Shown: positions 1 through 64,000 of the stretch, piece after piece | Numbering within the stretch: the first letter of the stretch is position 1 | How the letters are laid out: each line of letters starts with the position of its first letter | Assembly: GCA_964387865.1 (NCBI GenBank) | Contig: CAYLXC010000001.1 | Span: 50,597-114,596, forward strand | Length of the DNA stretch: 64,000 bases | Source: an uncultured Gammaproteobacteria bacterium | GTDB lineage: Bacteria > Patescibacteriota > Microgenomatia > Daviesbacterales > UBA10151 | Reading direction: 5' to 3' | Made by a program: the position numbers and the translations under genes | The notes under the pieces: model-generated | The model's input: only the letters and a program-made list of their open reading frames with translations | What the model was told of the DNA's origin: nothing | The model's database searches: none

Positions 1-441
1 AAAAGAAGCAGCCAGTGTACTCAAAAGAGTCAAAGTTAGATATACCTTTTGGATGCTTTGAGGTTTTTGTCCCATTCATATATTCTATCAGGTATTCAAA
101 AACTTACCAGCCATGTATTCCAGTTTCTACGGACGGTCCTAAGAAAGCTTTCTGTAACATTCTAAACTAAGCATAAATTTTAGTGAGCTGAGCACTCCGG
201 TCTAGAACCTTTGTGTCACTATAGTCATTGTATCATTTCGAGGCTAAATGAGACAAATGAGACACTATAAAAAGGAATGTCTCATTTCCCAAGAAGTTAT
301 CCCATAGTTATTTATATAGTAAAAAATCCACAACTAATAAAATCTATTTCCCTACAAACCAACTCACCACTTAAACCCCAAATATAAAACCAAACTTAAG
401 TTATAGTTGAAATGCTGCTAGTCTTGAGATAGTATTTACGC

Positions 442-1470
442 ATGACAGAAGTTATAGTTAGCCCGCCACCAGTATTTGACTTTGAAAAAGCGTTGCTGGC
501 TAAAGAAACTACAGGAAAGGAAGGTTATAAAGACTTGCCTAATGTAAGAGCTGCTGGTAATTTGTGGTTATATAACAGCCCAGCTGAAAGATGGCCTGCT
601 GTTTTGAGAAAACTAGATGTTTTAAGACAAGCAGAAAAGTCTGTGTCTGGGCCGGATAACCCACTCCCGACAATCGGCTGGGAGGTAGAAATCCCCAGAA
701 AGCCATTCCAGACTTCCAGAGCTGGAATGTATGCATTATTCTTTGATTTTATGGGTTTACCACGGAATAAGAATCATACTTCCATCGTTCCTGGTGACAC
801 CCCATCTACCTCCCCATTCTTCTGGGAGTTTTCTACAGCACCTGCTTACAGTGCGGTAGTTGCTAACAGAACCTTATGTGAGTTAATAAAAGGTGGATTT
901 ATTCCTTATCTTGAGGGTCCTGCCACAGCCTTAGATAGGCGTAACCTGCTGGATGATAAACTGGTATCCTTACACATTAATCTGGGTATTCCTTCTTGGC
1001 TATTTAATAGACCTAGGGAGGGAGCTATTGATTCACAAGAAGATGCTGTACTTTTAGCATCTGGTTTTGAGTTTGCCTATACTTCACCTGAACGGTTTAC
1101 TCACCGTTCGCAAACTTCAGTGGTAGTTTCTAAGCCAGCGGAGCAAACAGCTAAAAACAATGACCCTCAAGCTTACAGATTAGAACTAAAAGCATTCGAA
1201 GTTGGAAGTGCTAATACCTATCGTCTAATGGAAGAAATACAGTTGGCTACAGCAGCTACCTTTAGTGCCATGGCTGATCGTGATCTTCCACTTACTACGG
1301 TTTGGCAGAAGACCAAAAGCAGAATCCAAGCAGTCTATAAGAAATATTATCTTGAACCCAATATGATAATTAATAGGACTGCAGCAGACAAAGTTAGAGA
1401 TGATGATGTTCAAAGGGACTTAAGACAAATTTTAACTGATGCTGCTCATCAAGTCAGGTTAGAGCTGTAA
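442..1470 (+). CDS. hypothetical protein (342 aa); lies in a block that looks GC-richer than the rest of the window
   Basis: Long ORF with no recognised motifs. Codon usage looks GC-richer than neighbouring housekeeping genes. No obvious SD. Confidence 0.45.
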   Translation: MTEVIVSPPPVFDFEKALLAKETTGKEGYKDLPNVRAAGNLWLYNSPAERWPAVLRKLDVLRQAEKSVSGPDNPLPTIGWEVEIPRKPFQTSRAGMYALFFDFMGLPRNKNHTSIVPGDTPSTSPFFWEFSTAPAYSAVVANRTLCELIKGGFIPYLEGPATALDRRNLLDDKLVSLHINLGIPSWLFNRPREGAIDSQEDAVLLASGFEFAYTSPERFTHRSQTSVVVSKPAEQTAKNNDPQAYRLELKAFEVGSANTYRLMEEIQLATAATFSAMADRDLPLTTVWQKTKSRIQAVYKKYYLEPNMIINRTAADKVRDDDVQRDLRQILTDAAHQVRLEL

Positions 1471-1500
1471 ACTTACTAGCCTGAAGTATAGAAAGACAAA

Positions 1501-1827
1501 ATGACTGAAATAGTTCCGAATAATCCTATTGAACTGCAACAAAGACTGGCTGCCTCAGGACTCGAAAACGCCCAGCTCCATAATCAAGTTGGTGAACAAG
1601 GTGATACCATTATTCAACTTAGAAGAACAATTCATGGAAAGGATGCCATTATTAAGACATTAAAAGATGTTCTTGGACATGATGAAGCTGTTGATCAACT
1701 CTCAGCAGCAAATGCCACTATTGTTGAAGCTGAGTTTGACACACATCATACTTTAAGCATGAGAGGTGTCTTTAGACAGATAATTAAATCCTACAGACAA
1801 CTTCGTATTACCACTGCGATAGAGTAA
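1501..1827 (+). CDS. hypothetical protein (108 aa)
   Basis: ORF co-oriented with and 30 nt after the previous one, with the same GC-richer composition. Confidence 0.35.
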   Translation: MTEIVPNNPIELQQRLAASGLENAQLHNQVGEQGDTIIQLRRTIHGKDAIIKTLKDVLGHDEAVDQLSAANATIVEAEFDTHHTLSMRGVFRQIIKSYRQLRITTAIE

Positions 1828-1901
1828 AAGATTATAATTGCAAAGAGCCCTATTTAGATGAAGTTACATTAATTAAATCACTTTTCCGCTATATTAATTT
1901 T

Positions 1902-2150
1902 ATGTATATGGCACATCCTCAGGTATTAAATTTTACTGAAGGTATCAGGCAGAGTATGGAAGATTACAGAAAAATTAGAGACCAAGTATTACTTCATCAA
2001 GATATAGATCCTGACACTAAACCAATGGATCTCAGGGATTATGCAAGGTATGCCCTAAAAGATGGAGGTATGGATCAAAAGAGACAACTTATACAGTTAT
2101 TTAACACCCAGCTGTACATAAAAGACAAAACTATAATCTCCAAAGCTTAA
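1902..2150 (+). CDS. hypothetical protein (82 aa)
   Basis: Co-oriented ORF in the same GC-richer block. Confidence 0.3.
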   Translation: MYMAHPQVLNFTEGIRQSMEDYRKIRDQVLLHQDIDPDTKPMDLRDYARYALKDGGMDQKRQLIQLFNTQLYIKDKTIISKA

Positions 2151-2280
2151 ACAAAGAATGTCCAAAGAGTAAGTTTCCTGAATAACAGGAGTGTGGTACG
2201 AATCTTTAATCAAAAATGTGGAGATTAGCAAGACCTATCAACCTATTCTAGAGACTACGGTCACAGGGTGTCCAATTGTG

Positions 2281-2351
2281 CTGCGGGACTAGGATTTGAA
2301 CCTAGATTAACGGATCCAGAGTCCGCTGTGCTACCGTTACACCATCCCGCA
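2281..2351 (-). tRNA. tRNA-Gln (anticodon CUG)
   Basis: Minus-strand read UGCGGGA-UG-GUGU/AACGGUAG/CACA... with anticodon stem GCGGA/UCCGU and loop CUCUGGA (anticodon CUG). T-arm CUAGG-UUCAAAU-CCUAG, 7-bp acceptor UGCGGGA/UCCCGCA, discriminator G. No encoded CCA, consistent with a cca gene in the window. Confidence 0.8.
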
Positions 2352-2387
2352 ATATATGAGAATTTTACCAAATTATGAATCGAGAAA

Positions 2388-2738
2388 CTAATGAGGAAAT
2401 TTTTTGAGGCCCCAGCCTATTACCACAACTGCAGCTGAAAAAAGACCCAATGAAAGGATAGGAAAACCTGTGTTTGGTAAAGTCTGGGCGCTGCCTTGCA
2501 TCCTTTGGGCAATCGTGTTAAATGCTGACTGAGAAGTCGGGGAAGGAGAAACAGTTGCTGTATCCTGCCCCAAAACAGAAGGAGAAGGTGAAAGAGAACC
2601 TTCAACAGATATTTCTTGAGGCTGCGTTTGAGTAGTACTATTTGTAAATAATCTTCCGCTAATTAAAAAATATCCAACAGCAACAGCTGCTAAAATTAAC
2701 CCGATAGTAACAAGCCTAATCCATCTTGGATCATCCAT
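2388..2738 (-). CDS. small Ser/Thr/Pro-rich surface protein with N-terminal signal/TM and C-terminal LPXTG-type sorting signal (LPNTG, hydrophobic stretch, KKFPH)
   Basis: The C-terminus reads ...QTLPNTGFPILSLGLFSAAVVVIGWGLKKFPH, the classical tripartite sortase substrate signal. An N-terminal hydrophobic segment is followed by a low-complexity S/T/P/Q region. Confidence 0.55.
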   Translation of the reverse strand: MDDPRWIRLVTIGLILAAVAVGYFLISGRLFTNSTTQTQPQEISVEGSLSPSPSVLGQDTATVSPSPTSQSAFNTIAQRMQGSAQTLPNTGFPILSLGLFSAAVVVIGWGLKKFPH

Positions 2739-2830
2739 GAGCGCAATTCTACCATGATCCTATAAGATATGCAATAGTTCCCTCACATCCAGACTTGACA
2801 TACTTCTGAAACTAGGTCTTACTGATTATA

Positions 2831-4486
2831 ATGGCCAAATTAAATCAAAGAGCTGCTGCCCATATTCTTCTTCTTGTAACAGCAATAGGCATTATTGCAT
2901 TAACTCTGGTTACTAATACATTCTCTTTTAAGGACAAACTATTCTCCCAGCTTTTTCCCAAATCTAAATCATTCGCATCACAATTGTATGAATCTACTCC
3001 TCTAAATGAATTATCCATGTACCCTAAAGCAAGTAATAATATTCAGTTATTTGCCTATTTTGGGGTAAATAAATTCCAACAAAACGTTCCTCAATTCGTC
3101 AAGGATTATCTGGCAAAAGAAATGGACTTTTTTTTATTTGATTTCCAACATGATTACCCCTGCATTGATAGTGGAAATTACGATTTTCCCTGTCCAAACA
3201 ATAATTATAATTTTTCAGGGCTTTGGAATTTAACAAGCGATCTTAAAGCGATTTTACCCAACAAATTAAAAGTTATTATTCATGGCTGCGAAGCATTTGG
3301 GAATCACCCCTGGTGCCCCTCTTTTCCAATACTTACTGATAATGACATTATGCACAACAAAGATAGTTCTATTAAAAGGTATATCTTAGGTTCAAGACTT
3401 TTTAATGTAAATAATCCCACAACCAGAGATAAGATTGCTTTGTATTGGAGAGATACATTTAATACAAAAAATGTAGATGGAGTTGTTTTTGATTCATTTA
3501 ATCCTGATCAGGCAGCCTCACTTGGCAGGGGGTCCTGTTTGGATGATACTTGCGACACCACTATTAATCCTGCGTCATTTATTACTGATCGGGCCGAATT
3601 CCAAAGCTGTTTGGAAGGACCTTGCGAAACTTATGATTTTTGGACAGAAAGGATGGGAGCATTTGGAAGGGAAACTATGAATTCCTCTCCTGGAAGAGAA
3701 GTTATATATAATGGTTTCTCACTGGATCCAAATTCAAAATACGGTCCTTACAACAGTAATTTTACGGATTACTTCACAGGAGCTTTAATTGAATATCCCC
3801 AGGAAATGATATTTAGCCCGGAAAAGTTTAAAAACTACTTGGACGCCATTAATTATATTCTGAACAAAGGCAAAAAATTATTCATTATTTTTCAGCCTCA
3901 GCTATCAAGCATCCCCTCATTAAATATCAATTTGAATTTGGAAAGATTTTTCCTTGCAACTTATCTTCTGCTTCAAAAGAATTCTTATACTTTTTTTAGC
4001 TACCATCCGGGAGAACCATATAGATTGGATTCTTCGGAATGGCTTTATTTTTATAAAGACTGGAATTTGGATTTTGGTACACCTTTAGATTTCTACAGAA
4101 GTGTAAACTCGCCTGATTTATATTACCGCCAATATAGCAATGGCTATGCAGTTGTTAACTCATCAGATTTTTCTGTAAACTTTCCGTTCCCGCCGGGTGA
4201 ATGGCGTGAGTGGGATCCTTATGATAGTTCAAAAGGTGTTAGCGGATCAACAGCAATACCACCTAAAACTGGAAAATTTTTCTTTGAAGCTTCCAAGTTC
4301 CCAACTCCTTCCCCTACTCCCCCACCCAAGATAGGCGATATAAATGGGGATGGGGCTGTAAATGTAGTGGATTTCTCGATTCTATTATCTAAATGGAATA
4401 CAGCAGATATAGGTGCTGATTTAAATGGAGACGGAATAGTTAATGTAGTTGATTTCTCAATCCTTTTATCTAATTGGGGGACATAG
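2831..4486 (+). CDS. secreted/membrane-anchored protein (551 aa) with a C-terminal tandem type-I dockerin module after a Pro/Thr linker; the central domain is possibly glycoside-hydrolase-like
   Basis: N-terminal signal-anchor (MAKLNQRAAAHILLLVTAIGIIALTLV), linker PTPSPTPPPK, and two dockerin repeats GDINGDGAVNVVDFSILLSKW / DLNGDGIVNVVDFSILLSNWGT (DxNxDGxVNxxD calcium-binding pattern). Confidence 0.7.
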   Translation: MAKLNQRAAAHILLLVTAIGIIALTLVTNTFSFKDKLFSQLFPKSKSFASQLYESTPLNELSMYPKASNNIQLFAYFGVNKFQQNVPQFVKDYLAKEMDFFLFDFQHDYPCIDSGNYDFPCPNNNYNFSGLWNLTSDLKAILPNKLKVIIHGCEAFGNHPWCPSFPILTDNDIMHNKDSSIKRYILGSRLFNVNNPTTRDKIALYWRDTFNTKNVDGVVFDSFNPDQAASLGRGSCLDDTCDTTINPASFITDRAEFQSCLEGPCETYDFWTERMGAFGRETMNSSPGREVIYNGFSLDPNSKYGPYNSNFTDYFTGALIEYPQEMIFSPEKFKNYLDAINYILNKGKKLFIIFQPQLSSIPSLNINLNLERFFLATYLLLQKNSYTFFSYHPGEPYRLDSSEWLYFYKDWNLDFGTPLDFYRSVNSPDLYYRQYSNGYAVVNSSDFSVNFPFPPGEWREWDPYDSSKGVSGSTAIPPKTGKFFFEASKFPTPSPTPPPKIGDINGDGAVNVVDFSILLSKWNTADIGADLNGDGIVNVVDFSILLSNWGT

Positions 4487-4528
4487 AAAGTTGACTTTAA
4501 TCCCAACTTAGCTGTTAATTAAACTAGA

Positions 4529-6316
4529 GTGAATAAATTAAATCAGGCAGGTGCTTCTCATATACTCATTCTTGTTGCTGTTGTAGGCTTTCTCTTTTTT
4601 CTACTAATATCCAACGCTTTCGACTTTAAAGATAAACTTTTTAGCAATTTATTCCCTAAACCTCCATCACATGCAGTTTCTCCATATAAAATCGGTGCCT
4701 ATTATTTTGGTATGTGGTCATCTACAGATACTGTACCGGATCATCTGGATAATGTTGAAAGAGTTTATGGAAGACGAGATCTGTGGGGAGGAGTAAAAGA
4801 CTTTTATGGTTTAGAGCCGGGAATCCCAAAAGATACCAGAGGCTGGACCGGAGATTTTTCTCATCTCAAACCGGAAATTGGATACTATGATTACAGTATT
4901 TCTGGTCCTACTATTCTAGAACAACAAATAATTCAGGCTAAACAAAACGGGTTAAGTTTTTTTAATTTTTACTGGTATTGGGATTCCACATATAAAAAAG
5001 AATTTCTTAGCAGTGGAATAAATTCTTTCTTGCAAGCAACCAATAAAAATCAGCTGCAGTTTATGATTTCAATTGCAGCTCATCCTTGGTGTAATGGCCC
5101 TACATGCCTATCAATACCTCTTCAGGATGGAGTGCAAACTACTCAAATTATTGTGGATAAATATTTCTCTCAACCAAATTATCTTAAAACTCAAAATGGA
5201 AGACCGATTATATTTATACTTGACTCACGAGGTATGTATGGAGGAACAATACAAGATACTCAAGACTATATTTCCCTTTTAAAACTAACTTCACAAAACA
5301 GATTAGGTGTTGAACCAATTGTGCTGATTTCCGTTGAAAATCCAGATGCCAGATCAATTACTAATACTGATGGATATTCTTGCGTAGCCACCTATATTCA
5401 ACCTTCTGGAGCACAATCATATCAATATTATCTTGATAATTTTACAAACCATTTTGCAACTTTCACTGATAAACCGCTCATGCCATGTTTTGTGAGTAAC
5501 TTTGATGAACGTCCAAGGCAAGATATATCAATAACAGATAGGAACCAAATACGATATTTTAGTGATTTTTCAGAAACACTTTTTAGGGATGGGGTTACTC
5601 GGGTTAAACAATACATGGATTCCCAAACAAATGAACTTAGTAAGATATTAACAATTTATGCATGGAATGAATGGCATGAAGGTGGAATAATAGAGCCTAA
5701 TGTGAGAGATAAAAATAAAAGGTTAAGCATAATAGCTGAAACATTTAGCTTAACAACAAACCCTATCGGTACTTTTGATCTTGCAAACTGCTCCTTAATA
5801 GAAGGCTGGACCTGTGATGCTGATGATTATAATGCTACGTTGAATGTTCACCTTTACAAGGATGGGCCCTATGGAAGTGGGATATTCATCGCATCAACAT
5901 CTGCAAATATTACAAGGGAGCCAGCTGTTGGAAGTTCTTGTGGAGGAAATCCCAATCATGGATTTTCTTATGTAACACCACCCTCACTAATGGATAGCCA
6001 GCCGCATACAATTTATGCATATGGTATAGATATCCCTTCCGGAACTAATTCCATTCTAAATGGTAATCCTAAAACTATTCAGTGTAATCCCACTCCCTCA
6101 CCTACCCCAACCCCAAGTCCTTCCCCATCTCCTACTCCTACCCCTACTCCACCTCCTAAGACTGGGGATATTAATGGAGATGGATCCGTAAATGTAGTTG
6201 ATTTCTCGATCCTTTTATCTAAATGGAACACATCAGATTCTGCATCTGATCTAAATGGAGATGGGATAGTTAATGTAGTAGATTTTTCTATACTTCTATC
6301 TAACTGGGGGACGTAA
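4529..6316 (+). CDS. paralogous secreted protein (595 aa) with the same N-terminal anchor and C-terminal dockerin module but a different central (putative carbohydrate-active) domain
   Basis: N-terminus MNKLNQAGASHILILVAVVGFLFFLL...DFKDKLFSNLFPK is near-identical in pattern to the upstream gene. Linker PTPSPTPTPSPSPSPTPTPTPPPK. Dockerin repeats GDINGDGSVNVVDFSILLSKW / DLNGDGIVNVVDFSILLSNWGT. The last ~170 nt of each gene are nearly identical at the DNA level. Confidence 0.7.
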   Translation: MNKLNQAGASHILILVAVVGFLFFLLISNAFDFKDKLFSNLFPKPPSHAVSPYKIGAYYFGMWSSTDTVPDHLDNVERVYGRRDLWGGVKDFYGLEPGIPKDTRGWTGDFSHLKPEIGYYDYSISGPTILEQQIIQAKQNGLSFFNFYWYWDSTYKKEFLSSGINSFLQATNKNQLQFMISIAAHPWCNGPTCLSIPLQDGVQTTQIIVDKYFSQPNYLKTQNGRPIIFILDSRGMYGGTIQDTQDYISLLKLTSQNRLGVEPIVLISVENPDARSITNTDGYSCVATYIQPSGAQSYQYYLDNFTNHFATFTDKPLMPCFVSNFDERPRQDISITDRNQIRYFSDFSETLFRDGVTRVKQYMDSQTNELSKILTIYAWNEWHEGGIIEPNVRDKNKRLSIIAETFSLTTNPIGTFDLANCSLIEGWTCDADDYNATLNVHLYKDGPYGSGIFIASTSANITREPAVGSSCGGNPNHGFSYVTPPSLMDSQPHTIYAYGIDIPSGTNSILNGNPKTIQCNPTPSPTPTPSPSPSPTPTPTPPPKTGDINGDGSVNVVDFSILLSKWNTSDSASDLNGDGIVNVVDFSILLSNWGT

Positions 6317-7652
6317 GAAATTTATGTGCTTCCTTAATCCTTTTTATACTTTCCTCCTCGCCTAAAATTTTCATGCATTCAAAAAGCGGTGGGGTTACAA
6401 TCTGGCCTGAGATTGCAACCCTAATTAGTTGAAACATATCAGATGCTGACAAACCTTCTTGACTAGCCAATTCCCTGAAAGTTTTTTCAAACACCTCTGC
6501 TTTCCATGGTTTTTCCATTCTTTCCAGCTCTTCCGCAACTCTTCCAATCTTTAATCTTAAATCTTTAATCCCTGCCTTGCCGGCAGGCAGGTTTAATCTA
6601 TTAAATACCTCTATTTCATATTCCGGCTTTTCCCATAAAAAATCTGTTAATGGCACAAAATCTGATAATTTCTTTATCCTCTCCTTTATTAAAGGTATAA
6701 CTTTTCCAATCTCTTCCTCTGTTGGATGATCCAAGGCTCCCCCTGAAATATTTTTTAAATATTCTAAAATTTGAGATTTAAGATTTGAGTTTTGAGATTT
6801 CCTTATGTATTCCCCATTTAACCACTCAAGTTTTGTTACATCAAAATACGCTGATGAAGCATTCACGTCTTTAAAATCAAAAAGTTTTATCATCTCCTCT
6901 ATTTCAAAAATTTCTTTCCCTTCAGGATGAGTCCAGCCTAAAAGTGCCAAAAAATTAAGTACAGCCTCTTTTAAATACCCATCATCCCTAAACTCTAGTG
7001 TGGATTTTGCCCCATGTCTTTTGGATAACTTAGCTCTGTCAGATCCAACCAAAACAGGCATATGGGCAAATTGCGGATGAATCCACTCAAAAGTATCATA
7101 AATCATCAAATGTTTCGGGGTTGAAGAAATAAACTCATTACCCCGGATTACATGAGTAATTTCCATTAAATGATCATCCACTACATTCGCAAAATTGTAA
7201 GTCGGATACCCGTCTGATTTTAGAATCACAAAATCTTCTTGGGTATTATTAGGAAAACTAATTTTTTTATCTCCTACCAAATCTTGCCAAACAGTTTCCC
7301 CTTCCTTCTTAACCTTAAACCTTATTGCTTTTCCGTCTTTATAAGCAAACCCTTTTTCTAAAAGCTCAAAAGCATATTTTTTATAAATATCCAGTCTTTC
7401 GGATTGAATATAGGGTGCATATGGACCACCGATATCAGGCCCTTCATCATACTCTAAACCTAACCATTTTAAAGTTTGATAAATTTGCTCAACACTTTCC
7501 GCAACAAATCTTTCCCTATCCGTATCCTCAAGCCTTAATATGAATTTCCCTCCCATTTTTTTTGCAAACACAAAATCAAATAGCGCTTGCCAGGCTGTTC
7601 CAATATGTGGTGCGCCTGTTGGGGATGGCGCAAGTCTAACCCTAACTTCCAT
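6300..7652 (-). CDS. gltX: glutamate--tRNA ligase
   Basis: Class I aaRS signatures: PSPTGAPHIG (HIGH) and KLSKR (KMSKS). Typical GluRS N-terminal catalytic-domain organisation. 450 aa. The 3' end overlaps the convergent dockerin gene by 17 nt. Confidence 0.9.
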   Translation of the reverse strand: MEVRVRLAPSPTGAPHIGTAWQALFDFVFAKKMGGKFILRLEDTDRERFVAESVEQIYQTLKWLGLEYDEGPDIGGPYAPYIQSERLDIYKKYAFELLEKGFAYKDGKAIRFKVKKEGETVWQDLVGDKKISFPNNTQEDFVILKSDGYPTYNFANVVDDHLMEITHVIRGNEFISSTPKHLMIYDTFEWIHPQFAHMPVLVGSDRAKLSKRHGAKSTLEFRDDGYLKEAVLNFLALLGWTHPEGKEIFEIEEMIKLFDFKDVNASSAYFDVTKLEWLNGEYIRKSQNSNLKSQILEYLKNISGGALDHPTEEEIGKVIPLIKERIKKLSDFVPLTDFLWEKPEYEIEVFNRLNLPAGKAGIKDLRLKIGRVAEELERMEKPWKAEVFEKTFRELASQEGLSASDMFQLIRVAISGQIVTPPLFECMKILGEEESIKRIKEAHKFLTSPS

Positions 7653-7681
7653 GCACTAATTATAACAGTTATAATTGTTAT

Positions 7682-8725
7682 ATGACCTTGACCCAAACTG
7701 CCGTTCTTACCAAACAATCCATAAAACTTACAATTATCGCCTTAATTGTAATTATATTAAGTTTTATTGGCTACAAAATCTGGTATGCATATTATCTTTC
7801 AACCCTTCCTCCTGTTGAAGAAAAGCCAGACACAAAATTTGGTAAATTACCGCCTCCTAATTTTCCAAAAATTGATGTTTCATCTTCAAACTTCTCATAT
7901 AATCTGGACACAACAACAGGCTCTTTACCAAAATTAGGAGATGAAGGTTTTGAAAAAATTATCAAAGTTTACTTTGTAATAAAACCTTTAGCAAGTTTAC
8001 TTTCTTCTGAAAGAAGCCAAACCCTTGCTCAAAAGTTTGGCATTTCTACCCCTCCACAAATTATATCTGAAACAAACTATGCTTTTAGAGAAGCAGGGAA
8101 AAATCTTAATGTGGACTTGGATAGCGGAAATTTTACTTATATAAATCTAATTAGCTCACCTCCTAATGAGCAGTTGGATGATGATAATAAACTTGTAAAA
8201 GACTTTGAAAATATTTTGGCAAACTTGGGAGTTTTGAAAAACGAGCTTAGAGAAGGACGAAGTAAAGTAACACTTTTAAAAAAAGAGGGGGCAAACTATA
8301 TTCCTACTACGCTAAGAACTGAAGCTACATCAGCCCAAATATCCCTTTGGCCTAAAGATTTGGATAAAAGATCAATTTTTACTTCGGATTTCAATAAATC
8401 TTTAGTTAATGCCCAAATTTTTGACTCTTCATCTAATTTGGATAATTATTTATCAATAAACTTTACTAATTGGCCAATTGAGAAAGAAGTTTTTGCAACT
8501 TACCCTACCAAAAGCCCGGAGGATGCTTTTAATGACTTAAAAGGAGGAAAAGGAGCAATTATTTTAAAACCTGCAAAAGGAGAGGTTTCCGTCACATCCA
8601 TCTATTTAGGATATTATCTTTCAGATACTTATACTCCCTACTTACACCCCATATATATTTTCGAAGGTCCCCAATTTGTAGCATATGTTTCAGCAGTAGA
8701 TTCTAATTTTGTTGAGGCCAAATAA
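7682..8725 (+). CDS. hypothetical membrane-anchored protein (347 aa)
   Basis: N-terminal TM helix (LTIIALIVIILSFIGYKIWYAYY) followed by a soluble domain. No recognised motif. Confidence 0.5.
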   Translation: MTLTQTAVLTKQSIKLTIIALIVIILSFIGYKIWYAYYLSTLPPVEEKPDTKFGKLPPPNFPKIDVSSSNFSYNLDTTTGSLPKLGDEGFEKIIKVYFVIKPLASLLSSERSQTLAQKFGISTPPQIISETNYAFREAGKNLNVDLDSGNFTYINLISSPPNEQLDDDNKLVKDFENILANLGVLKNELREGRSKVTLLKKEGANYIPTTLRTEATSAQISLWPKDLDKRSIFTSDFNKSLVNAQIFDSSSNLDNYLSINFTNWPIEKEVFATYPTKSPEDAFNDLKGGKGAIILKPAKGEVSVTSIYLGYYLSDTYTPYLHPIYIFEGPQFVAYVSAVDSNFVEAK

Positions 8726-8726
8726 A

Positions 8727-8798
8727 GTTGACGATTTGTGTAAAATTCCCAAAACACAAATTGTCATCCTGATCCGGCGAAGCCGGAGAAGGATCTAT
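8727..8798 (+). repeat. copy of compound stem-loop repeat family A (hairpin 'atttgtg...cacaaat' + 'ttgtcatcctga' + 'tccggcgaagccgga' + 'gaaggatct')
   Basis: Shares the 'caaattgtcatcctgatccggcgaagccggagaaggatct' core with the copies at 27846-27933, 59502-59590, 60962-61036 and 62524-62632. Lies between convergent genes. Confidence 0.7.
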
Positions 8799-9716
8799 TC
8801 AATTAGGCCATTGAAAATTCGCATATGTCCAATTTATAAGGCTCGTTGTTTCACCAAACCTGTCATCAGATCCTAAAACTATTAGCAAGACTTTATGTCC
8901 CCCTCTTTCAACCAGAGTAACCAAATTTTCCTTTGCCCCCTCAGTGTAGCCGGTTTTCACACCTAAAACTCCGCTAACTTGTGACAAAAGCTTATTTAAA
9001 TTTCTAAGCTGATGCTTATACTTTTTATCCAAAGAAACAATATCCGTATCTTTTGTTGAAAATATTCTTGAAAGTTGAGAATCCTTTAAGGCCTCTTGAG
9101 TAATTTTTGATAAATCCGAAGCAGATGAATAGTGATTGGGTGAATCAAAACCAGCCGGGTTTTCAAAATGTGTATTATTTAAATTTAACTCAATCGCTTT
9201 CTTATTCATGGCAGAAACAAAACCTAAGACTCCCCCGGGATAATTTTCGGAAATTGCGTACGCAGCATCATTTCCGGAATTTAGGAGCATTCCATAAAGA
9301 AGTGATCTGAAAGTCAAATCTTCCCCGCTAAAAAGACCTACCTTTGCACCGGGAATTTTTGCTCCATCATTTACAGTCAATACTGAGTTAGGCTGAAAAT
9401 ACCCGGATGCAACCAAAGCTGTCATAATCTTTGTGGTTGAGGCAATCGGCAAGGGAATAAATGCATCTTTTTGATATAAAATTGTATCTGTTTCCAAATC
9501 CTTAACCAAAATTGACCGTGAAGTAGAGAATGGAACTTCAATATTTTTACTTATTGGCGGAATATTATATTTTTGAACTCCGGCCACCTCAGAATTGTTT
9601 TGAGGGATTTGGGATGTAACGAAAACATCTTCTGCAAATGATAATCCTAAGGGTAGTAAAGCAACAACACAGATTGCGAAAATAATTAAAGCAGCGGAGA
9701 AAAAATAATACTTCAC
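8799..9716 (-). CDS. D-alanyl-D-alanine carboxypeptidase (peptidase S11, PBP5/6-like)
   Basis: STTKIMT (SxxK), LLNSGND (SxN) and KTGYT (KTG) motifs. N-terminal signal peptide/TM. Confidence 0.8.
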   Translation of the reverse strand: MKYYFFSAALIIFAICVVALLPLGLSFAEDVFVTSQIPQNNSEVAGVQKYNIPPISKNIEVPFSTSRSILVKDLETDTILYQKDAFIPLPIASTTKIMTALVASGYFQPNSVLTVNDGAKIPGAKVGLFSGEDLTFRSLLYGMLLNSGNDAAYAISENYPGGVLGFVSAMNKKAIELNLNNTHFENPAGFDSPNHYSSASDLSKITQEALKDSQLSRIFSTKDTDIVSLDKKYKHQLRNLNKLLSQVSGVLGVKTGYTEGAKENLVTLVERGGHKVLLIVLGSDDRFGETTSLINWTYANFQWPN

Positions 9717-9726
9717 TTTTTACTTT

Positions 9727-11079
9727 TTACTTTTTACTTAATCTAACATCCACTCTTTCCATATCCCTTGGAAATAGAGAAGCTTCCCTTATATTGGCAA
9801 GATTAAGAATATGCATAGTTATTCTCTCAAGTCCAAATGAAAAACCACCTTCAGAGGGCATGCCAAATTTAAAAGCCATCAAATACATCTCAAAATTTTT
9901 TGGATCCATGCCATGAGATTTAATTGACTCAACTAGCTGGTCATAGTTATTTATTCTCTGGCTACCACTCATTATCTCCACTCCTCTGAAAAGAAGGTCA
10001 TAGCTTAAAGAATAATTAGGATCTTTTGGATCTGGCATAGTATAAAAAGGTTTTGCAGCAATTGGAAAATGAGTCACTGTGACAAAATCGCTCCTATGTT
10101 TTTCTTTTGCCCAATTACATAAATCAATCTCATCTTGTGGAGTTAAATCTTTTTCATTGCGATTATCTCTCCCGAATTCTTTGAAGATTAATTCCTGCGC
10201 TTCCCTCAGTGTAAGCCTTGGGATCTTACCGTAGGCAACGGCATCCACACCAAACTCATCCAGTATATCTTTACATTTTTCTTCTGCATGTTTAATAGTT
10301 TCAATAGCAACTTTTTCCAAAAGGTCCAAAAGGTCTTCAAATTCAACAAATCCAATCTCACAATCCATTTGGGTGATTTCTGCCAAATGTCTGGTTGTAA
10401 CTGAAGGTTCTGCTCTGTAAGCCTTAGTCACTGTAAATACACGTTCAAAAACAGGAACTAGCATTTGTTTATAAAGCTGGGGACTTTGAGTAAGAAAAGC
10501 TTTGTGTTCAAAATAATCTATTTTAAAAACTTCTGCTCCTCCTTCTGTTGCAGATGCAGCAATTGTGGGAACAACAATTTCAGTACATCTTAATTCTCTT
10601 GCAGATTTTCTAAAACCATCCAGAATTGCCTCTTGAACCTTAAAAATTGCTTTAACCTTTGGATGCCTTAAAGTTAAAGATCTAAAATCCAAAAGGGTTG
10701 GAAGTTGTAAATCTAAATTCTTTCCTCCCATATCAAACGGTAATTCTGATGCTTTTGATAAAACTTGAATACTTTCTGCAGAAATTTCAATTTCACCGGT
10801 TGGGATTTTTTTGTTTACCATATGTGGAGGCCTTTTATTAACCTTTCCTGTTACGGAAACAACATCTTGGGGATGTAGATCCCTCACCTCGAAGGTGGGC
10901 TTTGACTCCTTCGAGGTGAATGTGGTCTGCTGCGATACTACAACTTGAATTAGTCCACTTCGATCCCCTATATCCAAGAACAAAATTTTCCCATGATCAC
11001 GCCTGGTTTGCACCCAGCCATTAATTTTCACATTTTCACCTATTTTGTTATTACAATCTAATATTAATGTCCTATTCAT
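9727..11079 (-). CDS. aspS: class IIb aminoacyl-tRNA synthetase, aspartate--tRNA ligase (archaeal/short type; AsnRS cannot be excluded)
   Basis: N-terminal OB anticodon-binding fold. Motif 2 FRAE...TRHLAE and motif 3 GGFSFGLERI. 450 aa. Carries a 39-nt palindromic in-frame insert (see the repeat at 10885-10923). Confidence 0.8.
   Translation of the reverse strand: MNRTLILDCNNKIGENVKINGWVQTRRDHGKILFLDIGDRSGLIQVVVSQQTTFTSKESKPTFEVRDLHPQDVVSVTGKVNKRPPHMVNKKIPTGEIEISAESIQVLSKASELPFDMGGKNLDLQLPTLLDFRSLTLRHPKVKAIFKVQEAILDGFRKSARELRCTEIVVPTIAASATEGGAEVFKIDYFEHKAFLTQSPQLYKQMLVPVFERVFTVTKAYRAEPSVTTRHLAEITQMDCEIGFVEFEDLLDLLEKVAIETIKHAEEKCKDILDEFGVDAVAYGKIPRLTLREAQELIFKEFGRDNRNEKDLTPQDEIDLCNWAKEKHRSDFVTVTHFPIAAKPFYTMPDPKDPNYSLSYDLLFRGVEIMSGSQRINNYDQLVESIKSHGMDPKNFEMYLMAFKFGMPSEGGFSFGLERITMHILNLANIREASLFPRDMERVDVRLSKK
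10885..10923. repeat. palindromic element family B ('cacctcgaagg-tgggctttgactc-cttcgaggtg') inserted in-frame in aspS
   Basis: Perfect 11-bp inverted repeat around a 13-nt loop. A near-identical copy lies in cca (15823-15861). It encodes ...TSKESKPTFEVRD... in the aspS frame. Confidence 0.75.
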
Positions 11080-11124
11080 TACTTAAAAACTAGATGAATG
11101 CATAATAGCAGTTTAAATCCAATC

Positions 11125-11153
11125 TTGACAAGGATTGAATTAGCTGATATATT
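11125..11153 (+). promoter_or_regulatory. sigma70-like promoter (TTGACA - 17 nt - TATATT)
   Basis: Consensus -35 hexamer at 11125-11130 and -10 hexamer at 11148-11153. An ATG follows 7 nt downstream. Confidence 0.5.
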
Positions 11154-11160
11154 ATCTTTT

Positions 11161-11208
11161 ATGCAAAACCTAAGAAGATATTTTAATTTCTTCTTTACCT
11201 TCGCTTAA
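11161..11208 (+). CDS. putative 15-aa Phe-rich leader peptide MQNLRRYFNFFFTFA
   Basis: Near-leaderless ORF directly after the promoter. Its stop codon sits at the base of hairpin A. The composition (FNFFFTF) resembles E. coli pheL ([15 protein letters not shown]). Confidence 0.35.
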   Translation: MQNLRRYFNFFFTFA

Positions 11209-11277
11209 ACGGAGGTTGGTTTTTGTGTAAAAAAACCAACATAACTTAACCTCCGTTTATAAGTGGAGGTTTTTTTT
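11207..11277 (+). promoter_or_regulatory. attenuator-like leader unit 1: hairpin A (aaacggaggtt...aacctccgttt) and alternative terminator B (acctcc..ggaggt + T8) whose 3' arm is the SD for the ATG at 11278
   Basis: Direct reading: 'ggaggt' (11211-11216), 'acctcc' (11249-11254), 'ggaggt' (11265-11270), 'tttttttt', then ATG. Confidence 0.5.
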
Positions 11278-11520
11278 ATGGAGAAAAGAAAGGAAGGTGA
11301 AAAAATGGTAGAAAGAATAATTGTAAAACCCGAATATCCCGAACAAAAAGGTATTACTCGGGCTTTAGCTGATCTTGATCGAATTCAAGTAGATATTAGA
11401 GGAAGAATGATTGGTTCAGAGCCAGTCGCACAGACAGGATCATCAAGTTTACAAACTAGAGTAAAAATATCACTAGAATATCCAGATCCTACTGAACGAA
11501 AACCATATTTCGTTCGCTAA
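11278..11520 (+). CDS. hypothetical small protein (80 aa from ATG 11278; table ORF starts at GTG 11263)
   Basis: SD GGAGGT lies 8 nt upstream of ATG 11278. The product has no recognised motif. Confidence 0.45.
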   Translation: MEKRKEGEKMVERIIVKPEYPEQKGITRALADLDRIQVDIRGRMIGSEPVAQTGSSSLQTRVKISLEYPDPTERKPYFVR

Positions 11521-11522
11521 AC

Positions 11523-11552
11523 TTGACAAAATACATAAACTGCCCTTATAAT
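11523..11552 (+). promoter_or_regulatory. sigma70-like promoter (TTGACA - 18 nt - TATAAT)
   Basis: Consensus hexamers at 11523-11528 and 11547-11552. An ATG follows 11 nt downstream. Confidence 0.5.
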
Positions 11553-11563
11553 TTAAATAGTCT

Positions 11564-11668
11564 ATGTCAAAAGTTGAAGTAATTGATTTAAGAAAAGTAG
11601 AAGTTATTCTTGGCCTCCTTATTTTAGTGCTCGTTACGGGCACTTTTTTGGGAGGTCTTTTTAGGTAA
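11564..11668 (+). CDS. putative 34-aa Leu/Val/Ile-rich leader peptide MSKVEVIDLRKVEVILGLLILVLVTGTFLGGLFR
   Basis: It starts right after the promoter. Its last codons (gggaggtcttttt) form the 5' arm of hairpin A of unit 2. Branched-chain residues (L8, V6, I3) are enriched, as in leu/ilv leader peptides. Confidence 0.35.
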   Translation: MSKVEVIDLRKVEVILGLLILVLVTGTFLGGLFR

Positions 11669-11720
11669 AAAATAACCTAAAAAAGAAAGTAATCAGACCT
11701 CCCTAACGGGAGGTTTTTTA
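11650..11720 (+). promoter_or_regulatory. attenuator-like leader unit 2: hairpin A (gggaggtct...agacctccc) and terminator B (cctccc-taac-gggagg + T6) that contains the SD of the next gene
   Basis: Direct reading of the sequence. Terminator B is a 6-bp GC stem with a 4-nt loop and a U6 tract, immediately followed by start codon TTG 11721. Confidence 0.5.
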
Positions 11721-12011
11721 TTGGGAAAAAATATGAGTGAAAGATTTAGACCAGATACAATACATAGAAGGGCCTATAAAATAGCCTCAGAAACCTTTGC
11801 GAATGTCGAAAGTTTAACTGATGAACAAGTAGGAGTAGTAGAAAATGACAGAAGAGGTAGAAGAAGAATGATCCATTCATTACAGCAAAGTCTGAAGGAA
11901 ACTTCAGGAGAAGAACGAAGACGGTTACTTGAGCAGTTACATGATCTGGAATCGCATCAATTCGCATCAAGATATGCAATCGAAAAACGTTCAGGTAAAA
12001 GATTTTTTTAA
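11721..12011 (+). CDS. hypothetical small basic protein (96 aa, Arg-rich)
   Basis: The ORF follows SD GGGAGGT at optimal spacing from start TTG 11721. No recognised domain. Confidence 0.45.
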   Translation: MGKNMSERFRPDTIHRRAYKIASETFANVESLTDEQVGVVENDRRGRRRMIHSLQQSLKETSGEERRRLLEQLHDLESHQFASRYAIEKRSGKRFF

Positions 12012-12041
12012 TATAACGAAAGAAAGGGGGTGTTTAAATTT

Positions 12042-12248
12042 ATGACAGAACGTGGAGAAATACCTGTTGAACAGCGTGGAATCTTGAATTCAACCATGGA
12101 GCCAGGAGATGTGGCATTCGGGACATTGGATATATACTACAATCCCGGCCCTGACAAAAGCGTGCCAAATTCAGAAGATGGAAATGGAACTGTACGTGAT
12201 CCTGAACCAGTAGAAGTAGTCACAGATATACGCGGTGTACCTTTTTAA
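12042..12248 (+). CDS. hypothetical small protein (68 aa from ATG 12042; table ORF starts at 12030)
   Basis: SD AAGGGGGTG lies 7 nt upstream of ATG 12042. Confidence 0.35.
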   Translation: MTERGEIPVEQRGILNSTMEPGDVAFGTLDIYYNPGPDKSVPNSEDGNGTVRDPEPVEVVTDIRGVPF

Positions 12249-12291
12249 TTCTAAAAACGACCTATTGCACAGAAAAATCAATTACGGTAGC

Positions 12292-12378
12292 ATGTATTCC
12301 ATATGCATACTAAAGCTGAAATTATTATTGGAATTATTATTACTTCTAAAAAGGGAGGTTGTTTGGCGTAAGTCTTAA
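12292..12378 (+). CDS. putative 28-aa Leu-rich leader peptide MYSICILKLKLLLELLLLLKREVVWRKS
   Basis: Ten Leu including LLLELLLLL. The ORF ends inside the 5' arm of hairpin A of unit 3. It is preceded by a weak TTGCAC-17-TAGCAT promoter-like pair. Confidence 0.4.
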   Translation: MYSICILKLKLLLELLLLLKREVVWRKS

Positions 12379-12431
12379 AAAAAGATTCCGCAACAAACCT
12401 CCTGAAAGGGAGGTTTTTTAATGAGAAAAAT
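12348..12431 (+). promoter_or_regulatory. attenuator-like leader unit 3 upstream of the cimA/leuA-family gene: hairpin A (gggaggttgtttggcg...cgcaacaaacctcc), terminator B (acctcc-tgaaag-ggaggt + T6), and an 8-codon uORF (ATG 12421, MRKIWQKL) overlapping the cimA start
   Basis: Direct reading of the sequence. SD GGGAGGT (12408-12414) is optimally spaced for ATG 12421. The cimA ATG at 12432 is in another frame. Confidence 0.5.
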
Positions 12432-14003
12432 ATGGCAGAAACTTTAAAAATAGTACCTTACGATACAACGTTAAGAGATGGTGCTCAGGATGCAAGGGCT
12501 AGACTCTCTGTAAAGAAGAAACTAAAAATTGCTCAAAGATTGGACCAACTTAGGTTCCCCTTTATAGAAGGTGGTTGGCCTGGGGCAAATGAAATTGATA
12601 CAGAATTTTTTAGACAAGCAAGAGGTATGTTTGAGAATAGCCAGTTTGTTGCGTTCGGAATGACCGCAAGAATCGGTGGCAGACCTGAAAACGACGATGG
12701 GCTAAATGCACTTCTTGAGTCTGGAACAAATTTCATCACTATTTTCGGAAAAACATGGGAGACTCATGTCCAAAATGCGTTAAGAGCACCCAGCTATAAG
12801 AACTTGGATACTATTTTCGAAAGTGTTCGCTTTCTAAAAGCTGAAGGACGAGAGGTAATATTTGATGCAGAACACTGGTTTAGTGGTTATAGAGAAAATC
12901 CAGATTATGCTCTTGAATGTTTAGAAGCAGCAGAAGCTGCTGGTGCCAGAACACTAGTTCTTTGTGATACCAATGGAGGCAGTAATCATAGATTTGTAGA
13001 AAGTGGGGTTAAAGCAGCGAGAAGTAGATTTCCAGATACAGAGTTGGGGATCCATGTACATAACGACAGTGCTCTAGCGGTTATTAACACAATCGTTGCA
13101 GTAGAAGCAGGAGTAATACAGGTTCAAGGGACTATTAACGGCTCCGGAGAAAGGGCAGGAAATGTGGATCTGTGCCAAGTATTGCCAACAGCAGAATTTA
13201 AATATGAAATACCTAGCGGTATAGATTTGAGAACTTTAACTAAAGCATCTCGCTTTGTTGAAAGTATAAACGAGATACCTGTACCGGATAATACTCCATA
13301 TGTTGGCAGAAATGCGTTTGCCCACAAGGGAGGAGTACATCAATCCGGCCAGAGGCGAGCTGATAAAAGGCAAGCGAGTGATGAGGCGGCATATGAACAT
13401 ATAGAACCAGCTTTAGTAGGAAATAAGAGAATTTATATTATGTCAGAACAAGGCGGGTCGACAAATATAGAGATTATGGCAGAAAAGCATGGATTTCAAG
13501 TTGACAGAACTGATCCATTATTTACCTTACTCGTTGAAAAAATGAAGCAAAAAGGTATTTTTGGAGATGCACAGGAGTATCTCCTGCTCTATGAAACTTT
13601 AACAAATGAACAAATACCTTTTGATGTTTTAGAAAGCCGTGTTGTAGACGAACGGGGTAGAGATCCTGAAGCTAGCATTAGAGTGCGGGTAAATGGCGAC
13701 ACTCTACATGAAGCTAATTTAGGCAAAGGTCTTATAAATGCTTTTGATAATGCTTTAAGAAAAGCTTTATTACAAAAGTATAAGGAAGTTGCAGACATAA
13801 CACTTGTTCCAGGAAGTTATAGAGTTACACTTCCCATGGGGGATAGTGATTCAGCTGCTGAAGTGGAAGTATACGCTGAGTTTGCCGCAGATGGCCAACA
13901 ATGGAGTTCACGTGTTCGCGGAACGGATCAACAACGTGCCGGAGAAGATACTTTTATCCAGGCTTACCAATATTACATTTTAAGAAGGCGTTCAGGTTTC
14001 TAA
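12432..14003 (+). CDS. cimA: (R)-citramalate synthase / 2-isopropylmalate synthase family protein (DRE-TIM metallolyase with C-terminal LeuA-dimer regulatory domain)
   Basis: N-terminal DTTLRDGAQ hallmark, HxH metal site (IHVHND), 523 aa with a C-terminal regulatory domain typical of CimA/LeuA. Composition is GC-richer than the flanking genes. Confidence 0.8.
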   Translation: MAETLKIVPYDTTLRDGAQDARARLSVKKKLKIAQRLDQLRFPFIEGGWPGANEIDTEFFRQARGMFENSQFVAFGMTARIGGRPENDDGLNALLESGTNFITIFGKTWETHVQNALRAPSYKNLDTIFESVRFLKAEGREVIFDAEHWFSGYRENPDYALECLEAAEAAGARTLVLCDTNGGSNHRFVESGVKAARSRFPDTELGIHVHNDSALAVINTIVAVEAGVIQVQGTINGSGERAGNVDLCQVLPTAEFKYEIPSGIDLRTLTKASRFVESINEIPVPDNTPYVGRNAFAHKGGVHQSGQRRADKRQASDEAAYEHIEPALVGNKRIYIMSEQGGSTNIEIMAEKHGFQVDRTDPLFTLLVEKMKQKGIFGDAQEYLLLYETLTNEQIPFDVLESRVVDERGRDPEASIRVRVNGDTLHEANLGKGLINAFDNALRKALLQKYKEVADITLVPGSYRVTLPMGDSDSAAEVEVYAEFAADGQQWSSRVRGTDQQRAGEDTFIQAYQYYILRRRSGF

Positions 14004-15574
14004 ATCCTAATATCTTTCACCTTAAGCTGTAATTTTTCAAAGCCATTAAAATCATCCAGCTCTAGATTATATGCAATATCTATTTGCCGCCCGTTCTGCA
14101 GCATATTTTCCAGCTCCCCCATGCCAAAGGCGATTGTATCCAGTCCAGAGGTCTTAAATTTTAGATGTTTTCCCTGCCCTACTGTCCTTAAATCCGAAAT
14201 TTGCATCCCGTATGTTGCAAATACAGGTCTTGGATTTCCAAAACCGTGAGGCTCAAACTTTTTTAATTCTTTAACCAAATCCAATTTTAATTTTTCATAG
14301 TCAATTTCCGCATCTATATTTAACACCTTTTCATTCTCTTCCAATTCCAACTTAACTTCCTCCATTCTTTTTTTAAAAATATTTATATGTTTAGTTAAAA
14401 TTGAAAAACCTGCTGCACCCGGATGACCCCCAACATCAACCAAGATATCCGCGTGTTTTCTTATAAGCTCTACTATATTTATTCCATTAATTGACCTTGC
14501 TGACCCTTTTGAAATACTCTCTCCAACAGAAATTGCAATTGCGGGACGATAAAATTCTTCTGTAATCCTTCCGGCAACAAGTCCGATTATCCCTGGTGAC
14601 CAGCTTTTGCTGTATAGAACATGAATCAAGTTCTCCTGAACAATTAACTTTTTTGCCTCCTCTAATGCATTAATTGTCATTTGTTGCCTGGTAGTATTTG
14701 TGTCAGAAAGCAATTTGGAAAGTTTTCTTGCTTTTACTGGATCTTTTGTGCAAAGAAGTCTTAAAGAATCTATTGCATGCTCAAGCCTTCCCATGGCATT
14801 TATTCTTGGCCCCAGAATATGACCTATTTCATATGATGAGATATTGCCAAAACTAAGTCCTGACTCATTCATTAAAGATAAAAGTCCAATATTTGTAGTT
14901 TTATTTAAAATTCTTAACCCCTCCACCGTAAACGCTCTACCCAGACTAACAAGGGGTAATAAATCACAAACAGTTGCTATTGCTGCAAATTGTAATAATT
15001 CATTTGCCAAATCTTTTTTAATAAGTCCACGGATTAAACACCATCCAACAGCTGCCCCGCACATTTTTGTGGAATGCACTATTGCAAATGAATCCGGCTT
15101 TTCATCAAGTGGAATATGATGATCGGTTATTATTAAATCCAACCCCAATTCTTTTGCATATTTCGCCTGCTCTATAGCAGTTATTCCATTATCTACAGTA
15201 ATCACAACAGTAGCTCCGGAATCTCTGGCAAACTCCAAACCCAATCTTGACAACCCATATCCTTCTTTTTCCCTATGAGGAATATAGGGCAATACTTTTG
15301 CGCCTATTGATGTTAAAGCTTTATACAAAATTGCACATCCGCAAATCCCGTCAACATCATAATCCCCAAAAACTATAATCTGTTCATTATTTTCTATAGC
15401 TTCCAGGATTCTTTTTTGTCCCTTTTCAATACCGGGTATTTCTAGATCCTTATCATAATCAGAAAGCTTTGGATGAAGAAATTGATCCTTTTCTATATCA
15501 GTTTTTATACCGCGGTTTATTAGAAGCTGCTCAGCTAAATCATCGCTTTTCTTTGGTAATACTTTCCATTTCAT
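14000..15574 (-). CDS. recJ: single-stranded-DNA-specific exonuclease RecJ (DHH/DHHA1)
   Basis: DHH-family motifs (DYDVDG, ITVDNG, IITDHH) and a C-terminal DHHA1 region with a GG motif. Confidence 0.85.
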   Translation of the reverse strand: MKWKVLPKKSDDLAEQLLINRGIKTDIEKDQFLHPKLSDYDKDLEIPGIEKGQKRILEAIENNEQIIVFGDYDVDGICGCAILYKALTSIGAKVLPYIPHREKEGYGLSRLGLEFARDSGATVVITVDNGITAIEQAKYAKELGLDLIITDHHIPLDEKPDSFAIVHSTKMCGAAVGWCLIRGLIKKDLANELLQFAAIATVCDLLPLVSLGRAFTVEGLRILNKTTNIGLLSLMNESGLSFGNISSYEIGHILGPRINAMGRLEHAIDSLRLLCTKDPVKARKLSKLLSDTNTTRQQMTINALEEAKKLIVQENLIHVLYSKSWSPGIIGLVAGRITEEFYRPAIAISVGESISKGSARSINGINIVELIRKHADILVDVGGHPGAAGFSILTKHINIFKKRMEEVKLELEENEKVLNIDAEIDYEKLKLDLVKELKKFEPHGFGNPRPVFATYGMQISDLRTVGQGKHLKFKTSGLDTIAFGMGELENMLQNGRQIDIAYNLELDDFNGFEKLQLKVKDIRI

Positions 15575-15597
15575 ACTACTCGGGGTAAAATTACATC

Positions 15598-17034
15598 ATG
15601 CATTATACACTACCTAATGAGGTAAAAAATATTTTAGATAAATTTAGAAAATCCGGATACCAAATTTATATTGTTGGAGGGGCAGTACGTGATCTTTTGA
15701 TGGGAAAAGAGATTAAGGACTGGGATTTTACAACAGATGCTAAACCTGAGGAAATCTTGAAAGTAATCCCGGAAGGTTTTTACGATAATAAATTCGGAAC
15801 AGTAGGAGTACCAACAGAGAACACCTCGAAGGTGGGCTCTGACTCCTTCGAGGTGAATGATGAAATCATGGAGATCACAACAATGAGAAAGGAAGGTAAG
15901 TATACTGATTTTCGCCACCCATCCGAAGTTTCCTGGACCAACAAAATTGAGGAAGATTTGGCAAGAAGGGACTTTACCATAAATGCTATGGCTTTGGGAA
16001 TCCCAAGCAAACACCTCCGAGGTGAAGATAATGGTGTAACACCAAGAGAACACCTCGGAGGTGAAATCCTGGAAACTGTGGATCCCTTCAGCGGCCAAAA
16101 TGATATTAAAAACCACCTCATCAGGGCTGTCGGAGACCCAACCAAACGCTTCCAGGAAGATGCTCTTCGTCTTATCAGAGCAATCAGGATTGCAACTGAA
16201 TTGGAATTTGACATAGATAAGGAAACATTTGAAGCCATCAAAAAAAATGCCAATCTTTTAAAAGAAATTGCCTGGGAAAGGATAAGAGATGAACTATTTA
16301 AACTCCTTGCATCCACGAATCCATACATGGGTACCTTGAAACTTAGGGAAGCGGGGATACTGCAAATGATTCTTCCAGAGCTTGAGCGCTGTTTTGGGAT
16401 AGTTCAGGAAGGTCCAAAACATGACAGAACTTATGACATTGGTGAGCACTCACTACTAACTTTAAAACATACCCCATCTTCCGATGCACTGACTAGATTT
16501 GCTGCACTTCTTCATGACATTGGCAAACCGGATACAGTGGAAAAGGCTCAAGATGGGAATGTCACATTTTATCAACATGATGTAGTTGGTGGAAATTTGG
16601 TTTTAAAAATAGCAAAAAGATTAAATTTATCAAGAAAACAAACAGATAAATTATTTAGATTAGTAAGATTCCATATGTTTACAGTTGCAGAGAATCAGAC
16701 GGATTCAGCAATAAGAAGATTTATTAAAAATGTAGGTCTGGAAAATATTGAAGACATGATGGCCTTAAGAGTTGGCGACAGGTTGGGAGGAGGGACACAA
16801 ACGGAAACCTCTTGGAGAATGGAAAAATTCAAAGAAAGAATTAAAGAAGTATTAAAAAAGCCATTTTCACTTTCAGATTTAAAAGTAAATGGTAATGATG
16901 TAATGGAAATTCTAAAGATTAAACCCGGCCCAAAAGTAGGTGAAATCCTCCAAAAACTCTTTGAAGAAGTCTTAGAAGATGCTTCTAAAAATAACAAAGA
17001 ATATTTATTAAAAAGGCTCCAAGAACTTAAATAA
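15598..17034 (+). CDS. cca: CCA-adding tRNA nucleotidyltransferase with C-terminal HD domain
   Basis: PolyA-pol/CCA head (GGAVRDLLMG...DWDFTT, RRDFTINA) and HD motif LLHDIGK. Contains three palindromic repeat inserts (15823-15861, 16023-16035, 16061-16073). Confidence 0.85.
   Translation: MHYTLPNEVKNILDKFRKSGYQIYIVGGAVRDLLMGKEIKDWDFTTDAKPEEILKVIPEGFYDNKFGTVGVPTENTSKVGSDSFEVNDEIMEITTMRKEGKYTDFRHPSEVSWTNKIEEDLARRDFTINAMALGIPSKHLRGEDNGVTPREHLGGEILETVDPFSGQNDIKNHLIRAVGDPTKRFQEDALRLIRAIRIATELEFDIDKETFEAIKKNANLLKEIAWERIRDELFKLLASTNPYMGTLKLREAGILQMILPELERCFGIVQEGPKHDRTYDIGEHSLLTLKHTPSSDALTRFAALLHDIGKPDTVEKAQDGNVTFYQHDVVGGNLVLKIAKRLNLSRKQTDKLFRLVRFHMFTVAENQTDSAIRRFIKNVGLENIEDMMALRVGDRLGGGTQTETSWRMEKFKERIKEVLKKPFSLSDLKVNGNDVMEILKIKPGPKVGEILQKLFEEVLEDASKNNKEYLLKRLQELK
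15823..15861. repeat. palindromic element family B copy ('cacctcgaagg-tgggctctgactc-cttcgaggtg') inserted in-frame in cca
   Basis: It differs from the aspS copy by one nucleotide in the loop. It encodes ENTSKVGSDSFEVND. Confidence 0.75.
16023..16073. repeat. two short palindromes, 'cacctccgaggtg' and 'cacctcggaggtg', which are reverse complements of each other, in-frame in cca
   Basis: Both are preceded by 'gaacacctc' and related to family B. They encode the cca-specific insertion ...KHLRGEDNGVTPREHLGGE... Confidence 0.6.
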
Positions 17035-17035
17035 T

Positions 17036-17914
17036 ATGGGTACTGAAGAAACTCAAGAAATAGCTTTCCCAGAAGGCGAAATTCAAGGCCGTGGAGATTT
17101 AGAAAATATACTTGTACAAGCAGTTAGAGAGGATAAATCAATACTACCTGAAGAACTACCAGATCAATTGACCTCGTTTGGAATTGAGAGATATATTAAT
17201 TGGATATCAGAACAAGCAAAGAATGATCCAAGAAATAGAGAGTATGCGGGAGAACTTCACATTGATGCGAATGGTAGATTTATCTACTCGAAAAGACCTA
17301 ACAAAGGATCTGAAATTTCAGTTACACCTAGGGTCACGAAAAACTACGATAAGTTTGCGACAGCTGTCTTAGTACATACCCATCCAGATTCTACATCCTT
17401 CTCAGATAGAGACTTATTAAATGTAAATCTCACAATAATACAATCAGTATCCACAACTGAATTTAATTACATTCTAATAAGAAACCCTGAAATTCTTATC
17501 GCCGAAGGTGAAAGTGATAAATTCCGCGAGGATTCCGATGAAAACCAAAAAGAATGGGCAGCGAGCATAGGTGGACTTAGGGGGACTATTACAGGTGTTG
17601 TTATGAGAGAAAACGGATTAACTTTGAATAACCCACAAGGCCAAAAATATAAATCAATTATATTGAATCTAGTAAAACATATGGAAGTTAGTATCTTTGG
17701 AGCAGACTTGACTAGATACATGCATACACTCGATTTTGCTCGTTTGACAGCTAATAAATACGGCTTAGGATTTTATTATTCGGAGAAAGATGGAATATAT
17801 AGAAGGGTTAAACCATCATTTCTTAATGACTTCACAACAAGAGTAAATCAAGAATTAGTAGAACGGGCCTACCAAGAATTACCAGGTAAACTTGCAGTCA
17901 TAAAAGAAGGCTAA
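17036..17914 (+). CDS. hypothetical protein (292 aa) with a possible JAB/MPN-like metal site (LVHTHPDSTSFSDRD)
   Basis: Its start is 1 nt after the cca stop, so it is co-transcribed. There is an HxH-x6-S-x2-D pattern preceded by acidic residues. Composition is GC-richer. Confidence 0.45.
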   Translation: MGTEETQEIAFPEGEIQGRGDLENILVQAVREDKSILPEELPDQLTSFGIERYINWISEQAKNDPRNREYAGELHIDANGRFIYSKRPNKGSEISVTPRVTKNYDKFATAVLVHTHPDSTSFSDRDLLNVNLTIIQSVSTTEFNYILIRNPEILIAEGESDKFREDSDENQKEWAASIGGLRGTITGVVMRENGLTLNNPQGQKYKSIILNLVKHMEVSIFGADLTRYMHTLDFARLTANKYGLGFYYSEKDGIYRRVKPSFLNDFTTRVNQELVERAYQELPGKLAVIKEG

Positions 17915-17984
17915 AAATAATTATGGGCTAGCTTGCTAGAGTATATTTTTTGATCCATTGATTTAAATCATTAAAACAAAAAAT

Positions 17985-18176
17985 CTAAACAGTTTGCTGC
18001 TTTAAACGTTGATTCTCTAGATGTTTACCAATAGCATGATCAATCCCTGCTCCAATTGCCATAATCGCTGCAAAACCCATATGACCTAGAAATAGTGCTA
18101 TAGCAGCAGCCCCTATTTCTACATTTCTTAGTGTATATGATACTTTCTCTAAAAATCCTCCTTTTTCTCTTTCCAT
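17985..18176 (-). CDS. small hydrophobic protein (63 aa), possible
   Basis: ORF at the end of the secF operon with one predicted TM segment. Weak support. Confidence 0.25.
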   Translation of the reverse strand: MEREKGGFLEKVSYTLRNVEIGAAAIALFLGHMGFAAIMAIGAGIDHAIGKHLENQRLKQQTV

Positions 18177-18191
18177 ATGGGTATTTTACCA

Positions 18192-19079
18192 CTAATGCCT
18201 TAATTTTTCTTCCCACCAGACCAAAAGAGCTGTTGCATTAAATATTGAAGAGTATGTTCCGGAAATTATCCCAATTAAAAGTGCTACAACAAACCACCTG
18301 ATTGTTTCCCCACCAAATAATAGCAGTGCTATTAAAACAAAAACCACAGTTAAAGATGTATTTAACGATCTTCCCAAAGTTTGTATAACAGATAAATTTG
18401 CAACATCAATAAATTTTCTTCCAATATTTTTCAAAAGATTTTCCCTGATTCTGTCAAAAACAACAATCGTGTCATGTACTGAAAATCCAATAACTGTTAA
18501 AAGCGCTGTCACAAAGAGTGTGTCCACTTCAACTGACAAAAATTTCCCCAAGATAGCAAATACCCCAACCACAACCAAAATATCATGAATTAAAGCAATC
18601 ACTGCTGCAATTCCAAACCGCCATGAAGAAGCAGGTTTAGGAACTTTTCTAAAAGAAAATGAAATATATAAAACAATCATTAAAGAAGTCAGAAGCAAAG
18701 CATAAGCTGCTTTTTGCTCAAGCTCTTTCCCGATAACTGGGCCTACAAATTCCTGCCTTCTCTCTTCCACAATTCCGAACTTTTCAGTCAAGCTTTTCTT
18801 AACGGCAGAGATTTTCCCTTGCTCCAGTGGTTTAGTTCTAATAATGTAGGTTTTATCTCCTGATTGAGTTATCTGACCCACTTCTACTCCATTCTCTGAC
18901 ACTATTTTTTTCAGCTCTTCCCTATCAACATTTCCTTCTATTCTGTACTCAAGCAATGCCCCTCCAGTAAAATCTATTCCAAGTTTTAGTCCTGAAGTTA
19001 AAAGAAAATAAAGCCCGGGTAAAATTATTAAAATTGAAAAAACAAAATAAAAAACTTTGTAACGCATTAAATTAATCAT
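18192..19079 (-). CDS. secF: protein translocase subunit SecF
   Basis: GIDFTGGALLEY motif and six-TM SecF architecture. Confidence 0.85.
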   Translation of the reverse strand: MINLMRYKVFYFVFSILIILPGLYFLLTSGLKLGIDFTGGALLEYRIEGNVDREELKKIVSENGVEVGQITQSGDKTYIIRTKPLEQGKISAVKKSLTEKFGIVEERRQEFVGPVIGKELEQKAAYALLLTSLMIVLYISFSFRKVPKPASSWRFGIAAVIALIHDILVVVGVFAILGKFLSVEVDTLFVTALLTVIGFSVHDTIVVFDRIRENLLKNIGRKFIDVANLSVIQTLGRSLNTSLTVVFVLIALLLFGGETIRWFVVALLIGIISGTYSSIFNATALLVWWEEKLRH

Positions 19080-19086
19080 TTTTTCT

Positions 19087-19416
19087 TTACCGCCTTTGGC
19101 GAATCTCCTTAATATCCTGGTGAAGCTCTACTGTCAAATCATCTGCTACTTTTTTAATCTTTTCTTCAATATTATCTACTTTTCCATTCAAAAATTCCCA
19201 GATTTTATCATCATCCCCTTCATGGACATGTTTTAAAAATACTCTTTTATCCTCCTCTGATAATTCTGAAAGGATTGCATCTAAAATAGTATGGTGAAGT
19301 GATGAATCTATAAGCGTTGCAAGATGTAATCGTTGCTCCTCAGACAAATCTAACTTATCAAGTTCTAAAGTTATAGATTCTATCTCAATTAGATGATGGT
19401 AAAATTGTTTTTTCAT
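19087..19416 (-). CDS. hypothetical acidic protein (109 aa)
   Basis: ORF overlapping neighbours by 4 nt within the secD-secF operon. Confidence 0.45.
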   Translation of the reverse strand: MKKQFYHHLIEIESITLELDKLDLSEEQRLHLATLIDSSLHHTILDAILSELSEEDKRVFLKHVHEGDDDKIWEFLNGKVDNIEEKIKKVADDLTVELHQDIKEIRQRR

Positions 19417-20312
19417 CCTAGATTGTTTACCTTAACTGGACCTAAAGGCACTTTATTATCCGGATCATTTATAAAAAAATAAAGCACTGGTCCTTTCCTT
19501 GGCCCGGTTGCCAATCCAACCATATCCATAACCTCAGGTGAACCCCCTAAGTGTTTACCTGTCCACTGAGCAGGACCAGCATCCCCAATAACCGCAACAA
19601 CAGCCTGCCCTGTTTTAGGATTTGCAATAAGCATTTTTCTATATTTAAAAAAGTCTCTATATTTTCCTACATTTTCCGCAAAACCAGGAGCCAAAAATGT
19701 TTGAATTGCCAAATAATATTTTTCCCTTTGTTTATCAATTTCACTAAATTCTTGTTTCGAGTGAGAAAAATATCCCCAAGCCCCTAAACCATGTGCAATA
19801 CCGGATGATCCGTACTTTGCCCAATCTACGGAAGTGTCTGCATGAGCATGTAAATTATCACCGGGATAGCGGTAAAGATGTTGCTCTCCTCCAATCAATC
19901 CGTAATTCCTGTTAAGTCTAATTCCATCAATTTGAGAAACCACGCTAAATTCAAAATTTTTGGAAAGTATATCTAAAATTTTTGCCTCCTCCTCTTCCGA
20001 TAAAGACCTCACTTCCTCGGGAACCTCTTTAGATAACTCATGAGCAAGTAATATATTTTGATCGAAACCTTCTAAAATATCATCTTTGCTTTGGGCTAAA
20101 GGAGTTTGTGGCAAAATAGGATTATGTGGAACTGATAATAGTAAAAGTCCACTCAATGATCCTAAAGCCAAATGTTTTGCTGAAACATTTTTGCTAAGCC
20201 AGTTTAGAGAATCCTTATGTTTGTCCCATAAATTTTGTTGGATTGTCCTGTGTTTGGCAACCCATTTTTTCCTTAAATTCTCATAATGCGGCCTTTTAGA
20301 TTTAAATTTCAT
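19413..20312 (-). CDS. membrane-anchored protein with C-terminal RlpA-like double-psi beta-barrel (lytic transglycosylase-like) domain
   Basis: N-terminal TM. The C-terminus LIANPKTGQAVVAVIGDAGP...GSPEVMDMVGL resembles the RlpA/3D-domain consensus (V.V.N..NG.SV.V.V.DRGP...IDLS). Confidence 0.45.
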   Translation of the reverse strand: MKFKSKRPHYENLRKKWVAKHRTIQQNLWDKHKDSLNWLSKNVSAKHLALGSLSGLLLLSVPHNPILPQTPLAQSKDDILEGFDQNILLAHELSKEVPEEVRSLSEEEEAKILDILSKNFEFSVVSQIDGIRLNRNYGLIGGEQHLYRYPGDNLHAHADTSVDWAKYGSSGIAHGLGAWGYFSHSKQEFSEIDKQREKYYLAIQTFLAPGFAENVGKYRDFFKYRKMLIANPKTGQAVVAVIGDAGPAQWTGKHLGGSPEVMDMVGLATGPRKGPVLYFFINDPDNKVPLGPVKVNNLG

Positions 20313-20316
20313 AAAT

Positions 20317-21582
20317 TTAGCGGATAATAAGTTTTAAAAATGTCCTGGTTACAACTATTGCTGAAAACATGGAGACTAAAACTCCGATTGAAAGCGTTAT
20401 TGCAAAACCCCTAACAATTGATGTACCAAAATAATATAGTATTGATGCAGTTATTAGGGAAGAAACATTTGAGGCCCAAATTGATGTCCAGGCTCTTTTA
20501 AACCCAAGCTCCAGTGCCGTTGTTTCAGATTTTCCCCATCTTTTCTCTTCTTTCATTCTTTCAAAAATCAAAATATTTGCATCAACCGCCATACCTATTG
20601 ATAAAATAAATCCTGCAATCCCTGCCAAAGTTAATGTAACTGGTGGGAGTAAGAATAATCCGGTTTTAAAAATTGCCAAAACCAAAATCGTATAAATTAT
20701 TAAAGCTAAATCTGCAACTAAACCTAAAAGTCCATAATATACTCCCATGTATATAGCGACAATTCCCAATCCTATAATTCCTGCAATCAGACTTTTATTA
20801 ACAGACTCCTCTCCTAAAGTTGGACCAATATGGCGCTGTTCCAAAATTTTAATTGGAACTGGTAATGCTCCTGCATTAAGTTGTACCGCCAAATTTTTAG
20901 CCTCATCTGTTGAAAATTGTCCTGTAATTACCGCGTTTCCTCCTAAAATTTCCTGCTGAACAATCGGAGGAGGCCAGCTAATTGGCACCTCATCCAAAAA
21001 CATAGCCAAAGGTTTATTTACATTTCTTTTTGTTATATCGGCAAATTTTTTTGCCCCATCAGCTGAAAACTCAATTGCAACTTGTGGTCCAGCTTGCGCT
21101 ACCCCTCCCCCAAAGGTAACCTGAGCTCTTTTTAGATCAGCTCCTGTTAGTCCGGTTGATTTAAACTGGCCTAACATTGCCTCAGCAGATTGAGTCGCCT
21201 CTGCAGATGGAGTTCCAATCATCTCTCTAAAATCCAACTGGGCAGTTTTACCAACTAAATCTGCTGCGGCAGAGGCATCCTTCAAACCAGGTAACTCCAC
21301 AAGTATTCTCCTCTCATCACCAATCTTGGAAGTCTGAACTAATGCCTCTGAAATCCCAAATAAATTAACCCTTCTTTCAATTACCTCTTTTGCAGATTCC
21401 AAGGCACTATCCCGATCTGCTTTTTCAATTTTATCCATTTGTGTTTGCAAAACCAATTGTGTCCCACCCTGTAAATCTAACCCTAATTTAAGTGGGAAGT
21501 TTATAGGTAATGGAAGATCTATAACTAATGCGAGTAAGGCAATAGCAACAATAAACCAAGGTAGAATCCGAGGTTTCATCAC
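20317..21582 (-). CDS. secD: protein translocase subunit SecD
   Basis: SecD periplasmic domain and C-terminal six-TM bundle (LDLQGGTQLVL near the N-terminus). Confidence 0.85.
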   Translation of the reverse strand: MMKPRILPWFIVAIALLALVIDLPLPINFPLKLGLDLQGGTQLVLQTQMDKIEKADRDSALESAKEVIERRVNLFGISEALVQTSKIGDERRILVELPGLKDASAAADLVGKTAQLDFREMIGTPSAEATQSAEAMLGQFKSTGLTGADLKRAQVTFGGGVAQAGPQVAIEFSADGAKKFADITKRNVNKPLAMFLDEVPISWPPPIVQQEILGGNAVITGQFSTDEAKNLAVQLNAGALPVPIKILEQRHIGPTLGEESVNKSLIAGIIGLGIVAIYMGVYYGLLGLVADLALIIYTILVLAIFKTGLFLLPPVTLTLAGIAGFILSIGMAVDANILIFERMKEEKRWGKSETTALELGFKRAWTSIWASNVSSLITASILYYFGTSIVRGFAITLSIGVLVSMFSAIVVTRTFLKLIIR

Positions 21583-22179
21583 CTATACCAACACCCCTTC
21601 CAACATCTCATCTTCATCCCCTGAAAGCATTACTTTAGATTGAGTCAAAACTCTTAAAATAAAAGGGTCACGCCTCTTAACTCTAAATTGAAATTCCGCC
21701 TCATCCATAAATGAATAATTTATTTCCTGTTCCCTTTTTGCCTGCTCATCGGAAATTATCGCTTGAAGTTCTGGTAAAACTATACTTCCAACAACCAATA
21801 CATCAACATCTTCTGATTCCGATACTCCCCCTTTTAAAAATTTCGTGGATATAAAGGCAAATTTTATTTTGCCAAGCTTTACTTTATTTCTAATGAGATT
21901 TCCACCTAAACCTGTTGTTTTTGCAACCAAAGATAAAAGCTCTTTATAAAAAAGGTAATCTTTTCTAAATCTGTAAAGTCTTCTGTTTGCCCGCCACTCA
22001 GATGTAACCATACCAAATTTTTCCATTCTTCCAAGCTCTCTTCTAACTGCATTAATTTCCTCAGAGACTCTTCTTACAATTTCACGAACATGAAAAAGAC
22101 TATCTTGAGAAGATGATAAAAAAAGCTGTAATATTTTTACCCGGACTCTTGATACAAAAAGTTCTTCTAACATTGCCAC
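21583..22179 (-). CDS. winged-helix DNA-binding domain fused to a minimal nucleotidyltransferase domain (198 aa)
   Basis: N-terminal wHTH-like segment (VKILQLF...FHVREIVRRV). C-terminal GG...SESEDVDVLVVGS matches the hG[GS]...DxD minimal NTase motif. Confidence 0.45.
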   Translation of the reverse strand: MAMLEELFVSRVRVKILQLFLSSSQDSLFHVREIVRRVSEEINAVRRELGRMEKFGMVTSEWRANRRLYRFRKDYLFYKELLSLVAKTTGLGGNLIRNKVKLGKIKFAFISTKFLKGGVSESEDVDVLVVGSIVLPELQAIISDEQAKREQEINYSFMDEAEFQFRVKRRDPFILRVLTQSKVMLSGDEDEMLEGVLV

Positions 22180-22210
22180 CTCCTTTCAGGCAGGCAATAA
22201 GGACCTGAAT

Positions 22211-23401
22211 TTAGAATTCAACCTTGGATCCCTCCGGGACAGTTTGGATCCAGACTTGTCCTTTGTTAAATTCTATTTCTTGATTTCTAGAATCAACAAA
22301 CTTTGTTCTTACAGTTCTTGATGATTTATTCCACTTACCTTCTATTACATTTCCATCTTGGAAAATTAAAGCTTTCCCTACTCCTTTTGTACCATAAAGA
22401 AGATGTAAATTATTTGGATAACCATCATTTGCATTTGATTCTCTCATAAATTGTACAATGATATTTTTAGCCATTAGTTGCTCCTTATTATTTAGATCTA
22501 TATGATCCTCCCCATTTTTTCTTTTATAAGAACTAGACATTGGATCATACGTCCACTGAACCTGGTAATCCGGCTGAGACTCCCAGAAATTGACTTTAAT
22601 TTGAGTTACTTGCCCCGAGCTTACCGATTGGGTCGAAGGATCCTTAAACTTCCAAGGAACAAAGTTCTCATCCCATCTTACTCCATCTGAATCAGTTGCT
22701 ATCCATCCCCTTTTTGCTCCAACTTCCCAAAGCTTTTGTGTTGTTGAATACATTGTATGTTCTGTTGCAACAGAATGTCCTAACCTTTGATAATCTCTCC
22801 AAAATACAGGAAAACCAATAGAAAATTGATTCAAATCTTTTACTCCATATCTTATAATTTGGCCTAAAGCATCCGCAGGTCCAGGTGTATTTGCTCCACC
22901 AACATGAGCATAAAGTGCATCATATTCCCCTAACCAATCCAAATAATAAGTTCTTGCAGAGCGAACTGGCCCAACTTGAACATCTGATAAATGACAATAG
23001 AAAATTGCCATAAAGCGGGTGATCCCACCCTCTGCAACAGCCTCATAAATAATATCTGCAGAAGATAAACCAGATTGCGGTCTTGCTTCTTTGTGATTCT
23101 CAATCATAATAGCCAAAGGACGTCTTTTCTCCCAAAATTCTTTGGCCTTTTTTGTATGCATCCGTCCATTAAGAGGACAACTTTCTGTCCTTGGCTCGTT
23201 TGGATCTTCTGCTAAAGCACCTTCTGGAGTAGGAACAGAGGATTTTGATTCCTCCTCACTTGGCAGAGTCTTCACAAATTTACTAAACAGTGTATAGGAA
23301 ACAGATGATGATGCAGCATAAAAAACTACTGCCAAAATTATTAAAACTAAAATCTTTTGTAAATTAGTTAATCCTTGAAACGTCTCAGTAACTTTATCCA
23401 T
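22211..23401 (-). CDS. membrane-anchored/secreted hypothetical protein (396 aa; DUF3048-like by memory)
   Basis: N-terminal TM followed by a large extracytoplasmic domain. No catalytic motifs recognised. Confidence 0.5.
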   Translation of the reverse strand: MDKVTETFQGLTNLQKILVLIILAVVFYAASSSVSYTLFSKFVKTLPSEEESKSSVPTPEGALAEDPNEPRTESCPLNGRMHTKKAKEFWEKRRPLAIMIENHKEARPQSGLSSADIIYEAVAEGGITRFMAIFYCHLSDVQVGPVRSARTYYLDWLGEYDALYAHVGGANTPGPADALGQIIRYGVKDLNQFSIGFPVFWRDYQRLGHSVATEHTMYSTTQKLWEVGAKRGWIATDSDGVRWDENFVPWKFKDPSTQSVSSGQVTQIKVNFWESQPDYQVQWTYDPMSSSYKRKNGEDHIDLNNKEQLMAKNIIVQFMRESNANDGYPNNLHLLYGTKGVGKALIFQDGNVIEGKWNKSSRTVRTKFVDSRNQEIEFNKGQVWIQTVPEGSKVEF

Positions 23402-23867
23402 TTTGTAAAGCCCTCCTTACTATTGTCTCCTCTTCTTCAGAAAACTGATATTTGCTTGCTCTCCCCTCACTTACCGGTTTTGCAAAAATTCTTGTGCCAG
23501 ATCTTGCGTGTAAACTGGTCAAAACAATTCCTGATCCTTCTTCATCAAGCAAAGCCAAAGTAAAACTCTGATCCCCGCCTGTATCATCATATGGGTTATA
23601 ACGCAAGAGTTCTATTCTTTGAATATAACTCATTCCCTTTTTCTCAAAATTATTCAATTTCTTTTTAAATTCATCCGAGCCTAACTTAAATTCTTCAATC
23701 TGATTTAAAACTTCCTCAAACTTTTGCCTTATATCTCTTTCTCCTGATTTTGGAAAAAGAGATTTTAAGAAATTATTTTGCCTCCCAACCAAATAACTTA
23801 AAACCAAAAGCCAAATAAAAACTGTCGCAACTGCCCCTGCGGCAAAGACGGACCAATCCGAATACAT
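23394..23867 (-). CDS. membrane-anchored hypothetical protein (157 aa; DUF4446-like by memory)
   Basis: N-terminal TM and coiled-coil. First gene of the operon leading to secDF. Confidence 0.5.
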   Translation of the reverse strand: MYSDWSVFAAGAVATVFIWLLVLSYLVGRQNNFLKSLFPKSGERDIRQKFEEVLNQIEEFKLGSDEFKKKLNNFEKKGMSYIQRIELLRYNPYDDTGGDQSFTLALLDEEGSGIVLTSLHARSGTRIFAKPVSEGRASKYQFSEEEETIVRRALQNG

Positions 23868-24038
23868 ATATTACTCTTTTATAATAGAGGATGTGAACAA
23901 AATTTGTCAATCCCGATTAAACGGGATCAACTACTCAGACATTTATTTGTATTGACACAATAACCCATAGTTTTAGCTTCATTTGGTGCTTGACATGCGT
24001 GAGTGTTCATGCTAGGCTCAATTGTGCGTAGCCAAGTT

Positions 24039-24067
24039 TGACTTGGTGTATAGCTTGCGCATAATAT
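24039..24067 (+). promoter_or_regulatory. sigma70-like promoter (TTGACT - 17 nt - ATAATA)
   Basis: Hexamers at 24039-24044 and 24062-24067, immediately before ATG 24066. Possible leaderless start. Confidence 0.4.
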
Positions 24068-24380
24068 GGCCATCCATCAAACTAAGAAACAATCGGATCT
24101 GGAGAAAAGGCTAAAGCTTCTTCGTCAGCAAGTGTATGGAAAAGCACAGGATAACAGGTCAGTAGTGAGAGGTGAGAAATCCCACATCTCTGCCCTGAGC
24201 GCACTTGTGGTGAGCGCAGTCGAACCAGTCGAAGGGCCACATCCCACATCCCACACAGATGTTTCCTATCTTTACCAGGATCTTCTAAAAATTGGCATTT
24301 TTGCCTCTGTTGCAATAGGAGTTCAAATAATACTATTTATCCTTTCGAAAAACCATATTCTGAATCTAAATTTCTTTTGA
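24066..24380 (+). CDS. hypothetical small protein (104 aa) with N-terminal coiled-coil and C-terminal TM
   Basis: The ORF begins at the promoter. Its stop codon abuts hairpin 'ggaagtctaacttcc' upstream of the next gene. Confidence 0.3.
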   Translation: MAIHQTKKQSDLEKRLKLLRQQVYGKAQDNRSVVRGEKSHISALSALVVSAVEPVEGPHPTSHTDVSYLYQDLLKIGIFASVAIGVQIILFILSKNHILNLNFF

Positions 24381-24417
24381 GGAAGTCTAACTTCCTGAAG
24401 GGAGGTGAATTTATCTT

Positions 24418-24555
24418 ATGCAGATGTATTGCGTAAAATGCCGCACTAAAAGAGATGCTGAAAATGTTCAACAAGTTACCATGAAAAATGGTAAGAAAGC
24501 TTCAAAAGGAACTTGCCCGGTTTGCGGTACTTCTATGTTTAGAATTGGCGGTTAA
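24418..24555 (+). CDS. small zinc-ribbon protein (45 aa, CxxC...CxxC)
   Basis: SD GGGAGGTG lies 9 nt upstream. Sequence MQMYCVKCRTKRDAENVQQVTMKNGKKASKGTCPVCGTSMFRIGG has two CxxC pairs. It is below the ORF-table size cutoff. Confidence 0.5.
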   Translation: MQMYCVKCRTKRDAENVQQVTMKNGKKASKGTCPVCGTSMFRIGG

Positions 24556-24590
24556 TTTAGATGGTGAGATTTCACCAATTTCGAAAGGTC

Positions 24591-24616
24591 CTGCACCGTC
24601 TGGTGCGGGATTTTTC
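24591..24616. terminator. intrinsic terminator hairpin (gcacc-gtc-tggtgc + T5), potentially bidirectional between the zinc-ribbon gene and comM
   Basis: GC stem followed by TTTTT on the plus strand and preceded by an A-run on the minus strand. Confidence 0.45.
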
Positions 24617-24621
24617 GTGAC

Positions 24622-26151
24622 TTATAACTCTTCTCTTGCTCGATATTGTAATGCCTCTGCCACATGTTCTGTCTGAATATTTACCTCACCTGCTAAATCC
24701 GCAATAGTTCTTGCAAGTTTCAAAACCTTATGATATCCCCTTGCAGAAAGATTAAGGGAGGAGATTGCCATTTTCAAAAGATTTAATCCCTCTTGATCCA
24801 AATTACAATACTCTTTTATGTCACTATTGCTCATTTCAGAATTACTTATTATTCTTCCCTTGAATCTTCTCAGCTGGATTTTGCGAGCAGCGATAACCCT
24901 GTCCCTTATAGTTTTTGAATCTTCAAATTTCAAATCCGAAGATAATTTATCCACCTCAACTGCTGGTACTTCCAAATAAATATCAATCCTATCCAAGAGT
25001 GGGCCGGAAACTCTCCTTTTATACTTTGCAATTTGACCCGGCATACAAGAACAAATCCTTTTACGATCACCCAAAAATCCGCAAGGACAGGGGTTTTGTG
25101 CAGCAAAAAGCATAAATTGAGCTGGAAAAGTTAAAGAACCTGAAGCTCTTGAGACCGTTATTTTATGATCTTCTAAAGGCTGTCTTAAAGATTCCAAAAC
25201 ATGCCTTGGGAACTCCGGCAACTCGTCCAAAAACAATACCCCTCTGTGTGATAAAGAAATTTCCCCGGGCTTTATATTATTTCCTCCACCCAAAAGCCCA
25301 ACAGCTGAAGCACTGTGATGTGGTGACCTAAAAGGACGAGTTGTAATTAATGAAGATTTCCCATCCAAAAGCCCTGCAACAGAATAAATCTTTGTTATTT
25401 CCAAGGCTTCTTCAAAACTAAGTGGAGGCAAAATTGATGGAAAAGCTCTTGCAAGCATTGTTTTCCCAGCACCTGGTGGACCTTTCAATAAAATATTGTG
25501 TCCTCCTGCTGCAGCAATTTCTAAAGATCTTTTTGCCTGTTCCTGACCTTTTATTTGAGAAAAATCATAATCATATACCCCCTCACCATCCAGCTTTATA
25601 TTTGTTTTCTTAACAGATTTTAAATCTTTTTGCCCCAATAAATATTTGATTAAATCCTGTAAAGATTCAACTGAAAAAACATTCAAATTCTTAACAACAC
25701 TTGCCTCGGATGCATTATCTTTTGGAACAATGACCCCTTTTAATTTTTTCTCTTTTGCCAAAATTGCCAAAGGTAAAATACCATGAGTTCTTCTTAAAGC
25801 ACCGTCCAATGATAATTCCCCGACAAAAAGATAATTTTTCAAATCTTCAATTTTGTCAGTAGGGATTTGTCCGCTGGCAATAAGTAACCCCAAAGCAATT
25901 GGCAAATCATAAGATGGACCTTCCTTAGGCAGATCAGCAGGTGCCAAATTTACAGTAATTTTTCTGGAAGGAAATTCTGCCCCGCAATTTCTTATTGCGG
26001 ATCTAACTCTATCTTTGCTCTCTTCAACAGCCCTATCTGCCAAACCAACAATTGTAAAAGAAGGAAGGGATTGAGAGGAAATATCCACTTCAACAGTGAT
26101 AGGAACTGCATCCAACCCAATATTTGCCCCGGATAGTATTTTTGCAAGCAT
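24622..26151 (-). CDS. comM: YifB/ComM family Mg-chelatase-like AAA+ ATPase
   Basis: N-terminal ChlI-like domain, Walker A GPPGAGKT, and C-terminal Mg-chelatase C domain. 509 aa. Confidence 0.85.
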   Translation of the reverse strand: MLAKILSGANIGLDAVPITVEVDISSQSLPSFTIVGLADRAVEESKDRVRSAIRNCGAEFPSRKITVNLAPADLPKEGPSYDLPIALGLLIASGQIPTDKIEDLKNYLFVGELSLDGALRRTHGILPLAILAKEKKLKGVIVPKDNASEASVVKNLNVFSVESLQDLIKYLLGQKDLKSVKKTNIKLDGEGVYDYDFSQIKGQEQAKRSLEIAAAGGHNILLKGPPGAGKTMLARAFPSILPPLSFEEALEITKIYSVAGLLDGKSSLITTRPFRSPHHSASAVGLLGGGNNIKPGEISLSHRGVLFLDELPEFPRHVLESLRQPLEDHKITVSRASGSLTFPAQFMLFAAQNPCPCGFLGDRKRICSCMPGQIAKYKRRVSGPLLDRIDIYLEVPAVEVDKLSSDLKFEDSKTIRDRVIAARKIQLRRFKGRIISNSEMSNSDIKEYCNLDQEGLNLLKMAISSLNLSARGYHKVLKLARTIADLAGEVNIQTEHVAEALQYRAREEL

Positions 26152-26192
26152 CAGAAAAGGCAGGAATTTTTGGGGCAGAAATATTTTTTGTG

Positions 26193-26494
26193 CCTAGGAA
26201 GATAGTAAGCCAGATTCTGTTTCAAGATGATAATTTATCTAATGCTCCTGATTTCGAAAATCGAGCGAGCAGCTCTTTCGGTTCTAGGATTGCAGCGGGG
26301 AGGATTGCCCGTTTCACTCCCACACCAGATGGTGCGGGATTCGTCACTGTTGCTCTAACTAGTGATTACTCATGCCGATTTACATCGACCACCCTGCTCT
26401 ACGCTGTCTGGACTTTCCTCCACGTTCATGTAAACTACGTTCGTGTAAACCGAATCGTAGTAAACTGAACGTGGTAATCATCCTTCTTCCTAGG
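26193..26494 (-). ncRNA. rnpB: RNase P RNA (bacterial type, reduced)
   Basis: The minus strand contains the P4 signature GGAGGAAAGTCC...AGGGTGG and the 3' P4 strand ACAGAATCTGGCTTAC. P1 is closed by 'cctaggaaga'/'tcttcctagg'. It lies in a 360-nt gene-free gap. The overlapping plus-strand ORF 26124-26468 is spurious. Confidence 0.75.
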
Positions 26495-26510
26495 CCCATA
26501 TATTATACAT

Positions 26511-27497
26511 CTAAACCTTCTTTTCTTCAATTATCTCTGTTGCAATAATTTGTAAAACAACTGCCATAGGCACAGCTAAAAGAGCCCCTCCAAATCCCAA
26601 AAGGCGCGAACCTACTGCAATTGCCAAAATTACAACTAAAGGGTTTAAACCAACAGCCCTTTTCATAACCTGTGGCACAATCAAATGGTTCTCAAGTTGT
26701 TGAATAACAAAATACATTGCTGTAACAGCCAAACTCAAAATTGGGGATATTGTTAATGCTATCAAAATCGAAGGAATTGCTGAAACAATTGGTCCTATTA
26801 CCGGCACTACTTCTAAAACCCCTGCAACAACAGCAAGAGGTAGAGCATATGGAATACCTAAAATAATAAGTCCTATATAAGATAAAAGGCCTATTATTAA
26901 ACTTAAAAAAAGTTGTCCTCTAAGCCATCCTCCCAATTTTTCCTCAATTCTTACTATTATTTTCTTTACCTTATCTTTTCTTCCTATAAAAAGGGATGCA
27001 AATCTCTCTTCCAAATTGTCGCGTTCTAAAAGTAAATAAAATGTCAAAACAAGAAGAAATATGATCATTAAGAAATTATCAAAAATTGATAGTGTAATTG
27101 AGAAAACATTTCCAGGTATACTGCTTAATTGTGATTGTAAAACAGATTTATCTATTGCCGCATTATTTAATAATCTGTCTAGAATTGGTGGAAGTGTTGA
27201 GAATAACTTACGTGTTTCTTCAACAAGCGGAGGTATAATTATAGCAAGTAGACTTGATAAAATCGCTATTATAATAATGTAGGTTATACCAATACCCAAA
27301 GCTTTCGGAAGCTTTAAATTTGTGAAAAATTTAACCATTGGAGATAAAGCAGACATTAAAATTAACGCCACAAATAAAATCAAAAGCAAATCTCTAATTA
27401 AAAATATTAACCAAAGTGATAAGATAAATATGGTAATAAAAATAACTGTTTTATGGGAAATGTCTATTTTTTGTATCATTAATATGGATGATACCAT
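26511..27497 (-). CDS. AI-2E family transporter (PerM/YdiK-like permease)
   Basis: Eight-TM architecture with the AI-2E pattern (N-terminal TM pair, conserved central loop). Confidence 0.75.
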   Translation of the reverse strand: MVSSILMIQKIDISHKTVIFITIFILSLWLIFLIRDLLLILFVALILMSALSPMVKFFTNLKLPKALGIGITYIIIIAILSSLLAIIIPPLVEETRKLFSTLPPILDRLLNNAAIDKSVLQSQLSSIPGNVFSITLSIFDNFLMIIFLLVLTFYLLLERDNLEERFASLFIGRKDKVKKIIVRIEEKLGGWLRGQLFLSLIIGLLSYIGLIILGIPYALPLAVVAGVLEVVPVIGPIVSAIPSILIALTISPILSLAVTAMYFVIQQLENHLIVPQVMKRAVGLNPLVVILAIAVGSRLLGFGGALLAVPMAVVLQIIATEIIEEKKV

Positions 27498-28483
27498 TTA
27501 GCAACTTTATTTTCTACTCTAGTTACAAAATCTTCCTTTGTAATATCAAACCAAACTACATCTTTTTCTTTCTTAAACCAAGCCAATTGTCTTCTAACGT
27601 ATCCATGAATTTTGTGTTGCATTTTTCTAATTAATCCTTTATCCCCCCAAATCTCCCTTATCTCCCCACTCAAATAATCTGCCAAAACTCCATACTCTAA
27701 ACCCAACTGTCTCATTCTTTTTAAGCTCAATCCACCTTTATATAGTTTTTTAGCCTCCTCAATCATCCCGATTCTATCTACCACCCTATCATCCACTCTT
27801 TTATACAAAAGCTGCCGTGGAGCAGTTAAGCCAATCTTCAGCGTATTTGACAAACTGCGTACAATTTTTAAACGCAGTTTGTCATCCTGAGCGAGTCCCG
27901 AGTTTATCGAGGGACGAGTCGAAGGATCTCCTTTATGATTTGATAATGCCAGTTCTATTGCCCTCACTAACCTCCTGGGGTTTTTCCTATCTGAAGAATT
28001 CATCTTTTGCCACTTTCCTAAGGAAAGTTCCCGAAGTTTTCGCTGCAATTTATCTAAAGATAATTTCTCAAGTCTCTTTCTTAATTTTTTATCCACTGGA
28101 ATCACTAAATTTGATAAACCATAAAGGATCGCCTTAAGATATAACCCTGTTCCACCAACAATAATTGGAAGTTTTCCTCTTTTTATAATCTTCTGTATCG
28201 CCCTGCGAGCATCCTTAACATAGTCGGCCACACTATATTGTTTTTTCGGATCAACCAAATCATACATCCAGATTTTTACACCATCGACTACCCAGTATCC
28301 ATTCCCTTTGACATTTCCTCCATGTTTCGAGATTATTCCAGGCAACTTCCCAGTGCCGATATCTAAGCCTTTATATACCTGCCGTGAATCACAAGCTACG
28401 AGCTCACCATCAAATCTTTTGGCCAACTTCAGTGCCAGATCTGTTTTCCCTGTTGCAGTTGGACCTAAAATAACAAGTATCAT
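27479..28483 (-). CDS. miaA: tRNA dimethylallyltransferase
   Basis: P-loop GPTATGKT, DSRQVYKGLDIGTGK. Carries an in-frame copy of repeat family A (27846-27933). Confidence 0.85.
   Translation of the reverse strand: MILVILGPTATGKTDLALKLAKRFDGELVACDSRQVYKGLDIGTGKLPGIISKHGGNVKGNGYWVVDGVKIWMYDLVDPKKQYSVADYVKDARRAIQKIIKRGKLPIIVGGTGLYLKAILYGLSNLVIPVDKKLRKRLEKLSLDKLQRKLRELSLGKWQKMNSSDRKNPRRLVRAIELALSNHKGDPSTRPSINSGLAQDDKLRLKIVRSLSNTLKIGLTAPRQLLYKRVDDRVVDRIGMIEEAKKLYKGGLSLKRMRQLGLEYGVLADYLSGEIREIWGDKGLIRKMQHKIHGYVRRQLAWFKKEKDVVWFDITKEDFVTRVENKVAKWYHPY
27846..27933 (+). repeat. repeat family A copy inserted in-frame inside miaA
   Basis: 'tatttgacaaactgcgtacaatttttaaacgcagtttgtcatcctgagcgag...gacgagtcgaaggatctcc' has the same module order as the ribosomal-operon copies. 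It encodes the miaA-specific segment ...PSINSGLAQDDKLRLKIVRSLSNTLKIGL... Confidence 0.7.
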
Positions 28484-28486
28484 TAA

Positions 28487-29125
28487 CTATTTCTTCAAAA
28501 GAAATGAAACCTCCATTCCTAAATGAGAAAAATGTTTTCTTATTATTTTGAATCCCACCTTTTTGATTATTTGTTCCAGCTCATCATGATGAAAAGGATG
28601 AACATGAGCATCCTGCCAAACTTTACCTTTAGTTTTTTCCCAAATCCACCAAACAAAACGGAAAAGTAAGCTTCCCGAATCCATTGCCACAACAATCATT
28701 CCATCATTTTTAGAAACCCTTTTTAATTCTCGTAAAACCTTATCGGGATTTTTAACATGTTCAATTGTTTCATAACAAATTATCAGATCAAAAAAATTAT
28801 TTTCAAAAGGGAGTCTGTGAGCATCTGCTTTTATAAAATTAATATGGGGATACATTTTTTTACCAAACCTGACAGCATCTTTATAAACATCAACTCCTAT
28901 TATTTCACTTTTAGGAAATACTTTGGAAATTTTATTTGTTAATGTTCCCGATGCACATCCTACATCGAGTATTTTTCCAAAATTCCTATTATTTACTATA
29001 TTCTTAAAGGCTGTAATTTTTTTGTTATGCCATAGTCTCTGTAAAATATTATTCGTAATTCCTCTTTCATAATAATCTACAGGTACTTGTTGCCAAATTT
29101 CTGTAAGTTTTTTATTGTTCTTCAT
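28487..29125 (-). CDS. class I SAM-dependent methyltransferase
   Basis: Motif I LDVGCASGTLT and motif II/post-I acidic residues. Confidence 0.7.
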   Translation of the reverse strand: MKNNKKLTEIWQQVPVDYYERGITNNILQRLWHNKKITAFKNIVNNRNFGKILDVGCASGTLTNKISKVFPKSEIIGVDVYKDAVRFGKKMYPHINFIKADAHRLPFENNFFDLIICYETIEHVKNPDKVLRELKRVSKNDGMIVVAMDSGSLLFRFVWWIWEKTKGKVWQDAHVHPFHHDELEQIIKKVGFKIIRKHFSHLGMEVSFLLKK

Positions 29126-29147
29126 TTTGTAAATAGTTTAAAATTAT

Positions 29148-30383
29148 TTACATTGTATAAAGATGAAACTTATTTATAGTGATTGTTCCCCAAAAATTTA
29201 TAATAATGCTTAAAATTAATAATATATAAGCAATTTTTGAAGGCTTTTTACCTAAACCAATGGCCACTAAGATTAATAAAAATGGCATGAAATCCTGGGC
29301 AAAACGATAACCAAATTGAGAAAAACCAACGCCAGCCCATTGGATCACTACTAATAGAGCAGATATTATCGCCAAAGTACAACTAATCATCAAAAGAGAT
29401 TTTTTTGCTTTAAAAATATAAATTAGTAGAGGACTTGTAAACCAAATAGCAGTAGCATACAAGGAAGGAATAAAGTAAGGAGCTTGCTCACTTAGTTTAG
29501 GTACTCTAAAAAAAAGTGCATCAATATGGCGAGGAATATAGCTTATACTCATGTAAACTCCATTAACTACTGTGTTTGTATCAACATTTTGAATTAAATT
29601 ATAAGGCGCTAATGGACTGAAATTTCCAAATCTTAAAAAATTATAAAAAGCATCTATTAAAATAAAAAATGCTACACCAAAACTTAACTTAATAAAGTCA
29701 ACAATTTTTTCCTTACTAATCGGCCAAAATTTTTCATATAAATAGAGGTGGAAGAAAGGGATGGTAAATAAAACTGAAGTCCTTGCCCAAAATGAAGCCC
29801 CCAAAAGTAATCCAACTAAAATTAATCTTTTTTTTGTACAAGTTTCAATTAATGCTGAAAGCAAAAAGAATAAAGCAACAATATGCGCCAAATACCAGGA
29901 TGAACCAACGCTTGAAAGAAAGTAATGATTTGTGCCGAATGCAAAAAATACCGCCATAAAAACTGCTAGATGTTGAGAAAAATTTAACTTTTTAATTAAC
30001 AAATAAACTAATACCACATTAATACTACCTAAAGTTATAGAGAATACAGTTTCGGAAAAGAACTCACCAAAGATATAAACAAAAGGTGTCATAATAATTG
30101 CAGGCATTGGAGGAAGCGCAACGAAATACTTCCCATCAACAGGAATTAGTTCATTTAACCAGGATGGACTCTCGCTTGTATATAATTTAAAATGGATAAA
30201 ACCTTCAGAAAGTCGTGTAAAATAATCGTATGGGGTTTCACCAGGAGAAGATAAAAAATATATAAAGCAAGTTATGACAAATAAAAAAATAGCAGTTTTA
30301 ATTTCTTTATTAACTAACATAAAATTTCTGCTTCTAGTCGGTTTGATTTTCCGCCTTGTTTTTTCAATTCTACCAGGATTCAA
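29148..30383 (-). CDS. polytopic membrane protein, putative GT-C-fold glycosyltransferase (start probably ATG at 30320)
   Basis: About 10 TM segments. It overlaps the divergent gene at its 5' end. The table start is TTG; an internal ATG (MLVNKEIK) is more plausible. Confidence 0.5.
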   Translation of the reverse strand: MNPGRIEKTRRKIKPTRSRNFMLVNKEIKTAIFLFVITCFIYFLSSPGETPYDYFTRLSEGFIHFKLYTSESPSWLNELIPVDGKYFVALPPMPAIIMTPFVYIFGEFFSETVFSITLGSINVVLVYLLIKKLNFSQHLAVFMAVFFAFGTNHYFLSSVGSSWYLAHIVALFFLLSALIETCTKKRLILVGLLLGASFWARTSVLFTIPFFHLYLYEKFWPISKEKIVDFIKLSFGVAFFILIDAFYNFLRFGNFSPLAPYNLIQNVDTNTVVNGVYMSISYIPRHIDALFFRVPKLSEQAPYFIPSLYATAIWFTSPLLIYIFKAKKSLLMISCTLAIISALLVVIQWAGVGFSQFGYRFAQDFMPFLLILVAIGLGKKPSKIAYILLILSIIINFWGTITINKFHLYTM

Positions 30384-31512
30384 AATTGATGTCGATGCAT
30401 GGTTTGCTTGGGCGCAAAGATTGAATCAGGTAGGGTTACAAAACTTTTACTCTGATCAAATTTGGACAAATTATACTCCTGGATATTTATATATTTTATA
30501 TTTTTTGGGTTGGGTTAAGAATTTGTTTAATATAAATGATGCTCAATTTTATTTTATATTAAAATTGCCCTCGATTCTTGCAGAAATAATATTAGGGTTA
30601 TTTATATATAAGATAATTAGTAAAAAATCCTACATTTGGGCAAAGGTTGCTACAGCATCAGTTTTGTTAAACCCTGTCTTTATTTTTAACAGTGCAATTT
30701 GGGGACAAATAGATGGATTTTTTAGTTTGATACTCCTTTTAACGATTTATTTTTTAGTCGAAAAAGAATTAATTTTATCTTCTATATCATTTGGGTTGGC
30801 ATTCTTAATAAAACCTCAGGCAATTGCAATAATACCTATCTTGATTCTTTTCCTTATTAAAAATTTCAGTTATAAAAATGTTTTAAAATTAGTTTTCCCA
30901 ATCATTTTAGTTATATTCATTTTGCCATCACCCTTTTTTATAGATCAACCTTTCACAGGAATTATTCAACTATTTTCTAAGATGTTATCCGATTATTCCT
31001 ACATTTCTCTTTTTGCCTATAATTTTTGGGGGGGGATAGGGTTTTGGGTTCTCGACGATAAATATTGGAATAATTTATCTTACCAAAATTGGGGATACAT
31101 TTTATTCGTGATATATTGGTCCATCATTACATATTTCTATTTTAAAAAGAAGTTATCACTCTTTTCTTTAGCAGCTCTTGCTACTTTAAGTTTTTATTTT
31201 TTACCAACCCGTATCCACGAAAGATACTTATATCCTGCTATTGTTTTCTTAATAATTTATTCTTTTTCAATTAAATCCAAACTGCTAATAATACTAACAA
31301 CCGTTTTATCAATTATTCATTTCTTAAATCTTTACTATGTTTATGTTTATTACAATGAATTTTATCTAAAATTACCAAAAACACTCTATATTCCAATCTT
31401 GTATAATTTCTTAGATACAAACGGAAAACTTTTGTCTATTGTTTCCACAGCTCTTTTTGTTTTAATAAGCATTAGTATAATAAAATCACAAAATGAAAAT
31501 AAAAAATCTTAG
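30274..31512 (+). CDS. polytopic membrane protein, putative GT-C-fold glycosyltransferase (PIG-V/DUF2029-like pattern)
   Basis: Multiple TM segments with conserved periplasmic-loop aromatic/acidic residues (IDVDAWFAWAQRL). Confidence 0.5.
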   Translation: MTNKKIAVLISLLTNIKFLLLVGLIFRLVFSILPGFKIDVDAWFAWAQRLNQVGLQNFYSDQIWTNYTPGYLYILYFLGWVKNLFNINDAQFYFILKLPSILAEIILGLFIYKIISKKSYIWAKVATASVLLNPVFIFNSAIWGQIDGFFSLILLLTIYFLVEKELILSSISFGLAFLIKPQAIAIIPILILFLIKNFSYKNVLKLVFPIILVIFILPSPFFIDQPFTGIIQLFSKMLSDYSYISLFAYNFWGGIGFWVLDDKYWNNLSYQNWGYILFVIYWSIITYFYFKKKLSLFSLAALATLSFYFLPTRIHERYLYPAIVFLIIYSFSIKSKLLIILTTVLSIIHFLNLYYVYVYYNEFYLKLPKTLYIPILYNFLDTNGKLLSIVSTALFVLISISIIKSQNENKKS

Positions 31513-32707
31513 CCCGAAAAAAATATTAATTCTAATTTTACTGCTGACAACATTTTTACGACTATTCCGTTTGGATTTTCCAAATAAATATATTTTTGAT
31601 GAGGTTTACCACGCATTTACTGCCAAAGAATATTTAGCCTGGCATAAAGAGGCTTGGGAATGGTGGACAACACCTCCTCCTGGAGTTGCTTATGAATGGA
31701 CCCACCCTCCTTTAGCAAAAGAAATCATGGCAATTTCTATGTTTACTCTGCATTCCCAAGATGGATGGGCATGGCGTTTACCTGGAGCATTACTTGGAGT
31801 TTTATCAGTTTATATAGTTTATCTTTTGGGTATTAAATTGCTAAATAACCAACTAGCAGCATTAATTGCGGCATTTGTATTTTCCATAGATGGATTAAAT
31901 TTTGTCCAATCAAGAACTGGCATGAATGATATTTATTTTGTCACCTTCATGCTATGTAGTTTACTACTTTTGCTAAATAAAAAGTTTCTACTTTCTTCTA
32001 TTTTTCTAGGACTTGCCATATCAGGCAAGTGGGCCGCAGTCTACACCTATTTAATAATAGTACCGCTTATACTTTTGTATCATAAGTATTTGCAGATTTT
32101 ATATTTTATTGCAGTTCCTATTATCGTTTACTTAATAATCTACATCCCATTTTTCCTACAAGGACACGGTTTAGAACAATTTATCCATCTTCAACAGCAA
32201 ATGTGGTGGTATCATACAAATTTGAAAGCAACTCATGGATATTCTTCACCTTGGTGGTCATGGCCTCTAAATTTATATCCTGTTTGGTATTTTGTAGATT
32301 ACCAAAAAAATAACATTGCCAATATTTTTGCATCCGGTAATCCTGTTATTTTTTGGTTAGGATTCGTATCAATTGCCTTAACTTCTTGGGAAGCAGTTAA
32401 GAAAAGATCAAAAAATTTGATGATCATTCTCTTAGGATTTTTTATTTTCTGGTTACCCTGGGCAATTTCTCCCAGGATCATGTTTTTATATCATTATTCC
32501 CCATCTGTCCCTTTTATGTGTTTGAGCTTAGGATATTTATTAAGTTCTATTCTTAAAGATAGAGAACGTCAAAAATTCTTAATTATTCTGCTTACTTTGT
32601 GTATACTTTCCTTTATTTTAATTTATCCATTTTTAACAGCCATTCCAATTCCTAGAGAAATGGTTAAAATTTTCTTTTCAACAAACCTAGGTAAAAATCC
32701 TTTTTAA
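31493..32707 (+). CDS. GT39-family (PMT-like) phospholipid-carrier-dependent glycosyltransferase
   Basis: N-terminal loop motif FDEVYHAFTAKEYLAWH (DE motif of PMT/GT39) and a multi-TM body. Confidence 0.7.
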   Translation: MKIKNLSPKKILILILLLTTFLRLFRLDFPNKYIFDEVYHAFTAKEYLAWHKEAWEWWTTPPPGVAYEWTHPPLAKEIMAISMFTLHSQDGWAWRLPGALLGVLSVYIVYLLGIKLLNNQLAALIAAFVFSIDGLNFVQSRTGMNDIYFVTFMLCSLLLLLNKKFLLSSIFLGLAISGKWAAVYTYLIIVPLILLYHKYLQILYFIAVPIIVYLIIYIPFFLQGHGLEQFIHLQQQMWWYHTNLKATHGYSSPWWSWPLNLYPVWYFVDYQKNNIANIFASGNPVIFWLGFVSIALTSWEAVKKRSKNLMIILLGFFIFWLPWAISPRIMFLYHYSPSVPFMCLSLGYLLSSILKDRERQKFLIILLTLCILSFILIYPFLTAIPIPREMVKIFFSTNLGKNPF

Positions 32708-33501
32708 GATGAGGCTGATGAATAACTTCTTAAAGACCAATTCCATACTCTTAATGAAAGATAAAATATAGCAATTGAAAAAATCACTGCATAAATTATT
32801 AAGTAAGGATTTAACAAACCCAATAAGGCCTTAGTTGGAAAGCTCATCATTATTCCTACAGGTATAACAAATGTCAAAAATCCCCTTAAAGGTTCTCTAT
32901 AAATATCTATGGGGAATCTTCCCATTCCAACAATATCTCTATACATCATTATTGCATGATCTATTTCCGTTGTTACCACAGCCAGTGACAAAACTAGAAT
33001 ATGAAAAGATAATGCAATTAAAAAGGCACAAGAAATTAAGATAATATAGATAAAAATATTAACTGGATTAATTAAATTCAACTTGTCCATAAAAAATATA
33101 ATTGCAAAAATTAATGGGAAAAGCGTAATAAAATCCATAACATCCGGCCCCCCGAAAAGAGAACGAAATAAAACATTAACAGGTCTTATAAGATAGAAAT
33201 CAAAATTTCCACTAACAACCGCTTGTCTAAAACGGTATACTTCACGAAACAAAAGTTGGGCTAAAATATCCACCAGATTAAAAGATAAAAAGAAAAAAAT
33301 TGTCTGATCCAAACTATATCCTGCTAAAACTTTAGTTTTTCCAACTAATATGATAATAAAAAACGTGTATACCCCAAATCTTAAAATTTTTCCAAGTAAA
33401 AAAATAATTAGAGCAAATCGAACAGAAATTTGTGTTTGAAATCCATTTATTGCAAAACGCAGCCATATTTTAAAATATTTTTTTGCCAATTTAATAACCA
33501 T
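32704..33501 (-). CDS. ABC-2 family transporter permease
   Basis: Six-TM ABC-2 pattern. In an operon with the ABC ATPase. Confidence 0.6.
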   Translation of the reverse strand: MVIKLAKKYFKIWLRFAINGFQTQISVRFALIIFLLGKILRFGVYTFFIIILVGKTKVLAGYSLDQTIFFFLSFNLVDILAQLLFREVYRFRQAVVSGNFDFYLIRPVNVLFRSLFGGPDVMDFITLFPLIFAIIFFMDKLNLINPVNIFIYIILISCAFLIALSFHILVLSLAVVTTEIDHAIMMYRDIVGMGRFPIDIYREPLRGFLTFVIPVGIMMSFPTKALLGLLNPYLIIYAVIFSIAIFYLSLRVWNWSLRSYSSASS

Positions 33502-34285
33502 AAGCAGTATATTTTCTTAAGCCAGCCTGCAAAATTTTAATCATAAAATACCAGGAAACCAAAACCCAAATACATAAAATAGAAAACCCATAAAATACCT
33601 GCTCCAAAGGAAGATTTCCCAGATAAATTTTGGCAGGAAAGTAAATAAAATAGGGAAATGGGGTCAAAAGCAAAATATCTGCAATACGCTCAGGTAAAAT
33701 ATCTATGGGAAAAAGTCCGCCTCCAAATCCCTCCAAAAGTATGCTCATTAAAAATAACGGACCCCAGGCATTTTCAACCCAGAAAGCTAACATACTTATG
33801 ATAAAAGCTATGGCAAAATATAAAAGAAGTCCCAGGAGAATTGACAAAGTGAAAAATATTAATACATTAGGTTCACGCTGAAATATAATGTTAGGTTTTA
33901 AAAGAATTACTAGTAAAGTTATTTCAACCAATACAAATAAAATATTTAGTAATTTATCGGCCAAATCTCTTGAAAAATAGTATTGGATAAATCCCAAAGG
34001 TTTGACTAAAAAATTAACTATCGAGCCCTCATTAATTTGTCCTGCTAGATCAATCGCTCTTGAAGAAAGTATAATTGCCCTTATTAGGCTTGAAACCAAA
34101 ATATATGTAAGAATTGAGGCTTTTGTATATCCAAAAACTTCAGTCTGTGATTGAAAAACACTCCACCATATAAAGTAGACCAAAAGTAACTGTAAAACTG
34201 ACCTGACTCTCCAAAGAAAAAAATTTAGTCTGTAGATCAAACCCTGTTCCCAGGATATTTTAAATACTGCTAAATATTTATTCAT
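33491..34285 (-). CDS. ABC-2 family transporter permease
   Basis: Six-TM ABC-2 pattern, paralogous to the downstream permease. Confidence 0.6.
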   Translation of the reverse strand: MNKYLAVFKISWEQGLIYRLNFFLWRVRSVLQLLLVYFIWWSVFQSQTEVFGYTKASILTYILVSSLIRAIILSSRAIDLAGQINEGSIVNFLVKPLGFIQYYFSRDLADKLLNILFVLVEITLLVILLKPNIIFQREPNVLIFFTLSILLGLLLYFAIAFIISMLAFWVENAWGPLFLMSILLEGFGGGLFPIDILPERIADILLLTPFPYFIYFPAKIYLGNLPLEQVFYGFSILCIWVLVSWYFMIKILQAGLRKYTAYGY

Positions 34286-34288
34286 AAA

Positions 34289-34618
34289 TCACGAGGATTT
34301 ACCAAAAATCCAGGGAGTGTTTGTTTTAATCTTTCTAGAAATTCCCGACTTTTGTAATGCTCCACGTAAATTCCCCTTCTCAAGCATTCTGGCAACCCTT
34401 ACAACCGTATCTGTTCCAACTTTCACTTGTTTGGCAATATTTCTTATTGATAAACCATCTTCCAATAAATTAACAATTTGGAATCTGTTTTTGAGCATCC
34501 GAAGTTCTGAATGGGTTAGCAGTTGTCTTAAAATTTCATCTGGTATATGTAAATTAATATCTCTTTTAGGTTTAGCCATGTATGGATTCATAGTGACACA
34601 TGCAATAGAAAGTGTCAA
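34289..34618 (-). CDS. TrpR/YerC-YecD family HTH protein
   Basis: HTH region LSIRNIAKQVKVGTDTVVRV and size (109 aa) match YerC/YecD Trp-repressor-like proteins. Confidence 0.55.
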   Translation of the reverse strand: MTLSIACVTMNPYMAKPKRDINLHIPDEILRQLLTHSELRMLKNRFQIVNLLEDGLSIRNIAKQVKVGTDTVVRVARMLEKGNLRGALQKSGISRKIKTNTPWIFGKSS

Positions 34619-35595
34619 GTAGTTTTACCGCTGCTAAAAATTTTGCGAATAATTTCTTCTATAGCCGGATCTTCAATAGTTAAATCTGCAACATCAAAAT
34701 TAGATAGGAGACTACTTGTTATCTCAGATATCTTACTTTTTTTAACCTGAATCTTAGCATGAAATCCATCAAACTCCTCTAAATTACCAAAGCTCCTTAA
34801 CTTTCCTCTTTCGATTTCTTTTTCAAAATCAATATTTATTACCTTAAATGGTGCATACCTTTGAACAATTTTTTCCAAAGACCCATCATATAAAATCTTC
34901 CCCTCATTGATGATAATGATCCTTTTACAAAGAGCCTTAACATCGCCCATATAATGGGATGTTAGAATAATCGTCGCCTTAAACCTTTGATTATATTCTT
35001 TTATAAAATCCCTCATAGTTTTTTGTGCAACCACATCCAACCCAATTGTTGGCTCATCCAAAAATAAAACTTTGGGGGAGTGAAGTAAGGCTGCTACCAG
35101 CTCACATTTCATCCTTTGTCCTAAAGACAATTTTCTAACCTGGATTTTAAGGATATCCTCAATATCAAGCATCTCTGATAATTCCTTCACCACTTTTTTA
35201 AATCTATCTTCCCCTATCTCATAAATTTCTTTATTTAAAATAAAACTTTCCCAAGGAGGTAAATCCCACCAAAGTTGATTTTTCTGACCCATAATTAAAG
35301 AAAATTGCTTTTGAAATTCAGCTTGCCTTTTAAATGGATCAAAGCCCAAAACTTTTACTTCTCCAGAGGTAGGATACAAAAGTCCGGATAGTACTTTCAA
35401 AGTAGTTGTCTTACCAGCGCCATTAGGACCAATAAATCCAATTAATTCTCCTTCATTAATTTCAAAAGAAATATTATCAACTGCCTTTACGTCATAATAT
35501 TTACGAGAAAATAAGGATTTAATAGATCCCCAAAAACCCGGTTCTTTCTGATGAATACTGTAATATTTCTTTAAGTTTTTAACTGAAACAGCCAC
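34615..35595 (-). CDS. ABC transporter ATP-binding protein
   Basis: Walker A GPNGAGKTTT, signature LSLGQRMK, and Walker B LFLDEPT. Confidence 0.85.
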   Translation of the reverse strand: MAVSVKNLKKYYSIHQKEPGFWGSIKSLFSRKYYDVKAVDNISFEINEGELIGFIGPNGAGKTTTLKVLSGLLYPTSGEVKVLGFDPFKRQAEFQKQFSLIMGQKNQLWWDLPPWESFILNKEIYEIGEDRFKKVVKELSEMLDIEDILKIQVRKLSLGQRMKCELVAALLHSPKVLFLDEPTIGLDVVAQKTMRDFIKEYNQRFKATIILTSHYMGDVKALCKRIIIINEGKILYDGSLEKIVQRYAPFKVINIDFEKEIERGKLRSFGNLEEFDGFHAKIQVKKSKISEITSSLLSNFDVADLTIEDPAIEEIIRKIFSSGKTT

Positions 35596-35800
35596 ACGTT
35601 AATGGTAGCATTTTACTAAAGAAGTGATCAATAACCGTATGGAGAGGATACACCTTGGCGCATGAAGAAATAGTAAACAAATATATAGATTATCCCACCA
35701 ACTATAATATAAATTAAAACCCACTGCCACAACGGCCTTTTACCATAACCTGCCATAATATTAGTGAACCACCAATAAGGAGAGCTTGTCAATATCTAAT

Positions 35801-36073
35801 TTATTTAATAAGTCTTTTTAATGTTTTCCCGGCTGTAAATCCCGGAGTTTTTTTGTTGGGGATTTGAATTGTTTCCCCTGTTTGAGGATTACGTCCACGG
35901 CGTGCTGCCCTTGATCTTATAAGAAAAGTCCCAAAACCAGTTATAACAACCTTTTCTCCTCTTACCAACCCATCCCTTACTAAATTAAATGTAGAATTTA
36001 CAGCATCAGCTGCTGCTCTTTTAGTTAAATTAGCCTTCTTAGCTACCTTTTCAATAAGCTCGTTTTTTGTCAT
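35801..36073 (-). CDS. hup: HU-family DNA-binding protein
   Basis: MTKNELIEKVAK...GFGTF...RNPQTGE, the canonical HU/IHF fold. 90 aa. Confidence 0.85.
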   Translation of the reverse strand: MTKNELIEKVAKKANLTKRAAADAVNSTFNLVRDGLVRGEKVVITGFGTFLIRSRAARRGRNPQTGETIQIPNKKTPGFTAGKTLKRLIK

Positions 36074-36157
36074 GCCACTAAATTACCAGAAGTTTTACCT
36101 TTTGTAAAGCCCCAAAATAAACTTGTCAGGCAGCTTGAATTAATCTAAACTGAAATA

Positions 36158-37294
36158 ATGAAACTATTCTCCTGGGCAATTGTGCAAATTTTTATTTTAG
36201 TCTTTCTCCAATTTTTGATTAGCAACATCAAACTTCTTGGTAAACCTCCTAGCGGAGATTTTGCTTATTTTTATAATACGGGCCAAAGAGTATTAATAGG
36301 ACAAAATCCTTATATAAGAGAGGGTGAACCATTTTTAAGAAATCCTCCACCTGCCTTATTGATTTATTCCCTATTGCCGTTGGTTCCTATTAAGATCAGT
36401 CAGATTACTTTTTTTGCTATTTCCTTTATGGCATTTTTTATTGGATCATATTTCCTTTTTAATGCTATTGGCTACAGACCAGGCTGGACACATTGGCTAA
36501 TTTATTTTATAGCAGTTTTGATTTTTTTCCCTTTTAGGTATACACTTGGTTCAGGACACATTAATAATTTATTATTTTTGTTTATTGTGCTAACTTTTTA
36601 CTTTCTTAAACGAAAGAATGAAATTGCCTCAGGATTTTTTCTGGCAACTGCAATATTATTATCTGTCACTCCTCTATTTTTAGCAGTTATTTTATTTTTA
36701 CAAAAAAAGTTCAAAATCCTTCTTTGGACTATTTTAAGTTTAATTACTGTATCTTTTGTAACTCTTTTAAGATTTGGGTTCGAAATATTCAAGAATTATC
36801 TCTCTGCTTCAACCTCATATTTAGATTTTGGTATATCCGCATATTATAATCAATCGCTAGCTGCTTTATTTACCAGAATTTTTAATGATCCAGGACTTAC
36901 ACAAAGTATTATATTTATTATTTTGATATGTTCTTTATTATATTTCTTCTACTTAATATTTAAGACCAAAGACAATACAGATCAAGGTATAATCATTTGG
37001 AATATTGGTGTAATTTATTTAATTATATTTGCTCCATTTGCGTGGCAATATCATTTTGTAATAACTATTTTCCCACTACTTACAACTTCTTATTTGATCT
37101 TAAAAACTAAGCAAGGTTTCATATTTTTATTCATTGTTGCGCTTTCTTATTCTTTGATCGGTTACAATATCAAACATCCGCAAATATTTGATAAACTAAA
37201 TATTATTGGACAAATTATTCTATCTCACGTTTTGATAGGTACTTTTATCTTGCTTATATTAAATTTTTATCTTTTAAGAAAAGTTAAAATTTAA
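36158..37294 (+). CDS. polytopic membrane protein, GT87/DUF2029-like glycosyltransferase
   Basis: N-terminal GDFAYFYNTGQRVLIGQNPY resembles the DUF2029 start motif. There are 10+ TM segments. Confidence 0.5.
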   Translation: MKLFSWAIVQIFILVFLQFLISNIKLLGKPPSGDFAYFYNTGQRVLIGQNPYIREGEPFLRNPPPALLIYSLLPLVPIKISQITFFAISFMAFFIGSYFLFNAIGYRPGWTHWLIYFIAVLIFFPFRYTLGSGHINNLLFLFIVLTFYFLKRKNEIASGFFLATAILLSVTPLFLAVILFLQKKFKILLWTILSLITVSFVTLLRFGFEIFKNYLSASTSYLDFGISAYYNQSLAALFTRIFNDPGLTQSIIFIILICSLLYFFYLIFKTKDNTDQGIIIWNIGVIYLIIFAPFAWQYHFVITIFPLLTTSYLILKTKQGFIFLFIVALSYSLIGYNIKHPQIFDKLNIIGQIILSHVLIGTFILLILNFYLLRKVKI

Positions 37295-38674
37295 CTATTG
37301 CGGTGCAGTCATTGTTGTTTCTGTGGCACGAGTTTCTCTTACGGCAGTAATTTTAACAGCTCCCGGAACCATAACTTCTTTGGAGATTCTCTCAGCTATA
37401 TCATGAACTAACTTAGGCAATTCATCATCTGAAATTTTCTCAGGAACAACAATCACCCTTACTTCCCTTCCTGCCTGAACTGCAAAAGCTCTCTCAACTC
37501 CCTCAAATGAAACTGCAATTTTTTCTATATCATCCATCCTCTTTATATAATCTTCAACATTTTCATGTCTTGCACCCGGTCTTCCACCTGATATGGCATC
37601 AGCAATGTATACCAGAATTGATTCAATTGAAGAGAAAGGTTGATCTTCATGATGTTCAGCAATACAATTAACAACTTTTTCGGGCATGTGGAATTTTTTA
37701 GCAAGTTGAACACCTTTCTCCACATGAGTCCCCTCATCACCTTCAGTTACAACTTTACCTACATCATGCAAAAGACAACCGAGTCTAACGATATTGGCAT
37801 CTGCCCCAATTTCTTTTGCCAAAGCCACACCTATTCTTGTTTCCTCTAGAGTATGTTGGATTAAATTTTGACCAAATGAAAATCTATACTTGAATCGTCC
37901 TAAAATAGTTACAAGTTCCGCAGATAAATTATAAACACCTGCATCTTTACAAAGTTTTTCACCCTCCTCAAGCATTATTTTTTCAAAGTCTTCTTCAGTC
38001 TTTTTGACAATTTCCTCAATTCTTTGAGGCTGGATTCTCCCATCAGCAATTAATCTTTCCAGAGAAACTCTGGCAATCTCACGCCTTACACTATCAAATG
38101 ATGAAATAATCAAACTGTTGGGAATCTCATCATCCATAATCACATCAACTCCAGTTGCTTGCTCAAAAGTCCTAATATTTCTTCCCTCCTTTCCAATAAT
38201 CCTTCCTTTAACTTCTTCATCCGGCAAATTCACTCTTGATGTTGTAAACTCTGAGATATAATCAGTAAAACCATGACGCATGGCATCTGCTAATATTTCT
38301 TTTGCTTTCTCATTTGCCGTCACTTTTATTTCTTCTTCTGCCTCAACAATTTTTTTGGAAATCTCGACTGCCAGATCATTCTCAACTTGTTCCAAAAGAA
38401 TTTTCTTGGCTTCATCGGCAGACATCCTGGACGATTTTTCTAACTTCTCTATTAAATCTTTTCTTATTTTTTCTAATTGTTCTAATTTTTCATCAATTAA
38501 TTTTTGCTTTTCTGATATTTGTCTTTCCCGCTCTTCTAGAATTCCTTCTCTCTTTGCCAAATCCGATTCACGATTAGAAAAATTTCCACCAGATTGTGGA
38601 ATACTTTGAGAACCAAAATTCTTGGGGCCGAAGCTTCTTTGCATATTTTTTGGAAAATTAGAAAATAACTCCAA
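37295..38674 (-). CDS. rny: ribonuclease Y
   Basis: N-terminal coiled-coil, KH domain (IGKEGRNIRTFEQATGVDVIMDD), and HD domain (LLHDVGK). Confidence 0.85.
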   Translation of the reverse strand: MELFSNFPKNMQRSFGPKNFGSQSIPQSGGNFSNRESDLAKREGILEERERQISEKQKLIDEKLEQLEKIRKDLIEKLEKSSRMSADEAKKILLEQVENDLAVEISKKIVEAEEEIKVTANEKAKEILADAMRHGFTDYISEFTTSRVNLPDEEVKGRIIGKEGRNIRTFEQATGVDVIMDDEIPNSLIISSFDSVRREIARVSLERLIADGRIQPQRIEEIVKKTEEDFEKIMLEEGEKLCKDAGVYNLSAELVTILGRFKYRFSFGQNLIQHTLEETRIGVALAKEIGADANIVRLGCLLHDVGKVVTEGDEGTHVEKGVQLAKKFHMPEKVVNCIAEHHEDQPFSSIESILVYIADAISGGRPGARHENVEDYIKRMDDIEKIAVSFEGVERAFAVQAGREVRVIVVPEKISDDELPKLVHDIAERISKEVMVPGAVKITAVRETRATETTMTAPQ

Positions 38675-38759
38675 ATTAAATGGAGCTTTGAGGATTTAAA
38701 GTTGTAGAAACTAATACATTCATAACTTATCCTATATTTCTGATTTTCCTATACTTATT

Positions 38760-39419
38760 TTACCGCTTTTCAATAAAGTTTGCAACAATATCTTTAACTT
38801 GGGAATATCCAAAACCTCTCCTCAAAAGAAAATCATATGCTTTCTTTTTAAATACCAGGGAAGGTAAATTTCTCCAAACCTCCACTTTTTTCGCCAGCAA
38901 TTTCACTGCAACTTCTTTTTCTCTGTCGACTGTAGACTGTAGACTGATGACTTCTTCAATAATTTCCCTTCCAATTCCTTTTTGAAATAACTCCGCTTTT
39001 ATTCTCTGAGGCCCATATTTTCGCAATCTACTCTCTGTCCATGCTCGTGCAAACTGCACATCATCTAAAATACCTTTCTTTTTTAGTTTATCCACTATGG
39101 AATCAACAACAATCTGGGATATTTCATCTTTCTCTTTAATTTTTCTCTTAAAAGACAAATTTCTTAAATACTCCCTTGCTTCTTTTTCCGACCTTTGCCT
39201 TATTCCAAACCATCTATACATTCGTTCCATCATCTTTCCAACCTCTGCCTCAAATAAAATTTTATCCAGGTCCTCCAGATTAATCTCTTTTCCCACCACT
39301 AAACGTCTGTTAACAACCAAATCCTCACCTGCCCCAAAAGCAAATTCCCCATCCAAAAAAATATTAAAACGACGCGGGGTATTTTTCTGCGGATCAACTG
39401 AAGTAATTTTCATTAACAA
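38760..39419 (-). CDS. recX: regulatory protein RecX
   Basis: RecX three-helix repeat pattern. Sits downstream of recA in the same orientation. Confidence 0.7.
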   Translation of the reverse strand: MLMKITSVDPQKNTPRRFNIFLDGEFAFGAGEDLVVNRRLVVGKEINLEDLDKILFEAEVGKMMERMYRWFGIRQRSEKEAREYLRNLSFKRKIKEKDEISQIVVDSIVDKLKKKGILDDVQFARAWTESRLRKYGPQRIKAELFQKGIGREIIEEVISLQSTVDREKEVAVKLLAKKVEVWRNLPSLVFKKKAYDFLLRRGFGYSQVKDIVANFIEKR

Positions 39420-39452
39420 GATTATACTCCTTGTTATTTATAAGAGAAAAAA

Positions 39453-39605
39453 CTACTTTCTTATTCTGTGCTCAGTTCTTTTGGAGGAACTTTTTCTTTC
39501 CGGCAGAAAGTAAGCATATAGAAAAACACCTACGATAAGTCCCACAAAAACCATAATAGGGTAGACTATTCCAATTAAAATGGCTCCCAATGTCTTATCA
39601 TCCAT
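39453..39605 (-). CDS. possible small membrane peptide (50 aa)
   Basis: ATG overlaps the upstream stop (ATGGATGA). Sequence MDDKTLGAILIGIVYPIMVFVGLIVGVFLYAYFLPERKSSSKRTEHRIRK has one TM. Below the table cutoff. Confidence 0.25.
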   Translation of the reverse strand: MDDKTLGAILIGIVYPIMVFVGLIVGVFLYAYFLPERKSSSKRTEHRIRK

Positions 39606-39837
39606 AATTCTTAACTATCCTTTTTGAATACCTTTTAAAATAAAAGGATAAACTTATAAATCCTAAAGCTAAAATGAAGTTTACCACAGCAACAATTGCC
39701 AATACAAGAAGAGGAAAACTTGAAACTAAATAAATAACTAATGGAGCTCCTAACACCCCTTTTGCAATATCCATAAAGAATTTCGCAAGATCCTTAAGTT
39801 CATCCGCTTCCAATTTTCCCAAAATTCTCTTAACCAT
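39598..39837 (-). CDS. small membrane protein (79 aa)
   Basis: Two predicted TM helices. Lies between recA and recX. Confidence 0.35.
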   Translation of the reverse strand: MVKRILGKLEADELKDLAKFFMDIAKGVLGAPLVIYLVSSFPLLVLAIVAVVNFILALGFISLSFYFKRYSKRIVKNYG

Positions 39838-39845
39838 TAAATTTC

Positions 39846-40913
39846 TTATGCCGCTTCTTCGACTACGCCTGCACCTTCTTCTTGGGGTCCAACTACAATT
39901 TTATCCCCTCCGTTACTCTTTTTTCCCCAGGCTTCCCTGATTTCCTTTTCCAATTTTTCAGCTTCTTTTTTATTTTCTTTAAGATAGGCACTGGCAGCCC
40001 CTCTTCCTTGACCCAATAACTTTTCACCCCATTTTATAAATGCTCCTGATTTAGTTAAAATCCCAAGTTCAATACCTACATCCAAAAGTTCACCTTCGTG
40101 AGATACTCCATTTTCATTCATATCAAATTCTGCAATCCTGAATGGAGGAGCAACTTTATTTTTTACAACCTTAACTCTGTGTCTTGATCCAACAACCATA
40201 TCCCCGTCTTTAATATTTTCAATTCTTCTAATATCAAGTCTTATTGAAGTATAAAACTTTAGAGCCAGACCACCAGGAGTTGTTTCCGGATTTCCAAACA
40301 TAACTCCAATTTTTTGTCGAAGTTGGTTGGTAAAAATTACTATGGTATTAGTATTGGAAATAGCCGCAGTTAATTTGCGTAAAGCTTGAGACATAAGTCT
40401 TGCTTGCATCCCCATAACTGCATCACCCATCTCGCCCTCCAACTCTGCGCGAGGTACCAGTGCGGCAACAGAATCAATTACCAAAACATCAATACCTCCC
40501 GAGCGAATCAACGTTTCTGCAATTTCTAAAGCCTGCTCACCGGTATCCGGTTGAGAAATCAAAAGATCATCCAAATTTACCCCGATTTTTTGAGCCCTTT
40601 GAGGATCCAAAGCATGTTCAGCATCTATAAATGCCGCAACCCCATCTTTTTTTTGTGCCTCAGCTATAACATGAAGACAGATAGTAGTTTTTCCAGATGC
40701 CTCAGGGCCAAAAACTTCAATAATCCTTCCTTTTGGCAAGCCGCCAACACCTAATGCAAGATCTAAAGCAATGGAACCTGTGGGGATAACTTGTGTGGTT
40801 AACTTTTCAACTCTTTCTCCAAGCCTCATTATTGCACCCATGCCATATTGTTTTTGAATTTGAGCCAAAGCGGCAGAAATAGCCAATTTTTTTGCTTCAC
40901 CATCTTGTGCCAT
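39846..40913 (-). CDS. recA: recombinase RecA
   Basis: GPEASGKTT Walker A, loops L1 and L2. 355 aa. Confidence 0.95.
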
Positions 40914-40985
40914 AAAACATTTATACCAAATATTTACCGAATGTCAATACCCCAAAATAGATGATGTATCAATGTATCCATACAT

Positions 40986-41501
40986 CTAAATTAATGGTAT
41001 GGGGTAGAGAGGAGGTATCCTCAATTTAATCTTTCTCAGCTCGTCATACCTTTGATGCTCGCCTGCTAATCCAAAATATTCAATAAATTTGTTTCCTATC
41101 TTAAAATCTGCTGTATAAATACCTTCAGGATATAAAACAGCTCTTTCATGCTCAATTTCTTTTTCAAATAAATAATCATCAATTATCTTTTCAGCTATAG
41201 AGTCACAAATGTGACCATCAGTCGCCAAACATTTATCAGCAAACATAATCGGATTGGGTTTATAACCTGCTGCTCTTACCGCATTATTCCAGTTACCAAA
41301 CCGATTTCTGGCAGCATGATAATGGTTGAATTCTCTTTTAAGAGGAATTCGTCCGTGTTCAGCATAGAACTTTTTAATCTGATCAAGAATTTCCTTTTCA
41401 TTTATGGATTGATGTTCTGACCTACACTTTACTGAGCAATAAATTCTGTAGTTAAAAATTCTCTTACCACAGAAAGAACAAATGATCCAACTCTTTGCCA
41501 T
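40986..41501 (-). CDS. zinc-ribbon + HNH-repeat (homing-endonuclease-associated repeat) protein with C-terminal nuclease-like region
   Basis: N-terminal CSFCGK...CSVKC, the repeat signature GRIPLKREF...ARNRFGNWNNAVRAAGY, and a C-terminal D/E/K-rich segment (YTADFKIGNKFIEYFG). Confidence 0.45.
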   Translation of the reverse strand: MAKSWIICSFCGKRIFNYRIYCSVKCRSEHQSINEKEILDQIKKFYAEHGRIPLKREFNHYHAARNRFGNWNNAVRAAGYKPNPIMFADKCLATDGHICDSIAEKIIDDYLFEKEIEHERAVLYPEGIYTADFKIGNKFIEYFGLAGEHQRYDELRKIKLRIPPLYPIPLI

Positions 41502-41569
41502 ATCGCCACGATACCCAAACTAAACCCAAATGTCAATAGAAAAACAAATCCTCAAATGAAAACCTATAG

Positions 41570-41641
41570 TCGGAGATAAGGGAATTGGACCCTTTGCCTC
41601 TCGGACCCCATCCGAGCGTTCTACCGATGAACTAATCTCCG
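41570..41641 (-). tRNA. tRNA-Pro (anticodon GGG)
   Basis: Minus-strand read CGGAGAU-UA-GUUC/AUCGGUA/GAAC-G-CUCGG/AUGGGGU/CCGAG-AGGCA-AAGGG/UCCAAUU/CCCUU-AUCUCCG-A. All four stems pair and the anticodon is GGG. Confidence 0.8.
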
Positions 41642-41690
41642 TAAACCTTTGTATTTTATCATCGCTCTTGTTAGAATACTACAAATATAT

Positions 41691-42305
41691 ATGAAATCTA
41701 TTATTGATGTATCACTACCTATATATGAAGGGATGATTAGTTATCCTAATAATCCTCCATTTAAAGTTAAGCCATTAAAAACCAAAACCACTTTTATTTC
41801 AGAGCTAAATATGAGCTCCCATACTGGGACCCATATTGATGTCCCCCGCCATGTTTTTGAAGATGGTATTGGAGTTGATAAAATAAATCTTGATCAGCTA
41901 ATCGGTCCTTGCAGAGTTTTAGACATGACACACTGCGAGATATCCATCCAAACTGGGGATCTGGTAAAAGAAAATATCCAGGAAGGTGAGAGAATTTTAG
42001 TAAAGACTAAAAATTCACTCCGTGGATTCAAAGAATTTTTTCCGGATTATGTTTACTTAGATGGTGATGCAGCTGAATTTCTGGCCCGGAAAAAGATTTC
42101 CATTTTCGGCATTGATTCTTTATCCATAAAACAAACAGGAAGCGATGATACAAGACCTCACACGGAACTTCTGAAAAATAACATCATTATCATAGAGGGT
42201 CTGGACTTATCAGATGTGATACCAGAAGAATATAATCTTTTTTGTTTACCTCTAAACCTTGTAGGATTAGATGGGACTCCGGCAAGAGTAATACTTACCA
42301 GATGA
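41691..42305 (+). CDS. cyclase-family protein / kynurenine formamidase-like (PF04199)
   Basis: HTGTHIDVPRH metal-binding motif. The start is reset to ATG 41691 because the table ORF (41649) would overlap the tRNA-Pro region. Confidence 0.7.
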   Translation: MKSIIDVSLPIYEGMISYPNNPPFKVKPLKTKTTFISELNMSSHTGTHIDVPRHVFEDGIGVDKINLDQLIGPCRVLDMTHCEISIQTGDLVKENIQEGERILVKTKNSLRGFKEFFPDYVYLDGDAAEFLARKKISIFGIDSLSIKQTGSDDTRPHTELLKNNIIIIEGLDLSDVIPEEYNLFCLPLNLVGLDGTPARVILTR

Positions 42306-43090
42306 AATTAATATCTTTAAATACATGGGGAGGGAAATTTTTTGATCATTTTATTCAATTTGTTAAAGAACATAAAATTAGTACAGACATTTTCTGTTTC
42401 CAGGAAATTTTTAGTACTACATCCAGTGTGAAACAGTTCAATTCTATTCTTAGAGCCAATCTTTTAGAAGAGCTTAACGCTATCTTAACTGATTTTAGAT
42501 CTTTTTATTTCCCAACACTAGAAGGTTTTGATGTAAAAGCAAACAAAGTAGATTTTGATCTTCTATACGGACAAGCAATTTTTATAAAAAAGGTTTTAAA
42601 AGTAAATAAGTATAAAAATTATTTTATATACCAAGATAAATCATTTAAAACTTTAAAGAAAAATTTTTCCAATCTGTCAACACCTCTTCAATATATTCAA
42701 TTTACAAAGGATTATAAAGTATTTTCTATTTTTAATTTCCATGGAACTGCCCATCCTGCAGCAAAGAAGGATACCCCAAAAAGATTAGAACAATCAAGAA
42801 AAGTTAAAAAAATCATTGATAAAACGAAAGGAGTAAAAATTTTAGTGGGTGATTTTAATTTGTCAATGTATACAAAAAGTATAGATATATTTGAAAAAGA
42901 TTTATTAAATCTCACTAGAAAATATGATATAGAAAGAACCCGAAGTAAACTTAGTCCTTTTTTTGGTAAAAGAAATTTCCAAAAATTTGCTGATTATGCT
43001 TTTGTATCTCCTGATGTTAATGTTCTAAATTTTGAGGTTCCAGACATTAAAATTTCAGATCATCTCCCAATGATCCTTGAATTTTCATAA
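42302..43090 (+). CDS. endonuclease/exonuclease/phosphatase (EEP) family protein
   Basis: MKLISLNTWGG N-terminal motif and C-terminal SDHLP. ATG overlaps the upstream stop (ATGA). Confidence 0.6.
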   Translation: MKLISLNTWGGKFFDHFIQFVKEHKISTDIFCFQEIFSTTSSVKQFNSILRANLLEELNAILTDFRSFYFPTLEGFDVKANKVDFDLLYGQAIFIKKVLKVNKYKNYFIYQDKSFKTLKKNFSNLSTPLQYIQFTKDYKVFSIFNFHGTAHPAAKKDTPKRLEQSRKVKKIIDKTKGVKILVGDFNLSMYTKSIDIFEKDLLNLTRKYDIERTRSKLSPFFGKRNFQKFADYAFVSPDVNVLNFEVPDIKISDHLPMILEFS

Positions 43091-43114
43091 CATATCAAAT
43101 ATCATTAGTCTTCT

Positions 43115-43687
43115 ATGGCTGTTGAATCTAACATGTTACCACTTGGAACTAAAGCTCCTGATTTTAATTTGATTGACGTGGTATCCGGAGAAACTGTCGC
43201 TATCCATGACTTTAAAGATAAAAAAGTTTTGCTCATTATGTTTATTTGCAGACATTGTCCATACGTTAAACATGTCCAAAATCATTTGGCACAACTTGGC
43301 AAAGATTATGCTGATAAAAATATAGCTATAGTTGCAATATCCTCCAATGACCCGGAAGCTTATCCGGAGGATGCGCCTGAATCCTTAAAAGAGCAAGCCC
43401 AAGAATTAAAATTCACCTTTCCCTACCTTTTTGATGAAACTCAAAATGTTGCAAAAACTTATACTGCAGCTTGTACTCCTGACTTTTTTCTTTTTGATGC
43501 TGATAGGAAATTAGTATATAGAGGTCAACTGGATGACTCCAGACCAGAAAGTAATATTCCTGTAACAGGTACTGACTTAAGGGAAGCCATAGATGCTGTA
43601 TTAAGTAATAATATCCCTGATGTAAATCAAAAACCTTCCGTAGGGTGCGGCATCAAATGGAAAGCAGACAACCAACCAAACACTTAA
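43115..43687 (+). CDS. thioredoxin-fold redoxin (AhpC/TSA-like thiol-disulfide oxidoreductase)
   Basis: CRHCPYV CxxC motif in a thioredoxin-fold context (APDF...VLLIMF). Confidence 0.7.
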   Translation: MAVESNMLPLGTKAPDFNLIDVVSGETVAIHDFKDKKVLLIMFICRHCPYVKHVQNHLAQLGKDYADKNIAIVAISSNDPEAYPEDAPESLKEQAQELKFTFPYLFDETQNVAKTYTAACTPDFFLFDADRKLVYRGQLDDSRPESNIPVTGTDLREAIDAVLSNNIPDVNQKPSVGCGIKWKADNQPNT

Positions 43688-43941
43688 ACATAAAAATTTC
43701 AGGTTTTGTCCAGGGAATTTTTTTCAGATTAACAGCAAAAGAAAAAGCGGAAAAATTGGACATCAGGGGATTTTCAAGAAATCAGCCAGACGGATCTGTT
43801 TATATTGAGGCAGAGGGAGATGAGAAAAGTTTAAGTGAATTTATAAAATGGTGCCACCAAGGTCCGTCCTTAGCAAAAGTGGAAAAAGTTGAAATATCAG
43901 AGGGATTGCTGAAGCATTTCTCAGAATTTGAAGCTTATTAA
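43657..43941 (+). CDS. acyP: acylphosphatase
   Basis: ISGFVQGIFFR and GFSRNQPDGSVYIEAEG signatures. Start taken as ATG 43657 (about 94 aa). Confidence 0.75.
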   Translation: MESRQPTKHLNIKISGFVQGIFFRLTAKEKAEKLDIRGFSRNQPDGSVYIEAEGDEKSLSEFIKWCHQGPSLAKVEKVEISEGLLKHFSEFEAY

Positions 43942-45047
43942 ACAATTCTTTCCCAGGGGAATTCTTCGCGCCCGAAGTGGCCATACGCGGCTGTTGGTAA
44001 ATAAATTGGCCTTTGTAAATCCAAGCCTTCCAAAATTCCTGCAACTGATGTATCCAAAATTTTATCCATAAAAGAAAGAATTATCTTGTGTGATTTTTTG
44101 TTAGTTCCAAAAGTTTCTACATCCTGCATAGTTGGCTTTTTTGCCCCAATAAAATAAGCAAGTCTTACCTCCGCTTTTTCAGCTAAGCCATGAGCTACAA
44201 CATTTTTTGCTAAAAATCTTGCAGCATAGGCCCCGCCCCTATCAACCTTTGATGGCTCTTTTCCTGAAAAGCATCCTCCTCCAACCCTTGCATATCCTCC
44301 ATAAGTATCAACAACAATTTTTCTTCCGGTTAACCCGCAATCCGATGCAGGCCCGCCATTATGCCAAATTCCTGTCCCATTAACAATTAATTCCTTCTTC
44401 TTAATTTTATATCCGAAAGTATCCAAAACCGGAGTTACTACTATATTATAAACATCATCCTTTACTTGATTTAAATTTATGGATTCTTTGTGAGGTATAG
44501 CAACAACAACTTGCAAAACTTTGTAAGGTTTGCCGTTTCTATATTCTATAGTTACTTGCGATTTCCCATCCGGTCTAAGATAATCCAACATTTTCTCCTC
44601 CCTTACTTGATCCATTCTTTTAACTAAAGCATGTGCAATCATAATTGGAACGGGCATTAATGTGGAAGTTTCTCTGCAGGCAAAACCAAACATCATGCCC
44701 TGGTCTCCTGCCCCTTTTTTCTTAACTCCTACTGCAATTTCAGGGGATTGTTCATGCACAAAAACCTCAATAGGTGACTTATCTGAAAAATTAAATTTGG
44801 GATTTGTATATCCAAGTCTCCTTATTTGCTCCCTGGCAATTTTTTTGTAATCCACTTTTGCATTCGCGCCTATTTCTCCTGCAATAATTAACCTGTTATT
44901 TGCCGCCAGACACTCAATTGCAGTCCTGCCTTTTGGATCTTGTTTTAATACTTCATCCAAAATTGCATCAGAGATCTGGTCACAAATTTTATCAGGGTGA
45001 CCGGCACAAACAGATTCTGATGTAAAAGTTGTTATACCGTTTTTCAT
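43938..45047 (-). CDS. metK: S-adenosylmethionine synthetase
   Basis: FTSESVCAGHPDKICDQISDAILD N-terminus and the GGGAFSGKD-like motif (GGGCFSGKEPSKVDRGGAYAAR). Confidence 0.9.
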   Translation of the reverse strand: MKNGITTFTSESVCAGHPDKICDQISDAILDEVLKQDPKGRTAIECLAANNRLIIAGEIGANAKVDYKKIAREQIRRLGYTNPKFNFSDKSPIEVFVHEQSPEIAVGVKKKGAGDQGMMFGFACRETSTLMPVPIMIAHALVKRMDQVREEKMLDYLRPDGKSQVTIEYRNGKPYKVLQVVVAIPHKESINLNQVKDDVYNIVVTPVLDTFGYKIKKKELIVNGTGIWHNGGPASDCGLTGRKIVVDTYGGYARVGGGCFSGKEPSKVDRGGAYAARFLAKNVVAHGLAEKAEVRLAYFIGAKKPTMQDVETFGTNKKSHKIILSFMDKILDTSVAGILEGLDLQRPIYLPTAAYGHFGREEFPWERIV

Positions 45048-45048
45048 G

Positions 45049-45190
45049 AAAAAAACCTCTCATCAAGAGAGGTCCAAAGTTTGCCCATACTGGACCACAT
45101 CCCACAATTATGTAAACTAATTGTGATTGGCACCGTTCTTTCCGGTTGCCGCCCCGTACCATACAATACAGGATCTCTTGATGCAGATAC
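45049..45190 (-). promoter_or_regulatory. metK leader: terminator/SD-sequestering hairpin (acctctc-ttgat-gagaggt + U7 + AUG), a long-range competing segment (gcatcaagagatcc), and a SAM-I-like core (GGCAACC-GAAAGAAC-GGUGCCAAU); putative SAM-responsive riboswitch
   Basis: Read from the minus strand: P3-like 'ggcggcaaccggaaagaacggtgccaatcac', the 5' strand 'catcaagagat' complementary to 'tctcttgatg' in the terminator 5' arm, and terminator stem acctctc/gagaggt followed by TTTTTTT and the metK ATG. Confidence 0.45.
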
Positions 45191-45211
45191 TAGTAAACCA
45201 TAAATCGTCTA

Positions 45212-46633
45212 TTATTGCAAGGCATCTGTATTAACCCCGTCCTTAAAATCAATTTCCGGGTATTTATGTAAAATATCAGAAAGAGTTTTTTTCAATTTTA
45301 CATATTCATCTGCTGTTTTTGCCTCATATTTTATAGTAAGATACGGACCATTTTGAGATGCCCTTATTACCCCCATCTCATCTTCTGTATCAAATCTTAC
45401 ACCATCAATTTCAACATAACTGGCATTAGGATATACCGCTTTTATATCTTTAGTTATTCCCTCTGATACCATTTTAAATTTAATATTATCCGGACAACCC
45501 ACTTTTATTTCCGGACTGCTATGATATTTTGGTAACTCATCGACAACTTGGTCTAAAGATTTATCTACTCTTGTAAGATATGCCAAAAGTCTTAAGGTTG
45601 CATATGCCTCATCATCATGACCATAAAAATTATCTGCAAAAAACATATGCCCGGAAAGTTCTCCTGCAAAAGGGGCTCTTTCTTCTTTAAGCTTTGCTTT
45701 AATAAATGAATGGCCTGTAATCCAAATTACCGGCTCACCACCATGTGCTTCAATTACATCCCTGGTTTGTTTTGAACAGAGCACGTTAAAAACAATTTTT
45801 GCTCCCGGCATAAAATCCAAAACATCCATAGCAAATATTGCAACCAAAGTATCATTCCAAATTAACCTCCCCTGCCCATCAACAATCCCCATCCTGTCAC
45901 CGTCAGTATCATATGAAAAACCAATATCTGCCTTCTCCTTAACCACTCTTTCTGCCAGTCTTTCTTGTACTTCCCTTTCAGTTGGATCAGCTGTTCCTAA
46001 AGGAAAGGTACCATCAAGTTCCGTGTGCTGCTCTATTACCTCACATCCTGCTTCTCTTAAAATTTTAGGCAAAAACATACCTGCTGTTCCATAAATTGTA
46101 TCAACAACAACTTTAAACTTTCCAATTTTTCCAGTCCGTCTTAATATATCTTTTTTATATTCAGGAAAAATATCAACTTTTTTATACTTTGCTTTGCGGT
46201 TAAACTTTTTAAACTGTCCGTCTTTTGCAATTTCCTTAAGTTTTTGAATCTCAATACCAGTCATTGTATCCGAAAAACCTACAGCCATTTTTATTCCGTT
46301 ATACTCTGCCGGATTATGGGAAGCTGTAATCATTACAGCTCCCTTAAAACGCAACGGGTATTGAGCAAAGTAAACAATTTGAGCCAAGGCCAATCCTATA
46401 TCAACAACATCTATCCCAGAATCTAAAAGTCCCTTAATAAATGCTTTGGAATAACTTTCAGATGTTGTCCTATTATCCCTTCCTATAACAACTTCCCAAA
46501 TCCTTCGCTGATAAAGAAATGTTGCATATGCCTTACCCAAAAGTTCCATTATATCTTCATTTAAATCCACCCCGGAAACTCCCCGAAGGTCATATCCTCT
46601 GAAAATATGGTCATTGATGGTTGCTTTAGACAT
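45212..46633 (-). CDS. phosphoglucomutase/phosphomannomutase family protein
   Basis: Active-site TASHNP (ITASHNPAEYNGIKM) and metal loop DTDGDR. Confidence 0.85.
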   Translation of the reverse strand: MSKATINDHIFRGYDLRGVSGVDLNEDIMELLGKAYATFLYQRRIWEVVIGRDNRTTSESYSKAFIKGLLDSGIDVVDIGLALAQIVYFAQYPLRFKGAVMITASHNPAEYNGIKMAVGFSDTMTGIEIQKLKEIAKDGQFKKFNRKAKYKKVDIFPEYKKDILRRTGKIGKFKVVVDTIYGTAGMFLPKILREAGCEVIEQHTELDGTFPLGTADPTEREVQERLAERVVKEKADIGFSYDTDGDRMGIVDGQGRLIWNDTLVAIFAMDVLDFMPGAKIVFNVLCSKQTRDVIEAHGGEPVIWITGHSFIKAKLKEERAPFAGELSGHMFFADNFYGHDDEAYATLRLLAYLTRVDKSLDQVVDELPKYHSSPEIKVGCPDNIKFKMVSEGITKDIKAVYPNASYVEIDGVRFDTEDEMGVIRASQNGPYLTIKYEAKTADEYVKLKKTLSDILHKYPEIDFKDGVNTDALQ

Positions 46634-46649
46634 AGCTTAAAATATTACC

Positions 46650-47135
46650 ATGAATCAGCTAATTAAGAAATTTTGGGCTTGGTATGAAAGACACTATACC
46701 ATAAATGTCACGGTTGCTGCCATTTTATTTACTCTTCAAATTGTTCATCTTTATTGGTTAACTACCCATGTTGTTATTCACAAAATTTTCGGCTTCAGCC
46801 TTTGGGATCCCACTGTTTTTTTACAGACCATAATAATTATTGTAGATTACACGGAAATCCCGGCAATTATTACAACATCTTTAGTTTATATTAATGATTT
46901 AAGAAAAGGGTTTAAAATAAAACCATCACTATACTTATTTTTTCTAGATATCCAACTACTTCACATTTTTTGGATTACGGATGAATTTGTTATAGAATCT
47001 TTCACAGGAACTGGTGGAGGAACTATATTACCCCTCTGGCTTGCCTGGATCGCCATAATGATTGACTACCTGGAACTTCCGGTAATTTTTGAAACCATCA
47101 AGAAAGCCCTTATTGCTTTAAAAAAATTCTCTTAA
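46650..47135 (+). CDS. hypothetical membrane protein (161 aa, 4 TM)
   Basis: Hydrophobic ORF with no recognised motif. Confidence 0.45.
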   Translation: MNQLIKKFWAWYERHYTINVTVAAILFTLQIVHLYWLTTHVVIHKIFGFSLWDPTVFLQTIIIIVDYTEIPAIITTSLVYINDLRKGFKIKPSLYLFFLDIQLLHIFWITDEFVIESFTGTGGGTILPLWLAWIAIMIDYLELPVIFETIKKALIALKKFS

Positions 47136-47163
47136 CCGAATATGTCTGCTTCAATGATTTAAA

Positions 47164-48456
47164 TCATTTTATGTTTGCTCTAATGATTCGTATCATATAA
47201 ATGGAGAGTCTTCTCTCATTGCGTCTTGCTCTCAAGTATATTGGAATTAAGAATAAAAGTAGTATTCCAGCTATAAACCATGAAGTCTGTATACTTGTAT
47301 TTTTTGCTATCCAACCTAAAACTACTAATCCTAGAGCTGCTCCAAACTTTCCCATCATAGAATCGAAAGATAAAACAGTGGCTCTTTGTTCTCCTGGAAT
47401 ATGCTTATTAAGATATGCTTTATGGGCAGGAGTTAGCATACCTCTTCCAATCTCATAAGTGAAAAAACTTACTAATACAACAGCAAAAATATTTGAAACG
47501 GAAGAAATTAATATTGGTACAGCCAAAAATATAGCAGTTAAGATAAGAATCCATGAGTATGCTCTCTCCTTTTTTAGAAGCATTTTAACGAGATAGCTTC
47601 CAATTATCATAAATAAACACATACCGGCCCAGACCCAACCCATTAGCCAAATTTGATTGCCAGCAAGATCATTCATTCTGGGTGACCAATACATATTAAG
47701 AGGCTGGAAAGCAAACATTGAAACTATAGAAGATAAAATCAACCAAAGTATGACTTTATGCTTTATACCATAAGTAATACTATCTTTAGCTACCTTTCCA
47801 ATTTGACCTATGTTTCCAACTAGATTAAGGGTCTTTTTTATTTTTGTGTCTTCATTTATATAAAATATAGAAACCAATAGCCCGGCAAATGCTACAACAG
47901 CACCAATTCCGAAAGGTAAGTTCAATGCTATAGCCCCTAGATATCCTCCCAATAACCCCCCTAAAAGGGCTGCTACTTTTCCAATAATTGCCGCATGGGA
48001 GAATATGAAATCTATTTTACCAATATAATTTTTTCTTTCCATAGAATCCACCATCCATGCATCCAAAGCACCTGAGGCAAAAGTAAAATGTATGGCGGCC
48101 AAAATTTCAGCCAAAATAAACATTGCAATATTTTTTGATTCAAAATAAACAAGCAAGGCAACTACTAAAAAGACAAAGCTTAATACGATAGCTTTTCTTC
48201 TCCCAAAATAATCTGCATAAGCCCCAGTCGGAATTTCAAAAATAAAATTTGCTACCATAAATACCAAATTAACTAGCATCACTTGAAAGACATCTAAACC
48301 TTTGCTTAAAAGAAATAGTACATATGTCGCAGCCGTTAAACCGACAGCAAAATCAAATAGAAAAGTTAGTAGATAATAAACTGCCCTCGTGTCTTTTGCA
48401 CGAATGCTATTTGAAAAACTACTTACTCTTTTATCCATGTTATTTAAGTGTAACAT
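47164..48456 (-). CDS. MFS transporter
   Basis: Twelve-TM pattern with the MFS loop 2-3 motif (GAYADYFGRRK). Confidence 0.75.
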   Translation of the reverse strand: MLHLNNMDKRVSSFSNSIRAKDTRAVYYLLTFLFDFAVGLTAATYVLFLLSKGLDVFQVMLVNLVFMVANFIFEIPTGAYADYFGRRKAIVLSFVFLVVALLVYFESKNIAMFILAEILAAIHFTFASGALDAWMVDSMERKNYIGKIDFIFSHAAIIGKVAALLGGLLGGYLGAIALNLPFGIGAVVAFAGLLVSIFYINEDTKIKKTLNLVGNIGQIGKVAKDSITYGIKHKVILWLILSSIVSMFAFQPLNMYWSPRMNDLAGNQIWLMGWVWAGMCLFMIIGSYLVKMLLKKERAYSWILILTAIFLAVPILISSVSNIFAVVLVSFFTYEIGRGMLTPAHKAYLNKHIPGEQRATVLSFDSMMGKFGAALGLVVLGWIAKNTSIQTSWFIAGILLLFLIPIYLRARRNERRLSIYMIRIIRANIK

Positions 48457-48944
48457 TATCTAAATATTGTTCTTTGTTTTTTCCTGACACTGACAATATG
48501 ATCATGCGGAATACAGTATCTAAATGATATACCTCTTATTTCATCCTCCAAATCTGATATTTTTTGTATTGCATCAGAAATTGTCTCCATGCTCCACTCA
48601 GGCAAGTTGGGTTTTATAAAGGTTTTCACTTTTGGAACTTTAACCTTTATCCAGTAACCAGGAAAAGGAGGGTCTTCCCTAATTGGCCCTTTATCTAAAA
48701 CACTTCTGACAATATGGTAATTTCTATCGAGTTCTACTACTCCTTTTAAAACTACTCTCCATACCCTACCTCTATGTTCAGTCAGAAGAATTCCATTACC
48801 CATATCAACTCCTAATGACAAAGCACTATTTGCTATATGCAAATACTCGGAAGGGTCAACTTCCAATTTGTGTCTTTCTATATGATCTACAACATGATCT
48901 ACACTTGAGCAAACATTTTCAAAATATAATCTTTCCATAACCAT
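48456..48944 (-). CDS. hypothetical protein (162 aa)
   Basis: ORF preceded by SD GGGAGGT + T7 + ATG, which is embedded in a terminator hairpin. GC-richer composition. Confidence 0.5.
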   Translation of the reverse strand: MVMERLYFENVCSSVDHVVDHIERHKLEVDPSEYLHIANSALSLGVDMGNGILLTEHRGRVWRVVLKGVVELDRNYHIVRSVLDKGPIREDPPFPGYWIKVKVPKVKTFIKPNLPEWSMETISDAIQKISDLEDEIRGISFRYCIPHDHIVSVRKKQRTIFR

Positions 48945-49120
48945 AAAAAAACCTCCCTTTTGGGAGGCTTCTGTGAATTTATTAAAATCTTCTTAGATTA
49001 AGACTTATTTACCACAGGAATAAACCTCCCACTTGAGAGGTACCAATAAGCACACGAAAAGTTGTCATTTAAAATTTTCATACTTTAATCATTGTAACAT
49101 AAAGAAAATTAACTTGTCAA
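48945..49120 (-). promoter_or_regulatory. leader with promoter (TTGACA-18-TACAAT, plus-strand coordinates 49091-49120), 27-aa leader ORF (48998-49081), hairpin A and terminator B (gcctccc-aaaa-gggaggt + U7) whose 3' arm is the SD
   Basis: Read from the minus strand. It has the same architecture as the three units at 11.1-12.4 kb. Leader peptide: MKILNDNFSCAYWYLSSGRFIPVVNKS. Confidence 0.45.
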
Positions 49121-49133
49121 CTATGGGGTATAT

Positions 49134-49394
49134 TTAAGTAGATACTGAGACAAACTTCCAAGGTTCTTTTTTACTCTTAGTTTCTTCTGCTTTTACTACC
49201 TTTTTACCTTCTTCTAAAAGATCTTTAACTAACTCATCATTTATTTCATTCAGTTTTTTATCTGTTGCAGAGAAAGGCACTACTGAAGCATTTGAAGAAT
49301 AAAAATTCTTAGAGTCTTCAGGATGTGAAGCTAGATAATCAGTTAACTTTACTGTTAAATCCATATTTTTAACTGCTTGTTGTTTTTTACTCAT
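49134..49394 (-). CDS. hypothetical small protein (86 aa)
   Basis: ORF between rpsI and the leader. Lys/Glu-rich C-terminus. Confidence 0.4.
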   Translation of the reverse strand: MSKKQQAVKNMDLTVKLTDYLASHPEDSKNFYSSNASVVPFSATDKKLNEINDELVKDLLEEGKKVVKAEETKSKKEPWKFVSVST

Positions 49395-49475
49395 ATATCA
49401 TTAATAATACACAAAAAATATTAAGAATTCAATAATTAATTAGTAAGGTTGATCAGATAAAATTCAATAGGGAGG

Positions 49476-49871
49476 TTACCTCTTTGGAGATTGTTTTTTA
49501 GCCCTTGCTTTTCCTGCATTACCATATTTTCTTCTTTCTTTAACCCTTGCATCACGAGTTAAGTAACCCTCTTTTTTTAAACTTACACGTAGTGATGGTT
49601 CAGCTTTTACAATAGCCCTTGCTATTCCATGTATAACTGCCTCAAGTTGAGAAACTCTCCCCCCACCTTCCACTTTTACTGAAATACTATATTTACCAAT
49701 AGTTTTAGTAATCTCTAATGGTCTTGTATAAAGTTTTTGGAAAATTGACCCCAAAAAATATTCTGAAATAGGCTTTCCGTTAACAGTAGTTTGACCATTT
49801 CCGGATATTAGTCTCACCCTTGCAATTGCTTCTTTTCTTCTGCCTACTGTGTTTATAAAAGATTCAGCCAC
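49476..49871 (-). CDS. rpsI: 30S ribosomal protein S9
   Basis: C-terminal ...GKARAKKQSPKR and conserved S9 core. Confidence 0.9.
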   Translation of the reverse strand: MAESFINTVGRRKEAIARVRLISGNGQTTVNGKPISEYFLGSIFQKLYTRPLEITKTIGKYSISVKVEGGGRVSQLEAVIHGIARAIVKAEPSLRVSLKKEGYLTRDARVKERRKYGNAGKARAKKQSPKR

Positions 49872-50269
49872 TAAATTACTGCCTCCTCCCCTCTATATAC
49901 TCTTAACTTTTTTATCATTTGCCTTCCCAATCTACTGTGAGGTAACATACCTTTTACGGCATGTTCAATTATATACTCAGGTCTTCTTTCAATAAGTTTA
50001 TCAAACTTTTCAACCTTTAAACCTCCCGGATAACCTGAATGTCTCATATAAATCTTTGTCTGATACTTCTTACCGGAAACTTTTATCTTACTGGCATTTT
50101 TTACAACCACAAAATCTCCTGTATCTAAATAAGGTACATATGAAGCCTTATTTTTTCCCATTAAAATAGTAGCAACTTCTGTTGCTAGCCTTCCCAAAAT
50201 TTTTCCAGATGCATCAATTACGTGCTTTGCTCTTTTTATATCTTTTGCTGATAAAACATTAGTACTCAT
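49871..50269 (-). CDS. rplM: 50S ribosomal protein L13
   Basis: L13 N-terminal pattern ([13 protein letters not shown]). Confidence 0.9.
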
Positions 50270-50297
50270 AATAGAATAAAACTGTTAGAATTATGAA

Positions 50298-50810
50298 TTA
50301 AGCTTTTTTACTCCTTCCTCGTGATTTAATCTTAGGAGAAATGACTTTGGGCTTTGATGTTTTCACAGACACTCCTCTACTTACATCTTTAGTATTTTTC
50401 TCTTCTTTGCTTAATTCTTTATTCTTAATTCTTAATTCTTTTTCCAAAGGTTTCAGCTCCTCTGCTCCAATTAAGCTCATTTTTACCATCATTGTTTGAT
50501 CTCCAAATCTAGTTCCCAATCTTACCAATGATGTGTACCCGGAATTTCTATTAGCTAATTTTGGCACAATCTCTTTAATTAATCTTTCCCTTAAATTTTT
50601 ATCATTAAGAAAAGTCTGCAACCTAGATTGAGTATTTTTTTCTTTTGCAAGATTTACAACCTTATCAACTAAACCTTTAATTGCTTTTGCCTTAGCTTCC
50701 GAGGTCTGGATAGTTCCGTAAGTAAAAAGGGATTGCACTAAACCCTTAAAAAGAGTGTCTCTTTGATCTTTATTTCTACCAAGGTGTTTACCATAAACTC
50801 TATGCCTCAC
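50298..50810 (-). CDS. rplQ: 50S ribosomal protein L17 (with Lys-rich C-terminal extension)
   Basis: MRHRVYGKHLGRNKDQRDTLFKGL L17 signature. Confidence 0.9.
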   Translation of the reverse strand: MRHRVYGKHLGRNKDQRDTLFKGLVQSLFTYGTIQTSEAKAKAIKGLVDKVVNLAKEKNTQSRLQTFLNDKNLRERLIKEIVPKLANRNSGYTSLVRLGTRFGDQTMMVKMSLIGAEELKPLEKELRIKNKELSKEEKNTKDVSRGVSVKTSKPKVISPKIKSRGRSKKA

Positions 50811-51705
50811 TAAGAGTCAACCCCCTTTCAGAAAGCTTTTCTGAAATTAGACTTAATGATTTGGTACCTAAATTTTTAGCTTTTAAAAGTTGAGGTTTCG
50901 GAATATTTATTAAATCCTCAATTGTATTTATCTCAATTGCCTTCAAAGCATTTGTAATACGTACAGGCAAATCCAATTCTTCTATTGTAAGTTTTAAAGT
51001 TTCCTCAGAAATTTTTGATCCCTCTTCTTTAATCTCCTCTTCCATATCAGGTTCATAAACTTTCTTAAAAGTTTCTGATAAAATTTTTGATGCCTCATTT
51101 AAAGCGTCAAGCGGTGTAACAGCTCCATTAGTTGTAATGTCCAAAGTCAATTTATCAAAATCCGCCTTTCTTCCAACTCTGGTTGGATCAACAGAATAAT
51201 TTACGGCAACAACAGGAGAAAATAGCGAATCAATTGAAATTACTCCTATCTCATTTATTTTCCTCTCATCTGCAACTGAATAACCTTTACCAACTTCTGC
51301 TGTTGCTTCCATATTTAATTTAGATTTGGAATCTGTAAGAGTTGCAATTACTTGATCTCCATTTACTATTTCCCCGTCCCCCTCTATCTCAAAATCCGAA
51401 GCTTTTACAACTTTTTTGCCTGATGCTTTAACAGTCAATTTTATCCCTTTTTCTGAATGAATTTGAAGGCGAACCTTTTTTAAATTTAAAATTATTTCAA
51501 TTACATCTTCCAAGATTCCATCAATTGTTGAAAATTGATGTGAAACTCCATCAATTTTTACAGAAGTTATAGCAGCACCCTTAAGGGATGCGAGCAGTAC
51601 CCTCCTTAGACTGTTTCCCAAAGTATGACCAAAACCCTCCTCTAAAGGTTCAAGTACGATCTTTGCAAAATTATCTTTTTCAACTACTATCTTTACTTTA
51701 AACAT
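50800..51705 (-). CDS. rpoA: DNA-directed RNA polymerase subunit alpha
   Basis: N-terminal domain plus alpha-CTD. The start is reset to the ATG at 51705 (MFKVKIV...); the table extension to 51744 runs through an intergenic hairpin. Confidence 0.85.
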   Translation of the reverse strand: MFKVKIVVEKDNFAKIVLEPLEEGFGHTLGNSLRRVLLASLKGAAITSVKIDGVSHQFSTIDGILEDVIEIILNLKKVRLQIHSEKGIKLTVKASGKKVVKASDFEIEGDGEIVNGDQVIATLTDSKSKLNMEATAEVGKGYSVADERKINEIGVISIDSLFSPVVAVNYSVDPTRVGRKADFDKLTLDITTNGAVTPLDALNEASKILSETFKKVYEPDMEEEIKEEGSKISEETLKLTIEELDLPVRITNALKAIEINTIEDLINIPKPQLLKAKNLGTKSLSLISEKLSERGLTLSEA

Positions 51706-51795
51706 ATCGTTCCTTCTGTCATTCCTGCGAAAGCAGGAATCCATACAAATAATTATTATATGGATCCCGTATCAAGTACGGGATGACGTTTCATG

Positions 51796-52398
51796 TCATC
51801 TTGAATAATATTCAACAATCAACTGCTCATCAATTGATTGTTCCATCTCATCTCTTGTAGGAATTCTTAAAACCCTGCCTATTGTAGCTTTTCTTTCAAG
51901 CCACTCTGGCAAGGTTTCAATTTCCTCCAGGCTGCTTTTAATTTGAGTATTATCTCTTAATTTATCAGATAATGCAATAGTTTGACCTATCCTTACCTGA
52001 AAGGATGGGAAAGCTACCTTTTTGTCATCTATCCTAATATGGCCATGTGTTACAAGTTGTCTTGCCCCAGCTCTGCTTTTGGTAAAACCTAATTTATAAA
52101 CAATATTATCTAGTCTTGTTTCCAAAGCTTGTAATAAACTTAATCCTGTTGCGCCCTTAACTTTAGAAGCCTTTTGAACATATCCCTTAAACTGTTTCTC
52201 CAATATTCCATATAATCTTTTTGCTTTTTGTTTCTCGCGAAGCTGTAAACCGTATTCGGATACGCGTCTTCGCATTCTTGCACCATGTTGTCCAGGAGGT
52301 ACTGCCCCTTTTCTCTCCAACGCCTTTACATCCTTTGTAAATAAGGGTAAACCTTCACGTCTACTTAATCTTCGTTTTGGTCCAGTATACCTAGCCAT
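51796..52398 (-). CDS. rpsD: 30S ribosomal protein S4
   Basis: MARYTGPKRRLSRREG N-terminus. Confidence 0.9.
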   Translation of the reverse strand: MARYTGPKRRLSRREGLPLFTKDVKALERKGAVPPGQHGARMRRRVSEYGLQLREKQKAKRLYGILEKQFKGYVQKASKVKGATGLSLLQALETRLDNIVYKLGFTKSRAGARQLVTHGHIRIDDKKVAFPSFQVRIGQTIALSDKLRDNTQIKSSLEEIETLPEWLERKATIGRVLRIPTRDEMEQSIDEQLIVEYYSR

Positions 52399-52524
52399 TT
52401 TTATTTGGACTTTTCTGAATTTCCTTTTTCAATGATTTAGGTTTATCTCACGAAAAGTCCAGTTCTACCTCCTTCTTGTCATTTATTTTTTTAATTCTTT
52501 ATTCATAATTCTTAATTCATAATT

Positions 52525-52923
52525 CTAAACGCGTCTGCGTTTTTTTGGTCTTGGTCCATTATGTGGAATTGGCGTCACATCAGCAATCATTGTTATATTT
52601 ATTCCTGCAGACCTTAAAGCTTTAATTGTTGCATCTCTTCCTGATCCAGGACCTTTTATATACACTTCACAACTACTCATCCCAAAACCTTTGGCTTTTT
52701 GTGCAACTGTCTCCATGGCAGAGATTGCAGCAAAAGGGGTTGCTTTTCTTGCCCCCTTAAATCCGGATCCGCCGGATGATCCCCATGCAAGAGTATTACC
52801 TTGAGAATCAGTTAAAGTTACCAAAGTATTATTAAAAGTTGCAGTCACATATACTCTACCGGATGTTAACTTCCGTTCTACTACCTTCTTTGTTGGTCTA
52901 GATTTTATTTGTTTCTTAGTCAT
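52525..52923 (-). CDS. rpsK: 30S ribosomal protein S11
   Basis: Conserved S11 core (TFNNTLVTLTD...GSS). Confidence 0.9.
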   Translation of the reverse strand: MTKKQIKSRPTKKVVERKLTSGRVYVTATFNNTLVTLTDSQGNTLAWGSSGGSGFKGARKATPFAAISAMETVAQKAKGFGMSSCEVYIKGPGSGRDATIKALRSAGINITMIADVTPIPHNGPRPKKRRRV

Positions 52924-52963
52924 AATATTGTTCCATCTCCTTCATGTTATCCTCTCACCTAAT

Positions 52964-53407
52964 TTATTTAACTCCTCCTTCTACACTCTTAACCTCTTCC
53001 GTTGTCTTTACTGCTGTTGGTCCGCCCATTTTCTCAACTGCTTCTTTTCTGAGAGTACCAACGGTTTTTCTTTTACCTCTTTTTGTTCTGGCATTTGATC
53101 TGGTTCTTTGGCCTCTTGAGGGTAAACCTCTCCTGTGTCTTAAACCCCTATAACTTCCAATCTCCTCAAGCCTTTTTATATTTTGTTCAACTTCCTGCCT
53201 TAAATCTCCCTCCACTTTAATTTGCTCAACAGCTTTTTGAAGTTTTTTTACTTCTTCCTCAGTTAAATCCTTAATTCTTTTTGCTCCATCAACTCCGGAA
53301 TCTTTAATTATCCCAACCACGTTTGACCTCCCTATACCAAATATATAGGTAAGCCCAATATCAACTCGTTTTTGTTCCGGCAAATCAACTCCAGCTATAC
53401 GTGCCAT
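52964..53407 (-). CDS. rpsM: 30S ribosomal protein S13 (C-terminal basic extension)
   Basis: [11 protein letters not shown]-terminus. Confidence 0.9.
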
Positions 53408-53412
53408 TAGAC

Positions 53413-53447
53413 AATTCTCCTTTTTTGATATTTGATATTTGATATTT
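53413..53447. repeat. heptanucleotide tandem repeat (gatattt)x5 in the rpmJ-rpsM spacer
   Basis: 'ttgatatttgatatttgatatttgatatttgaaatt' read directly from the sequence. Confidence 0.8.
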
Positions 53448-53464
53448 GATATTTGAAATTCATA

Positions 53465-53581
53465 TTATCCTTGTCTCTGTTTATGCCTCGGGTCACGAGG
53501 GCATATAACATACAACACGCCTTCGCGCTTTACTATTTTGCAAAATTTACATCTTGTTTTTATGCTTGCCTGTACTTTCAT
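53465..53581 (-). CDS. rpmJ: 50S ribosomal protein L36
   Basis: Minus-strand [41 protein letters not shown] (38 aa). Zinc-ribbon L36 consensus. Not in the table because of the size cutoff. Confidence 0.85.
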
Positions 53582-53641
53582 AGTTAAGTTAAAAGTAGAA
53601 AGTTTAAAGTAAAAAAATTTTTCCTTTTTACTTTTGCCTTT

Positions 53642-53884
53642 TTACTTTAATCTAAATGTAATCCTCCCTTTATCCAAATCATACTGCGGACTCATCTCAA
53701 CCCTTACCCTATCTCCTTCCAAAAGCCTGATGTAGTGCATCCTCATTTTACCCGAGATATGGCACAAAATCACTCTGCCTACTAATTCAGGCAGTTTGGA
53801 ACTTTCCTCAATCTCGACTCTAAACAAGGTATTGGGTAAAACCTCTTGGACTTTACCCGCAATCTCTATTACATCCTTAGCCAT
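53642..53884 (-). CDS. infA: translation initiation factor IF-1
   Basis: S1-like OB fold ([12 protein letters not shown]...FRVE...). Confidence 0.9.
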
Positions 53885-53941
53885 ATGTTTTTTGGATCGT
53901 ATGATTGTATCAGAACCAACCTACAAATACAACCCATAGCA

Positions 53942-54715
53942 TTAATCTTCCAAAGACGTCAAAACTTTAGCACTTTCTCTACCCACAATAACCGTCATTT
54001 CAAAAAGGCCACCCCATGACTTATCTGCAGCAGAGTATGTCCATCCATCCTCTGATAAAACTACATCCGGTGATCCTTTCGTATAAATAACCTCAAGCGC
54101 TAAACTCATCCCGACTTTTAGAATTGGACCCTTATTTTTTTCTCCATAACCTGGAATTTCAGGTTCCTCATGCAAACTCCTGCCTACCCCGTGTCCAACC
54201 AAAGCTCTGACAATACTATACCTTGCCCCTTCTACTCTACTTTGTATAGCATTTGAAATATCTCCAACCCTGTTTCCATCTAAAGCCTTTGAAACCCCAT
54301 CCCACAAAGCCTTCTCTCCAGTATTCAAAAACCTTTCCTTTTCATCATACTTTCCCCTTTCCCCTTTCCCCTTTCCCCTAACCAATACACTCCACGCACA
54401 ATCTGTATGCCAACCCTTAAAACTTACTGCCAAATCAACTGAAACCAAATCCCCCTCCTCAAATTTTCTATCAGTTGGTATACCATGTACAACTTTCTCA
54501 TTTACCGTAATACAAGTTGCATATTTATATCCAGCTACACTCTTGTAAGATAAATCGCCGCCTAATCTATAAATCTCTTCTTGAGCAATCCTATCAACTT
54601 CAAGTTCTGAAACCCCTACCTTTATTGATTCCAAGGACTTTCTTAAAGCAGAGGATGCAATCTTGCCACTTTTTCTCATAAGCTTTAATTCATATTTGTT
54701 TAATCTTCTAATCAT
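53942..54715 (-). CDS. map: type I methionine aminopeptidase
   Basis: Pita-bread fold with metal ligands (D..D, H, E, E). Confidence 0.85.
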   Translation of the reverse strand: MIRRLNKYELKLMRKSGKIASSALRKSLESIKVGVSELEVDRIAQEEIYRLGGDLSYKSVAGYKYATCITVNEKVVHGIPTDRKFEEGDLVSVDLAVSFKGWHTDCAWSVLVRGKGKGERGKYDEKERFLNTGEKALWDGVSKALDGNRVGDISNAIQSRVEGARYSIVRALVGHGVGRSLHEEPEIPGYGEKNKGPILKVGMSLALEVIYTKGSPDVVLSEDGWTYSAADKSWGGLFEMTVIVGRESAKVLTSLED

Positions 54716-55245
54716 TTAGACAAATTTGATCTTAATCTTTTCTGGATTGCATCCACCTCCCCCACCCCATCTATTTCAACTAATATTCCCTTATTTTTGT
54801 AGTATTCAAGTAATGGTTGCGTTTGCAGATAATAAAGTCCCAACCTTGTTCTGATTAATTCTTCGCTGTCATCTTCCCTGCCTCTTTTTAAAAGCCTTTC
54901 TAACACCACATCTTCCGCTACTTTTAAATAAAATACTTTATTAAAATTTGGATCAAAAGTTTTAAGCTGTACAATATTTCTGGGATAACCATCCATAATA
55001 AAACCGTTCTTGCAATCCTCCTTCTTTAACCTTTCCTGAACTATCTTGGATGTTGTCTCATCATTAATAAGTCTACCTTCATCCAAAATCTGCTTTACAC
55101 TTTTACCCTGATCTGTGTCCTGATTTGACAAATTTCTAAAAATATCTCCTGTACTTACAAGGGGAACTTTTAGAAATTGCGATAATAATTTTGCCTGAGT
55201 GGACTTACCCGATCCCTGAGAACCAATAAGTAGTACTTTTGTCAT
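54712..55245 (-). CDS. adk: adenylate kinase (short form without zinc lid)
   Basis: P-loop [10 protein letters not shown]. Confidence 0.85.
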
Positions 55246-56534
55246 CTTCTTGCAAATACCTCATAACTTCTTTCAATAAGCTTTGATTCAAACTGCTTTG
55301 CTGTATCCATAATAACTGAAACAACTATCAAAAGTCCTGTTCCACCTAAAACCAAGGTCTCTATCCCCGTAATTTGTGAGGCAATGGATGGCAAAATTGC
55401 AATTGATCCTAAAAAAATTGCTCCAGCCAGCGTGATTCTTACCATAATATAGTTTAGATATGCAGCTGTTTGAGTACCTGGTCTTATTCCAGGAATAAAT
55501 CCACCATATTTTTTGATTTCATCGGAAACTTTAGTTGGATTAAAAATAACGGCCGTATAAAAAAAAGTAAATCCTACTACCAAAAGAAAATACGTCAGAT
55601 TATAAACCAGACTTGAGGGATCAAAATTTGCAGCCAAAATCCTTCCTAAAAAAGACAGTTGTGGTTGATTTAATTGAGCAAGATAAGATCCTGCAAAAGA
55701 GGGAATCAATACTAAAGATACTGCAAAAATTATTGGGATGACTCCTGCCTGGTTAACTCTAAGCGGAAGATAAGTTTGAGCACCGGTTCCACCCTCTTTT
55801 CCCCCTATAAATCTTCTTGCATAAGCAACTTTTACTTGTCTTCTGCCTTCATTTATAAATACAATTCCTGCAATTACCAAAATTGATAGGCCTAAGAAAA
55901 TTAAGATATTTAAGCTTTGCGTCTGATCAAATACAGTTGCTGTTTGGGTTAAAACAACAGGTAGTCTTGCCACAATTCCCGCAAAAATAAGAAGTGATAT
56001 TCCGTTTCCAATCCCGTACTCTGTTATAAGTTCTCCAAGCCACATTAAAAAAATAGTTCCTGCAGTCATACCAATTATAATGGCTGCAATTTGTATCGGG
56101 GTTGTCTGATGCAAAACTCCCTGGTTCTTTAGTAAAACAAACATCCCGATGGCTTGGAGTGCGCTTAAAGGGACAGTCAGATATCTTGTGTATTGATTAA
56201 TCATTTGCCTTCCCATTTCACCTTCTTTAGATAAGGCTTCAAGGCGGGGTATAATCATTGTTAAAAGCTGCATGATAATCGATGCATTAATATATGGATT
56301 AAGTCCTAAAGAAATAATTGAAAAATTTGCCAAAGTTCCACCGGAGAAAATATCCAAAAGACTTAAAAATTGATTAGATGCAAAAAGTTGCTGCAGCGCT
56401 ATTAAGTCTACCCCGGAAACAGGGATGTGAGAAACTATCCGAAAAATTATAACTATTATTACAGTTATGATAATTTTTCTTCTTAATTCCTTAATTTTGA
56501 ACGCAGAAATTATGGGTGAGAGGATATTAGACAT
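55242..56534 (-). CDS. secY: preprotein translocase subunit SecY
   Basis: Ten-TM SecY pattern. 430 aa. Canonical position in the spc operon. Confidence 0.9.
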
Positions 56535-56964
56535 TTTCTACTTTCCCTCCCTTTTTCTCAATTTCTATCTTTGCTTTTTTAGAAACTGGCAATCTGATAA
56601 TTAAGGATTGGGTCAACCCCCCACCTGACAAAATCTTAACTCCCCTTTTAATATCTTTTTCACCAATAAGTTTTGCCTTCAAAAGATATTCTAAATCAAT
56701 TACGGTCTTCGACTTAAAGATATTTAATTTATTTAAATTAATTGGTTTGGGTTTTAAAGATATAACTCTATTTCCTAAACCACGTCTCAATGGAAGTTTC
56801 TTATAAGTTGGAAGCCCTGCCCCGCTAAATCCCACAGGCATCTTGCCTCGCGCTTTTTGACCTTTAGAGCCACGTCCTGCTGTTCTCCCTTTTCCAGAAC
56901 CAAGCCCACGTCCAAGACGTTTATTACTTTTAGTAACTGCCTTTTGTAATTGGTTCAGTTTCAT
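56527..56964 (-). CDS. rplO: 50S ribosomal protein L15
   Basis: Gly/Arg/Lys-rich N-terminus ([15 protein letters not shown]). Confidence 0.9.
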
Positions 56965-57497
56965 ACTCCACCCCTCATCTGTCTCAGCTCACCTAATGCT
57001 TTCATTGTTGCATAAACATTAGATGTCCTGTTTTTGGTTCCCAAAGATTTTGATACAACATCATGAACACCAGCTGCCTCAACAACCACTCTGACTGCCC
57101 CACCTGCAATTACTCCGCTACCCTCTGGTGCAGGTTTTAGCAAAACTTGCGCTGCTCCATATTTTACTAAAATTTGGTGAGGAATGGTTCTTCCCTTAAG
57201 TGGAACATTAATTAAGTGTTTTTTTGCATATGTTGTTGCCTTCCTTACCGCTGATTGAACTTCTGATGCTTTGCCCAACCCCACCCCAACTCTTCCTTTC
57301 CTATCTCCAACAACAACGAGTACTGAAAGAGATCTTCTGTCTCCTCCTTTTGTCTTTTTAGAAACACGATTAATTTGAACAACCCTTTCAAAAAATTCTG
57401 AATCTTGCTCAAGCTGATTTCTATTGCTTGAATAGTTTCTGTTACCTCTATTATATTGATTCATAAAACTAAAACTCCAACCCCCTTTCTCTTGCAC
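56961..57497 (-). CDS. rpsE: 30S ribosomal protein S5 (start possibly ATG at 57464)
   Basis: S5 dsRBD and C-terminal domain. The table start overlaps rplR by 29 nt; the internal Met (MNQYN...) is more likely. It directly abuts rplO, so no L30 gene lies between them. Confidence 0.85.
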
Positions 57498-57810
57498 CTT
57501 TCGCTAATTCTGCTATTCTTCCCTGATACAAAAACCCGCCTCTATCAAAAACTACACTTTTAATTTTACTCTTTATAGCTTTTTCAGCCAACTTTTTACC
57601 AACCTCATAAGCTTTTTGCTTTTTATTCATCTTATTTCCCGCAATTTTTGCATCAGATGCTGACACTAAAGTTTTATTAACTGTATCATCAATAATCTGT
57701 GCATAGATATGTTTATTTGATCTAAACACAGAAAGTCTTGGGCGCCTCGCTGTCCCAAAAATTTTCTTTCTAATCTTCTTATGCTTTCTTACCCTTAATA
57801 CTTTATACAT
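57469..57810 (-). CDS. rplR: 50S ribosomal protein L18
   Basis: Conserved L18 C-terminus ([23 protein letters not shown]). Confidence 0.9.
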
Positions 57811-57818
57811 ACTACTTT

Positions 57819-58385
57819 CTACTTACTACCCACTGCCCCGGCAACTCCTACCTTGGCACTCTTACCAACTTTCTTTCTTATATATTCTCCTTGATATCTA
57901 ATTCCCTTACCTTTATAAACATCTGGCACTCTAACCTTTTTAATATTTGCTGCAATTTGTCCAACCAATTGTTTATCAATACCGGAAACTTTTATCTTTG
58001 TATTATCAGAAATCTCAAATGTTATACCCTCAGGTGATTCAATTTCCACAGGATGGGAATAACCAACATTCAAAATCAGTTTATTTCCATTTACTTGTGC
58101 CCTAAAACCAACTCCCTGAAGTTCCAAATCTTTACTCCATCCATCAGTTACCCCCAAAATCATATTGGCAATCAAGTTACGAATTAAGCCATGCAAAGCC
58201 TTGATTCTTTTTTGGTCATTATCCCTTTTAACAATCAATTTATCACCTTCAACCTCCACCTTAATTTCTGGAACCATATTTAAACTAAGTCTACCTTTGG
58301 GCCCATTAACCACCAAATCATTTCCAGTTTTTTCAACTGTTACTCCAGAAGGTATAATAATAGGTGTATCTCCAATCCTACTCAT
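57819..58385 (-). CDS. rplF: 50S ribosomal protein L6
   Basis: [16 protein letters not shown]-terminus. Confidence 0.9.
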
Positions 58386-58387
58386 AT

Positions 58388-58765
58388 CTACCAGACGAGC
58401 GCTAGGACCTCCCCTCCCACCTTTTGTTTTCTAGCTTCTCTTTCTGTCATTAATCCTTTAGGGGTTGAGATTACTGCAATACCTAACCCATTTAGCACAG
58501 AAGGTAAGGTGGAAACTCCTTTATAAACCCTTAAAGAGGGCTTAGAAACTCTTTTTATATCAACAATAGCAGGTTTTCGGCCCTCATATTTTAGCGAAAC
58601 AATAACTTCTCTACCTTTTGTCTCAACAGATTGAACATATCCCTCATTTTGTAAAAGTTTCATAAGTTTCACAATAAGTTTCGAGTATTTGACTGATACT
58701 GATTGTTTACCAACCATATACCCATTTTTTATTCTGATTAATGCATCTGCAATAGAGTCACTCAT
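58388..58765 (-). CDS. rpsH: 30S ribosomal protein S8
   Basis: MSDSIADALIRIKNG N-terminus. Confidence 0.9.
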   Translation of the reverse strand: MSDSIADALIRIKNGYMVGKQSVSVKYSKLIVKLMKLLQNEGYVQSVETKGREVIVSLKYEGRKPAIVDIKRVSKPSLRVYKGVSTLPSVLNGLGIAVISTPKGLMTEREARKQKVGGEVLALVW

Positions 58766-58771
58766 TTGTCA

Positions 58772-58951
58772 TCACCAACTCGCTTTCTTCACCCCAGGTA
58801 ATAACCCTTGGTGAGCTAAATCTCTGAAACAAAGCCTGCAAAGTCCGAATTTTCTAATAAATGCCCTTGCTCTTCCACAACGCATGCATCTGCTTCTTTT
58901 TTGAACATCATATTTAAATTTAGTTTTTACAATATTACTTACTTTTGCCAT
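58772..58951 (-). CDS. rpsZ: 30S ribosomal protein S14 type Z (zinc-binding, 59 aa)
   Basis: Minus-strand [62 protein letters not shown] with a CxxC...CxxC motif. Not in the table (size cutoff). Confidence 0.85.
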
Positions 58952-58953
58952 AG

Positions 58954-59493
58954 CTAACTCCTAAAAGGCATACCTAAATATTCCAATAGTTTTCTGCCTT
59001 CCTCTTTATTTTTTGCAGTTGTTGTAATAGTAATTGCCAAACCTCTTGTTTTATCAACGGTTTTATAATCCACCTCCGGAAAAATTGTCTGCTCCTTTAA
59101 ACCAATATTTAAATTTCCAAAACTGTCAAATGATTTTTCAGATATTCCTTTAAAATCTCTAACCTTTGGTAAAACAACGCTTACCACCTTATCCAAAAAA
59201 GCATACATTCTTACTCCTCTTAAAGTTACCATCATACCAATTGGCTGACCCTTAGTTACTTTAAATGAGGCAACAGATTTTTTTGCATGCGTTATAACAG
59301 GAGTTTGTCCTGCCAAAGATGACAAGTACACCTTAACTTTATCCAAAATCCCCTGATTATCTTTTGCTTCACCAAGACCTATATTTACAACAATTTTTTC
59401 AAGCCTTGGGACAGCCAGTCTGTTTTTTAACCCAAGCTCCTCTTGCAGTTTTTTCTGCACTTCATTTAGGTACTTATCTTTAAGTCTGTTCAT
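58954..59493 (-). CDS. rplE: 50S ribosomal protein L5
   Basis: [13 protein letters not shown]-terminus. Confidence 0.9.
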
Positions 59494-59501
59494 AATTCTT
59501 G

Positions 59502-59590
59502 CCGATTTGACAATTTGAATACAATTTTTAATTCAAATTGTCATCCTGATCCGGCGAAGCCGGAGAAGGATCTCCTTCATGAGTCCTCTC
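59502..59590 (+). repeat. repeat family A copy in the rplE-rplX spacer (13-bp-stem hairpin 'tgacaatttgaat/attcaaattgtca' + 'tcctga' + GC hairpin 'tccggcgaagccgga' + 'gaaggatctccttcatgagtcc')
   Basis: Read directly from the sequence. It fills almost the entire 103-nt spacer. Confidence 0.75.
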
Positions 59591-59596
59591 ACTTCC

Positions 59597-59902
59597 TCAT
59601 TTAAACTCCTTCTTACATTTTTTACATATCCTCATCTTGTCTTTACCAACCACCTTGAACCCCACCCTTGTTACTTTTTTACAATTTGGACAAATCAAGC
59701 CGACATTTGATACATCCAAAGGTTTTGGAATATTAATTATTCCACCTTCAATTTGTCCTTGTTTTTTTACATGTCTCTTATAAATATTTGCACCTTCAAC
59801 AAACACTTTTCCCTCTCCTGCTTTCACATAAGCCACATTTCCTTCTTTTCCCCTATCTTTACCAAGTATTATTTTAACTTTGTCGCCTTTTTTAATCTTC
59901 AT
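59597..59902 (-). CDS. rplX: 50S ribosomal protein L24 (KOW) with C-terminal zinc-ribbon (CPNC...CKKC)
   Basis: MKIKKGDKVKII KOW start. The table ORF begins 6 codons upstream. Confidence 0.85.
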   Translation of the reverse strand: MKIKKGDKVKIILGKDRGKEGNVAYVKAGEGKVFVEGANIYKRHVKKQGQIEGGIINIPKPLDVSNVGLICPNCKKVTRVGFKVVGKDKMRICKKCKKEFK

Positions 59903-59913
59903 CTTTTCTCTCC

Positions 59914-60282
59914 CTACCAAACCTCCTGTGCTAAAGAAACAATCTTGCTAAACCCTGCATCCCTTATTTCCCTTGCAATTGGTCCAAATATCCTTGTTGC
60001 TCTCAAATTTCCCTCATTATCAATAACAACACCTGCATTATCATCAAATTTTACATATGAACCATCCTCACGTCTTATTTCTTTTTTGCATCTGACAATA
60101 ACTATCCTTACAATTTCATGATCTTTAACCTGACCATTAGGGTCTGCCCCTTTCACAACCCCTACAACAAGTTGTCCTAATGTGGCTTTCCTTTTTCCGG
60201 ATCCGCCAAGAGGCTGAATTACCTGCAGCGCTTTTGCTCCGCTATTATCTGCAACTGTTAACATTGTCCTATGTTGTACCAT
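59914..60282 (-). CDS. rplN: 50S ribosomal protein L14
   Basis: [17 protein letters not shown] canonical start. The table ORF (to 60384) is an upstream read-through extension overlapping rpsQ. Confidence 0.85.
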
Positions 60283-60703
60283 GGGCCCCTTTCTTTTTTC
60301 GTGGCTTTTTCTGTTTCTCATCCATTTTTCTCTCTGTCTGAGGACTCGCTTCGCGAAGCGAGCTGGCGACTGACGACTCTTCAATCTTTTCTTCTGGCAT
60401 TACTTGCCTGCCGACAGGCACGGCCTCAGCAATTATTCCTTCTGCTTCTTTTTTCAGTTTTTCCTCAGCAATTTCAGCAAGGTTTCTGCCTAAAACTTTT
60501 GTAATCTTCCAATGTTTATTTTTAGAAATTGGTCGGCATTTAATAATATCTACGATATCCCCTATTTTTACTCCAATTGGGTCATCAACCAAAAATCTTT
60601 TGCTTTGCACATAGGTTTTTTTATACAAAGGATGCATTGCCATTCTCTCCACCAAAACCGTGACTGTATTTTTTAATTTTGTTGACACAACTCTTCCAAT
60701 CAT
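60269..60703 (-). CDS. rpsQ: 30S ribosomal protein S17 (about 60-aa Lys-rich C-terminal extension)
   Basis: [18 protein letters not shown]-fold start. Confidence 0.85.
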
Positions 60704-60948
60704 AACTTTGACTCCTTATGACTTATCTGACTCTTTGACTCTAATTCAGCAAGTAGCTCTTTTTGCCTCATAACTGTCAGCACTTGTGCCAAATCTCTTC
60801 TTTTTTTAGAAATCTTCTTCACATCCTTTAATTTCTTCATATTTTTATCCATTACCAAATTTGCTATTTCATCTTTAATGTTTTTAGCTTTATTTCTTAG
60901 TTCTTTTGGGTCCAAACCCTTTATTTGTGTTAGTTCGTTCTTTTTCAT
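60700..60948 (-). CDS. rpmC: 50S ribosomal protein L29
   Basis: Helical L29 pattern (ELRNK...L). 82 aa. Confidence 0.8.
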   Translation of the reverse strand: MKKNELTQIKGLDPKELRNKAKNIKDEIANLVMDKNMKKLKDVKKISKKRRDLAQVLTVMRQKELLAELESKSQISHKESKL

Positions 60949-60961
60949 AATTTTCTACTTA

Positions 60962-61036
60962 GCCGATTTGACAATTTGAATATAATTTCTGAATTCAAAT
61001 TGTCATCCTGAGCGAGCGTAGCGAGTCGAAGGATCT
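60962..61036 (+). repeat. repeat family A copy in the rpmC-rplP spacer
   Basis: 'ccgatttgacaatttgaatataatttctgaattcaaattgtcatcctgagcgagcgtagcgagtcgaaggatct'. Confidence 0.75.
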
Positions 61037-61039
61037 TCA

Positions 61040-61453
61040 TCATATTTTCCCCACGATCTTTGTATTAAGTGGCAGTTTATGGGAAGCTAACCTTAATGCT
61101 TCATGAGCAACAATTTCTGTAACTGCTCCCATTTCAAAAATTAACTGTCCTCTCTTTACAACAGCTACATACCCCTCTACATCACCTTTTCCAGATCCCA
61201 TCCTTGATTCTGCGGGATGTTTGGTAACAGGTTTATCCGGAAAAATCCTAATCCAAATTCTTCCACCTCTTTGGGTATAATGAGCCATTGCACGCCTTGC
61301 AGATTCAATTTGTCTTGCACTTATCCACCCATTTTCCATAGATTTTAGTCCAAATGCTCCAAAGGCAAGTCTGTTGCCTCTTGTGGCAACACCTCCTCTT
61401 GTCCCCTTAAACATTTTTCGGTATTTAGTTCTTTTCGGTTGTAACAGTGCCAT
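61040..61453 (-). CDS. rplP: 50S ribosomal protein L16
   Basis: [14 protein letters not shown]-terminus. Confidence 0.9.
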
Positions 61454-62094
61454 TAAATCTCAACCTCCCCTTTATTTATCCATACCTTTACACCAACATA
61501 TCCTGATTTTGTTAATGCAGGATAAACCGAAAAATCTATATCTGCTCTTAATGTATGTAAAGGCATTGTTCCTGAGGCTTTCCATTCACGTCTCGCAATT
61601 TCTGCCCCCCCAATCCTTCCTGATATAACAACTCTTACACCTTTTGCCCCGGATCTCATAACCCTATCTATTGCCTGATTCATTACTCTTTGTGCAGGCA
61701 ATCTCTTTGCAAGTTGTTCAGCAACAGATTGTGCAACTAAATAGGCAGAAAGATCAGCAGATTTCAACTCCATAGGCACAATTTCCAAACTATTTTCATC
61801 TTTTAAATTAAGTCCCTTCATCAAAAATTTCTTAATCTCAGTGAGCCCACTACCTCCTCTTCCAATTAAAACTCCCGGGCGGGATACGAAAATTATCACC
61901 TTGAGCTTATTAACTGCCCGTTCAATTTCAACGGATTGAATACTCGCAGGCCTTAATTTTTTCATAAGCAAATCCCTAATCTTTATGTCTTCTAAAACAT
62001 TTTGCTTATACTTTTCACCTTTGGCAAACCATCTTGATTTCCAGGTTGCCGAAGTACCCATTCTGAAACCGACAGGATGTATCTTTTGTCCCAT
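61453..62094 (-). CDS. rpsC: 30S ribosomal protein S3
   Basis: [11 protein letters not shown] and KH domain. Confidence 0.9.
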
Positions 62095-62125
62095 AAGTTA
62101 GGGTTAAGGGTTAAGGGAAAAGTTT

Positions 62126-62515
62126 TTATTCTTTACCCTTTACGCTTTCCGCTTTACCCTTACCTCCTTTCTTACTATCCACTTTTCCCTCATCACTTAA
62201 CACTATCTTTATATGACTCATTCTTCTTTTATACGGCTTAACCCTGCCTCTTGATCCTGCTCTAAAACGGCGCATTTTTGTGCTTTCATTAATTTCAAAT
62301 TTTTTAAATCCTACCTTTTCTACATCCATTCCAGCATGTTTAGCATTTGCCAAAACTGTTTGTATGGCTTTTACCAAATCTCTTCCAGCTACTTTTGGTG
62401 TTACCATTAAAACATCAACTGCCTTTTGAGGCTCCATTCCTCTAACCATATCAGCAACCAACCTCAGCTTCCTGGGGCTAGTATGTATATAGCGTTGTAT
62501 TGTTTGTATTTCCAT
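62126..62515 (-). CDS. rplV: 50S ribosomal protein L22
   Basis: L22 core (ISPRKLRLVADMVRG). Confidence 0.9.
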   Translation of the reverse strand: MEIQTIQRYIHTSPRKLRLVADMVRGMEPQKAVDVLMVTPKVAGRDLVKAIQTVLANAKHAGMDVEKVGFKKFEINESTKMRRFRAGSRGRVKPYKRRMSHIKIVLSDEGKVDSKKGGKGKAESVKGKE

Positions 62516-62523
62516 ATTTGTTA

Positions 62524-62632
62524 TTTGACAATTTGCGTAAAATTACTAAACGCAAATTGTCATCCTGAGCGAGCGAAGTCGAGTCAGACTCGACGGAGCG
62601 AGTCGAAGGATCTCCTTCATGAGTCCGCTCAC
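62524..62632 (+). repeat. repeat family A copy in the rplV-rpsS spacer (longest copy, extra GC hairpin 'gtcgagtcagactcgac')
   Basis: 'tttgacaatttgcgtaaaattactaaacgcaaattgtcatcctgagcgagcgaagtcgagtcagactcgacggagcgagtcgaaggatctccttcatgagtccgctcac'. Confidence 0.75.
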
Positions 62633-62647
62633 TCTTTTTAACCTACT

Positions 62648-62932
62648 TTAAGTTTTAGCCGTGCTTTTCTCAGTTACTTTTCCATGTGACCTAAATATTC
62701 TTGTTGGTGCAAATTCACCTAATCTTTGTCCAACCATAGACTCTGTCACAAAAACAGACACAAAATTTTTGCCTTGATGAACCAAAAATGTATGCCCCAC
62801 AAACTCGGGTGGAATTTGTGACCTTCTGGCCCAGGTTTTTATAGGTGTTTTAGCACCACCAGCCTTTTGAGCCATTACTTTTTTCAAGAGCTTCTCATCA
62901 ATAAAAGGTCCTTTTTTAGTTGATCTACTCAT
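62648..62932 (-). CDS. rpsS: 30S ribosomal protein S19
   Basis: [13 protein letters not shown]-terminus. Confidence 0.9.
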
Positions 62933-63002
62933 AATAGTCGTAAACTGTCAGCTCTCAGCTATCAGGCAAGCTGTCTGACGACTGAATACTGATGACTGAT
63001 AG

Positions 63003-63758
63003 CTAACTTTTCCTCCTTTTCAAAATATATCTATTAGATCTATTTTTCTTATTTCTTGTTTTTCCTACTGCCGGCCTTCCATAAACTGTCATAGGCCTTT
63101 TTCTTCCAATTCCGGATCTTCCTTCTCCACCTCCATGCGGATGAGAATCCGGATCTTGAGCAACACCTCTGACATTTGGTTTTATCCCCATATGTCTGGA
63201 TCTGCCTGCCTTACCTATTACCATTTGTTTAACATCTTCATTCCCCAATACCCCAATTGTTGCCAAGCAGTCCAAAGGTATCATTCTAACTTCTCCTGAC
63301 GGCATTTTCAAATGAGCAAATCCACTCTCTTTTGCAAGAAGCTGCAATCCTACTCCCGCACTTCTACCAATTTGTCCACCTCTTCCGGGCATAAGTTCCA
63401 CATTATGAACCAAAGTTCCTATTGTTATATTTTTAAGCTTCATAGCATTACCTGTTTTCATATCACTTTTTTCGGAAGATAAAACTATATCTCCAATCTT
63501 CATTCCTTTTGGAGATAAAATATATCTGTATTCCCCGTCTTTGTATTTAATAAGAGCAATTTCAATATTTCTGTTTGGATCATATTCTATCCCCGCTACT
63601 TCTCCCTCTACCCCAAATTTATCTCTTTTAAAATCTATTTCCCGATAAAATCTTTTATGTCTTCCACCCTGGCTTCTAACAGTAACCATTCCTCCTGCAG
63701 ACCTACCAGAATGCTTTTTAAGTATCGTTTTCAAATGTTTAATGCTTTGTGTTTGCAT
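63003..63758 (-). CDS. rplB: 50S ribosomal protein L2 (short N-terminus)
   Basis: EYDPNRN...GMKIGD... and C-terminal GGGEGR motif. Confidence 0.9.
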   Translation of the reverse strand: MQTQSIKHLKTILKKHSGRSAGGMVTVRSQGGRHKRFYREIDFKRDKFGVEGEVAGIEYDPNRNIEIALIKYKDGEYRYILSPKGMKIGDIVLSSEKSDMKTGNAMKLKNITIGTLVHNVELMPGRGGQIGRSAGVGLQLLAKESGFAHLKMPSGEVRMIPLDCLATIGVLGNEDVKQMVIGKAGRSRHMGIKPNVRGVAQDPDSHPHGGGEGRSGIGRKRPMTVYGRPAVGKTRNKKNRSNRYILKRRKS

Positions 63759-63779
63759 AGTTTTTTAATTGATTCCTCC

Positions 63780-64000
63780 TTACGTCGGAATCACCTTTCT
63801 TTGTGTTGTTGGTGCAGCTCCTACTGCACTTTTTTCCACTTTTACCTTAGTTCTTCCTAAAATATCTTTTCTCTCTTTTAATTTAATTGGTTCACCCTCA
63901 GCAGTTGTAACGGTTACCTCCTCTTTTGGTGTTTCAAAAAGTGCTATCTTTTGAGTCTTGCCAATCTGAACAATTGCTTTTTTAAACCCGGAAGTTTTAT
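63780..64000 (-). CDS. rplW: 50S ribosomal protein L23, partial (N-terminus beyond window end), with unusual C-terminal extension
   Basis: Minus-strand frame ends ...KKAIVQIGKTQKIALFE..., matching the L23 C-terminal core (WKKAYVTLKEG), followed by about 45 extra residues ending ...QRKVIPT. Confidence 0.6.
   Translation of the reverse strand, partial: KTSGFKKAIVQIGKTQKIALFETPKEEVTVTTAEGEPIKLKERKDILGRTKVKVEKSAVGAAPTTQRKVIPT

Follow-up and report, generated by a model that had tools for sequence, protein, structure and literature searches.

Leader-peptide attenuation is classic biology, and the locus studied here raises the question of whether a short, phenylalanine-rich ORF belongs to such a switch and, if so, what the switch controls. 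The ORF lies upstream of an 80-aa protein (ORF80) in the window, the whole 64-kb stretch of DNA that was analysed. From sequence analysis we consider it likely that positions 11125-11277 form a leader-peptide attenuator reading charged tRNA-Phe, that its operon was lost here, and that the intact switch gates ORF80.

Promoter, leader ORF and RNA switch

The features of the locus, all on the + strand, were as follows.

11125-11153, +: sigma-70-type promoter, -35 TTGACA (11125-11130), -10 TATATT (11148-11153), 11/12 matches
11161-11208, +: leader peptide ORF, 15 codons plus TAA, product MQNLRRYFNFFFTFA, with homologues in eight related loci
11179-11202, +: regulatory codon run, UAU UUU AAU UUC UUC UUU ACC UUC
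11197-11203, +: region 1, ACCUUCG, inside the short ORF (sORF)
11210-11217, +: region 2, CGGAGGUU, a Shine-Dalgarno (SD)-like decoy whose partner is region 1 or region 3
11217-11238, +: central hairpin, UGGUUUUU GUGUAA AAAAACCA, enclosed in the 2:3 helix
11248-11257, +: region 3, AACCUCCGUU, anti-SD-like, given more narrowly as AACCUCCG (11248-11255)
11262-11277, +: region 4, AGUGGAGGUU, with the U8 tract; 3' arm of an intrinsic terminator, given more narrowly as UGGAGGUU (11264-11271)
11278-11520, +: ORF80, 80 aa (243 nt), the sole ORF between the attenuator and the promoter P2 (11523-11552)

The leader ORF ran from an ATG at 11161 to a TAA at 11206-11208; the original prediction had the ORF and its peptide right, as read directly from the sequence. 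Its count of six Phe and one Tyr was one Phe too high: MQNLRRYFNFFFTFA contains five Phe (positions 8, 10, 11, 12 and 14) and one Tyr. The regulatory codons specify Tyr7, Phe8, Asn9, Phe10, Phe11, Phe12, Thr13 and Phe14. The promoter had a 17-nt spacer with a TG extension (11146-11147) preceding the -10 box. Only 7 nt without an SD separated the -10 box TATATT from the ATG at 11161, indicating that the leader sORF is probably leaderless. The 5' end of the leader mRNA probably lies at or adjoining the AUG, judging from the promoter alone. The -10 to AUG spacing was 6-12 nt in the six relatives measured, again without an upstream SD.

The 125 nt from the ATG at 11161 folded at -40.5 kcal/mol (z = -5.6), and none of 200 shuffles was as good. 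Region 1, which comprises Thr13, Phe14 and the first base of Ala15, paired with region 2 in a 7-bp hairpin (11197-11216, -8.5 kcal/mol), the anti-antiterminator. Region 2 begins 2 nt past the leader stop codon, inside the footprint of a terminating ribosome. Region 3 can pair with region 2 (antiterminator) or with region 4 (terminator). The 2:3 helix with the central hairpin reached -17.1 kcal/mol in the window and -18 to -25 kcal/mol in relatives; a hairpin was kept at the central position in all relatives, with unrelated sequences. The terminator consisted of a 10-bp stem (11248-11271) with a loop of 4, followed by TTTTTTTT, and its 3:4 pairing was worth -10.2 kcal/mol. The U8 tract ended one base 5' of the next ATG (11278). 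Region 4 also contains a GGAGG SD (11265-11269), 8 nt 5' of the ORF80 ATG at 11278, so that the terminator hides the ribosome-binding site too.

The helices 1:2, 2:3 and 3:4 are mutually exclusive in the window element. Region 1 lies in the sORF just past the regulatory codons, an intrinsic terminator separates the sORF from the gene that follows, and the codon run is aromatic in all eight related leaders. Promoter, sORF, three helices and U tract have the classical geometry, which is consistent with the Phe-tRNA-sensing attenuator originally proposed.

When a ribosome footprint was masked at Phe11 in equilibrium folding of the window RNA, the 2:3 antiterminator formed; when it was masked at the leader stop codon, the terminator formed. 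The free RNA adopted a long 1+2:3+4 hairpin that extended as far as the U tract. With the footprint at Phe14, the thermodynamic model already predicted the terminator, so a clear preference for read-through was seen only for stalls from Phe8 to Phe12.

The proposed mechanism is as follows. The strong promoter would yield an mRNA starting at or beside the AUG of the 15-codon ORF. When charged Phe-tRNA is scarce, the ribosome would stall at Phe10-12, and probably at Phe8, a stall at Phe14 being ambiguous. The stalled ribosome would hide region 1 (ACCUUCG), and region 2 (CGGAGGU) would pair with region 3 (ACCUCCG). With 2:3 formed there would be no terminator, RNA polymerase would enter ORF80, and the SD in region 4 would be exposed. 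When Phe-tRNA is plentiful, the ribosome would reach the UAA, two bases 5' of region 2, and cover region 2; 3:4 would then pair and transcription would end in the U8 tract. Without a ribosome, either 1:2 plus 3:4 or the long 1+2:3+4 hairpin would form, leading to termination as well.

The Phe content of the leader does not carry this reading. The window contained 912 ATG sORFs with lengths of 8-45 codons, of which only the leader ORF (a longer in-frame version was counted as the same sORF) had five or more Phe within eight residues; block shuffles gave a mean of 0.57 such sORFs per window. The composition of the leader ORF in this T-rich DNA was therefore not significant by itself, as would be expected of a chance ORF in a T-rich stretch. 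What makes the ORF non-random is its context: the promoter, the fold, the terminator with its U8 tract and the homologous sORFs in relatives. The sequestration of the ORF80 SD in the 3:4 hairpin, which has a parallel in erm/cat leaders, would fit a translational attenuator of that type that senses a drug. However, the U8 tract 3' of this hairpin indicates transcription termination.

Orthologous aromatic leaders and sister attenuators

ORF80 was present only on three contigs, with identical protein, and loci were therefore compared via their flanking genes. In one Ca. Daviesbacteria locus (L017, JACPEZ010000010), the genes for GluRS (-), a 325-aa protein (+), an S11 peptidase (-) and AspRS (-) were ordered as in the window. 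The L017 promoter read TTGACA-17-TAAAAT, its sORF MLKEFNFGYFAFTFRKEGGY began 6 nt on, and its switch consisted of ACCUUCC / GGGAGGUU / AGCCUCCC / GGGAGGCU plus a U tract. This leader preceded a nine-gene aro operon in the order DAHP synthase, aroB, aroA, aroDE, aroK, aroC, chorismate mutase, aminotransferase and a tyrA-pheA fusion. Directly 3' of the operon was a homologue of the sORF2 leader that starts at 11564 in the window. The shared gene order places the window Phe unit where L017 has the leader of its nine-gene operon: as there, it is divergent from AspRS and 5' of an sORF2-type leader.

Homologous aromatic-rich sORFs were found in eight loci (L017, L014, L018, L098, L100, L101, L102 and L103). 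The absence or Phe-poverty of the ORF in orthologous loci would have spoken against the original prediction; it was present and aromatic-rich in L017 and the seven other relatives. Six of them (L018, L098 and L100-L103) had an aromatic-rich leader and the same switch before DAHP synthase, with the following leader peptides.

L018: MSKAACYFWFAYFNPQREEVC
L098: MNIVSQNSFWFYFYFATRREVLT
L100: MNISHQVNYFRFEYFTPKREVC
L101: MKQTSQTNYFWFYFTPQMEVC
L102: MNISQVNYFWFTYFTPLREAS
L103: MNIFNQSYFWFNYFNSSKGDVC

Comparison shows, at the level of sequence, that the window element is an orthologue of the leader of a DAHP-synthase-led operon in related Ca. Daviesbacteria (CPR, Microgenomates). The genome behind the window is of CPR/Microgenomates type, and its citramalate synthase was 59-61% identical to Ca. 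Daviesbacteria proteins. Scanning metagenomes with DAHP synthase yielded a single close relative, L018; the other 79 were distant, at ~45% identity. Other types of Tyr/Phe-rich sORF, e.g., ...SLYYSYTYYGRS and MITLNPNFNFTGYYYYAGRYYIQRY, were observed upstream of DAHP synthase in low-GC metagenomic lineages (L022/L023, L030, L033/L034 and L038/L039); none matched the covariance model R1 described below, and they may be independent aromatic leaders.

All three helices (1:2, 2:3 and 3:4) were present in 7/7 loci folded. Pairs were counted from a table anchored on the GGAGG / CCUCC cores, as MAFFT alignments misplaced regions 1 and 3 of the window. The cores themselves were invariant owing to their double role as SD and anti-SD. 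Beside them, 2:3 had an inner pair that was C-G in the window, G-U in L100 and G-C in L014, L017 and L098; that of 3:4 was U-G, G-C or A-U across loci. The first outer pair was A-U, G-U or G-C and the second A-U or G-C. This apparent covariation of flanking pairs, in few sequences, is supportive, not conclusive. Footprint-mask folding distinguished the states in the window and in L018. In L017 and L098 the states were not separated and the terminator won in every one, as is expected if the decision is kinetic.

The covariance model R1 was built from six leaders of other genomes, with the window sequence left out. It scored the window Phe unit at 37.0 bits (E = 7e-5 for 64 kb, both strands). 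Four matches in the window exceeded 30 bits, each a promoter-sORF-terminator unit, and the next best reached 19.7 bits; the three sister units scored 54.6, 39.9 and 39.9 bits. Over 94 other loci, R1 matched solely those of Daviesbacteria type. The motif CCTCC-N(3-14)-GGAGGTTTT occurred four times in the window against 0.01 expected, each occurrence being one of the four units. The three further units of the same design were as follows.

11523-11716, +: P2 unit; promoter 11523-11552 (12/12), sORF2 of 34 aa 11564-11668, terminator 11695-11716, then ORF92 and ORF68
12303-12431, +: Ile unit; Ile-rich leader MHTKAEIIIGIIITSKKGGCLA (12303-12371) with a GGAGG / CCUCC / GGAGG-U switch, adjoining cimA
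49116-48945, -: fourth unit; TTGACA-17-TACAAT promoter, sORF MKILNDNFSCAYWYLSSGRFIPVV, same switch plus U tract

The Ile leader was the best R1 match in the window (54.6 bits). Directly 3' of it lies the citramalate synthase gene cimA (12432-14003), whose product catalyses the first step in making isoleucine from pyruvate. Homologues of this leader were found in L014 (MKIARQIFVIIIDHPLGRIG) and L003/L017 (MSKQRAQIIIEIIIASPKGGLLR). In relatives, Leu-rich leaders (...NKLLLGLLLALLLGAFLGGSF and MSKTIVYSFRNTENLLGLLLLALLLGAFLGRSF) stood before leuA-like genes (L011 886-1065; L003 4263-4430); the window had no leuA of the kind that follows them. The fourth unit precedes a 162-aa protein with no domain (48944-48456) and then an MFS transporter (48456-47164), and could be a leader-controlled uptake system; its sORF contains one Phe, two Tyr and one Trp.

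The sORF2 peptide MSKVEVIDLRKVEVILGLLILVLVTGTFLGGLFR was conserved in L003/L017, L011 and L014. By eye, the pairing of its internal hairpin (11626-11644) was kept with different sequences in L011 and L014, and the 3' end of sORF2 (GGGAGGUC) was able to pair with the 5' arm of the terminator. This sORF may act as an attenuator of BCAA type; alternatively, it may encode a small membrane peptide that serves as a leader as well. ORF92 was homologous to a 114-aa protein of L014. Two further observations concern the window at large: its + strand is asymmetric (G 14.8%, C 20.8%), and cimA (end 14003) and recJ (14000-15574, -) overlap by 4 nt, tail to tail.

Nine loci kept the aromatic run although their DNA had diverged beyond the reach of blastn, and 7/9 precede aromatic pathway genes. 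This retention argues against both a chance ORF and a drug sensor, as do the sister attenuators that these genomes also contain, with Ile runs preceding cimA and Leu runs preceding leuA. We regard a chance or drug-sensing ORF as the least probable reading of all.

ORF80 and the fate of the operon

ORF80 may start at 11278, using the SD in region 4, or in frame at 11305 with an SD of its own (71 aa). No terminator was found 3' of ORF80, and P2 begins 3 nt past its stop codon. A 14/16-nt match 5' of the P2 -35 box (CGCTAAACTTGACAAA vs CGCTTGACTTGACAAA), noted by eye, was too short to count. The product had been described as lacking a recognisable domain, which is correct for Pfam, NCBIfam, PHROG and PDB, where it had no match. 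It had also been said not to be a Phe biosynthesis enzyme, and ORF80 carried neither a PheA nor a PheRS domain. The homologues that the original prediction had proposed to look for did not appear: a word-indexed search of 5.8 billion proteins returned nothing apart from identical copies of ORF80 itself. An exhaustive HMMER search of 1.84 billion representative proteins gave weak matches only, to the repeat proteins P0242-P0244. Residues 19-73 of ORF80 were 27% identical to each of the six ~90-aa repeats of P0242, an unannotated 533-aa metagenomic protein (E = 4e-8 over its full length; about 6e-4 for a single repeat by BLASTP). These scores were inflated by six near-identical repeats, and P0242-P0244 were therefore not counted as homologues; the P0242 similarity, the only one found, is probably not meaningful.

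No aro gene was matched when the nine L017 aro proteins were compared with the 64-kb window by tblastn. The sole weak exception was a P-loop kinase match (54775-55239) with 27% identity to AroK. The same comparison against 11100-11600 returned noise only, and ORF80 was rejected as an aro gene remnant. The aro operon could lie elsewhere in the genome, outside the window. We infer that the operon was lost from this locus and that the switch now gates a Phe-poor orphan of 80 (or 71) aa.

The main rival is that the element is a recent relic, the leftover of a deleted aro operon with no present role, ORF80 being a chance or young ORF in the gap; its parts would then appear intact solely because the deletion is recent. 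The missing aro genes agree with this, as do the ORFan status of ORF80 in both protein sets and the poor single-sequence AF2 model (pLDDT 57). Reductive evolution of CPR genomes, in which amino-acid pathways are commonly lacking (PMC7143001), points the same way. However, strong divergence from L017 and L014 has left the near-consensus promoter, the ORF and each of the three helices intact, and against these two loci the central hairpin differs and the inner pair is compensated. ORF80 also scored as a gene in its frame: its codon usage scored 0.48, where real genes scored 0.38 +/- 0.13 and the off-frame value was -0.87; no ORF in a set of 34 spurious ones equalled it. A second locus with the same arrangement (L014, below) also speaks against a relic, which we consider unlikely.

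L014 (CAZKAW010000017) is syntenic with the window but has no Phe unit beside AspRS. Its leader MNISRQTWFSFFYFTFQKEGGLK, a close homologue of the L017 leader with the same regions 1-4, is located elsewhere, between cimA and recJ; the ORF 3' of it encodes a 99-aa orphan and has an SD of its own. Smith-Waterman comparison of this orphan with ORF80 scored below the shuffle mean, and a relationship between the two was rejected. There was 1 Phe in the 80 residues of ORF80 and none in the 99 of the L014 orphan, compared with a proteome level of 5.8%; Ile+Leu+Val were near normal in both. The pattern was reversed in seven small proteins behind BCAA-type leaders, which were Ile/Leu/Val-poor (Fisher p = 0.0045). 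Proteins 3' of sORF2-type leaders (L011 411-871; L017 15529-15937; L014 5559-5903; window 11733-12248) included cases with 5/67 and 4/59 Ile+Leu+Val against 26.5% in the proteome, with no depletion of Phe. These compositions are suggestive, in that Phe-poor orphans fit proteins intended for times of shortage of the cognate amino acid, and starvation-induced small proteins may avoid it. The argument is weak by itself, since 4/41 small gene-like ORFs of the window were equally Phe-poor and the set of proteins compared includes homologous pairs.

A minor rival is that the element makes a trans-acting product, either the leader RNA left by termination or the 15-aa peptide, which would explain the survival of the element without its operon. 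The trp attenuator of Sinorhizobium, with rnTrpL and peTrpL, provides a precedent (PMC6614838, PMC7298713), and a strong promoter with an efficient-looking terminator would yield an abundant RNA of ~117 nt. By contrast, the peptide outside the aromatic run was not conserved among relatives, and the conserved RNA parts are those that a cis switch needs. A trans-acting product therefore appears very improbable.

Our preferred reading is that the switch is still functional and that ORF80 would be induced under Phe limitation. This is the weakest part of our explanation, held with moderate confidence; all switch parts are intact, and L014 independently pairs a homologous leader with another orphan. 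More tentatively, CPR bacteria lacking aromatic synthesis may have kept the aromatic attenuator and rewired it to small, lineage-specific Phe-free proteins, with the same modular attenuator extended to other amino acids. If true, an auxotrophic episymbiont would here have a dedicated output for phenylalanine starvation, one that arose at least twice (in the window genome and in L014). The four switches in 64 kb share the SD/anti-SD module, and runs match targets (Ile with cimA; in relatives, Leu with leuA and aromatic with aro). More broadly, one modular attenuator with exchangeable runs (Phe/aromatic, Ile, Leu and BCAA-type) may thus drive cognate-depleted small proteins. The Phe unit would be a sensor that outlived its operon, either as a datable trace of pathway loss in genome reduction or through re-use for orphans. 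Such sORFs and small proteins are mostly unannotated or hypothetical, and R1 could find them systematically.

Comparison with known systems

The window leader matches the pheL peptide of the E. coli and gamma-proteobacterial pheL-pheA (and pheST) systems in its 15 codons, its internal Phe run and its end ...FTF-x. Both elements also have a pause/anti-antiterminator, an antiterminator and a terminator hairpin followed by a U tract. By analogy, the window element is proposed to share the sensing of charged tRNA-Phe through ribosome stalling. The shared 'FTF' arises because ACC-UUC is region 1, which is required to pair with GGAGGU of region 2. In the summary of the pheL mechanism in PMC3082878, an SD is described 5' of pheL, whereas the window leader has none and is probably leaderless. 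Unlike in pheL, regions 2, 3 and 4 of the window element are built from SD and anti-SD sequences (GGAGG / CCUCC), and the terminator is itself an SD:anti-SD pair, by which the next gene would be gated jointly at the transcriptional and translational levels. A further difference from pheL is that relatives of the window leader drive a DAHP-synthase-led nine-gene aro operon and carry mixed Phe/Tyr/Trp runs.

The Rfam family model RF01859 (Phe_leader) had no match at its gathering threshold in the whole window. In a 1.4-kb search it gave the window element 29.3 bits (E = 0.018), below the gathering threshold of 55 bits. Its scores for the Ile leader (28.6 bits) and for the sORF2 unit (27.7 bits) were similar, showing that the match reflects a generic attenuator shape. 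Members of RF01859 stand before pheA or pheST, whereas the relatives of the window leader have DAHP synthase first. The resemblance to pheL originally proposed thus stands as an analogy of mechanism but not as membership of the family.

Leaderless polycysteine sORF attenuators have been reported in mycobacteria (bioRxiv 10.1101/834739). They share with the window leader a richness in a single amino acid and, as proposed here, the role of a cis sensor for downstream genes, and they provide a precedent for its probable leaderless start, which is deduced from promoter spacing. They differ from it in phylum, amino acid and output mechanism. Literature text searches returned no description of leader-peptide attenuation for the Candidate Phyla Radiation, and a Microgenomates genome paper uses 'leader peptide' for bacteriocin precursors only. 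The Daviesbacteria-type aro leader, without a description in the literature searched, is defined here.

The window element shares with these Daviesbacteria leaders (L017, L018, L098 and L100-L103) the Y/F-x-F-x-F/Y-F-T core, regions 1-4 and the U tract. The promoter-to-AUG layout is also common to them, as is, in L017, the position divergent from AspRS. It differs from them in that the leader stop codon lies 5' of region 2 in the window and 3' of it in the relatives, the terminator has a longer loop, the run consists almost entirely of Phe, and ORF80 replaces the operon.

Follow-up and report, generated by a model that had tools for sequence, protein, structure and literature searches.

A putative isoleucine-sensing transcription attenuator in front of a citramalate-synthase-type gene in a Daviesbacteria-like CPR lineage

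Within the window (the whole 64-kb stretch of DNA that was analysed, from an uncultured reduced-genome bacterium), positions 12265-12431 probably form a ribosome-mediated transcription attenuator which, judging from sequence comparison and folding models, would make the citramalate-synthase-type gene behind it, here called cimA, answer to charged tRNA-Ile (Table 1). Leader-peptide attenuation is textbook knowledge in Proteobacteria and is also known in Actinobacteria and some Firmicutes; our literature search found no report of it in CPR/Patescibacteria. The mechanism is a known one, in a phylum without an earlier report of it. First-pass annotation of this DNA had proposed a leader-peptide transcription attenuator before a CimA/LeuA-family synthase, and that proposal is supported here by the conservation of an isoleucine codon run, by competing hairpins and by a scan of ribosome positions.

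Table 1. Features of the Ile unit, of its paralogues in the window, and Ile leaders of related cimA loci.
Feature	Position	Strand	Details
Putative sigma-70-type promoter, Ile unit	12265-12293	+	-35 TTGCAC 12265-12270; 17-nt spacer; -10 TAGCAT 12288-12293
Leu-rich 28-aa ORF of the first-pass annotation	12292-12378	+	Translation MYSICILKLKLLLELLLLLKREVVWRKS*
Ile leader peptide ORF	12303-12371	+	22 aa, MHTKAEIIIGIIITSKKGGCLA*
Regulatory codons	12321-12341	+	ATT ATT ATT GGA ATT ATT ATT; Ile 6/7
Region 1	12342-12347	+	ACTTCT; weak partner of region 2
Region 2	12352-12377	+	AGGGAGGTTGTTTGGCGTAAGTCTTA; antiterminator 5' strand; contains leader stop 12369-12371
Region 3	12382-12403	+	AAGATTCCGCAACAAACCTCCT; antiterminator 3' strand; last 8 nt are the terminator 5' arm
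Predicted intrinsic terminator	12396-12419	+	AACCTCCT-GAAA-GGGAGGTT + TTTTTT; dG -11.1; 3' arm (region 4) holds GGAGG Shine-Dalgarno
Mini-ORF	12421-12447	+	MRKIWQKL*; 8 codons; start 7 nt 3' of region-4 GGAGG; overlaps cimA start
cimA-like gene	12432-14003	+	523 aa, begins MAETLKIVPYDTTLRDGAQ; DRE-TIM enzyme of citramalate-synthase type
U1	11125-11277	+	Promoter 11125-11153; Phe-rich leader 11161-11208 (MQNLRRYFNFFFTFA*); terminator 11248-11277
ORF after U1	11278-11520	+	80 aa; function not assigned
U2	11523-11719	+	Consensus promoter 11523-11552; Leu/Ile/Val-rich leader 11564-11668 (MSKVEVIDLRKVEVILGLLILVLVTGTFLGGLFR*); terminator 11696-11719
Small ORFs after U2	11733-12011 and 12042-12248	+	
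U4	48945-49120	-	Promoter at 49120; aromatic-rich leader 49081-48998 (MKILNDNFSCAYWYLSSGRFIPVVNKS*); terminator 48969-48945
162-aa ORF after U4	48944-48456	-	No Pfam match
MFS transporter gene, next after the 162-aa ORF	48456-47164	-	
L001 Ile leader			MSKQRAQIIIEIIIASPKGGLLR
L013 Ile leader			MSKQVGQIIIAIIASPKGGLLR
L014 Ile leader			MKIARQIFVIIIDHPLGRIG
L016 Ile leader			MNIQNSISIIIAIITSRKGGFFA
L019 Ile leader			MGSLALRIKIHTIIISR
L021 Ile leader			MDFRSNIIAEIIITPKGVSLA
L022 Ile leader			MNAQRIEIIIEIITSKTGGFFA

The sensing element is a short leader ORF with a run of Ile codons; a stretch with at least six Ile in seven codons is expected by chance at about 2e-6 per 7-codon stretch. Relatives were collected by homologue search and exact-protein look-ups, and scans with CimA protein patterns picked up L001 as the sole close locus among genomes and none among metagenomes. 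Ile-run leaders stand at the equivalent place in eight diverged cimA loci, namely the window and seven relatives (L001, L013, L014/15, L016/17, L019, L021 and L022), a count that takes in every cimA of the clade with upstream DNA reaching far enough. Across these eight the Ile run is constant and the N-termini vary; TAA or TAG occupies the leader-stop position in all of them, in frame with the leader in seven. In L012, the closest relative (CimA 89% identity), the attenuator was not found in the 87 nt of upstream DNA present, which may reflect either a true loss or a contig artefact.

The first-pass annotation had taken a different frame, a 28-aa Leu-rich ORF, for the leader peptide, and leucine for the sensed amino acid. 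That ORF is present as described and its translation agrees, with Leu at 10 of 12 codons; these codons coincide with the stretch that encodes the Ile run, so the switch could work structurally in the same way, and leucine synthesis is fed by LeuA-family enzymes. Nevertheless, we consider leucine sensing through this ORF extremely unlikely. Its conservation in relatives was checked, and the frame is broken by stops or is without an in-frame ATG in 7/7 of them, being open in the window sequence only. Its ATG at 12292 falls within the putative -10 hexamer. The Ile run gives rise to the Leu run automatically, because (ATT)n read one base on becomes (TTA)n. Nor is it distinctive, since short Leu-rich ORFs are frequent by chance in this AT-rich window, where 26 small ORFs (some nested) carry at least five identical residues in seven, mostly Leu. 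Moreover, the downstream enzyme is CimA-type rather than LeuA-type, and the family's true Leu leaders do not resemble this ORF and sit before leuA. By comparison of the eight cimA loci, all of which conserve the Ile frame but not the Leu frame, the functional frame is the Ile-rich one, and the Leu-rich ORF is its +1 frame shadow. The case is a caution for AT-rich DNA, in which a shift of one base turns an (ATT)n Ile run into an apparent (TTA)n run of Leu.

Behind the Ile codons lie the four regions of a putative switch RNA. The antiterminator duplex formed by regions 2 and 3 (2:3) shares a strand with the terminator (3:4) and is the more stable of the two, at -20.5 versus -11.1 kcal/mol. Against dinucleotide shuffles the 2:3 duplex of the window Ile unit has a z-score of -3.8; the Ile units range from -2.2 to -7.0, and 19 units of the family average -3.2. 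All units combine a terminator hairpin and U-tract (dG -6 to -15) with a rival 2:3 duplex (dG -12.5 to -24.8), and the terminator T-run is invariant in 15/15 aligned units. The hairpin and terminator architecture noted at first pass is borne out by motif counts in the window: CCTCC-N(2-14)-GGAGGTTTT occurs four times versus 0.00 expected, and GGAGGT-N(20-50)-ACCTCC three times versus 0.04 expected. In L019 the four regions have all been swapped, from CCUCC/GGAGG to CUAGCC/GGCUAG, with the three pairings retained. The region is not accounted for by any described RNA family: T-box, riboswitch and PyrR matches in Rfam are at chance level, and beyond these there are only sub-threshold Phe_leader matches.

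The same elements could be read without regulation, the hairpin and U-tract being a plain terminator of the upstream small-ORF operon and the Ile ORF fortuitous. The unit does lie between two transcription units, where terminators are expected, and its local promoter is weak. However, a plain terminator has no need for a more stable competing helix conserved upstream of it, and the Ile run is kept in eight diverged loci of differing gene neighbourhoods; we regard this explanation as most improbable.

Covariation was examined over 18 units. In the structure comprising 1:2 and 3:4, 81% of cells pair, compared with 50-69% when it is slid; its covariation score of 0.308, versus 0.230 in shuffles, was reached by 0/500 shuffles, and seven pairs have changed on both sides. 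For the 2:3 core by itself, column-wise covariation lacks significance (25/500 shuffles reach the score). Because the units are indel-staggered and the core is nearly invariant, 2:3 was judged by per-sequence duplex energies with shuffle controls. A first covariance model, built on an RNAalifold consensus in which only 3 base pairs were kept, recovered every unit and one new unit in L001; pairs were counted with a second model, in which the 1:2 and 3:4 helices were specified.

To model the switch, we computed equilibrium foldings with a ribosome placed at successive codons; the resulting probabilities are those of a model, not a measurement. In the positive control, the E. coli pheL leader, the probability of the terminator runs from 1.0 to 0.0 across the Phe run and back to 1.0. 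The window Ile unit behaves identically, with P(terminator) at 0.00-0.25 while Ile codons occupy the A site, rising to 0.91 or more once these are passed. Six or seven of the eight Ile units give the expected pattern; in L021 the scan found no dip in P(terminator). The model thus predicts that the terminator fails only with a ribosome on the Ile codons. Free RNA of the window unit favours the antiterminator at equilibrium (P(terminator) 0.00) and region 1 is weak, so termination would rest entirely on masking of region 2 by the ribosome. This differs from the textbook trp case.

From these elements we infer the following course in the cell, in which the leader is translated and transcription either terminates or reads through. 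Transcription would start a few nt 5' of the ATG at 12303, so that the 22-codon leader would be translated from a leaderless or near-leaderless RNA. When Ile-tRNA is plentiful, the ribosome would reach the leader stop (12369-12371) and mask region 2, leaving 3:4 to pair as the terminator (12396-12419) and ending transcription before cimA. When Ile-tRNA is scarce, a ribosome stalled on the ATT run (12321-12341) would leave region 2 free to pair with region 3 (dG about -20 vs -11), no terminator would form and RNA polymerase would enter cimA. Since citramalate synthase opens the pyruvate-to-2-oxobutanoate route to isoleucine, the loop would amount to end-product control.

The same refolding would expose the GGAGG of region 4 which, with a start codon 7 nt on, that of the mini-ORF at 12421-12447, is probably the loading site for ribosomes that go on to start cimA translation. 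This 8-codon uORF had been recorded at first pass, along with a suggestion of translational coupling to cimA, and it translates as MRKIWQKL*. An NTG start follows the U-tract in 15/15 units of alignment A2, 7-9 nt past the GGAGG. Relatives have ATG, GTG or TTG at the site, and their mini-ORFs are mostly 3-7 codons long, ending ATGA on the main start (MEKI*, MGKI*), an overlap seen in L013, L014 and L021; in L001 the main ORF itself begins at the mini-ORF site. A start codon after the U-tract is absent in the aromatic-unit relatives L023 and L026. Conservation of a start codon at Shine-Dalgarno distance after the terminator makes coupling plausible, with those two loci as exceptions.

These observations also bear on the alternative that the switch is mainly translational, with the 3:4 hairpin hiding the GGAGG, Ile-dependent refolding exposing it, and termination minor or absent. 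The start codon 7-9 nt beyond the region-4 GGAGG in all A2 units and the mini-ORFs that end on the main start would suit such a switch. Against it, the U-tract right after the hairpin is invariant across aligned units, and in L019 region 4 reads GGCUAG, which is no Shine-Dalgarno sequence, yet hairpin and U-tract are retained. A purely or mainly translational switch is unlikely, and it complements transcription attenuation more than it competes with it, since both levels of control can coexist.

The putative promoter of the Ile unit is weak: its automated best match is 8/12, the second weakest in the family, of which 17/19 units match at 9/12 or better. In 19/19 units the best-match -10 ends 4-12 nt 5' of the leader ATG, and the leader ORF is probably leaderless or nearly so. 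The Ile unit may instead be transcribed mostly by read-through from U2, in which case the ATG at 12303 would be internal and without a Shine-Dalgarno sequence.

The first-pass assignment of the regulated gene to the CimA/LeuA family holds: the 523-aa ORF has the DTTLRDGAQ motif at residues 11-19 and the Pfam domains HMGL-like (10-276), HCS_D2 (291-361) and LeuA_dimer (383-515). Placement within the family, which had been left between CimA and LeuA, was examined with family models. TIGR00977 citramalate synthase scores 445.9 bits (E 1.5e-133), 4 bits short of its curated cutoff of 450, and aligns protein residues 7-492 to model positions 2-493 of 526. The best LeuA model, NF002085, gives 231 bits, about half of that; TIGR00973 and NF002086 score 183.7 and 202.6, below their cutoffs of 598.7 and 532, whereas true LeuA genes of relatives score 470-550 bits on NF002086. 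By these scores the product is a citramalate-synthase-type enzyme. Condensation of pyruvate with acetyl-CoA is its predicted activity, for which the Ile-codon leader gives indirect support. The Geobacter-type citramalate synthase of TIGR00977 has the same domain order, LeuA_dimer regulatory domain included. The best sequence match in the PDB is a homocitrate synthase (119.8 bits), with no close solved structure. Citramalate synthase catalyses the first step of the route from pyruvate through 2-oxobutanoate to isoleucine; sensor and enzyme therefore match, a TIGR00977-type enzyme being the one that opens pyruvate-derived Ile synthesis.

The CimA clade comprises roughly 35 proteins that are at least 46% identical, and its named members belong only to Candidatus Daviesbacteria; named relatives at 55-59% CimA identity, together with shared synteny, are the basis for assigning the window to CPR/Daviesbacteria. 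In the CPR clade cimA is a solitary gene, with ileS after it in L016 and L022, and neither leuBCD nor ilv genes are present in the 64-kb window. Outside the clade, the closest homologue sampled lies in a leuC-leuD-x-cimA-leuB arrangement.

A GC-shifted block at 11.1-14.0 kb, possibly acquired horizontally, had also been suggested. The leader region (11100-12431) is at the window mean, with 35.2% GC versus 35.6%. Only cimA is raised (40.6%, rank 3/52 genes, z 1.5), the excess lying in the first and second codon positions; GC3 in cimA is average (26.1% versus a mean of 26.3%, rank 26/52). The raw tetranucleotide distance is ordinary (z 0.11), although the length-corrected residual ranks third of 52. 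The aspS-...-cimA-recJ-cca synteny is kept in L014 despite 55% CimA identity. Average GC3 and synteny with so diverged a relative speak against a recent horizontally acquired island, and neither the GC-shifted block nor horizontal acquisition is upheld.

Four paralogous attenuators, the Ile unit among them, are present in the window, with Phe-, Leu/BCAA-, Ile- and aromatic-rich leaders, and a single sequence scaffold is common to units of the Ile, Leu, Phe and aromatic types. The most Leu-rich leaders (LLGLLLLALLLG) lie 5' of leuA (NF002086) in L001 and L013, and a Trp-Trp leader tentatively stands upstream of trpS in L020. ORF1 and ORF3 gave no Pfam or NCBIfam match, nor any tblastn match in related loci. 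Small ORF2 belongs to a tiny lineage-specific family, with one match by word search and six representatives by full HMMER; it was considered as a decayed leuA and rejected, tblastn showing no similarity to LeuA loci.

A common scaffold is what one would predict if a single trans-acting factor, an RNA-binding protein or the anti-Shine-Dalgarno sequence of 16S rRNA, read GGGAGG/CCUCC and the small ORFs were incidental; regions 2 and 4 are indeed Shine-Dalgarno-like. A single factor, however, leaves the gene-matched codon runs (Ile with cimA, Leu with leuA) unexplained, the predicted antitermination zone falls on those very codons, and L019 swaps the whole motif and retains only the pairings. We judge a trans-acting reader to be very unlikely. 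With ribosome-mediated attenuation as the preferred reading, the paralogues raise the tentative idea, to which we give slightly less than even credence, that this Daviesbacteria-like CPR lineage has an amino-acid-starvation regulon extending beyond cimA and leuA, run by one paralogous, probably leaderless attenuator family re-targeted by swaps of the codon run (Ile, Leu/BCAA, Phe, aromatic and possibly Trp).

Among known systems, the scaffold most resembles the E. coli pheL-pheA attenuator (RF01859, Phe_leader), which has the four-region logic and the motifs CCUUC, GGGAGG, CCUCCC and a G-rich arm with U-tract in common with the window units. Its 15-aa peptide equals the U1 leader MQNLRRYFNFFFTFA in length and ending. 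Three adjacent units match RF01859 over the full model length, the Ile unit (12302-12422) at 28.6 bits, U1 at 29.3 and U2 at 27.7, all well below the gathering threshold of 55 and thus a resemblance rather than membership. DNA alignments to the pheL attenuator give z-scores of 5-9 versus shuffles for window units U1-U4 and the L014 Phe unit. The E. coli element senses Phe and controls pheA, and the window unit would sense Ile and control cimA; unlike pheL, the leaders of the CPR units lack a Shine-Dalgarno sequence and begin 4-12 nt past the -10. The likeness could reflect shared ancestry or a strongly constrained design.

The enterobacterial ilvGMEDA, ilvBN, thr and leu leaders combine branched-chain amino acid (BCAA) codon runs with mutually exclusive antiterminator and terminator hairpins in end-product control, all features shared with the window unit. 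Those leaders are multivalent (Ile/Val/Leu), have their own ribosome-binding sites and serve threonine-deaminase-route operons, whereas the window unit has a nearly pure Ile run and a lone citramalate synthase gene. Units of the window type with differing specificity are also recognisable sequence paralogues, unlike the enterobacterial leaders. In Actinobacteria, leaderless RNAs often serve for translation of leader peptides, the arrangement suggested for the window unit. T-boxes likewise sense aminoacylation of a specific tRNA and set a terminator against an antiterminator over biosynthesis and aminoacyl-tRNA synthetase genes; they are 200-300 nt long, bind uncharged tRNA directly and need no translation, in contrast to a translated leader. 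No T-box matched in Rfam up to E = 10 in 10500-14500, and none was found at gathering level in the window or 13 related loci. Outside Proteobacteria, leader-peptide attenuators have been described for Corynebacterium ilvBNC and leuA (PMC1262725, PMC10272879, PMC11857589), a Leu-rich attenuator peptide for S. aureus ilv-leu (PMC5794164) and an ilv leader for Listeria (PMC5864092). Like the window unit, these place BCAA genes under ribosome-mediated control; they belong to other phyla, show no detectable sequence relation to it, and none is reported 5' of cimA.

Gene regulation in CPR bacteria is almost uncharted, and such organisms are assumed to live off the amino acids of others. A conserved Ile switch before cimA implies that the cell monitors tRNA-Ile charging and can respond with an isoleucine precursor, and it provides a functional prediction for a CimA clade known from sequence alone. 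If the wider regulon is real, its targets would include an MFS transporter, lineage-specific small proteins and possibly a tRNA synthetase, and the small proteins would be starvation-induced, with roles for example in scavenging or host interaction. The codon run of each paralogous leader would label the amino acid to which its downstream gene answers, uncharacterised genes included. Such labelling is transferable, and offers a rare handle on uncultivated organisms.

Modeling, together with comparison among relatives, makes it likely that an attenuator with an Ile-codon leader peptide controls a gene of the citramalate synthase type, cimA. The 523-aa product has HMGL-like (residues 10-276), HCS_D2 (291-361) and LeuA_dimer (383-515) domains (Pfam) and scores 445.9 bits against citramalate synthase TIGR00977 (cutoff 450), and only 231 bits against the best LeuA model (NCBIfam); the first-pass annotation's call of a CimA/LeuA-family synthase is upheld by this score and these domains. 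Its three ORFs, namely a Leu-rich ORF, a mini-ORF and the synthase gene, are likewise real, and their translations were confirmed. Homologue searches placed the protein in a clade of about 35 proteins at 46% identity or more. Outside the clade, identity drops to about 43%, in assorted bacteria, and the next homologue sampled (43%) is located in the arrangement leuC-leuD-x-cimA-leuB. No leuBCD or ilv genes lie within the 64-kb window. The lineage was assigned via relatives, because the nearest named loci are from Candidatus Daviesbacteria, a CPR/Patescibacteria group within Microgenomates. Relatives carry aromatic-pathway genes near the locus, and the lineage is therefore less reduced than is usual for CPR genomes. 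In two relatives ileS (TIGR00392, above cutoff) lies directly 3' of cimA (L016, 7699-10524; L022, 6399-9305).

The first-pass annotation had read the Leu-rich ORF as the leader of a Leu attenuator. A leader-peptide attenuator is indeed predicted before the synthase, but the amino acid sensed is probably Ile, not Leu. We compared the DNA upstream of cimA in the window and in seven further distinct relatives (49-61% protein identity). All seven carry, at the equivalent position, a short ORF that contains a run of isoleucine codons, and in every one the Leu frame has in-frame stop codons or no ATG. In the window the two ORFs overlap in registers that differ by one base, and the Ile run automatically generates the Leu run, since ATT ATT ATT shifted by one base reads TTA TTA TT. 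The Leu ORF's ATG at 12292 falls within the best -10 candidate (TAGCAT, 12288-12293). Short Leu-rich ORFs are frequent by chance in the AT-rich DNA of the window; at least five Ile in seven codons recurs in only one other short ORF, antisense within the gene at 4529-6316. The broken frame, the position of the ATG and the chance frequency together count strongly against the Leu-rich ORF as the leader.

Features of the window and related loci (U1-U4, attenuator units; L, loci of relatives; leader and mini-ORF peptides are given up to their stop codons)
Feature	Position	Strand	Details
cimA-like gene, 523 aa	12432-14003	+	translation starts MAETLKIVPYDTTLRDGAQ
Leu-rich ORF (first-pass annotation)	12292-12378	+	MYSICILKLKLLLELLLLLKREVVWRKS
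Ile leader ORF, 22 aa	12303-12371	+	MHTKAEIIIGIIITSKKGGCLA
Ile codons	12321-12341	+	6 ATT in 7 codons
Region 1	12342-12347	+	weak
Region 2	12352-12377	+	includes leader stop, 12369-12371
Region 3	12382-12403	+	
Terminator	12396-12415, T6 to 12419	+	dG -11.1
Mini-ORF	12421-12447	+	MRKIWQKL
U1	11125-11520	+	layout site 11.2 kb; near-consensus promoter, Phe-rich 15-aa leader MQNLRRYFNFFFTFA (11161-11208), then antiterminator/terminator
U2	11523-12248	+	layout site 11.7 kb; perfect 12/12 promoter, Leu/Ile/Val-rich 34-aa leader
U3 (Ile unit)	12265-12431	+	layout site 12.4 kb
U4	49120-47164	-	layout site 49.0 kb; aromatic-rich leader MKILNDNFSCAYWYLSSGRFIPVVNKS; in relatives MKNINCFRRFDFPYILLKGEVFSVV and MNNNCFRRFDFNYTLLKGEEFFVA
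Ile leader, L001			MSKQRAQIIIEIIIASPKGGLLR
Ile leader, L013			MSKQVGQIIIAIIASPKGGLLR
Ile leader, L014			MKIARQIFVIIIDHPLGRIG
Ile leader, L016			MNIQNSISIIIAIITSRKGGFFA
Ile leader, L019			MGSLALRIKIHTIIISR
Ile leader, L021			MDFRSNIIAEIIITPKGVSLA
Ile leader, L022			MNAQRIEIIIEIITSKTGGFFA
Gly/Pro/Asp/Asn-rich small proteins	L001 4035-4247, 5635-5820; L013 1-151; window 12042-12248		
RNase P RNA, class A	26190-26493	-	117 bits
tRNA genes (two)	2281-2351; 41570-41641	-	
Two large proteins	2831-6316	+	weak dockerin matches; one also glycosyl-hydrolase/transferase domains
HNH homing-endonuclease-repeat protein	40986-41501	-	adjoins recA

U3 belongs to a paralogous attenuator family of the lineage. 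The leader layout, GGAGGT ... ACCTCC ... GGAGGTTTTTT, occurs four times in the window versus none expected, and all four units fold far more stably than their shuffled counterparts (z -3.4 to -6.3). In U3 the antiterminator duplex (2:3, pairing regions 2 and 3) has a dG of -20.5 and a z of -3.8 against dinucleotide shuffles. All 19 units of the family, relatives included, combine a terminator (3:4) of -6 to -15 kcal/mol with a 2:3 duplex that competes with it (-12.5 to -24.8; mean z -3.2, z -2.2 to -7.0 in Ile units). Most telling is L019, in which the four regions swap CCUCC/GGAGG for CUAGCC/GGCUAG and all three pairings are kept. In a model-based alignment of 18 units, 81% of cells pair in the 1:2 plus 3:4 structure versus 50-69% when it is slid, and none of 500 shuffles matched its covariation score; the 2:3 core alone covaries weakly (matched by 25/500). 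Upstream of the closest cimA (L012, 89% identity) the sequence differs, with no recognizable attenuator in the 87 nt available (1-87), which may be a real loss or an assembly artefact.

The proposed mechanism of U3 is classical ribosome-mediated attenuation. For each A-site codon, the RNA as far as 13 nt beyond that codon was masked, and the terminator-helix probability was computed in an equilibrium model. In the Escherichia coli pheL control this probability passed from 1.0 to 0.0-0.1 over the Phe codons and back to 0.9-1.0. In U3 it stayed at 0.00-0.25 while the A site was on an Ile codon, and was 0.91-0.95 at the codons that follow, as far as the stop. Equivalent dips were found in L019, L013, L016, L014 and L001, with a weaker one in L022 and none in L021. 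In the Leu, Phe, aromatic and Trp units the dip coincides exactly with the unit's own codon run.

A sigma-70-type promoter matching at least 9/12 positions is present in 17 of the 19 units, and in all 19 a gap of 4-12 nt, with no Shine-Dalgarno in it, separates the best-match -10 from the leader ATG. With the -10 so close and no Shine-Dalgarno, the leader is probably translated from leaderless or nearly leaderless RNA. The 31-nt cimA-ileS gap of L022 likewise resembles a -35/-10 promoter that stops 7 nt short of the ATG, so leaderless starts may be common in this lineage. The U3 promoter is a poor match (8/12), and transcripts started at the U2 promoter may also read through into the unit. Downstream, an ATG, GTG or TTG lies 7-9 nt past the region 4 GGAGG in all units of a 15-unit alignment; the aromatic-unit relatives L023 and L026 lack it. 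This codon is the gene's own start in L001 cimA and U4 and is in frame with the gene in U1 and U2; elsewhere it opens a 3-7-codon ORF terminating on the main start, such as ATG GAG AAA ATA TGA (L013, L014) or GTG GAG AAA ATA TGA (L021). MRKIWQKL is the equivalent of these, with TGG for TGA. Translational coupling to cimA is plausible from this arrangement, although it is just as possible that the GGAG within the mini-ORFs is the ribosome-binding site of the gene itself.

Codon runs and genes also match elsewhere in the family. The leaders richest in Leu (…LLGLLLLALLLG…) lie ahead of genes assigned by NCBIfam to 2-isopropylmalate synthase (L013, 549.6 bits, above cutoff; L001, 469.8 bits, a form without the regulatory domain); leuA, downstream of these more Leu-rich paralogues, is absent from the window. 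In L020 (1793-3194) a Trp-Trp leader, MDVRIFAHWWYRNN, and a terminator lie 225 nt upstream of trpS (TIGR00233, 297.8 bits), tentatively a leader-peptide analogue of the T-box on a tRNA synthetase gene; the link is tentative given that distance, a second promoter that may lie between, and a weak 2:3 duplex. U1 precedes an 80-aa ORF without a family match, not a Phe biosynthesis gene. Two small ORFs follow U2 (11733-12011 and 12042-12248), the second from a tiny family with 6 representatives among 1.84 billion proteins; a unit at 3680 in L001 closely resembles U2 and likewise precedes two small ORFs. U4 lies before a 162-aa ORF without a Pfam match and then an MFS transporter, and may head an aromatic-amino-acid-responsive transporter operon. 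Small Gly/Pro/Asp/Asn-rich proteins (60-70 aa) repeatedly lie just upstream of attenuator units and share motifs by eye (e.g., MTER..., FPGV..EEW.Y...GVNG.G). In L013 (2113-5847) a Leu leader is followed by leuA, a GCS2-family ligase, an MR_MLE enolase-superfamily member (best NCBIfam match, o-succinylbenzoate synthase) and an M20 (ArgE/DapE-type) deacylase, and then by the Ile unit and cimA, an arrangement that hints at peptide or amino-acid salvage under common control.

The proposal that 11.1-14.0 kb is a GC-shifted, horizontally acquired block was not borne out. Overall, the first-pass observation is partly confirmed and its interpretation partly supported. GC is 35.2% in 11100-12431 versus 35.6% in the window. 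The cimA gene ranks third of 52 in GC (40.6%, z 1.5), but this excess is an effect of amino-acid composition, because its GC3 is average (26.1% versus a mean of 26.3%, rank 26 of 52) and its GC1 of 55% is like that of recA. GC skew is strongly negative across most of the window (1-64000, cumulative -21), because it follows the coding strand, which for most genes is the minus strand; the positive skew at 11-14 kb also tracks the coding strand, and the flip in this plus-strand block may be the apparent compositional shift. Moreover, gene order (aspS, small ORFs, cimA, recJ, cca) is retained in L014 at 55% CimA identity. No sign of recent acquisition was seen.

No T-box or other described RNA family was found at U1-U3 or in related loci (Rfam). 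Matches of the three adjacent units to Rfam Phe_leader span the whole model and score 27.7-29.3 bits, well below the threshold of 55. The U1 leader has the same length and ending as the E. coli pheL leader, and alignments of the pheL attenuator with U1-U4 and with the Phe unit of L014 score above shuffles (z 5-9), a likeness that may reflect homology or convergence. Leader attenuators have been reported from Proteobacteria, Actinobacteria, Listeria and Staphylococcus aureus; in the literature we found no report of one in CPR/Patescibacteria or before cimA. The points of note are the phylum, a cimA that stands alone, and the predicted control by this family of uncharacterized small proteins and a transporter.

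Follow-up and report, generated by a model that had tools for sequence, protein, structure and literature searches.

The cca and aspS genes and their hairpin elements

The window, the 64-kb stretch of DNA analyzed here, comes from a Candidatus Daviesbacteria genome and carries two hairpin repeats within cca, as well as a third in the neighboring aspS, all of them in frame. The features discussed are the following:

9727–11079, − strand: aspS (450 aa), a nondiscriminating aspartyl-tRNA synthetase (ORF; Pfam tRNA_anti-codon and tRNA-synt_2; source names)
10884–10919, + strand, antisense to aspS: element A, aspS copy, TCACCTCGAAGG-TGGGCTTTGACT-CCTTCGAGGTGA, with a perfect 12-bp stem (covariance model, 61.6 bits)
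15598–17034, + strand: cca (478 aa), a class II CCA-adding tRNA nucleotidyltransferase with an HD domain (ORF; Pfam; homologues at E = 0)
15634–16116, − strand: antisense ORF of 160 aa, an artefactual shadow of cca crossing both elements, without a Pfam match
15780–16328, − strand: antisense ORF of 182 aa, likewise an artefactual shadow of cca crossing both elements, without a Pfam match
15821–15856, + strand: element A, cca copy, the 36-nt unit A-CACCTCGAAGG-TGGGCTCTGACT-CCTTCGAGGTG-A, a hairpin with an 11-bp stem and a 12-nt loop
16012–16063, + strand: element B, cca copy, a hairpin with a 13-bp stem and a 26-nt loop

The cca product has the head-domain motifs, RNA-binding domain, and HD domain of class II CCA-adding enzymes: its translation shows the motifs GGAVRD, DWDF, RRDFTINA, and EDALRLIRAIR, its Pfam domains are PolyA_pol (PF01743), PolyA_pol_RNAbd (PF12627), HD (PF01966), and tRNA_NucTran2_2 (PF13735), and related solved structures include 1miv (E = 2e-41) and 6ibp. 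It is cca that is the real gene; the two antisense ORFs opposite it are artefacts, as the preliminary description of this DNA held, and they are not conserved in orthologues, with stops closing these frames in one orthologous locus (L001) and only shorter open stretches present in another (L002). That description traced them to the repetitiveness of the sequence. Elements A and B are indeed free of stops in the antisense frames, but they are not the cause of these ORFs, since antisense stretches of 171 codons stay open when both inserts are deleted in silico.

The stem arms of element A in cca lie at 15822–15832 and 15845–15855, on either side of the loop (15833–15844), and the in-frame unit (15820–15855) encodes residues N75 to V86 (N75-TSKVGSDSFEV-86). 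This copy folds at −12.4 kcal/mol (z = −5.0) and scores 61.2 bits with the covariance model. Element B pairs CACCTCCGAGGTG (16012–16024) with CACCTCGGAGGTG (16051–16063), holds an inner 5-bp hairpin in its loop (16032–16036 with 16040–16044), is translated as H139-LRGEDNGVTPREHLG-G155, and folds at −19 kcal/mol (z = −6.7). The two elements have their stem sequence in common (CACCTC.GAGGTG), whereas the loop of B is different and longer; units of B measure 52 to 56 nt and those of A 36 nt.

These assignments revise the preliminary description, in which cca carried three palindromic inserts. The palindromes themselves are real, but two of them lie 10 to 11 nt from where they had been placed: CACCTCCGAGGTG had been put at 16023–16035, and CACCTCGGAGGTG, correctly recognized as its exact reverse complement, at 16061–16073. 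Both 13-mers are arms of one hairpin, which leaves two inserts, and element A, previously given as 15823–15861, is now delimited as above. The string 'gaacacctc', said to precede each copy, does so at 15817–15827 and 16046–16056, whereas the 16012 copy follows 'aaa'. The peptide KHLRGEDNGVTPREHLGGE had been rightly located between RRDFTINA and DPFSG.

Element A recurs 4.9 kb away in aspS, in the same + strand orientation and with 33 of 34 nt identical to the cca copy, and is read there from the opposite strand and in a different frame; its 34-mer occurs twice in the window against 0.00 expected. The translated insert segments in the window are NTSKVGSDSFEV, HLRGEDNGVTPREHLGG, and, in aspS, TSKESKPTFEV. 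The aspS copy in L001 matches that of the window at 34 of 34 nt, yet the peptides differ. One and the same DNA element is thus read as TSKVGSDSFEV by cca, as TSKESKPTFEV by the window aspS, and as HLEGVKAHLRG by the L001 aspS. The aspS orthologue in L002 is without element A.

Within the window, the 13-mer pattern (at most 2 mismatches) matches 6 times where 0.17 would be expected (0 of 100 shuffles), DNA folding of the copies gives z-scores of −5.0 to −7.4 (0 of 200 shuffles fold equally well), and the three copies are the sole GC-rich perfect hairpins whose stem reaches 10 bp or more and whose loop does not exceed 45 nt. A scan of window positions 9500–17500 against Rfam 15, at E values up to 1, returned no match on the elements; the same scan produced weak Phe_leader and miRNA matches only, in the aspS–leuA spacer. 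GC skew, which was checked for a replication origin or terminus with a positional, parS-like role in mind, is monotonic across the window. The parse of element A as 13-8-13, like loxP, led us to consider a tyrosine-recombinase site, which we rejected: recombination sites scattered through essential genes would be harmful, and the idea has no other support.

Inserts among homologues and across genomes

Compared with other CCA-adding enzymes, both cca segments are genuine insertions, as originally proposed. The head domain recognized by Pfam takes up 154 residues for 126 profile positions, and in the alignment to 1miv, a Bacillus enzyme, insert A appears as a gap of 13 residues and insert B breaks the alignment in two. 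Among 120 close homologues, all Daviesbacteria proteins, about half lack the inserts: site 1 is empty in 54 and holds A in 27, B in 18, and other sequences in 21, and site 2 is without an insert in 62. In AspRS, whose tRNA_anti-codon domain covers 91 residues against 75 profile positions, the corresponding loop is empty in 83 of 120 homologues, the other 37 carrying A in two frames or B-type inserts. Both samples were picked by protein and are independent of the DNA pattern. Site 1 inserts are scattered patchily over the cca tree: Fitch mapping counts 52 changes, where random labels give 60, on a neighbor-joining tree that is star-like and poorly resolved and thus overstates the number of gains and losses. 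In the AlphaFold model of the cca product (mean pLDDT of 88), residues 77–86 and 141–154 alone fall below 50, and the model thus predicts that the inserts are disordered surface loops. The same hot-spot loops host several unrelated palindromic families. Solo 13-mers (read as 'HLGG' and 'TSEV') also occur and resemble collapsed elements.

Scanning 185,579 species-representative genomes with a pattern that fixes 23 of the 34 positions of element A recovered 93 distinct copies in 84 stretches from 42 assemblies, nearly all of them Daviesbacteria, along with Curtiss-, Gottesman-, and Levybacteria and CPR2. Assemblies contain 1 to 8 exact-pattern copies, and a complete 820-kb chromosome (CP066688.1) has 1. 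The flanks of copies are unrelated right up to N-CACCTCG...CGAGGTG-N, which gives the element sharp boundaries. Of the copies, 88 (95%) lie within open frames 300 nt or longer, the remaining 5 being intergenic or at the end of a gene. The five frames in use hold 36, 28, 18, 4, and 2 copies, and the TGA-containing frame holds none; all intragenic copies maintain the frame of their host. Relative to transcription, about 38 copies are forward and about 50 reverse. Hosts comprise some 39 unrelated genes, including those for MurB, PurL, HMG-CoA reductase, TopA, RF, YchF, FtsJ, PfkB, AspRS, and the CCA-adding enzyme, and host proteins retain complete Pfam domains. The loop once described as cca specific is therefore nothing of the kind, the more so as topA, aspS, and intergenic DNA contain B-type elements, too. 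For many copies, orthologues from several species have the element at one common junction, and in TopA, MurB, RF, and a G5/3D-domain protein both loop orientations are found at an identical junction and phase.

The copies fall into three stem subfamilies, set apart by pair substitutions that are fully compensated (AA/TT, GA/TC, and GG/CC). The covariance model also picked up diverged copies in which other stem pairs are altered; in all, 94.7% of cells are paired, and both sides have changed in 6 of the 11 pairs. The loop, TGGGCYYTGACT, is conserved while the stems covary. Template switching between arms (quasi-palindrome correction) can yield compensatory stem changes without selection. Elements are 90 to 100% identical against 73 to 80% for their flanks, a gap that exists but is exaggerated by the scan, which fixed 23 of the 34 positions; for this reason we gave weight to the samples picked by protein. 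As a sign of a target-site duplication, the flanks are weak and confounded: those of 2 nt are identical in 24 of the 93 copies versus approximately 12 expected from composition, although copies in orthologues do not count as independent cases and codon preferences of the loops could create the bias; flanking positions show a weak bias toward A (5′) and G/A-A (3′).

No element A pattern was matched in IMG/VR viral contigs, which leaves no sign of a phage vector, and neither a transposase nor any other mobilizing gene was found within 10 kb on either side of cca. A search of the open-access literature on CPR/Patescibacteria/Microgenomates retrieved no report of such elements.

Origin of the inserts

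We favor, with a probability of roughly two-thirds (0.68), the reading that the cca and aspS inserts are copies of mobile or copy-spread hairpin repeats, similar to REPs or RPEs, that are tolerated in permissive protein loops. In its favor are a multi-copy family with sharp borders in unrelated genes, in-frame copies that shun the stop-containing frame, orthologues with and without the inserts, the low-confidence loops in which the inserts lie, a hairpin maintained through compensatory changes, and two identical B copies within one gene, the cca of L088. Short GC-rich hairpin repeats would have spread among the genomes of Daviesbacteria and other Microgenomates, with element A acting as a 34-nt hairpin within a 36-nt, 12-codon unit, and copies would have been inserted, or copied, into coding DNA. 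Those that survive would be a multiple of three bases in length, stop free in the frame used, and situated in a permissive surface loop, to be translated as 12 to 18 extra, presumably disordered residues in host enzymes that remain functional. Spread could proceed through recognition of the single-stranded hairpin by a trans-acting enzyme, for which a hairpin-specific HUH/Y1-type transposase is the obvious model, and ectopic gene conversion together with templated repair between the arms might help to keep copies alike. Counting against the mobile-repeat reading are the low copy number (1 to 8 per assembly), the lack of a mobilizing gene within 10 kb of cca, the weak and confounded flank repeats, and the ability of template switching to produce compensatory stem changes; nor was an insertion polymorphism observed within any population. 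The junctions shared by orthologues fit old vertical inheritance, under which recent mobility could not account for the near-identity of copies.

Alternatively, the hairpins could be selected cis-acting DNA or RNA signals, either a protein-binding site or an mRNA structure that sequesters the SD-like GGAGGTG against the anti-SD-like CACCTCC, and they would sit in permissive loops because a compact genome offers little intergenic space. Nucleotides retained despite a change of frame (as in the two aspS copies with different peptides), a conserved 12-nt loop on covarying stems, junctions common to several species, and few copies per assembly are all in keeping with such a signal, as are intergenic copies whose right arm, GAGGTG(A), lies 6 to 7 nt ahead of the next ATG. 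We nevertheless consider this quite unlikely: the distribution is very patchy, with no insert at all in 83 of 120 AspRS and 54 of 120 CCA homologues, several unrelated palindromic families occur in the same loops, host functions are unrelated, and no Rfam family matches. The mixture of forward and reverse orientations, moreover, makes a loop-specific RNA role unlikely. An account without dedicated transposition is improbable to the same degree. Here, a few ancient insertions would be copied and homogenized by recombination only, through ectopic gene conversion via the shared 13-bp stem, loop inversion between the arms, and templated repair. It accommodates the cca gene of L088, which has two identical 56-nt B elements, one per hot-spot loop and 201 nt apart, and also the opposite loop orientations at single junctions, stems but not loops held in common by A and B, and the seemingly collapsed solo 13-mers. 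It does not explain the first arrival in some 39 nonhomologous genes or why several unrelated families struck the same loops, and tracts of 34 to 52 nt are short for efficient RecA-dependent conversion.

A somewhat larger, though still small, chance attaches to a broader formulation, in which the hairpin is maybe a conserved ssDNA or RNA signal (given its invariant 12-nt loop, covarying stem, SD/anti-SD-like arms, and fixed positions in housekeeping genes in any frame) or else the mark of an undescribed mechanism of CPR bacteria that inserts hairpins specifically, preserves the frame (34 nt and a duplication of 2 nt make 12 codons), and repeatedly hits the same loops. Removal of the segments before the protein is made, by way of a mini-intron, translational bypass, or an intein-like element, we judge highly implausible. 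The elements do form strong hairpins, and CPR bacteria are known for insertions in their rRNA genes; excised elements, however, need neither avoid stops nor keep the frame, and yet 0 of 93 copies are in the stop frame and the intragenic ones all preserve that of the host. Rfam gave no match for such an element either, and we know of no self-splicing intron or intein as short as 36 to 52 nt. There is next to no room for loops specific to cca that arose by in-place repeat expansion, or for an assembly artefact at 15.8 to 16.1 kb, where the preliminary description had raised the prospect of assembly collapse. The two 13-mers and their common 'gaacacctc' do resemble a local duplication, but the 34-mer reappears in aspS and in 42 assemblies from different groups and assemblers, the family thus recurring in dozens of independent assemblies, and the NCBI and ENA records of the cca protein are identical. 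The aspS copy and the genome scan have already refuted this last alternative.

Implications and relation to known repeat systems

Small palindromic inserts at a few hot-spot loops largely explain the 10- to 60-residue length differences among CPR proteins that are otherwise 70 to 80% identical (lengths range from 439 to 501 aa for the cca product and from 425 to 471 aa for AspRS). For annotation, they yield stop-free antisense stretches and odd peptides, such as TSKVGSDSFEV, TSKESKPTFEV, and HLRGE..HLGG. Taken as copies of a hairpin repeat, the inserts would also amount to a natural map of insertion-tolerant loops in enzymes such as the CCA-adding enzyme, AspRS, MurB, and TopA, and the picture would be one of selfish hairpin DNA residing almost wholly inside the essential genes of an ultracompact genome, similar to the RPEs of Rickettsia. 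Should recognition turn out to be the role of the conserved loop, CPR bacteria would be expected to have a hitherto unknown activity that binds or moves hairpins.

Several known systems resemble these elements in part. The mitochondrial genes of Nematomorpha contain coding palindromes of up to 284 bp (PMC6649704), which are likewise inverted repeats within coding sequence with both arms translated, but which are long, mitochondrial, and not described there as one short dispersed family. MITEs are 70 to 300 bp in length, with target-site duplications and a recognizable parent IS (PMC10969869); they share with our elements a nonautonomous nature, terminal inverted repeats (here, the arms), and the possibility of in-frame fusions, whereas our elements are half the size of MITEs or less, with a putative duplication at most and no known parent IS.

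REPs are closer in structure, being GC-rich stem-loops of 20 to 40 bp with stems of 5 to 13 bp and loops of 2 to 20 nt, for which mobilization as hairpins by RAYT tyrosine transposases has been proposed, and Opitutus terrae and R. conorii have intragenic copies, the GTAG- and CGTC-tagged types among them (Di Nocera et al. 2013, PMC3733652). Element A, too, is a single stem-loop (11-bp stem, 12-nt loop, z of −5 to −6), and sequence subtypes occur in both. In contrast to REPs, the elements described here have no unpaired GTAG or CGTC end tag, are found chiefly within ORFs (88 of the 93 copies), and are low in copy number, and no RAYT gene was identified within 10 kb of cca.

The RPEs of Rickettsia are palindromic repeats found in frame in many unrelated housekeeping genes (Ogata et al. 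2000, summarized in PMC10969869 and PMC3733652). Compared by description, they differ from our elements in size (approximately 100 to 150 bp, versus single hairpins of 36 nt for A and 52 to 56 nt for B), in abundance (dozens of copies per genome, versus 1 to 8 exact copies per assembly), and in host (intracellular alphaproteobacteria, versus CPR/Microgenomates). Elements of both kinds occupy multiple unrelated loci, in frame and without a stop, and those in cca lie in predicted surface loops; according to the same summaries (PMC10969869, PMC3733652), RPEs resemble the present elements in being translated without destroying the protein, in being judged compatible with its fold, and in having no transposase of their own.

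Two hairpin insertions in the CCA-adding enzyme

The source organism belongs to Candidatus Daviesbacteria (CPR, Microgenomates), and its cca gene carries two palindromic elements: element A, a 34-nt hairpin in a 36-nt, 12-codon unit, and element B, a longer-loop hairpin sharing the stem sequence of A.

Features of cca in the window
15598-17034, plus strand: cca ORF; 478-aa class II CCA-adding enzyme with PolyA_pol head, RNA-binding, HD, and tRNA_NucTran2_2 domains
15822-15832 and 15845-15855, plus strand: element A, arms CACCTCGAAGG and CCTTCGAGGTG with a 12-nt loop between them
16012-16024 and 16051-16063, plus strand: element B, CACCTCCGAGGTG and its exact reverse complement CACCTCGGAGGTG, 26 nt apart

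The preliminary description had counted three inserts; its two 13-mers are arms of a single element, so there are two. Both 13-mers are present as quoted, albeit 10 to 11 nt from where they had been placed, and the "gaa" said to precede all three motifs precedes two of them. The quoted peptide and its site between RRDFTINA and DPFSG are correct. These motifs lie far above the chance level (six matches to the 13-mer pattern versus 0.17 expected; two occurrences of the element A 34-mer in the window versus 0.00 expected). As single strands, both fold stably (A, -12.4 kcal/mol, z = -5.0; B, -19 kcal/mol, z = -6.7), and the loop of B forms a further stem of 5 bp. Across the window (31 to 38% GC), the only perfect, GC-rich hairpins with stems of at least 10 bp and loops of at most 45 nt are these two and a third copy.

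Several lines of evidence bear out that the segments are insertions rather than conserved parts of the enzyme. The Pfam head domain spans 154 residues against 126 profile positions; the solved Bacillus enzyme 1miv has a 13-residue gap where insert A sits, and its alignment is broken by insert B (query 133-160 versus chain 120-126). The best 120 homologues (67 to 76% identity) are 439 to 501 aa long (mode, ~444) and vary in length mainly in the loops after FGTVG and after RRDFTINA; the loop holding A (site 1) is empty in 54 and that holding B (site 2) in 62. With 70 homologues as input, AlphaFold2 gives a model (mean pLDDT, 88.2) that drops below 50 in exactly two segments, both of them between two beta-strands: residues 77-86 (A) and residues 141-154 (B).

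The two long antisense ORFs across cca exist as described and are artefacts: neither has a Pfam match, and in two syntenic relatives the corresponding frames are either closed (L001) or open over shorter stretches only (L002). Their attribution to repetitiveness does not hold, as in silico deletion of both inserts leaves open stretches of 171 codons. They are shadow ORFs of cca, which the elements, read directly as open in five (A) and four (B) of six frames, merely leave uninterrupted. Adjoining cca, a 292-aa gene (17036-17914, plus strand) before secF has a weak, sub-threshold DUF4329 match and is missing from the otherwise syntenic L001 and L002.

A family of hairpins, probably translated

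Element A is not specific to cca, against the proposal of a cca-specific loop: it recurs in other assemblies and in the window's own AspRS gene (9727-11079, minus strand) at 10884-10919, antisense to its host and identical to the cca copy at 33 of 34 nt, yielding TSKESKPTFEV versus TSKVGSDSFEV in cca. The aspS copy of L001, another member of the Daviesbacteria, has 34/34 DNA identity to the window's aspS copy and uses a third frame (HLEGVKAHLRG); in L002, both the aspS and cca sites are empty. An exact-pattern scan (one genome per species; 23 of 34 positions fixed) recovered 93 distinct copies in 84 stretches from 42 assemblies, nearly all Daviesbacteria, with a few Curtiss-, Gottesman-, and Levybacteria and one CPR2. 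Some of the Daviesbacteria are third-party MAGs mislabelled "uncultured Gammaproteobacteria" whose gene content is of Daviesbacteria type. The family is phylogenetically narrow: 663 kb around 80 protein-chosen cca genes held just three A-like copies, all in relatives of 68 to 72% identity. It is absent from IMG/VR, no Rfam family matches the elements, and a search of open-access papers turned up no account of comparable repeats in CPR bacteria.

Of the 93 copies, 88 lie in open frames of 300 nt or longer; the other five are intergenic or at an ORF end. The commonest frames are TS[KEG]VGxDS[FSP]EV (36 copies), TS[KEG]ES[KE]PT[FSP]EV (28), and HL[EG]GV[KR]AH[LP]RG (18); two Pro/Arg-rich frames account for 4 and 2 copies, and the sole TGA-containing frame for none. 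That the stop frame is avoided and the frame strictly kept speaks for translation of the elements and against their removal. Hosts fall into ~39 clusters, including MurB, PurL, HMG-CoA reductase, topoisomerase I, a release factor, YchF, AspRS, CCA, an FtsJ-type methyltransferase, a PfkB kinase, and a G5/3D protein.

Three subfamilies, differing from one another by fully compensated pairs (AA/TT, GA/TC, and GG/CC; K..F, E..S, and G..P in the peptide), make up the exact-pattern copies. A covariance model built from these copies added ~25 of greater divergence within the same loci, with other compensatory changes (CACCTGGAAGG/CCTTCCAGGTG, CACCTTCCAGG/CCTGGAAGGTG, and CACACCGGGGG/CCCCCGGTGTG) and an almost invariant loop, TGGGCYYTGACT. 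Over 36 distinct sequences, 94.7% of cells pair (85.6% in shuffles; 47 to 56% with slid partners), and 6 of 11 pairs have changed on both sides, with the caveats that 23 of the 34 positions had been fixed in the exact-pattern scan and that perfect palindromes can persist without selection through arm-to-arm template switching.

Patchy presence and copying

Flanks of element A show no relatedness between copies, right up to the element ends. Identity of the two flanking nucleotides (24 of 93 copies versus ~12 expected, orthologous copies being non-independent) may reflect a duplication giving 34 + 2 = 36 nt. At orthologous sites, elements are 90 to 100% identical versus 73 to 80% for flanks, a figure biased by the scan's fixed positions; the unbiased window/L001 pair matches at 63 of 68. 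This likeness may stem from recency, gene conversion, or nucleotide-level selection.

The same loop holds different elements in different lineages. Site 1 contains A forward, A reverse, B-type (HLRGE...HLGG), a "SSAISYQLSDKK..RRLTTDD" family, and others; site 2 contains B-type and several unrelated palindromes. Site 2 inserts elsewhere in Microgenomates (L001 10430-10500, L137, L118, L102, and L147) are many, unrelated, and strongly palindromic; they include several more hairpin families, with peptides such as VIPAKAGIQ, RLRSGQA, SRFRGNDK, and ESRVKSQESRK..LTLDSS. Insert states are near-random on the poorly resolved cca NJ tree (52 Fitch changes versus 60 with shuffled labels). Of 120 AspRS homologues sampled by protein, 83 have no insert; element A appears in the frame used by the window in four, among them its three closest relatives (P0122, P0123, and P0127), and as canonical A read HLEGVKAHLRG in another four. 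Most of the remaining homologues have B-type or different inserts. The ancestral loop was therefore likely empty, with several gains.

Copying between non-homologous sites is directly evidenced by L088, the closest metagenomic cca (72% identity), where one gene bears the same hairpin in each hot-spot loop.

Identical 56-nt B-type hairpins, AAACACCCCCGAGGTG...CACCTCGGGGGTGG, in L088
5220-5275: one hot-spot loop
5421-5476: the other hot-spot loop

Orthologous junctions in TopA, MurB, the release factor, and the G5/3D protein show both loop orientations in the same phase, a pattern consistent with the loop having been inverted between the arms. Solo 13-mers ("HLGG" and "TSEV") resemble collapsed elements. 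Some A loops have palindromes inside them, and elements seem to be nested. A-type elements in which the loop encloses a further short palindrome, GAGAGTCC....GGACTCTC, or is extended (GGGCTTTGTTCCAACGGACGCCCTC) occur at L090 2754-2810, L015 2726-2782, and L094 5224-5274.

Other inverted repeats and relation to known systems

A different small palindrome occupies a third aminoacyl-tRNA synthetase gene: the gltX-like gene (6300-7652, minus strand) has a 17-nt GC-rich hairpin, CCTGCCGGCAAGGCAGG, at 6571-6587, encoding a 7-aa insert (LPAGKAG) that the L002 orthologue lacks. Three similar leader-like structures (11168-11277, 11602-11723, and 12302-12422), ending in CCTCC..GGAGG, a T-run, and ATG (11250-11286, 11694-11730, and 12394-12430), precede small ORFs and a leuA-like gene (12432-14003); they may be attenuators, with only sub-threshold Phe_leader matches in Rfam. 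A perfect 13-nt inverted repeat, TGACAATTTGAAT/ATTCAAATTGTCA, with close variants and a 10- to 11-nt spacer, has four copies, three of them at 59 to 63 kb in short gaps between minus-strand ORFs, and may mark operator, terminator, or processing sites.

Copies of the 13-nt inverted repeat
27848-27884
59508-59543
60969-61005
62526-62562

The arms of the element family read directly as CACCTCC (anti-SD-like) and GGAGGTG (SD-like). Where copies are intergenic, 6 to 7 nt (13 nt in L069) separate the right arm, GAGGTG(A), from the ATG that follows, which puts it at the Shine-Dalgarno position, a resemblance that offers a lead toward a putative role.

Intergenic copies, each after a stop codon and ahead of the following start
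L040 1994-2029
L069 538-573
L015 2726-2782
L067 3771-3811
L055 2497-2509

We consider it probable, at roughly two chances in three, that the hairpins are a REP/RPE-like repeat family; copies would spread by a mechanism relying on the hairpin, and only those in permissive, stop-free, in-frame positions would survive. No transposase was found within 10 kb of cca. Knowing the family aids CPR genome annotation, and its insert sites provide a natural map of insertion-tolerant loops.

Comparable palindromic repeats within genes are already known: Rickettsia palindromic elements (RPEs; ~150 bp) lie in frame in housekeeping genes (PMC10969869), and Opitutus and Rickettsia have intragenic copies of repetitive extragenic palindromes (REPs; PMC3733652). 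In size, the hairpins described here match REPs; unlike REPs, they lack the GTAG/CGTC tag, are low-copy, and are ~95% intragenic.

Follow-up and report, generated by a model that had tools for sequence, protein, structure and literature searches.

The DNA analyzed here, which we refer to as the window, is a stretch of 64,000 nucleotides whose minus strand carries a gene for a ComM/Mg-chelatase-like ATPase (24622-26151) and a gene for an AI-2E family transporter (26511-27497). The two flank a gap of 359 nt, bounded by the start of comM (26151) and the stop of the permease gene (26511), and miaA and a methyltransferase gene lie farther upstream. On the plus strand, mechanical ORF calling yields a 114-aa ORF with a TTG start (26124-26468). 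Elsewhere in the window, there is a long run of tightly packed small ORFs of 113-430 aa, all on the minus strand (49476-62515), which looks like a ribosomal-protein-type operon.

We searched the whole 64-kb window with Rfam cmscan against all 4227 families at curated thresholds and obtained three matches: two tRNAs and RF00010, the bacterial RNase P RNA class A family. RNase P RNA is the catalytic subunit of the enzyme that trims the 5' leader off tRNA precursors. The RF00010 match lies in the gap on the minus strand (26190-26493; 304 nt), spans the full model (positions 1-367), and scores 117 bits against a gathering score of 100 (E = 3.9e-35). The original prediction had placed a reduced RNase P RNA at 26193-26494, within 3 nt of this match, and the covariance-model search which it proposed as a check thus returned the family above the curated threshold. 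When the surrounding 600 bases were rescanned permissively, RF00010 was again the best model of the RNase P clan, and no rival family appeared; apart from it, the scan gave just a snoRNA match at chance level (E = 3.2). The RNA also folds 6.7 standard deviations more stably than dinucleotide shuffles of itself (MFE z-score -6.7). We refer to the gene as rnpB. Its neighbor ComM is 70-80% identical to proteins of Candidatus Daviesbacteria MAGs and 60% identical to those of other Patescibacteria, and the higher of these identities supports a CPR origin of the locus.

Core structure and absent helices

We drew the secondary structure by hand, starting from the Rfam alignment and checking each pair. 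All of the core helices could be drawn with standard pairs (P1-P12 and P15-P17, including the P4 and P6 pseudoknots). The strands that had been quoted in the original prediction are all present on the minus strand where it had put them: GGAGGAAAGUCC at 26421-26410, AGGGUGG at 26395-26389, ACAGAAUCUGGCUUA at 26220-26206, and a 9-bp closing helix of CUAGGAAGA (26493-26485) with UCUUCCUAG (26202-26194); P1 through P4 do form. P1 contains 10 standard pairs between its 5' strand (26483-26493) and its 3' strand (26194-26205), and P2 contains six. The long-range helix P4, with its usual bulged U, is built from the conserved GGAAAGUCC and ACAGAA..GGCUUA strands; its 5' strand, AAG-U-CCAGA (26407-26415), inside the conserved GGAGGAAAGUCC, makes eight standard pairs with UCUGGCUU (26207-26214), inside the conserved ACAGAAUCUGGCUUA. 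The P6 pseudoknot joins GAGCA in J5/7 (26395-26399) to the L17 loop UGCUC (26267-26271) by five standard pairs. The remaining helices (P5, P7, P8, P9, P10, P11, P15, P16, and P17) all form in the hand-drawn structure.

Two further regions of this fold agree with class A. The specificity domain (26297-26394) comprises P7, P8, P9, P10, P11, and a P12 of nine pairs, together with the conserved J11/12 (ACAG) and J12/13 (GUGAAA) expected of a class A RNA. The P15-P16-P17 arm (26246-26289) is present together with the P6 pseudoknot, a combination which sets class A apart from class B. Both L8 and L9 are GUAA in the window RNA. In other class A RNAs, L8 contacts P4 and L9 contacts P1, linking the two domains (PMC8457005), and by analogy the GNRA loops of the window RNA may do the same. 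P1-P5 and P15-P17 with the P4 and P6 pseudoknots constitute the catalytic domain and P7-P12 the specificity domain, and the RNA together with the small RnpA protein would cleave the 5' leader from tRNA precursors.

The peripheral helices P13/P14 and P18, which a typical class A RNA possesses, are physically absent, not merely diverged. At the former P13/P14 site, 9 nt (GUGAAACGG; 26309-26317, minus strand) bridge P12 straight to P11, and the 43 model positions of these helices are matched by 0 residues. At the former P18 site, 14 nt (GCAUUAGAUAAAUU; 26232-26245, minus strand) bridge P15 straight to P2, and 22 model positions are deleted. These are the same helices whose loss had been guessed at in advance. 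P13/P14 and P18 serve as peripheral struts whose loops normally dock on P8. They are known to vary within the bacterial class A family (PMC8172020 and PMC8457005).

A further departure from typical class A RNAs concerns the L15 internal loop, whose 3' side (26250-26254) reads AAAUC and lacks the GGU motif; none of the relatives has GGU at this position either. The motif is typical of class A and is not universal in it. Where present, it pairs with the 3'-RCCA of the tRNA (PMC4919922). The two tRNA genes of the window, tRNA-Gln(CUG) and tRNA-Pro(GGG) (Rfam tRNA matches at 2280-2351 and 41569-41641, both on the minus strand), have no encoded 3'-CCA, the next letters being CAC and CUA. The missing GGU fits with tRNA genes of this kind, of which the window offers only these two.

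P3 is longer than in canonical class A RNAs. It spans 26420-26474 (minus strand) and contains ∼21 bp, consisting of 11 outer pairs and a 10-pair inner extension (P3b; 26434-26461, minus strand). In the Rfam alignment, P3b is an insertion of ∼31 nt in the P3 loop which is absent from all relatives, and it folds with the outer P3 as one continuous hairpin. The motif GUUUAC occurs three times in P3 at exactly 15-nt spacing (26465, 26450, and 26435), TRF reports a period-15 repeat at 26422-26450, and the two hairpins, inner and outer, look alike. Probably P3b originated when the arms of the hairpin were duplicated locally.

Covariation and synteny among orthologues

Scans for ComM in genomes and metagenomes gave us 16 related loci, which we designate by L numbers. 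By Rfam, rnpB adjoins comM in 12 of the 16, and seven of these RNAs are distinct full-length sequences. We counted pairs in a MAFFT alignment of the window RNA and the seven distinct orthologues (eight sequences) against the hand-drawn structure. As drawn, 94.1% of cells held standard pairs, a percentage which is inflated because the structure came from one of the aligned sequences, compared with 35-47% when the 3' partners were slid by 1-3 columns. The number of pairs with changes on both sides, which is not inflated in this way, was 29 as drawn and 6-11 when slid. None of 500 column shuffles equaled any of the five measures.

The covariation falls mostly in P3, P8, P9, P16, P17, and P12, and also in the P6 pseudoknot. 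It affects eight of the 11 outer pairs of P3 and four pairs each in P8 and P9. P6 is paired in 100% of cells in the eight sequences, with a compensatory CG to UA change in two, and in P1, 97.5% of the relatives' cells are paired and one pair has undergone a compensatory change from CG to UA. P12 is paired in 66% of cells in an alignment that is partly wrong there because its length differs between sequences. P4, P5, P10, and P15 are invariant across the eight sequences, so covariation there speaks neither for nor against the drawing. L8 and L9 are GNRA tetraloops in all eight.

The miaA/AI-2E/rnpB/comM slot is kept in 10 further loci with a full gene set (seven distinct sequences), and L002 has a truncated rnpB beside comM. 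The comM loci L006 and L007, which come from Peregrinibacteria and Saccharibacteria, have no rnpB nearby, and the synteny is therefore limited to the Daviesbacteria-like clade. The MAGs containing L002 and L005 (CAZFYQ010000012.1 and CAYMRP010000004.1) are titled 'uncultured Gammaproteobacteria bacterium'; their ComM proteins are 77% and 60% identical to that of the window, the rnpB/comM arrangement is the same, and these labels are probably wrong.

Within this clade, the helix complement is a mosaic. Both P13/14 and P18 are absent from L001, L003, L012, and L015 as well as from the window; L010 keeps the P18 hairpin and has no P13/14; and L004 and L005 have P18 and, where P13/14 would be, a short element containing the hairpin ACC-GCAA-GGU. 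Since relatives in the same slot keep P18 or a P13/14 element, the ancestral RNA was bacterial, and its helices have disappeared in place on more than one occasion. P3 ranges from ∼4 to ∼21 pairs and the total RNA length from 269 to 333 nt across the clade, and L003 has an insertion in J2/4. The RNAs of L001 (2117-2385) and L015 (2637-2905), at 269 nt, are very small as bacterial RNase P RNAs go. That of L015 scores 95.4 bits, just under the gathering score of 100, and a standard annotation run would consequently miss it. In L005 and L013, a run of CGTCTCT repeats (ctcgtctctcgtctctcgtctctcgtctct; L005:9573-9642, 70 nt) separates the AI-2E gene from the 3' end of rnpB; the window has no such run.

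Upstream of the RNA, we found a sigma-70-like promoter, TTGAAG-17-TATAAT (26502-26530, minus strand), whose -10 box stops 8 nt short of the RNA 5' end and which is the only promoter-like site in 25900-26800. In every relative, regardless of the orientation of rnpB, a -10-like box followed by an 8-nt spacer lies just in front of the gene; this box is TATAAT in L001 and L003, as in the window, and L010 has the weaker TAAAAT. These sequence features suggest that rnpB has a sigma-70-type promoter of its own, with a predicted transcription start at or near the 5' end of the match. No terminator-like site was found between the RNA and comM, so read-through from rnpB into comM is possible. A motif search of all six frames of the 64-kb window for rnpA (RNR motif) and rpmH (L34 motifs) gave nothing convincing, and we assume that the RnpA partner is encoded elsewhere in the genome.

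The orientation of rnpB varies among the loci. It is co-oriented with its neighbors only in the window and in L001, L009, and L016 and is opposite to them in seven other distinct loci, and the -10 box and 8-nt spacer travel with the flipped gene. The -35 hexamer of the window, TTGAAG, lies within the final codons of AI-2E (..IIEEK..), and the same sequence is found in L010, where rnpB faces away. A transcription unit of ∼330 bp seems to have been inverted cleanly and in place. We considered the P1 terminal inverted repeat as a mediator of the flip and rejected it: the -10 box and spacer, which are upstream of P1, move as well, meaning that the inversion extends beyond the P1-to-P1 interval.

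Assessment of alternative readings

We conclude, with a probability of about 95%, that the locus is the rnpB gene of a Candidatus Daviesbacteria-like CPR bacterium, encoding a catalytic RNase P RNA of class A in a trimmed form. Three other readings could account for parts of the evidence. If the plus-strand ORF were a real protein gene, the RNase P likeness on the opposite strand would be secondary, and its 114 open codons are indeed the longest stop-free stretch in the gap. Yet this ORF begins with TTG and overlaps the comM start head-on by 28 nt, matches no Pfam family, and is absent, as the exact sequence submitted, from a collection of 15 billion proteins (weak evidence, as the query may start with L instead of M; an exact look-up of the AI-2E permease in the protein collection gave no match either). 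The original prediction had described the gap as called as this ORF; the ORF does exist at its position, but the ENA contig carrying the exact locus has no gene called in the gap. Among orthologous loci, the stretch without stops on the antisense strand can be anywhere between 57 and 121 aa long and is only 57-77 aa in four relatives, while the changes that separate these relatives are pairwise compensatory for the RNA helices. The chance that the ORF encodes a protein is therefore close to nil, and we regard it as spurious.

That the gene is a decaying, nonfunctional relic of rnpB, with tRNA 5' processing performed by a protein-only enzyme of the HARP/PRORP type or by another rnpB copy, is very unlikely. 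Such a reading would draw on the loss of several peripheral elements and of the CCA-binding motif, and protein-only RNase P is known in some bacteria (Aquificaceae; PMC8172020). A relic, however, would not be expected to have all five conserved core regions and both pseudoknots intact, a structure held by compensatory changes among relatives with ComM down to 60% identity, and a conserved promoter; and natural class A RNAs without P18 are known, as are archaeal ones without both P13/P14 and P18 (PMC8457005; PMC4919922). The archaeal RNAs raise the reading that an archaeal type A RNase P RNA was acquired horizontally, since their helix set, also without P13/P14 and P18, is the same (PMC4919922). 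We give this hardly any credence: the bacterial class A model scores best within the RNase P clan, and close relatives in the same slot still hold P18 or a P13/14 remnant, the mark of stepwise loss in place from a bacterial ancestor. A trimmed bacterial class A rnpB remains our reading of the locus.

A stronger claim could be built on this reading, namely that the close orthologues (same slot, ComM 60-80% identical) form a natural deletion series, in which L8-P4 and L9-P1 are the only struts left to a functioning bacterial class A ribozyme, CCA pairing is dispensed with, and compensation comes from something undescribed, for instance the longer P3, changes to RnpA, or an additional protein. 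We consider this improbable, if less so than the alternatives above.

Relation to known RNase P RNAs

The window RNA shares with Escherichia coli M1 RNA and the Thermotoga maritima RNA the helices P1-P12 and P15-P17, the P4 and P6 pseudoknots, and GNRA loops L8 and L9, as well as the conserved regions GGAGGAAAGUCC, ACAG, GUGAAA, GCAA, and ACAGAA..GGCUUA. It differs from canonical class A RNAs in having 304 nt against the 367 positions of the RF00010 consensus, in agreement with the shorter-than-typical length noted beforehand, in having no P13/P14, P18, or L15 GGU, and in its longer P3. The class A RNAs of Aquificales and Chlorobium likewise have no P18 and no L18-P8 strut; as far as is reported in PMC8457005, P18 is the only helix lost from them, whereas the window RNA is also without P13/P14 and GGU. 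Archaeal type A RNA, whose core is class A-like, matches the window RNA in its set of helices and likewise has neither P13/P14 nor P18, and archaeal RNase P contains about five proteins (PMC4919922). In contrast, the window RNA matches the bacterial model best and belongs to a bacterial genome, and its losses are recent and in place.

We conclude that the window RNA is an ordinary housekeeping RNA gene of an already published reduced type. It is only mildly unusual, by virtue of its locally duplicated P3 extension, the mosaic helix loss among its close relatives, and the in-place flip in orientation. The assignment has little practical value beyond showing that a gap which might otherwise stay blank, or receive a spurious ORF, contains an essential RNA gene. 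The orthologues that differ in P18, P13/14, and P3 could also serve as natural variants for studying how the domains of the ribozyme hold together.

A literature search for RNase P naming Patescibacteria returned nothing relevant; the closest published set is that of Lui et al. 2021 (PMC8172020), who studied 35 circularized CPR genomes, Microgenomatia included. The CCA-binding motif was missing in 23 of the 35 CPR RNAs, and the authors regarded the loss of P13, P14, and P18 as not unusual and the loss of P12 and P15-P17 as remarkable (PMC8172020). The claim that the window encodes a reduced CPR RNase P RNA of this kind is borne out, with a CPR/Patescibacteria host backed by ComM and by the four-gene synteny shared with Candidatus Daviesbacteria MAGs, peripheral helices (P13/P14 and P18) and the CCA motif lost, and the core conserved. 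The locus therefore adds one further example to the published picture of trimmed CPR RNase P RNAs, and nothing known is changed by it. Common to the window RNA and to those of Lui et al. are the RF00010 class A core, the loss of P13/P14, P18, and the CCA-binding motif, and the lengthening of some helices (PMC8172020). The window RNA differs from theirs in scoring above the gathering score, so that no lowered threshold was needed, in retaining P12 and P15-P17, which are missing in some of theirs, and in carrying its own extension in P3 (PMC8172020).
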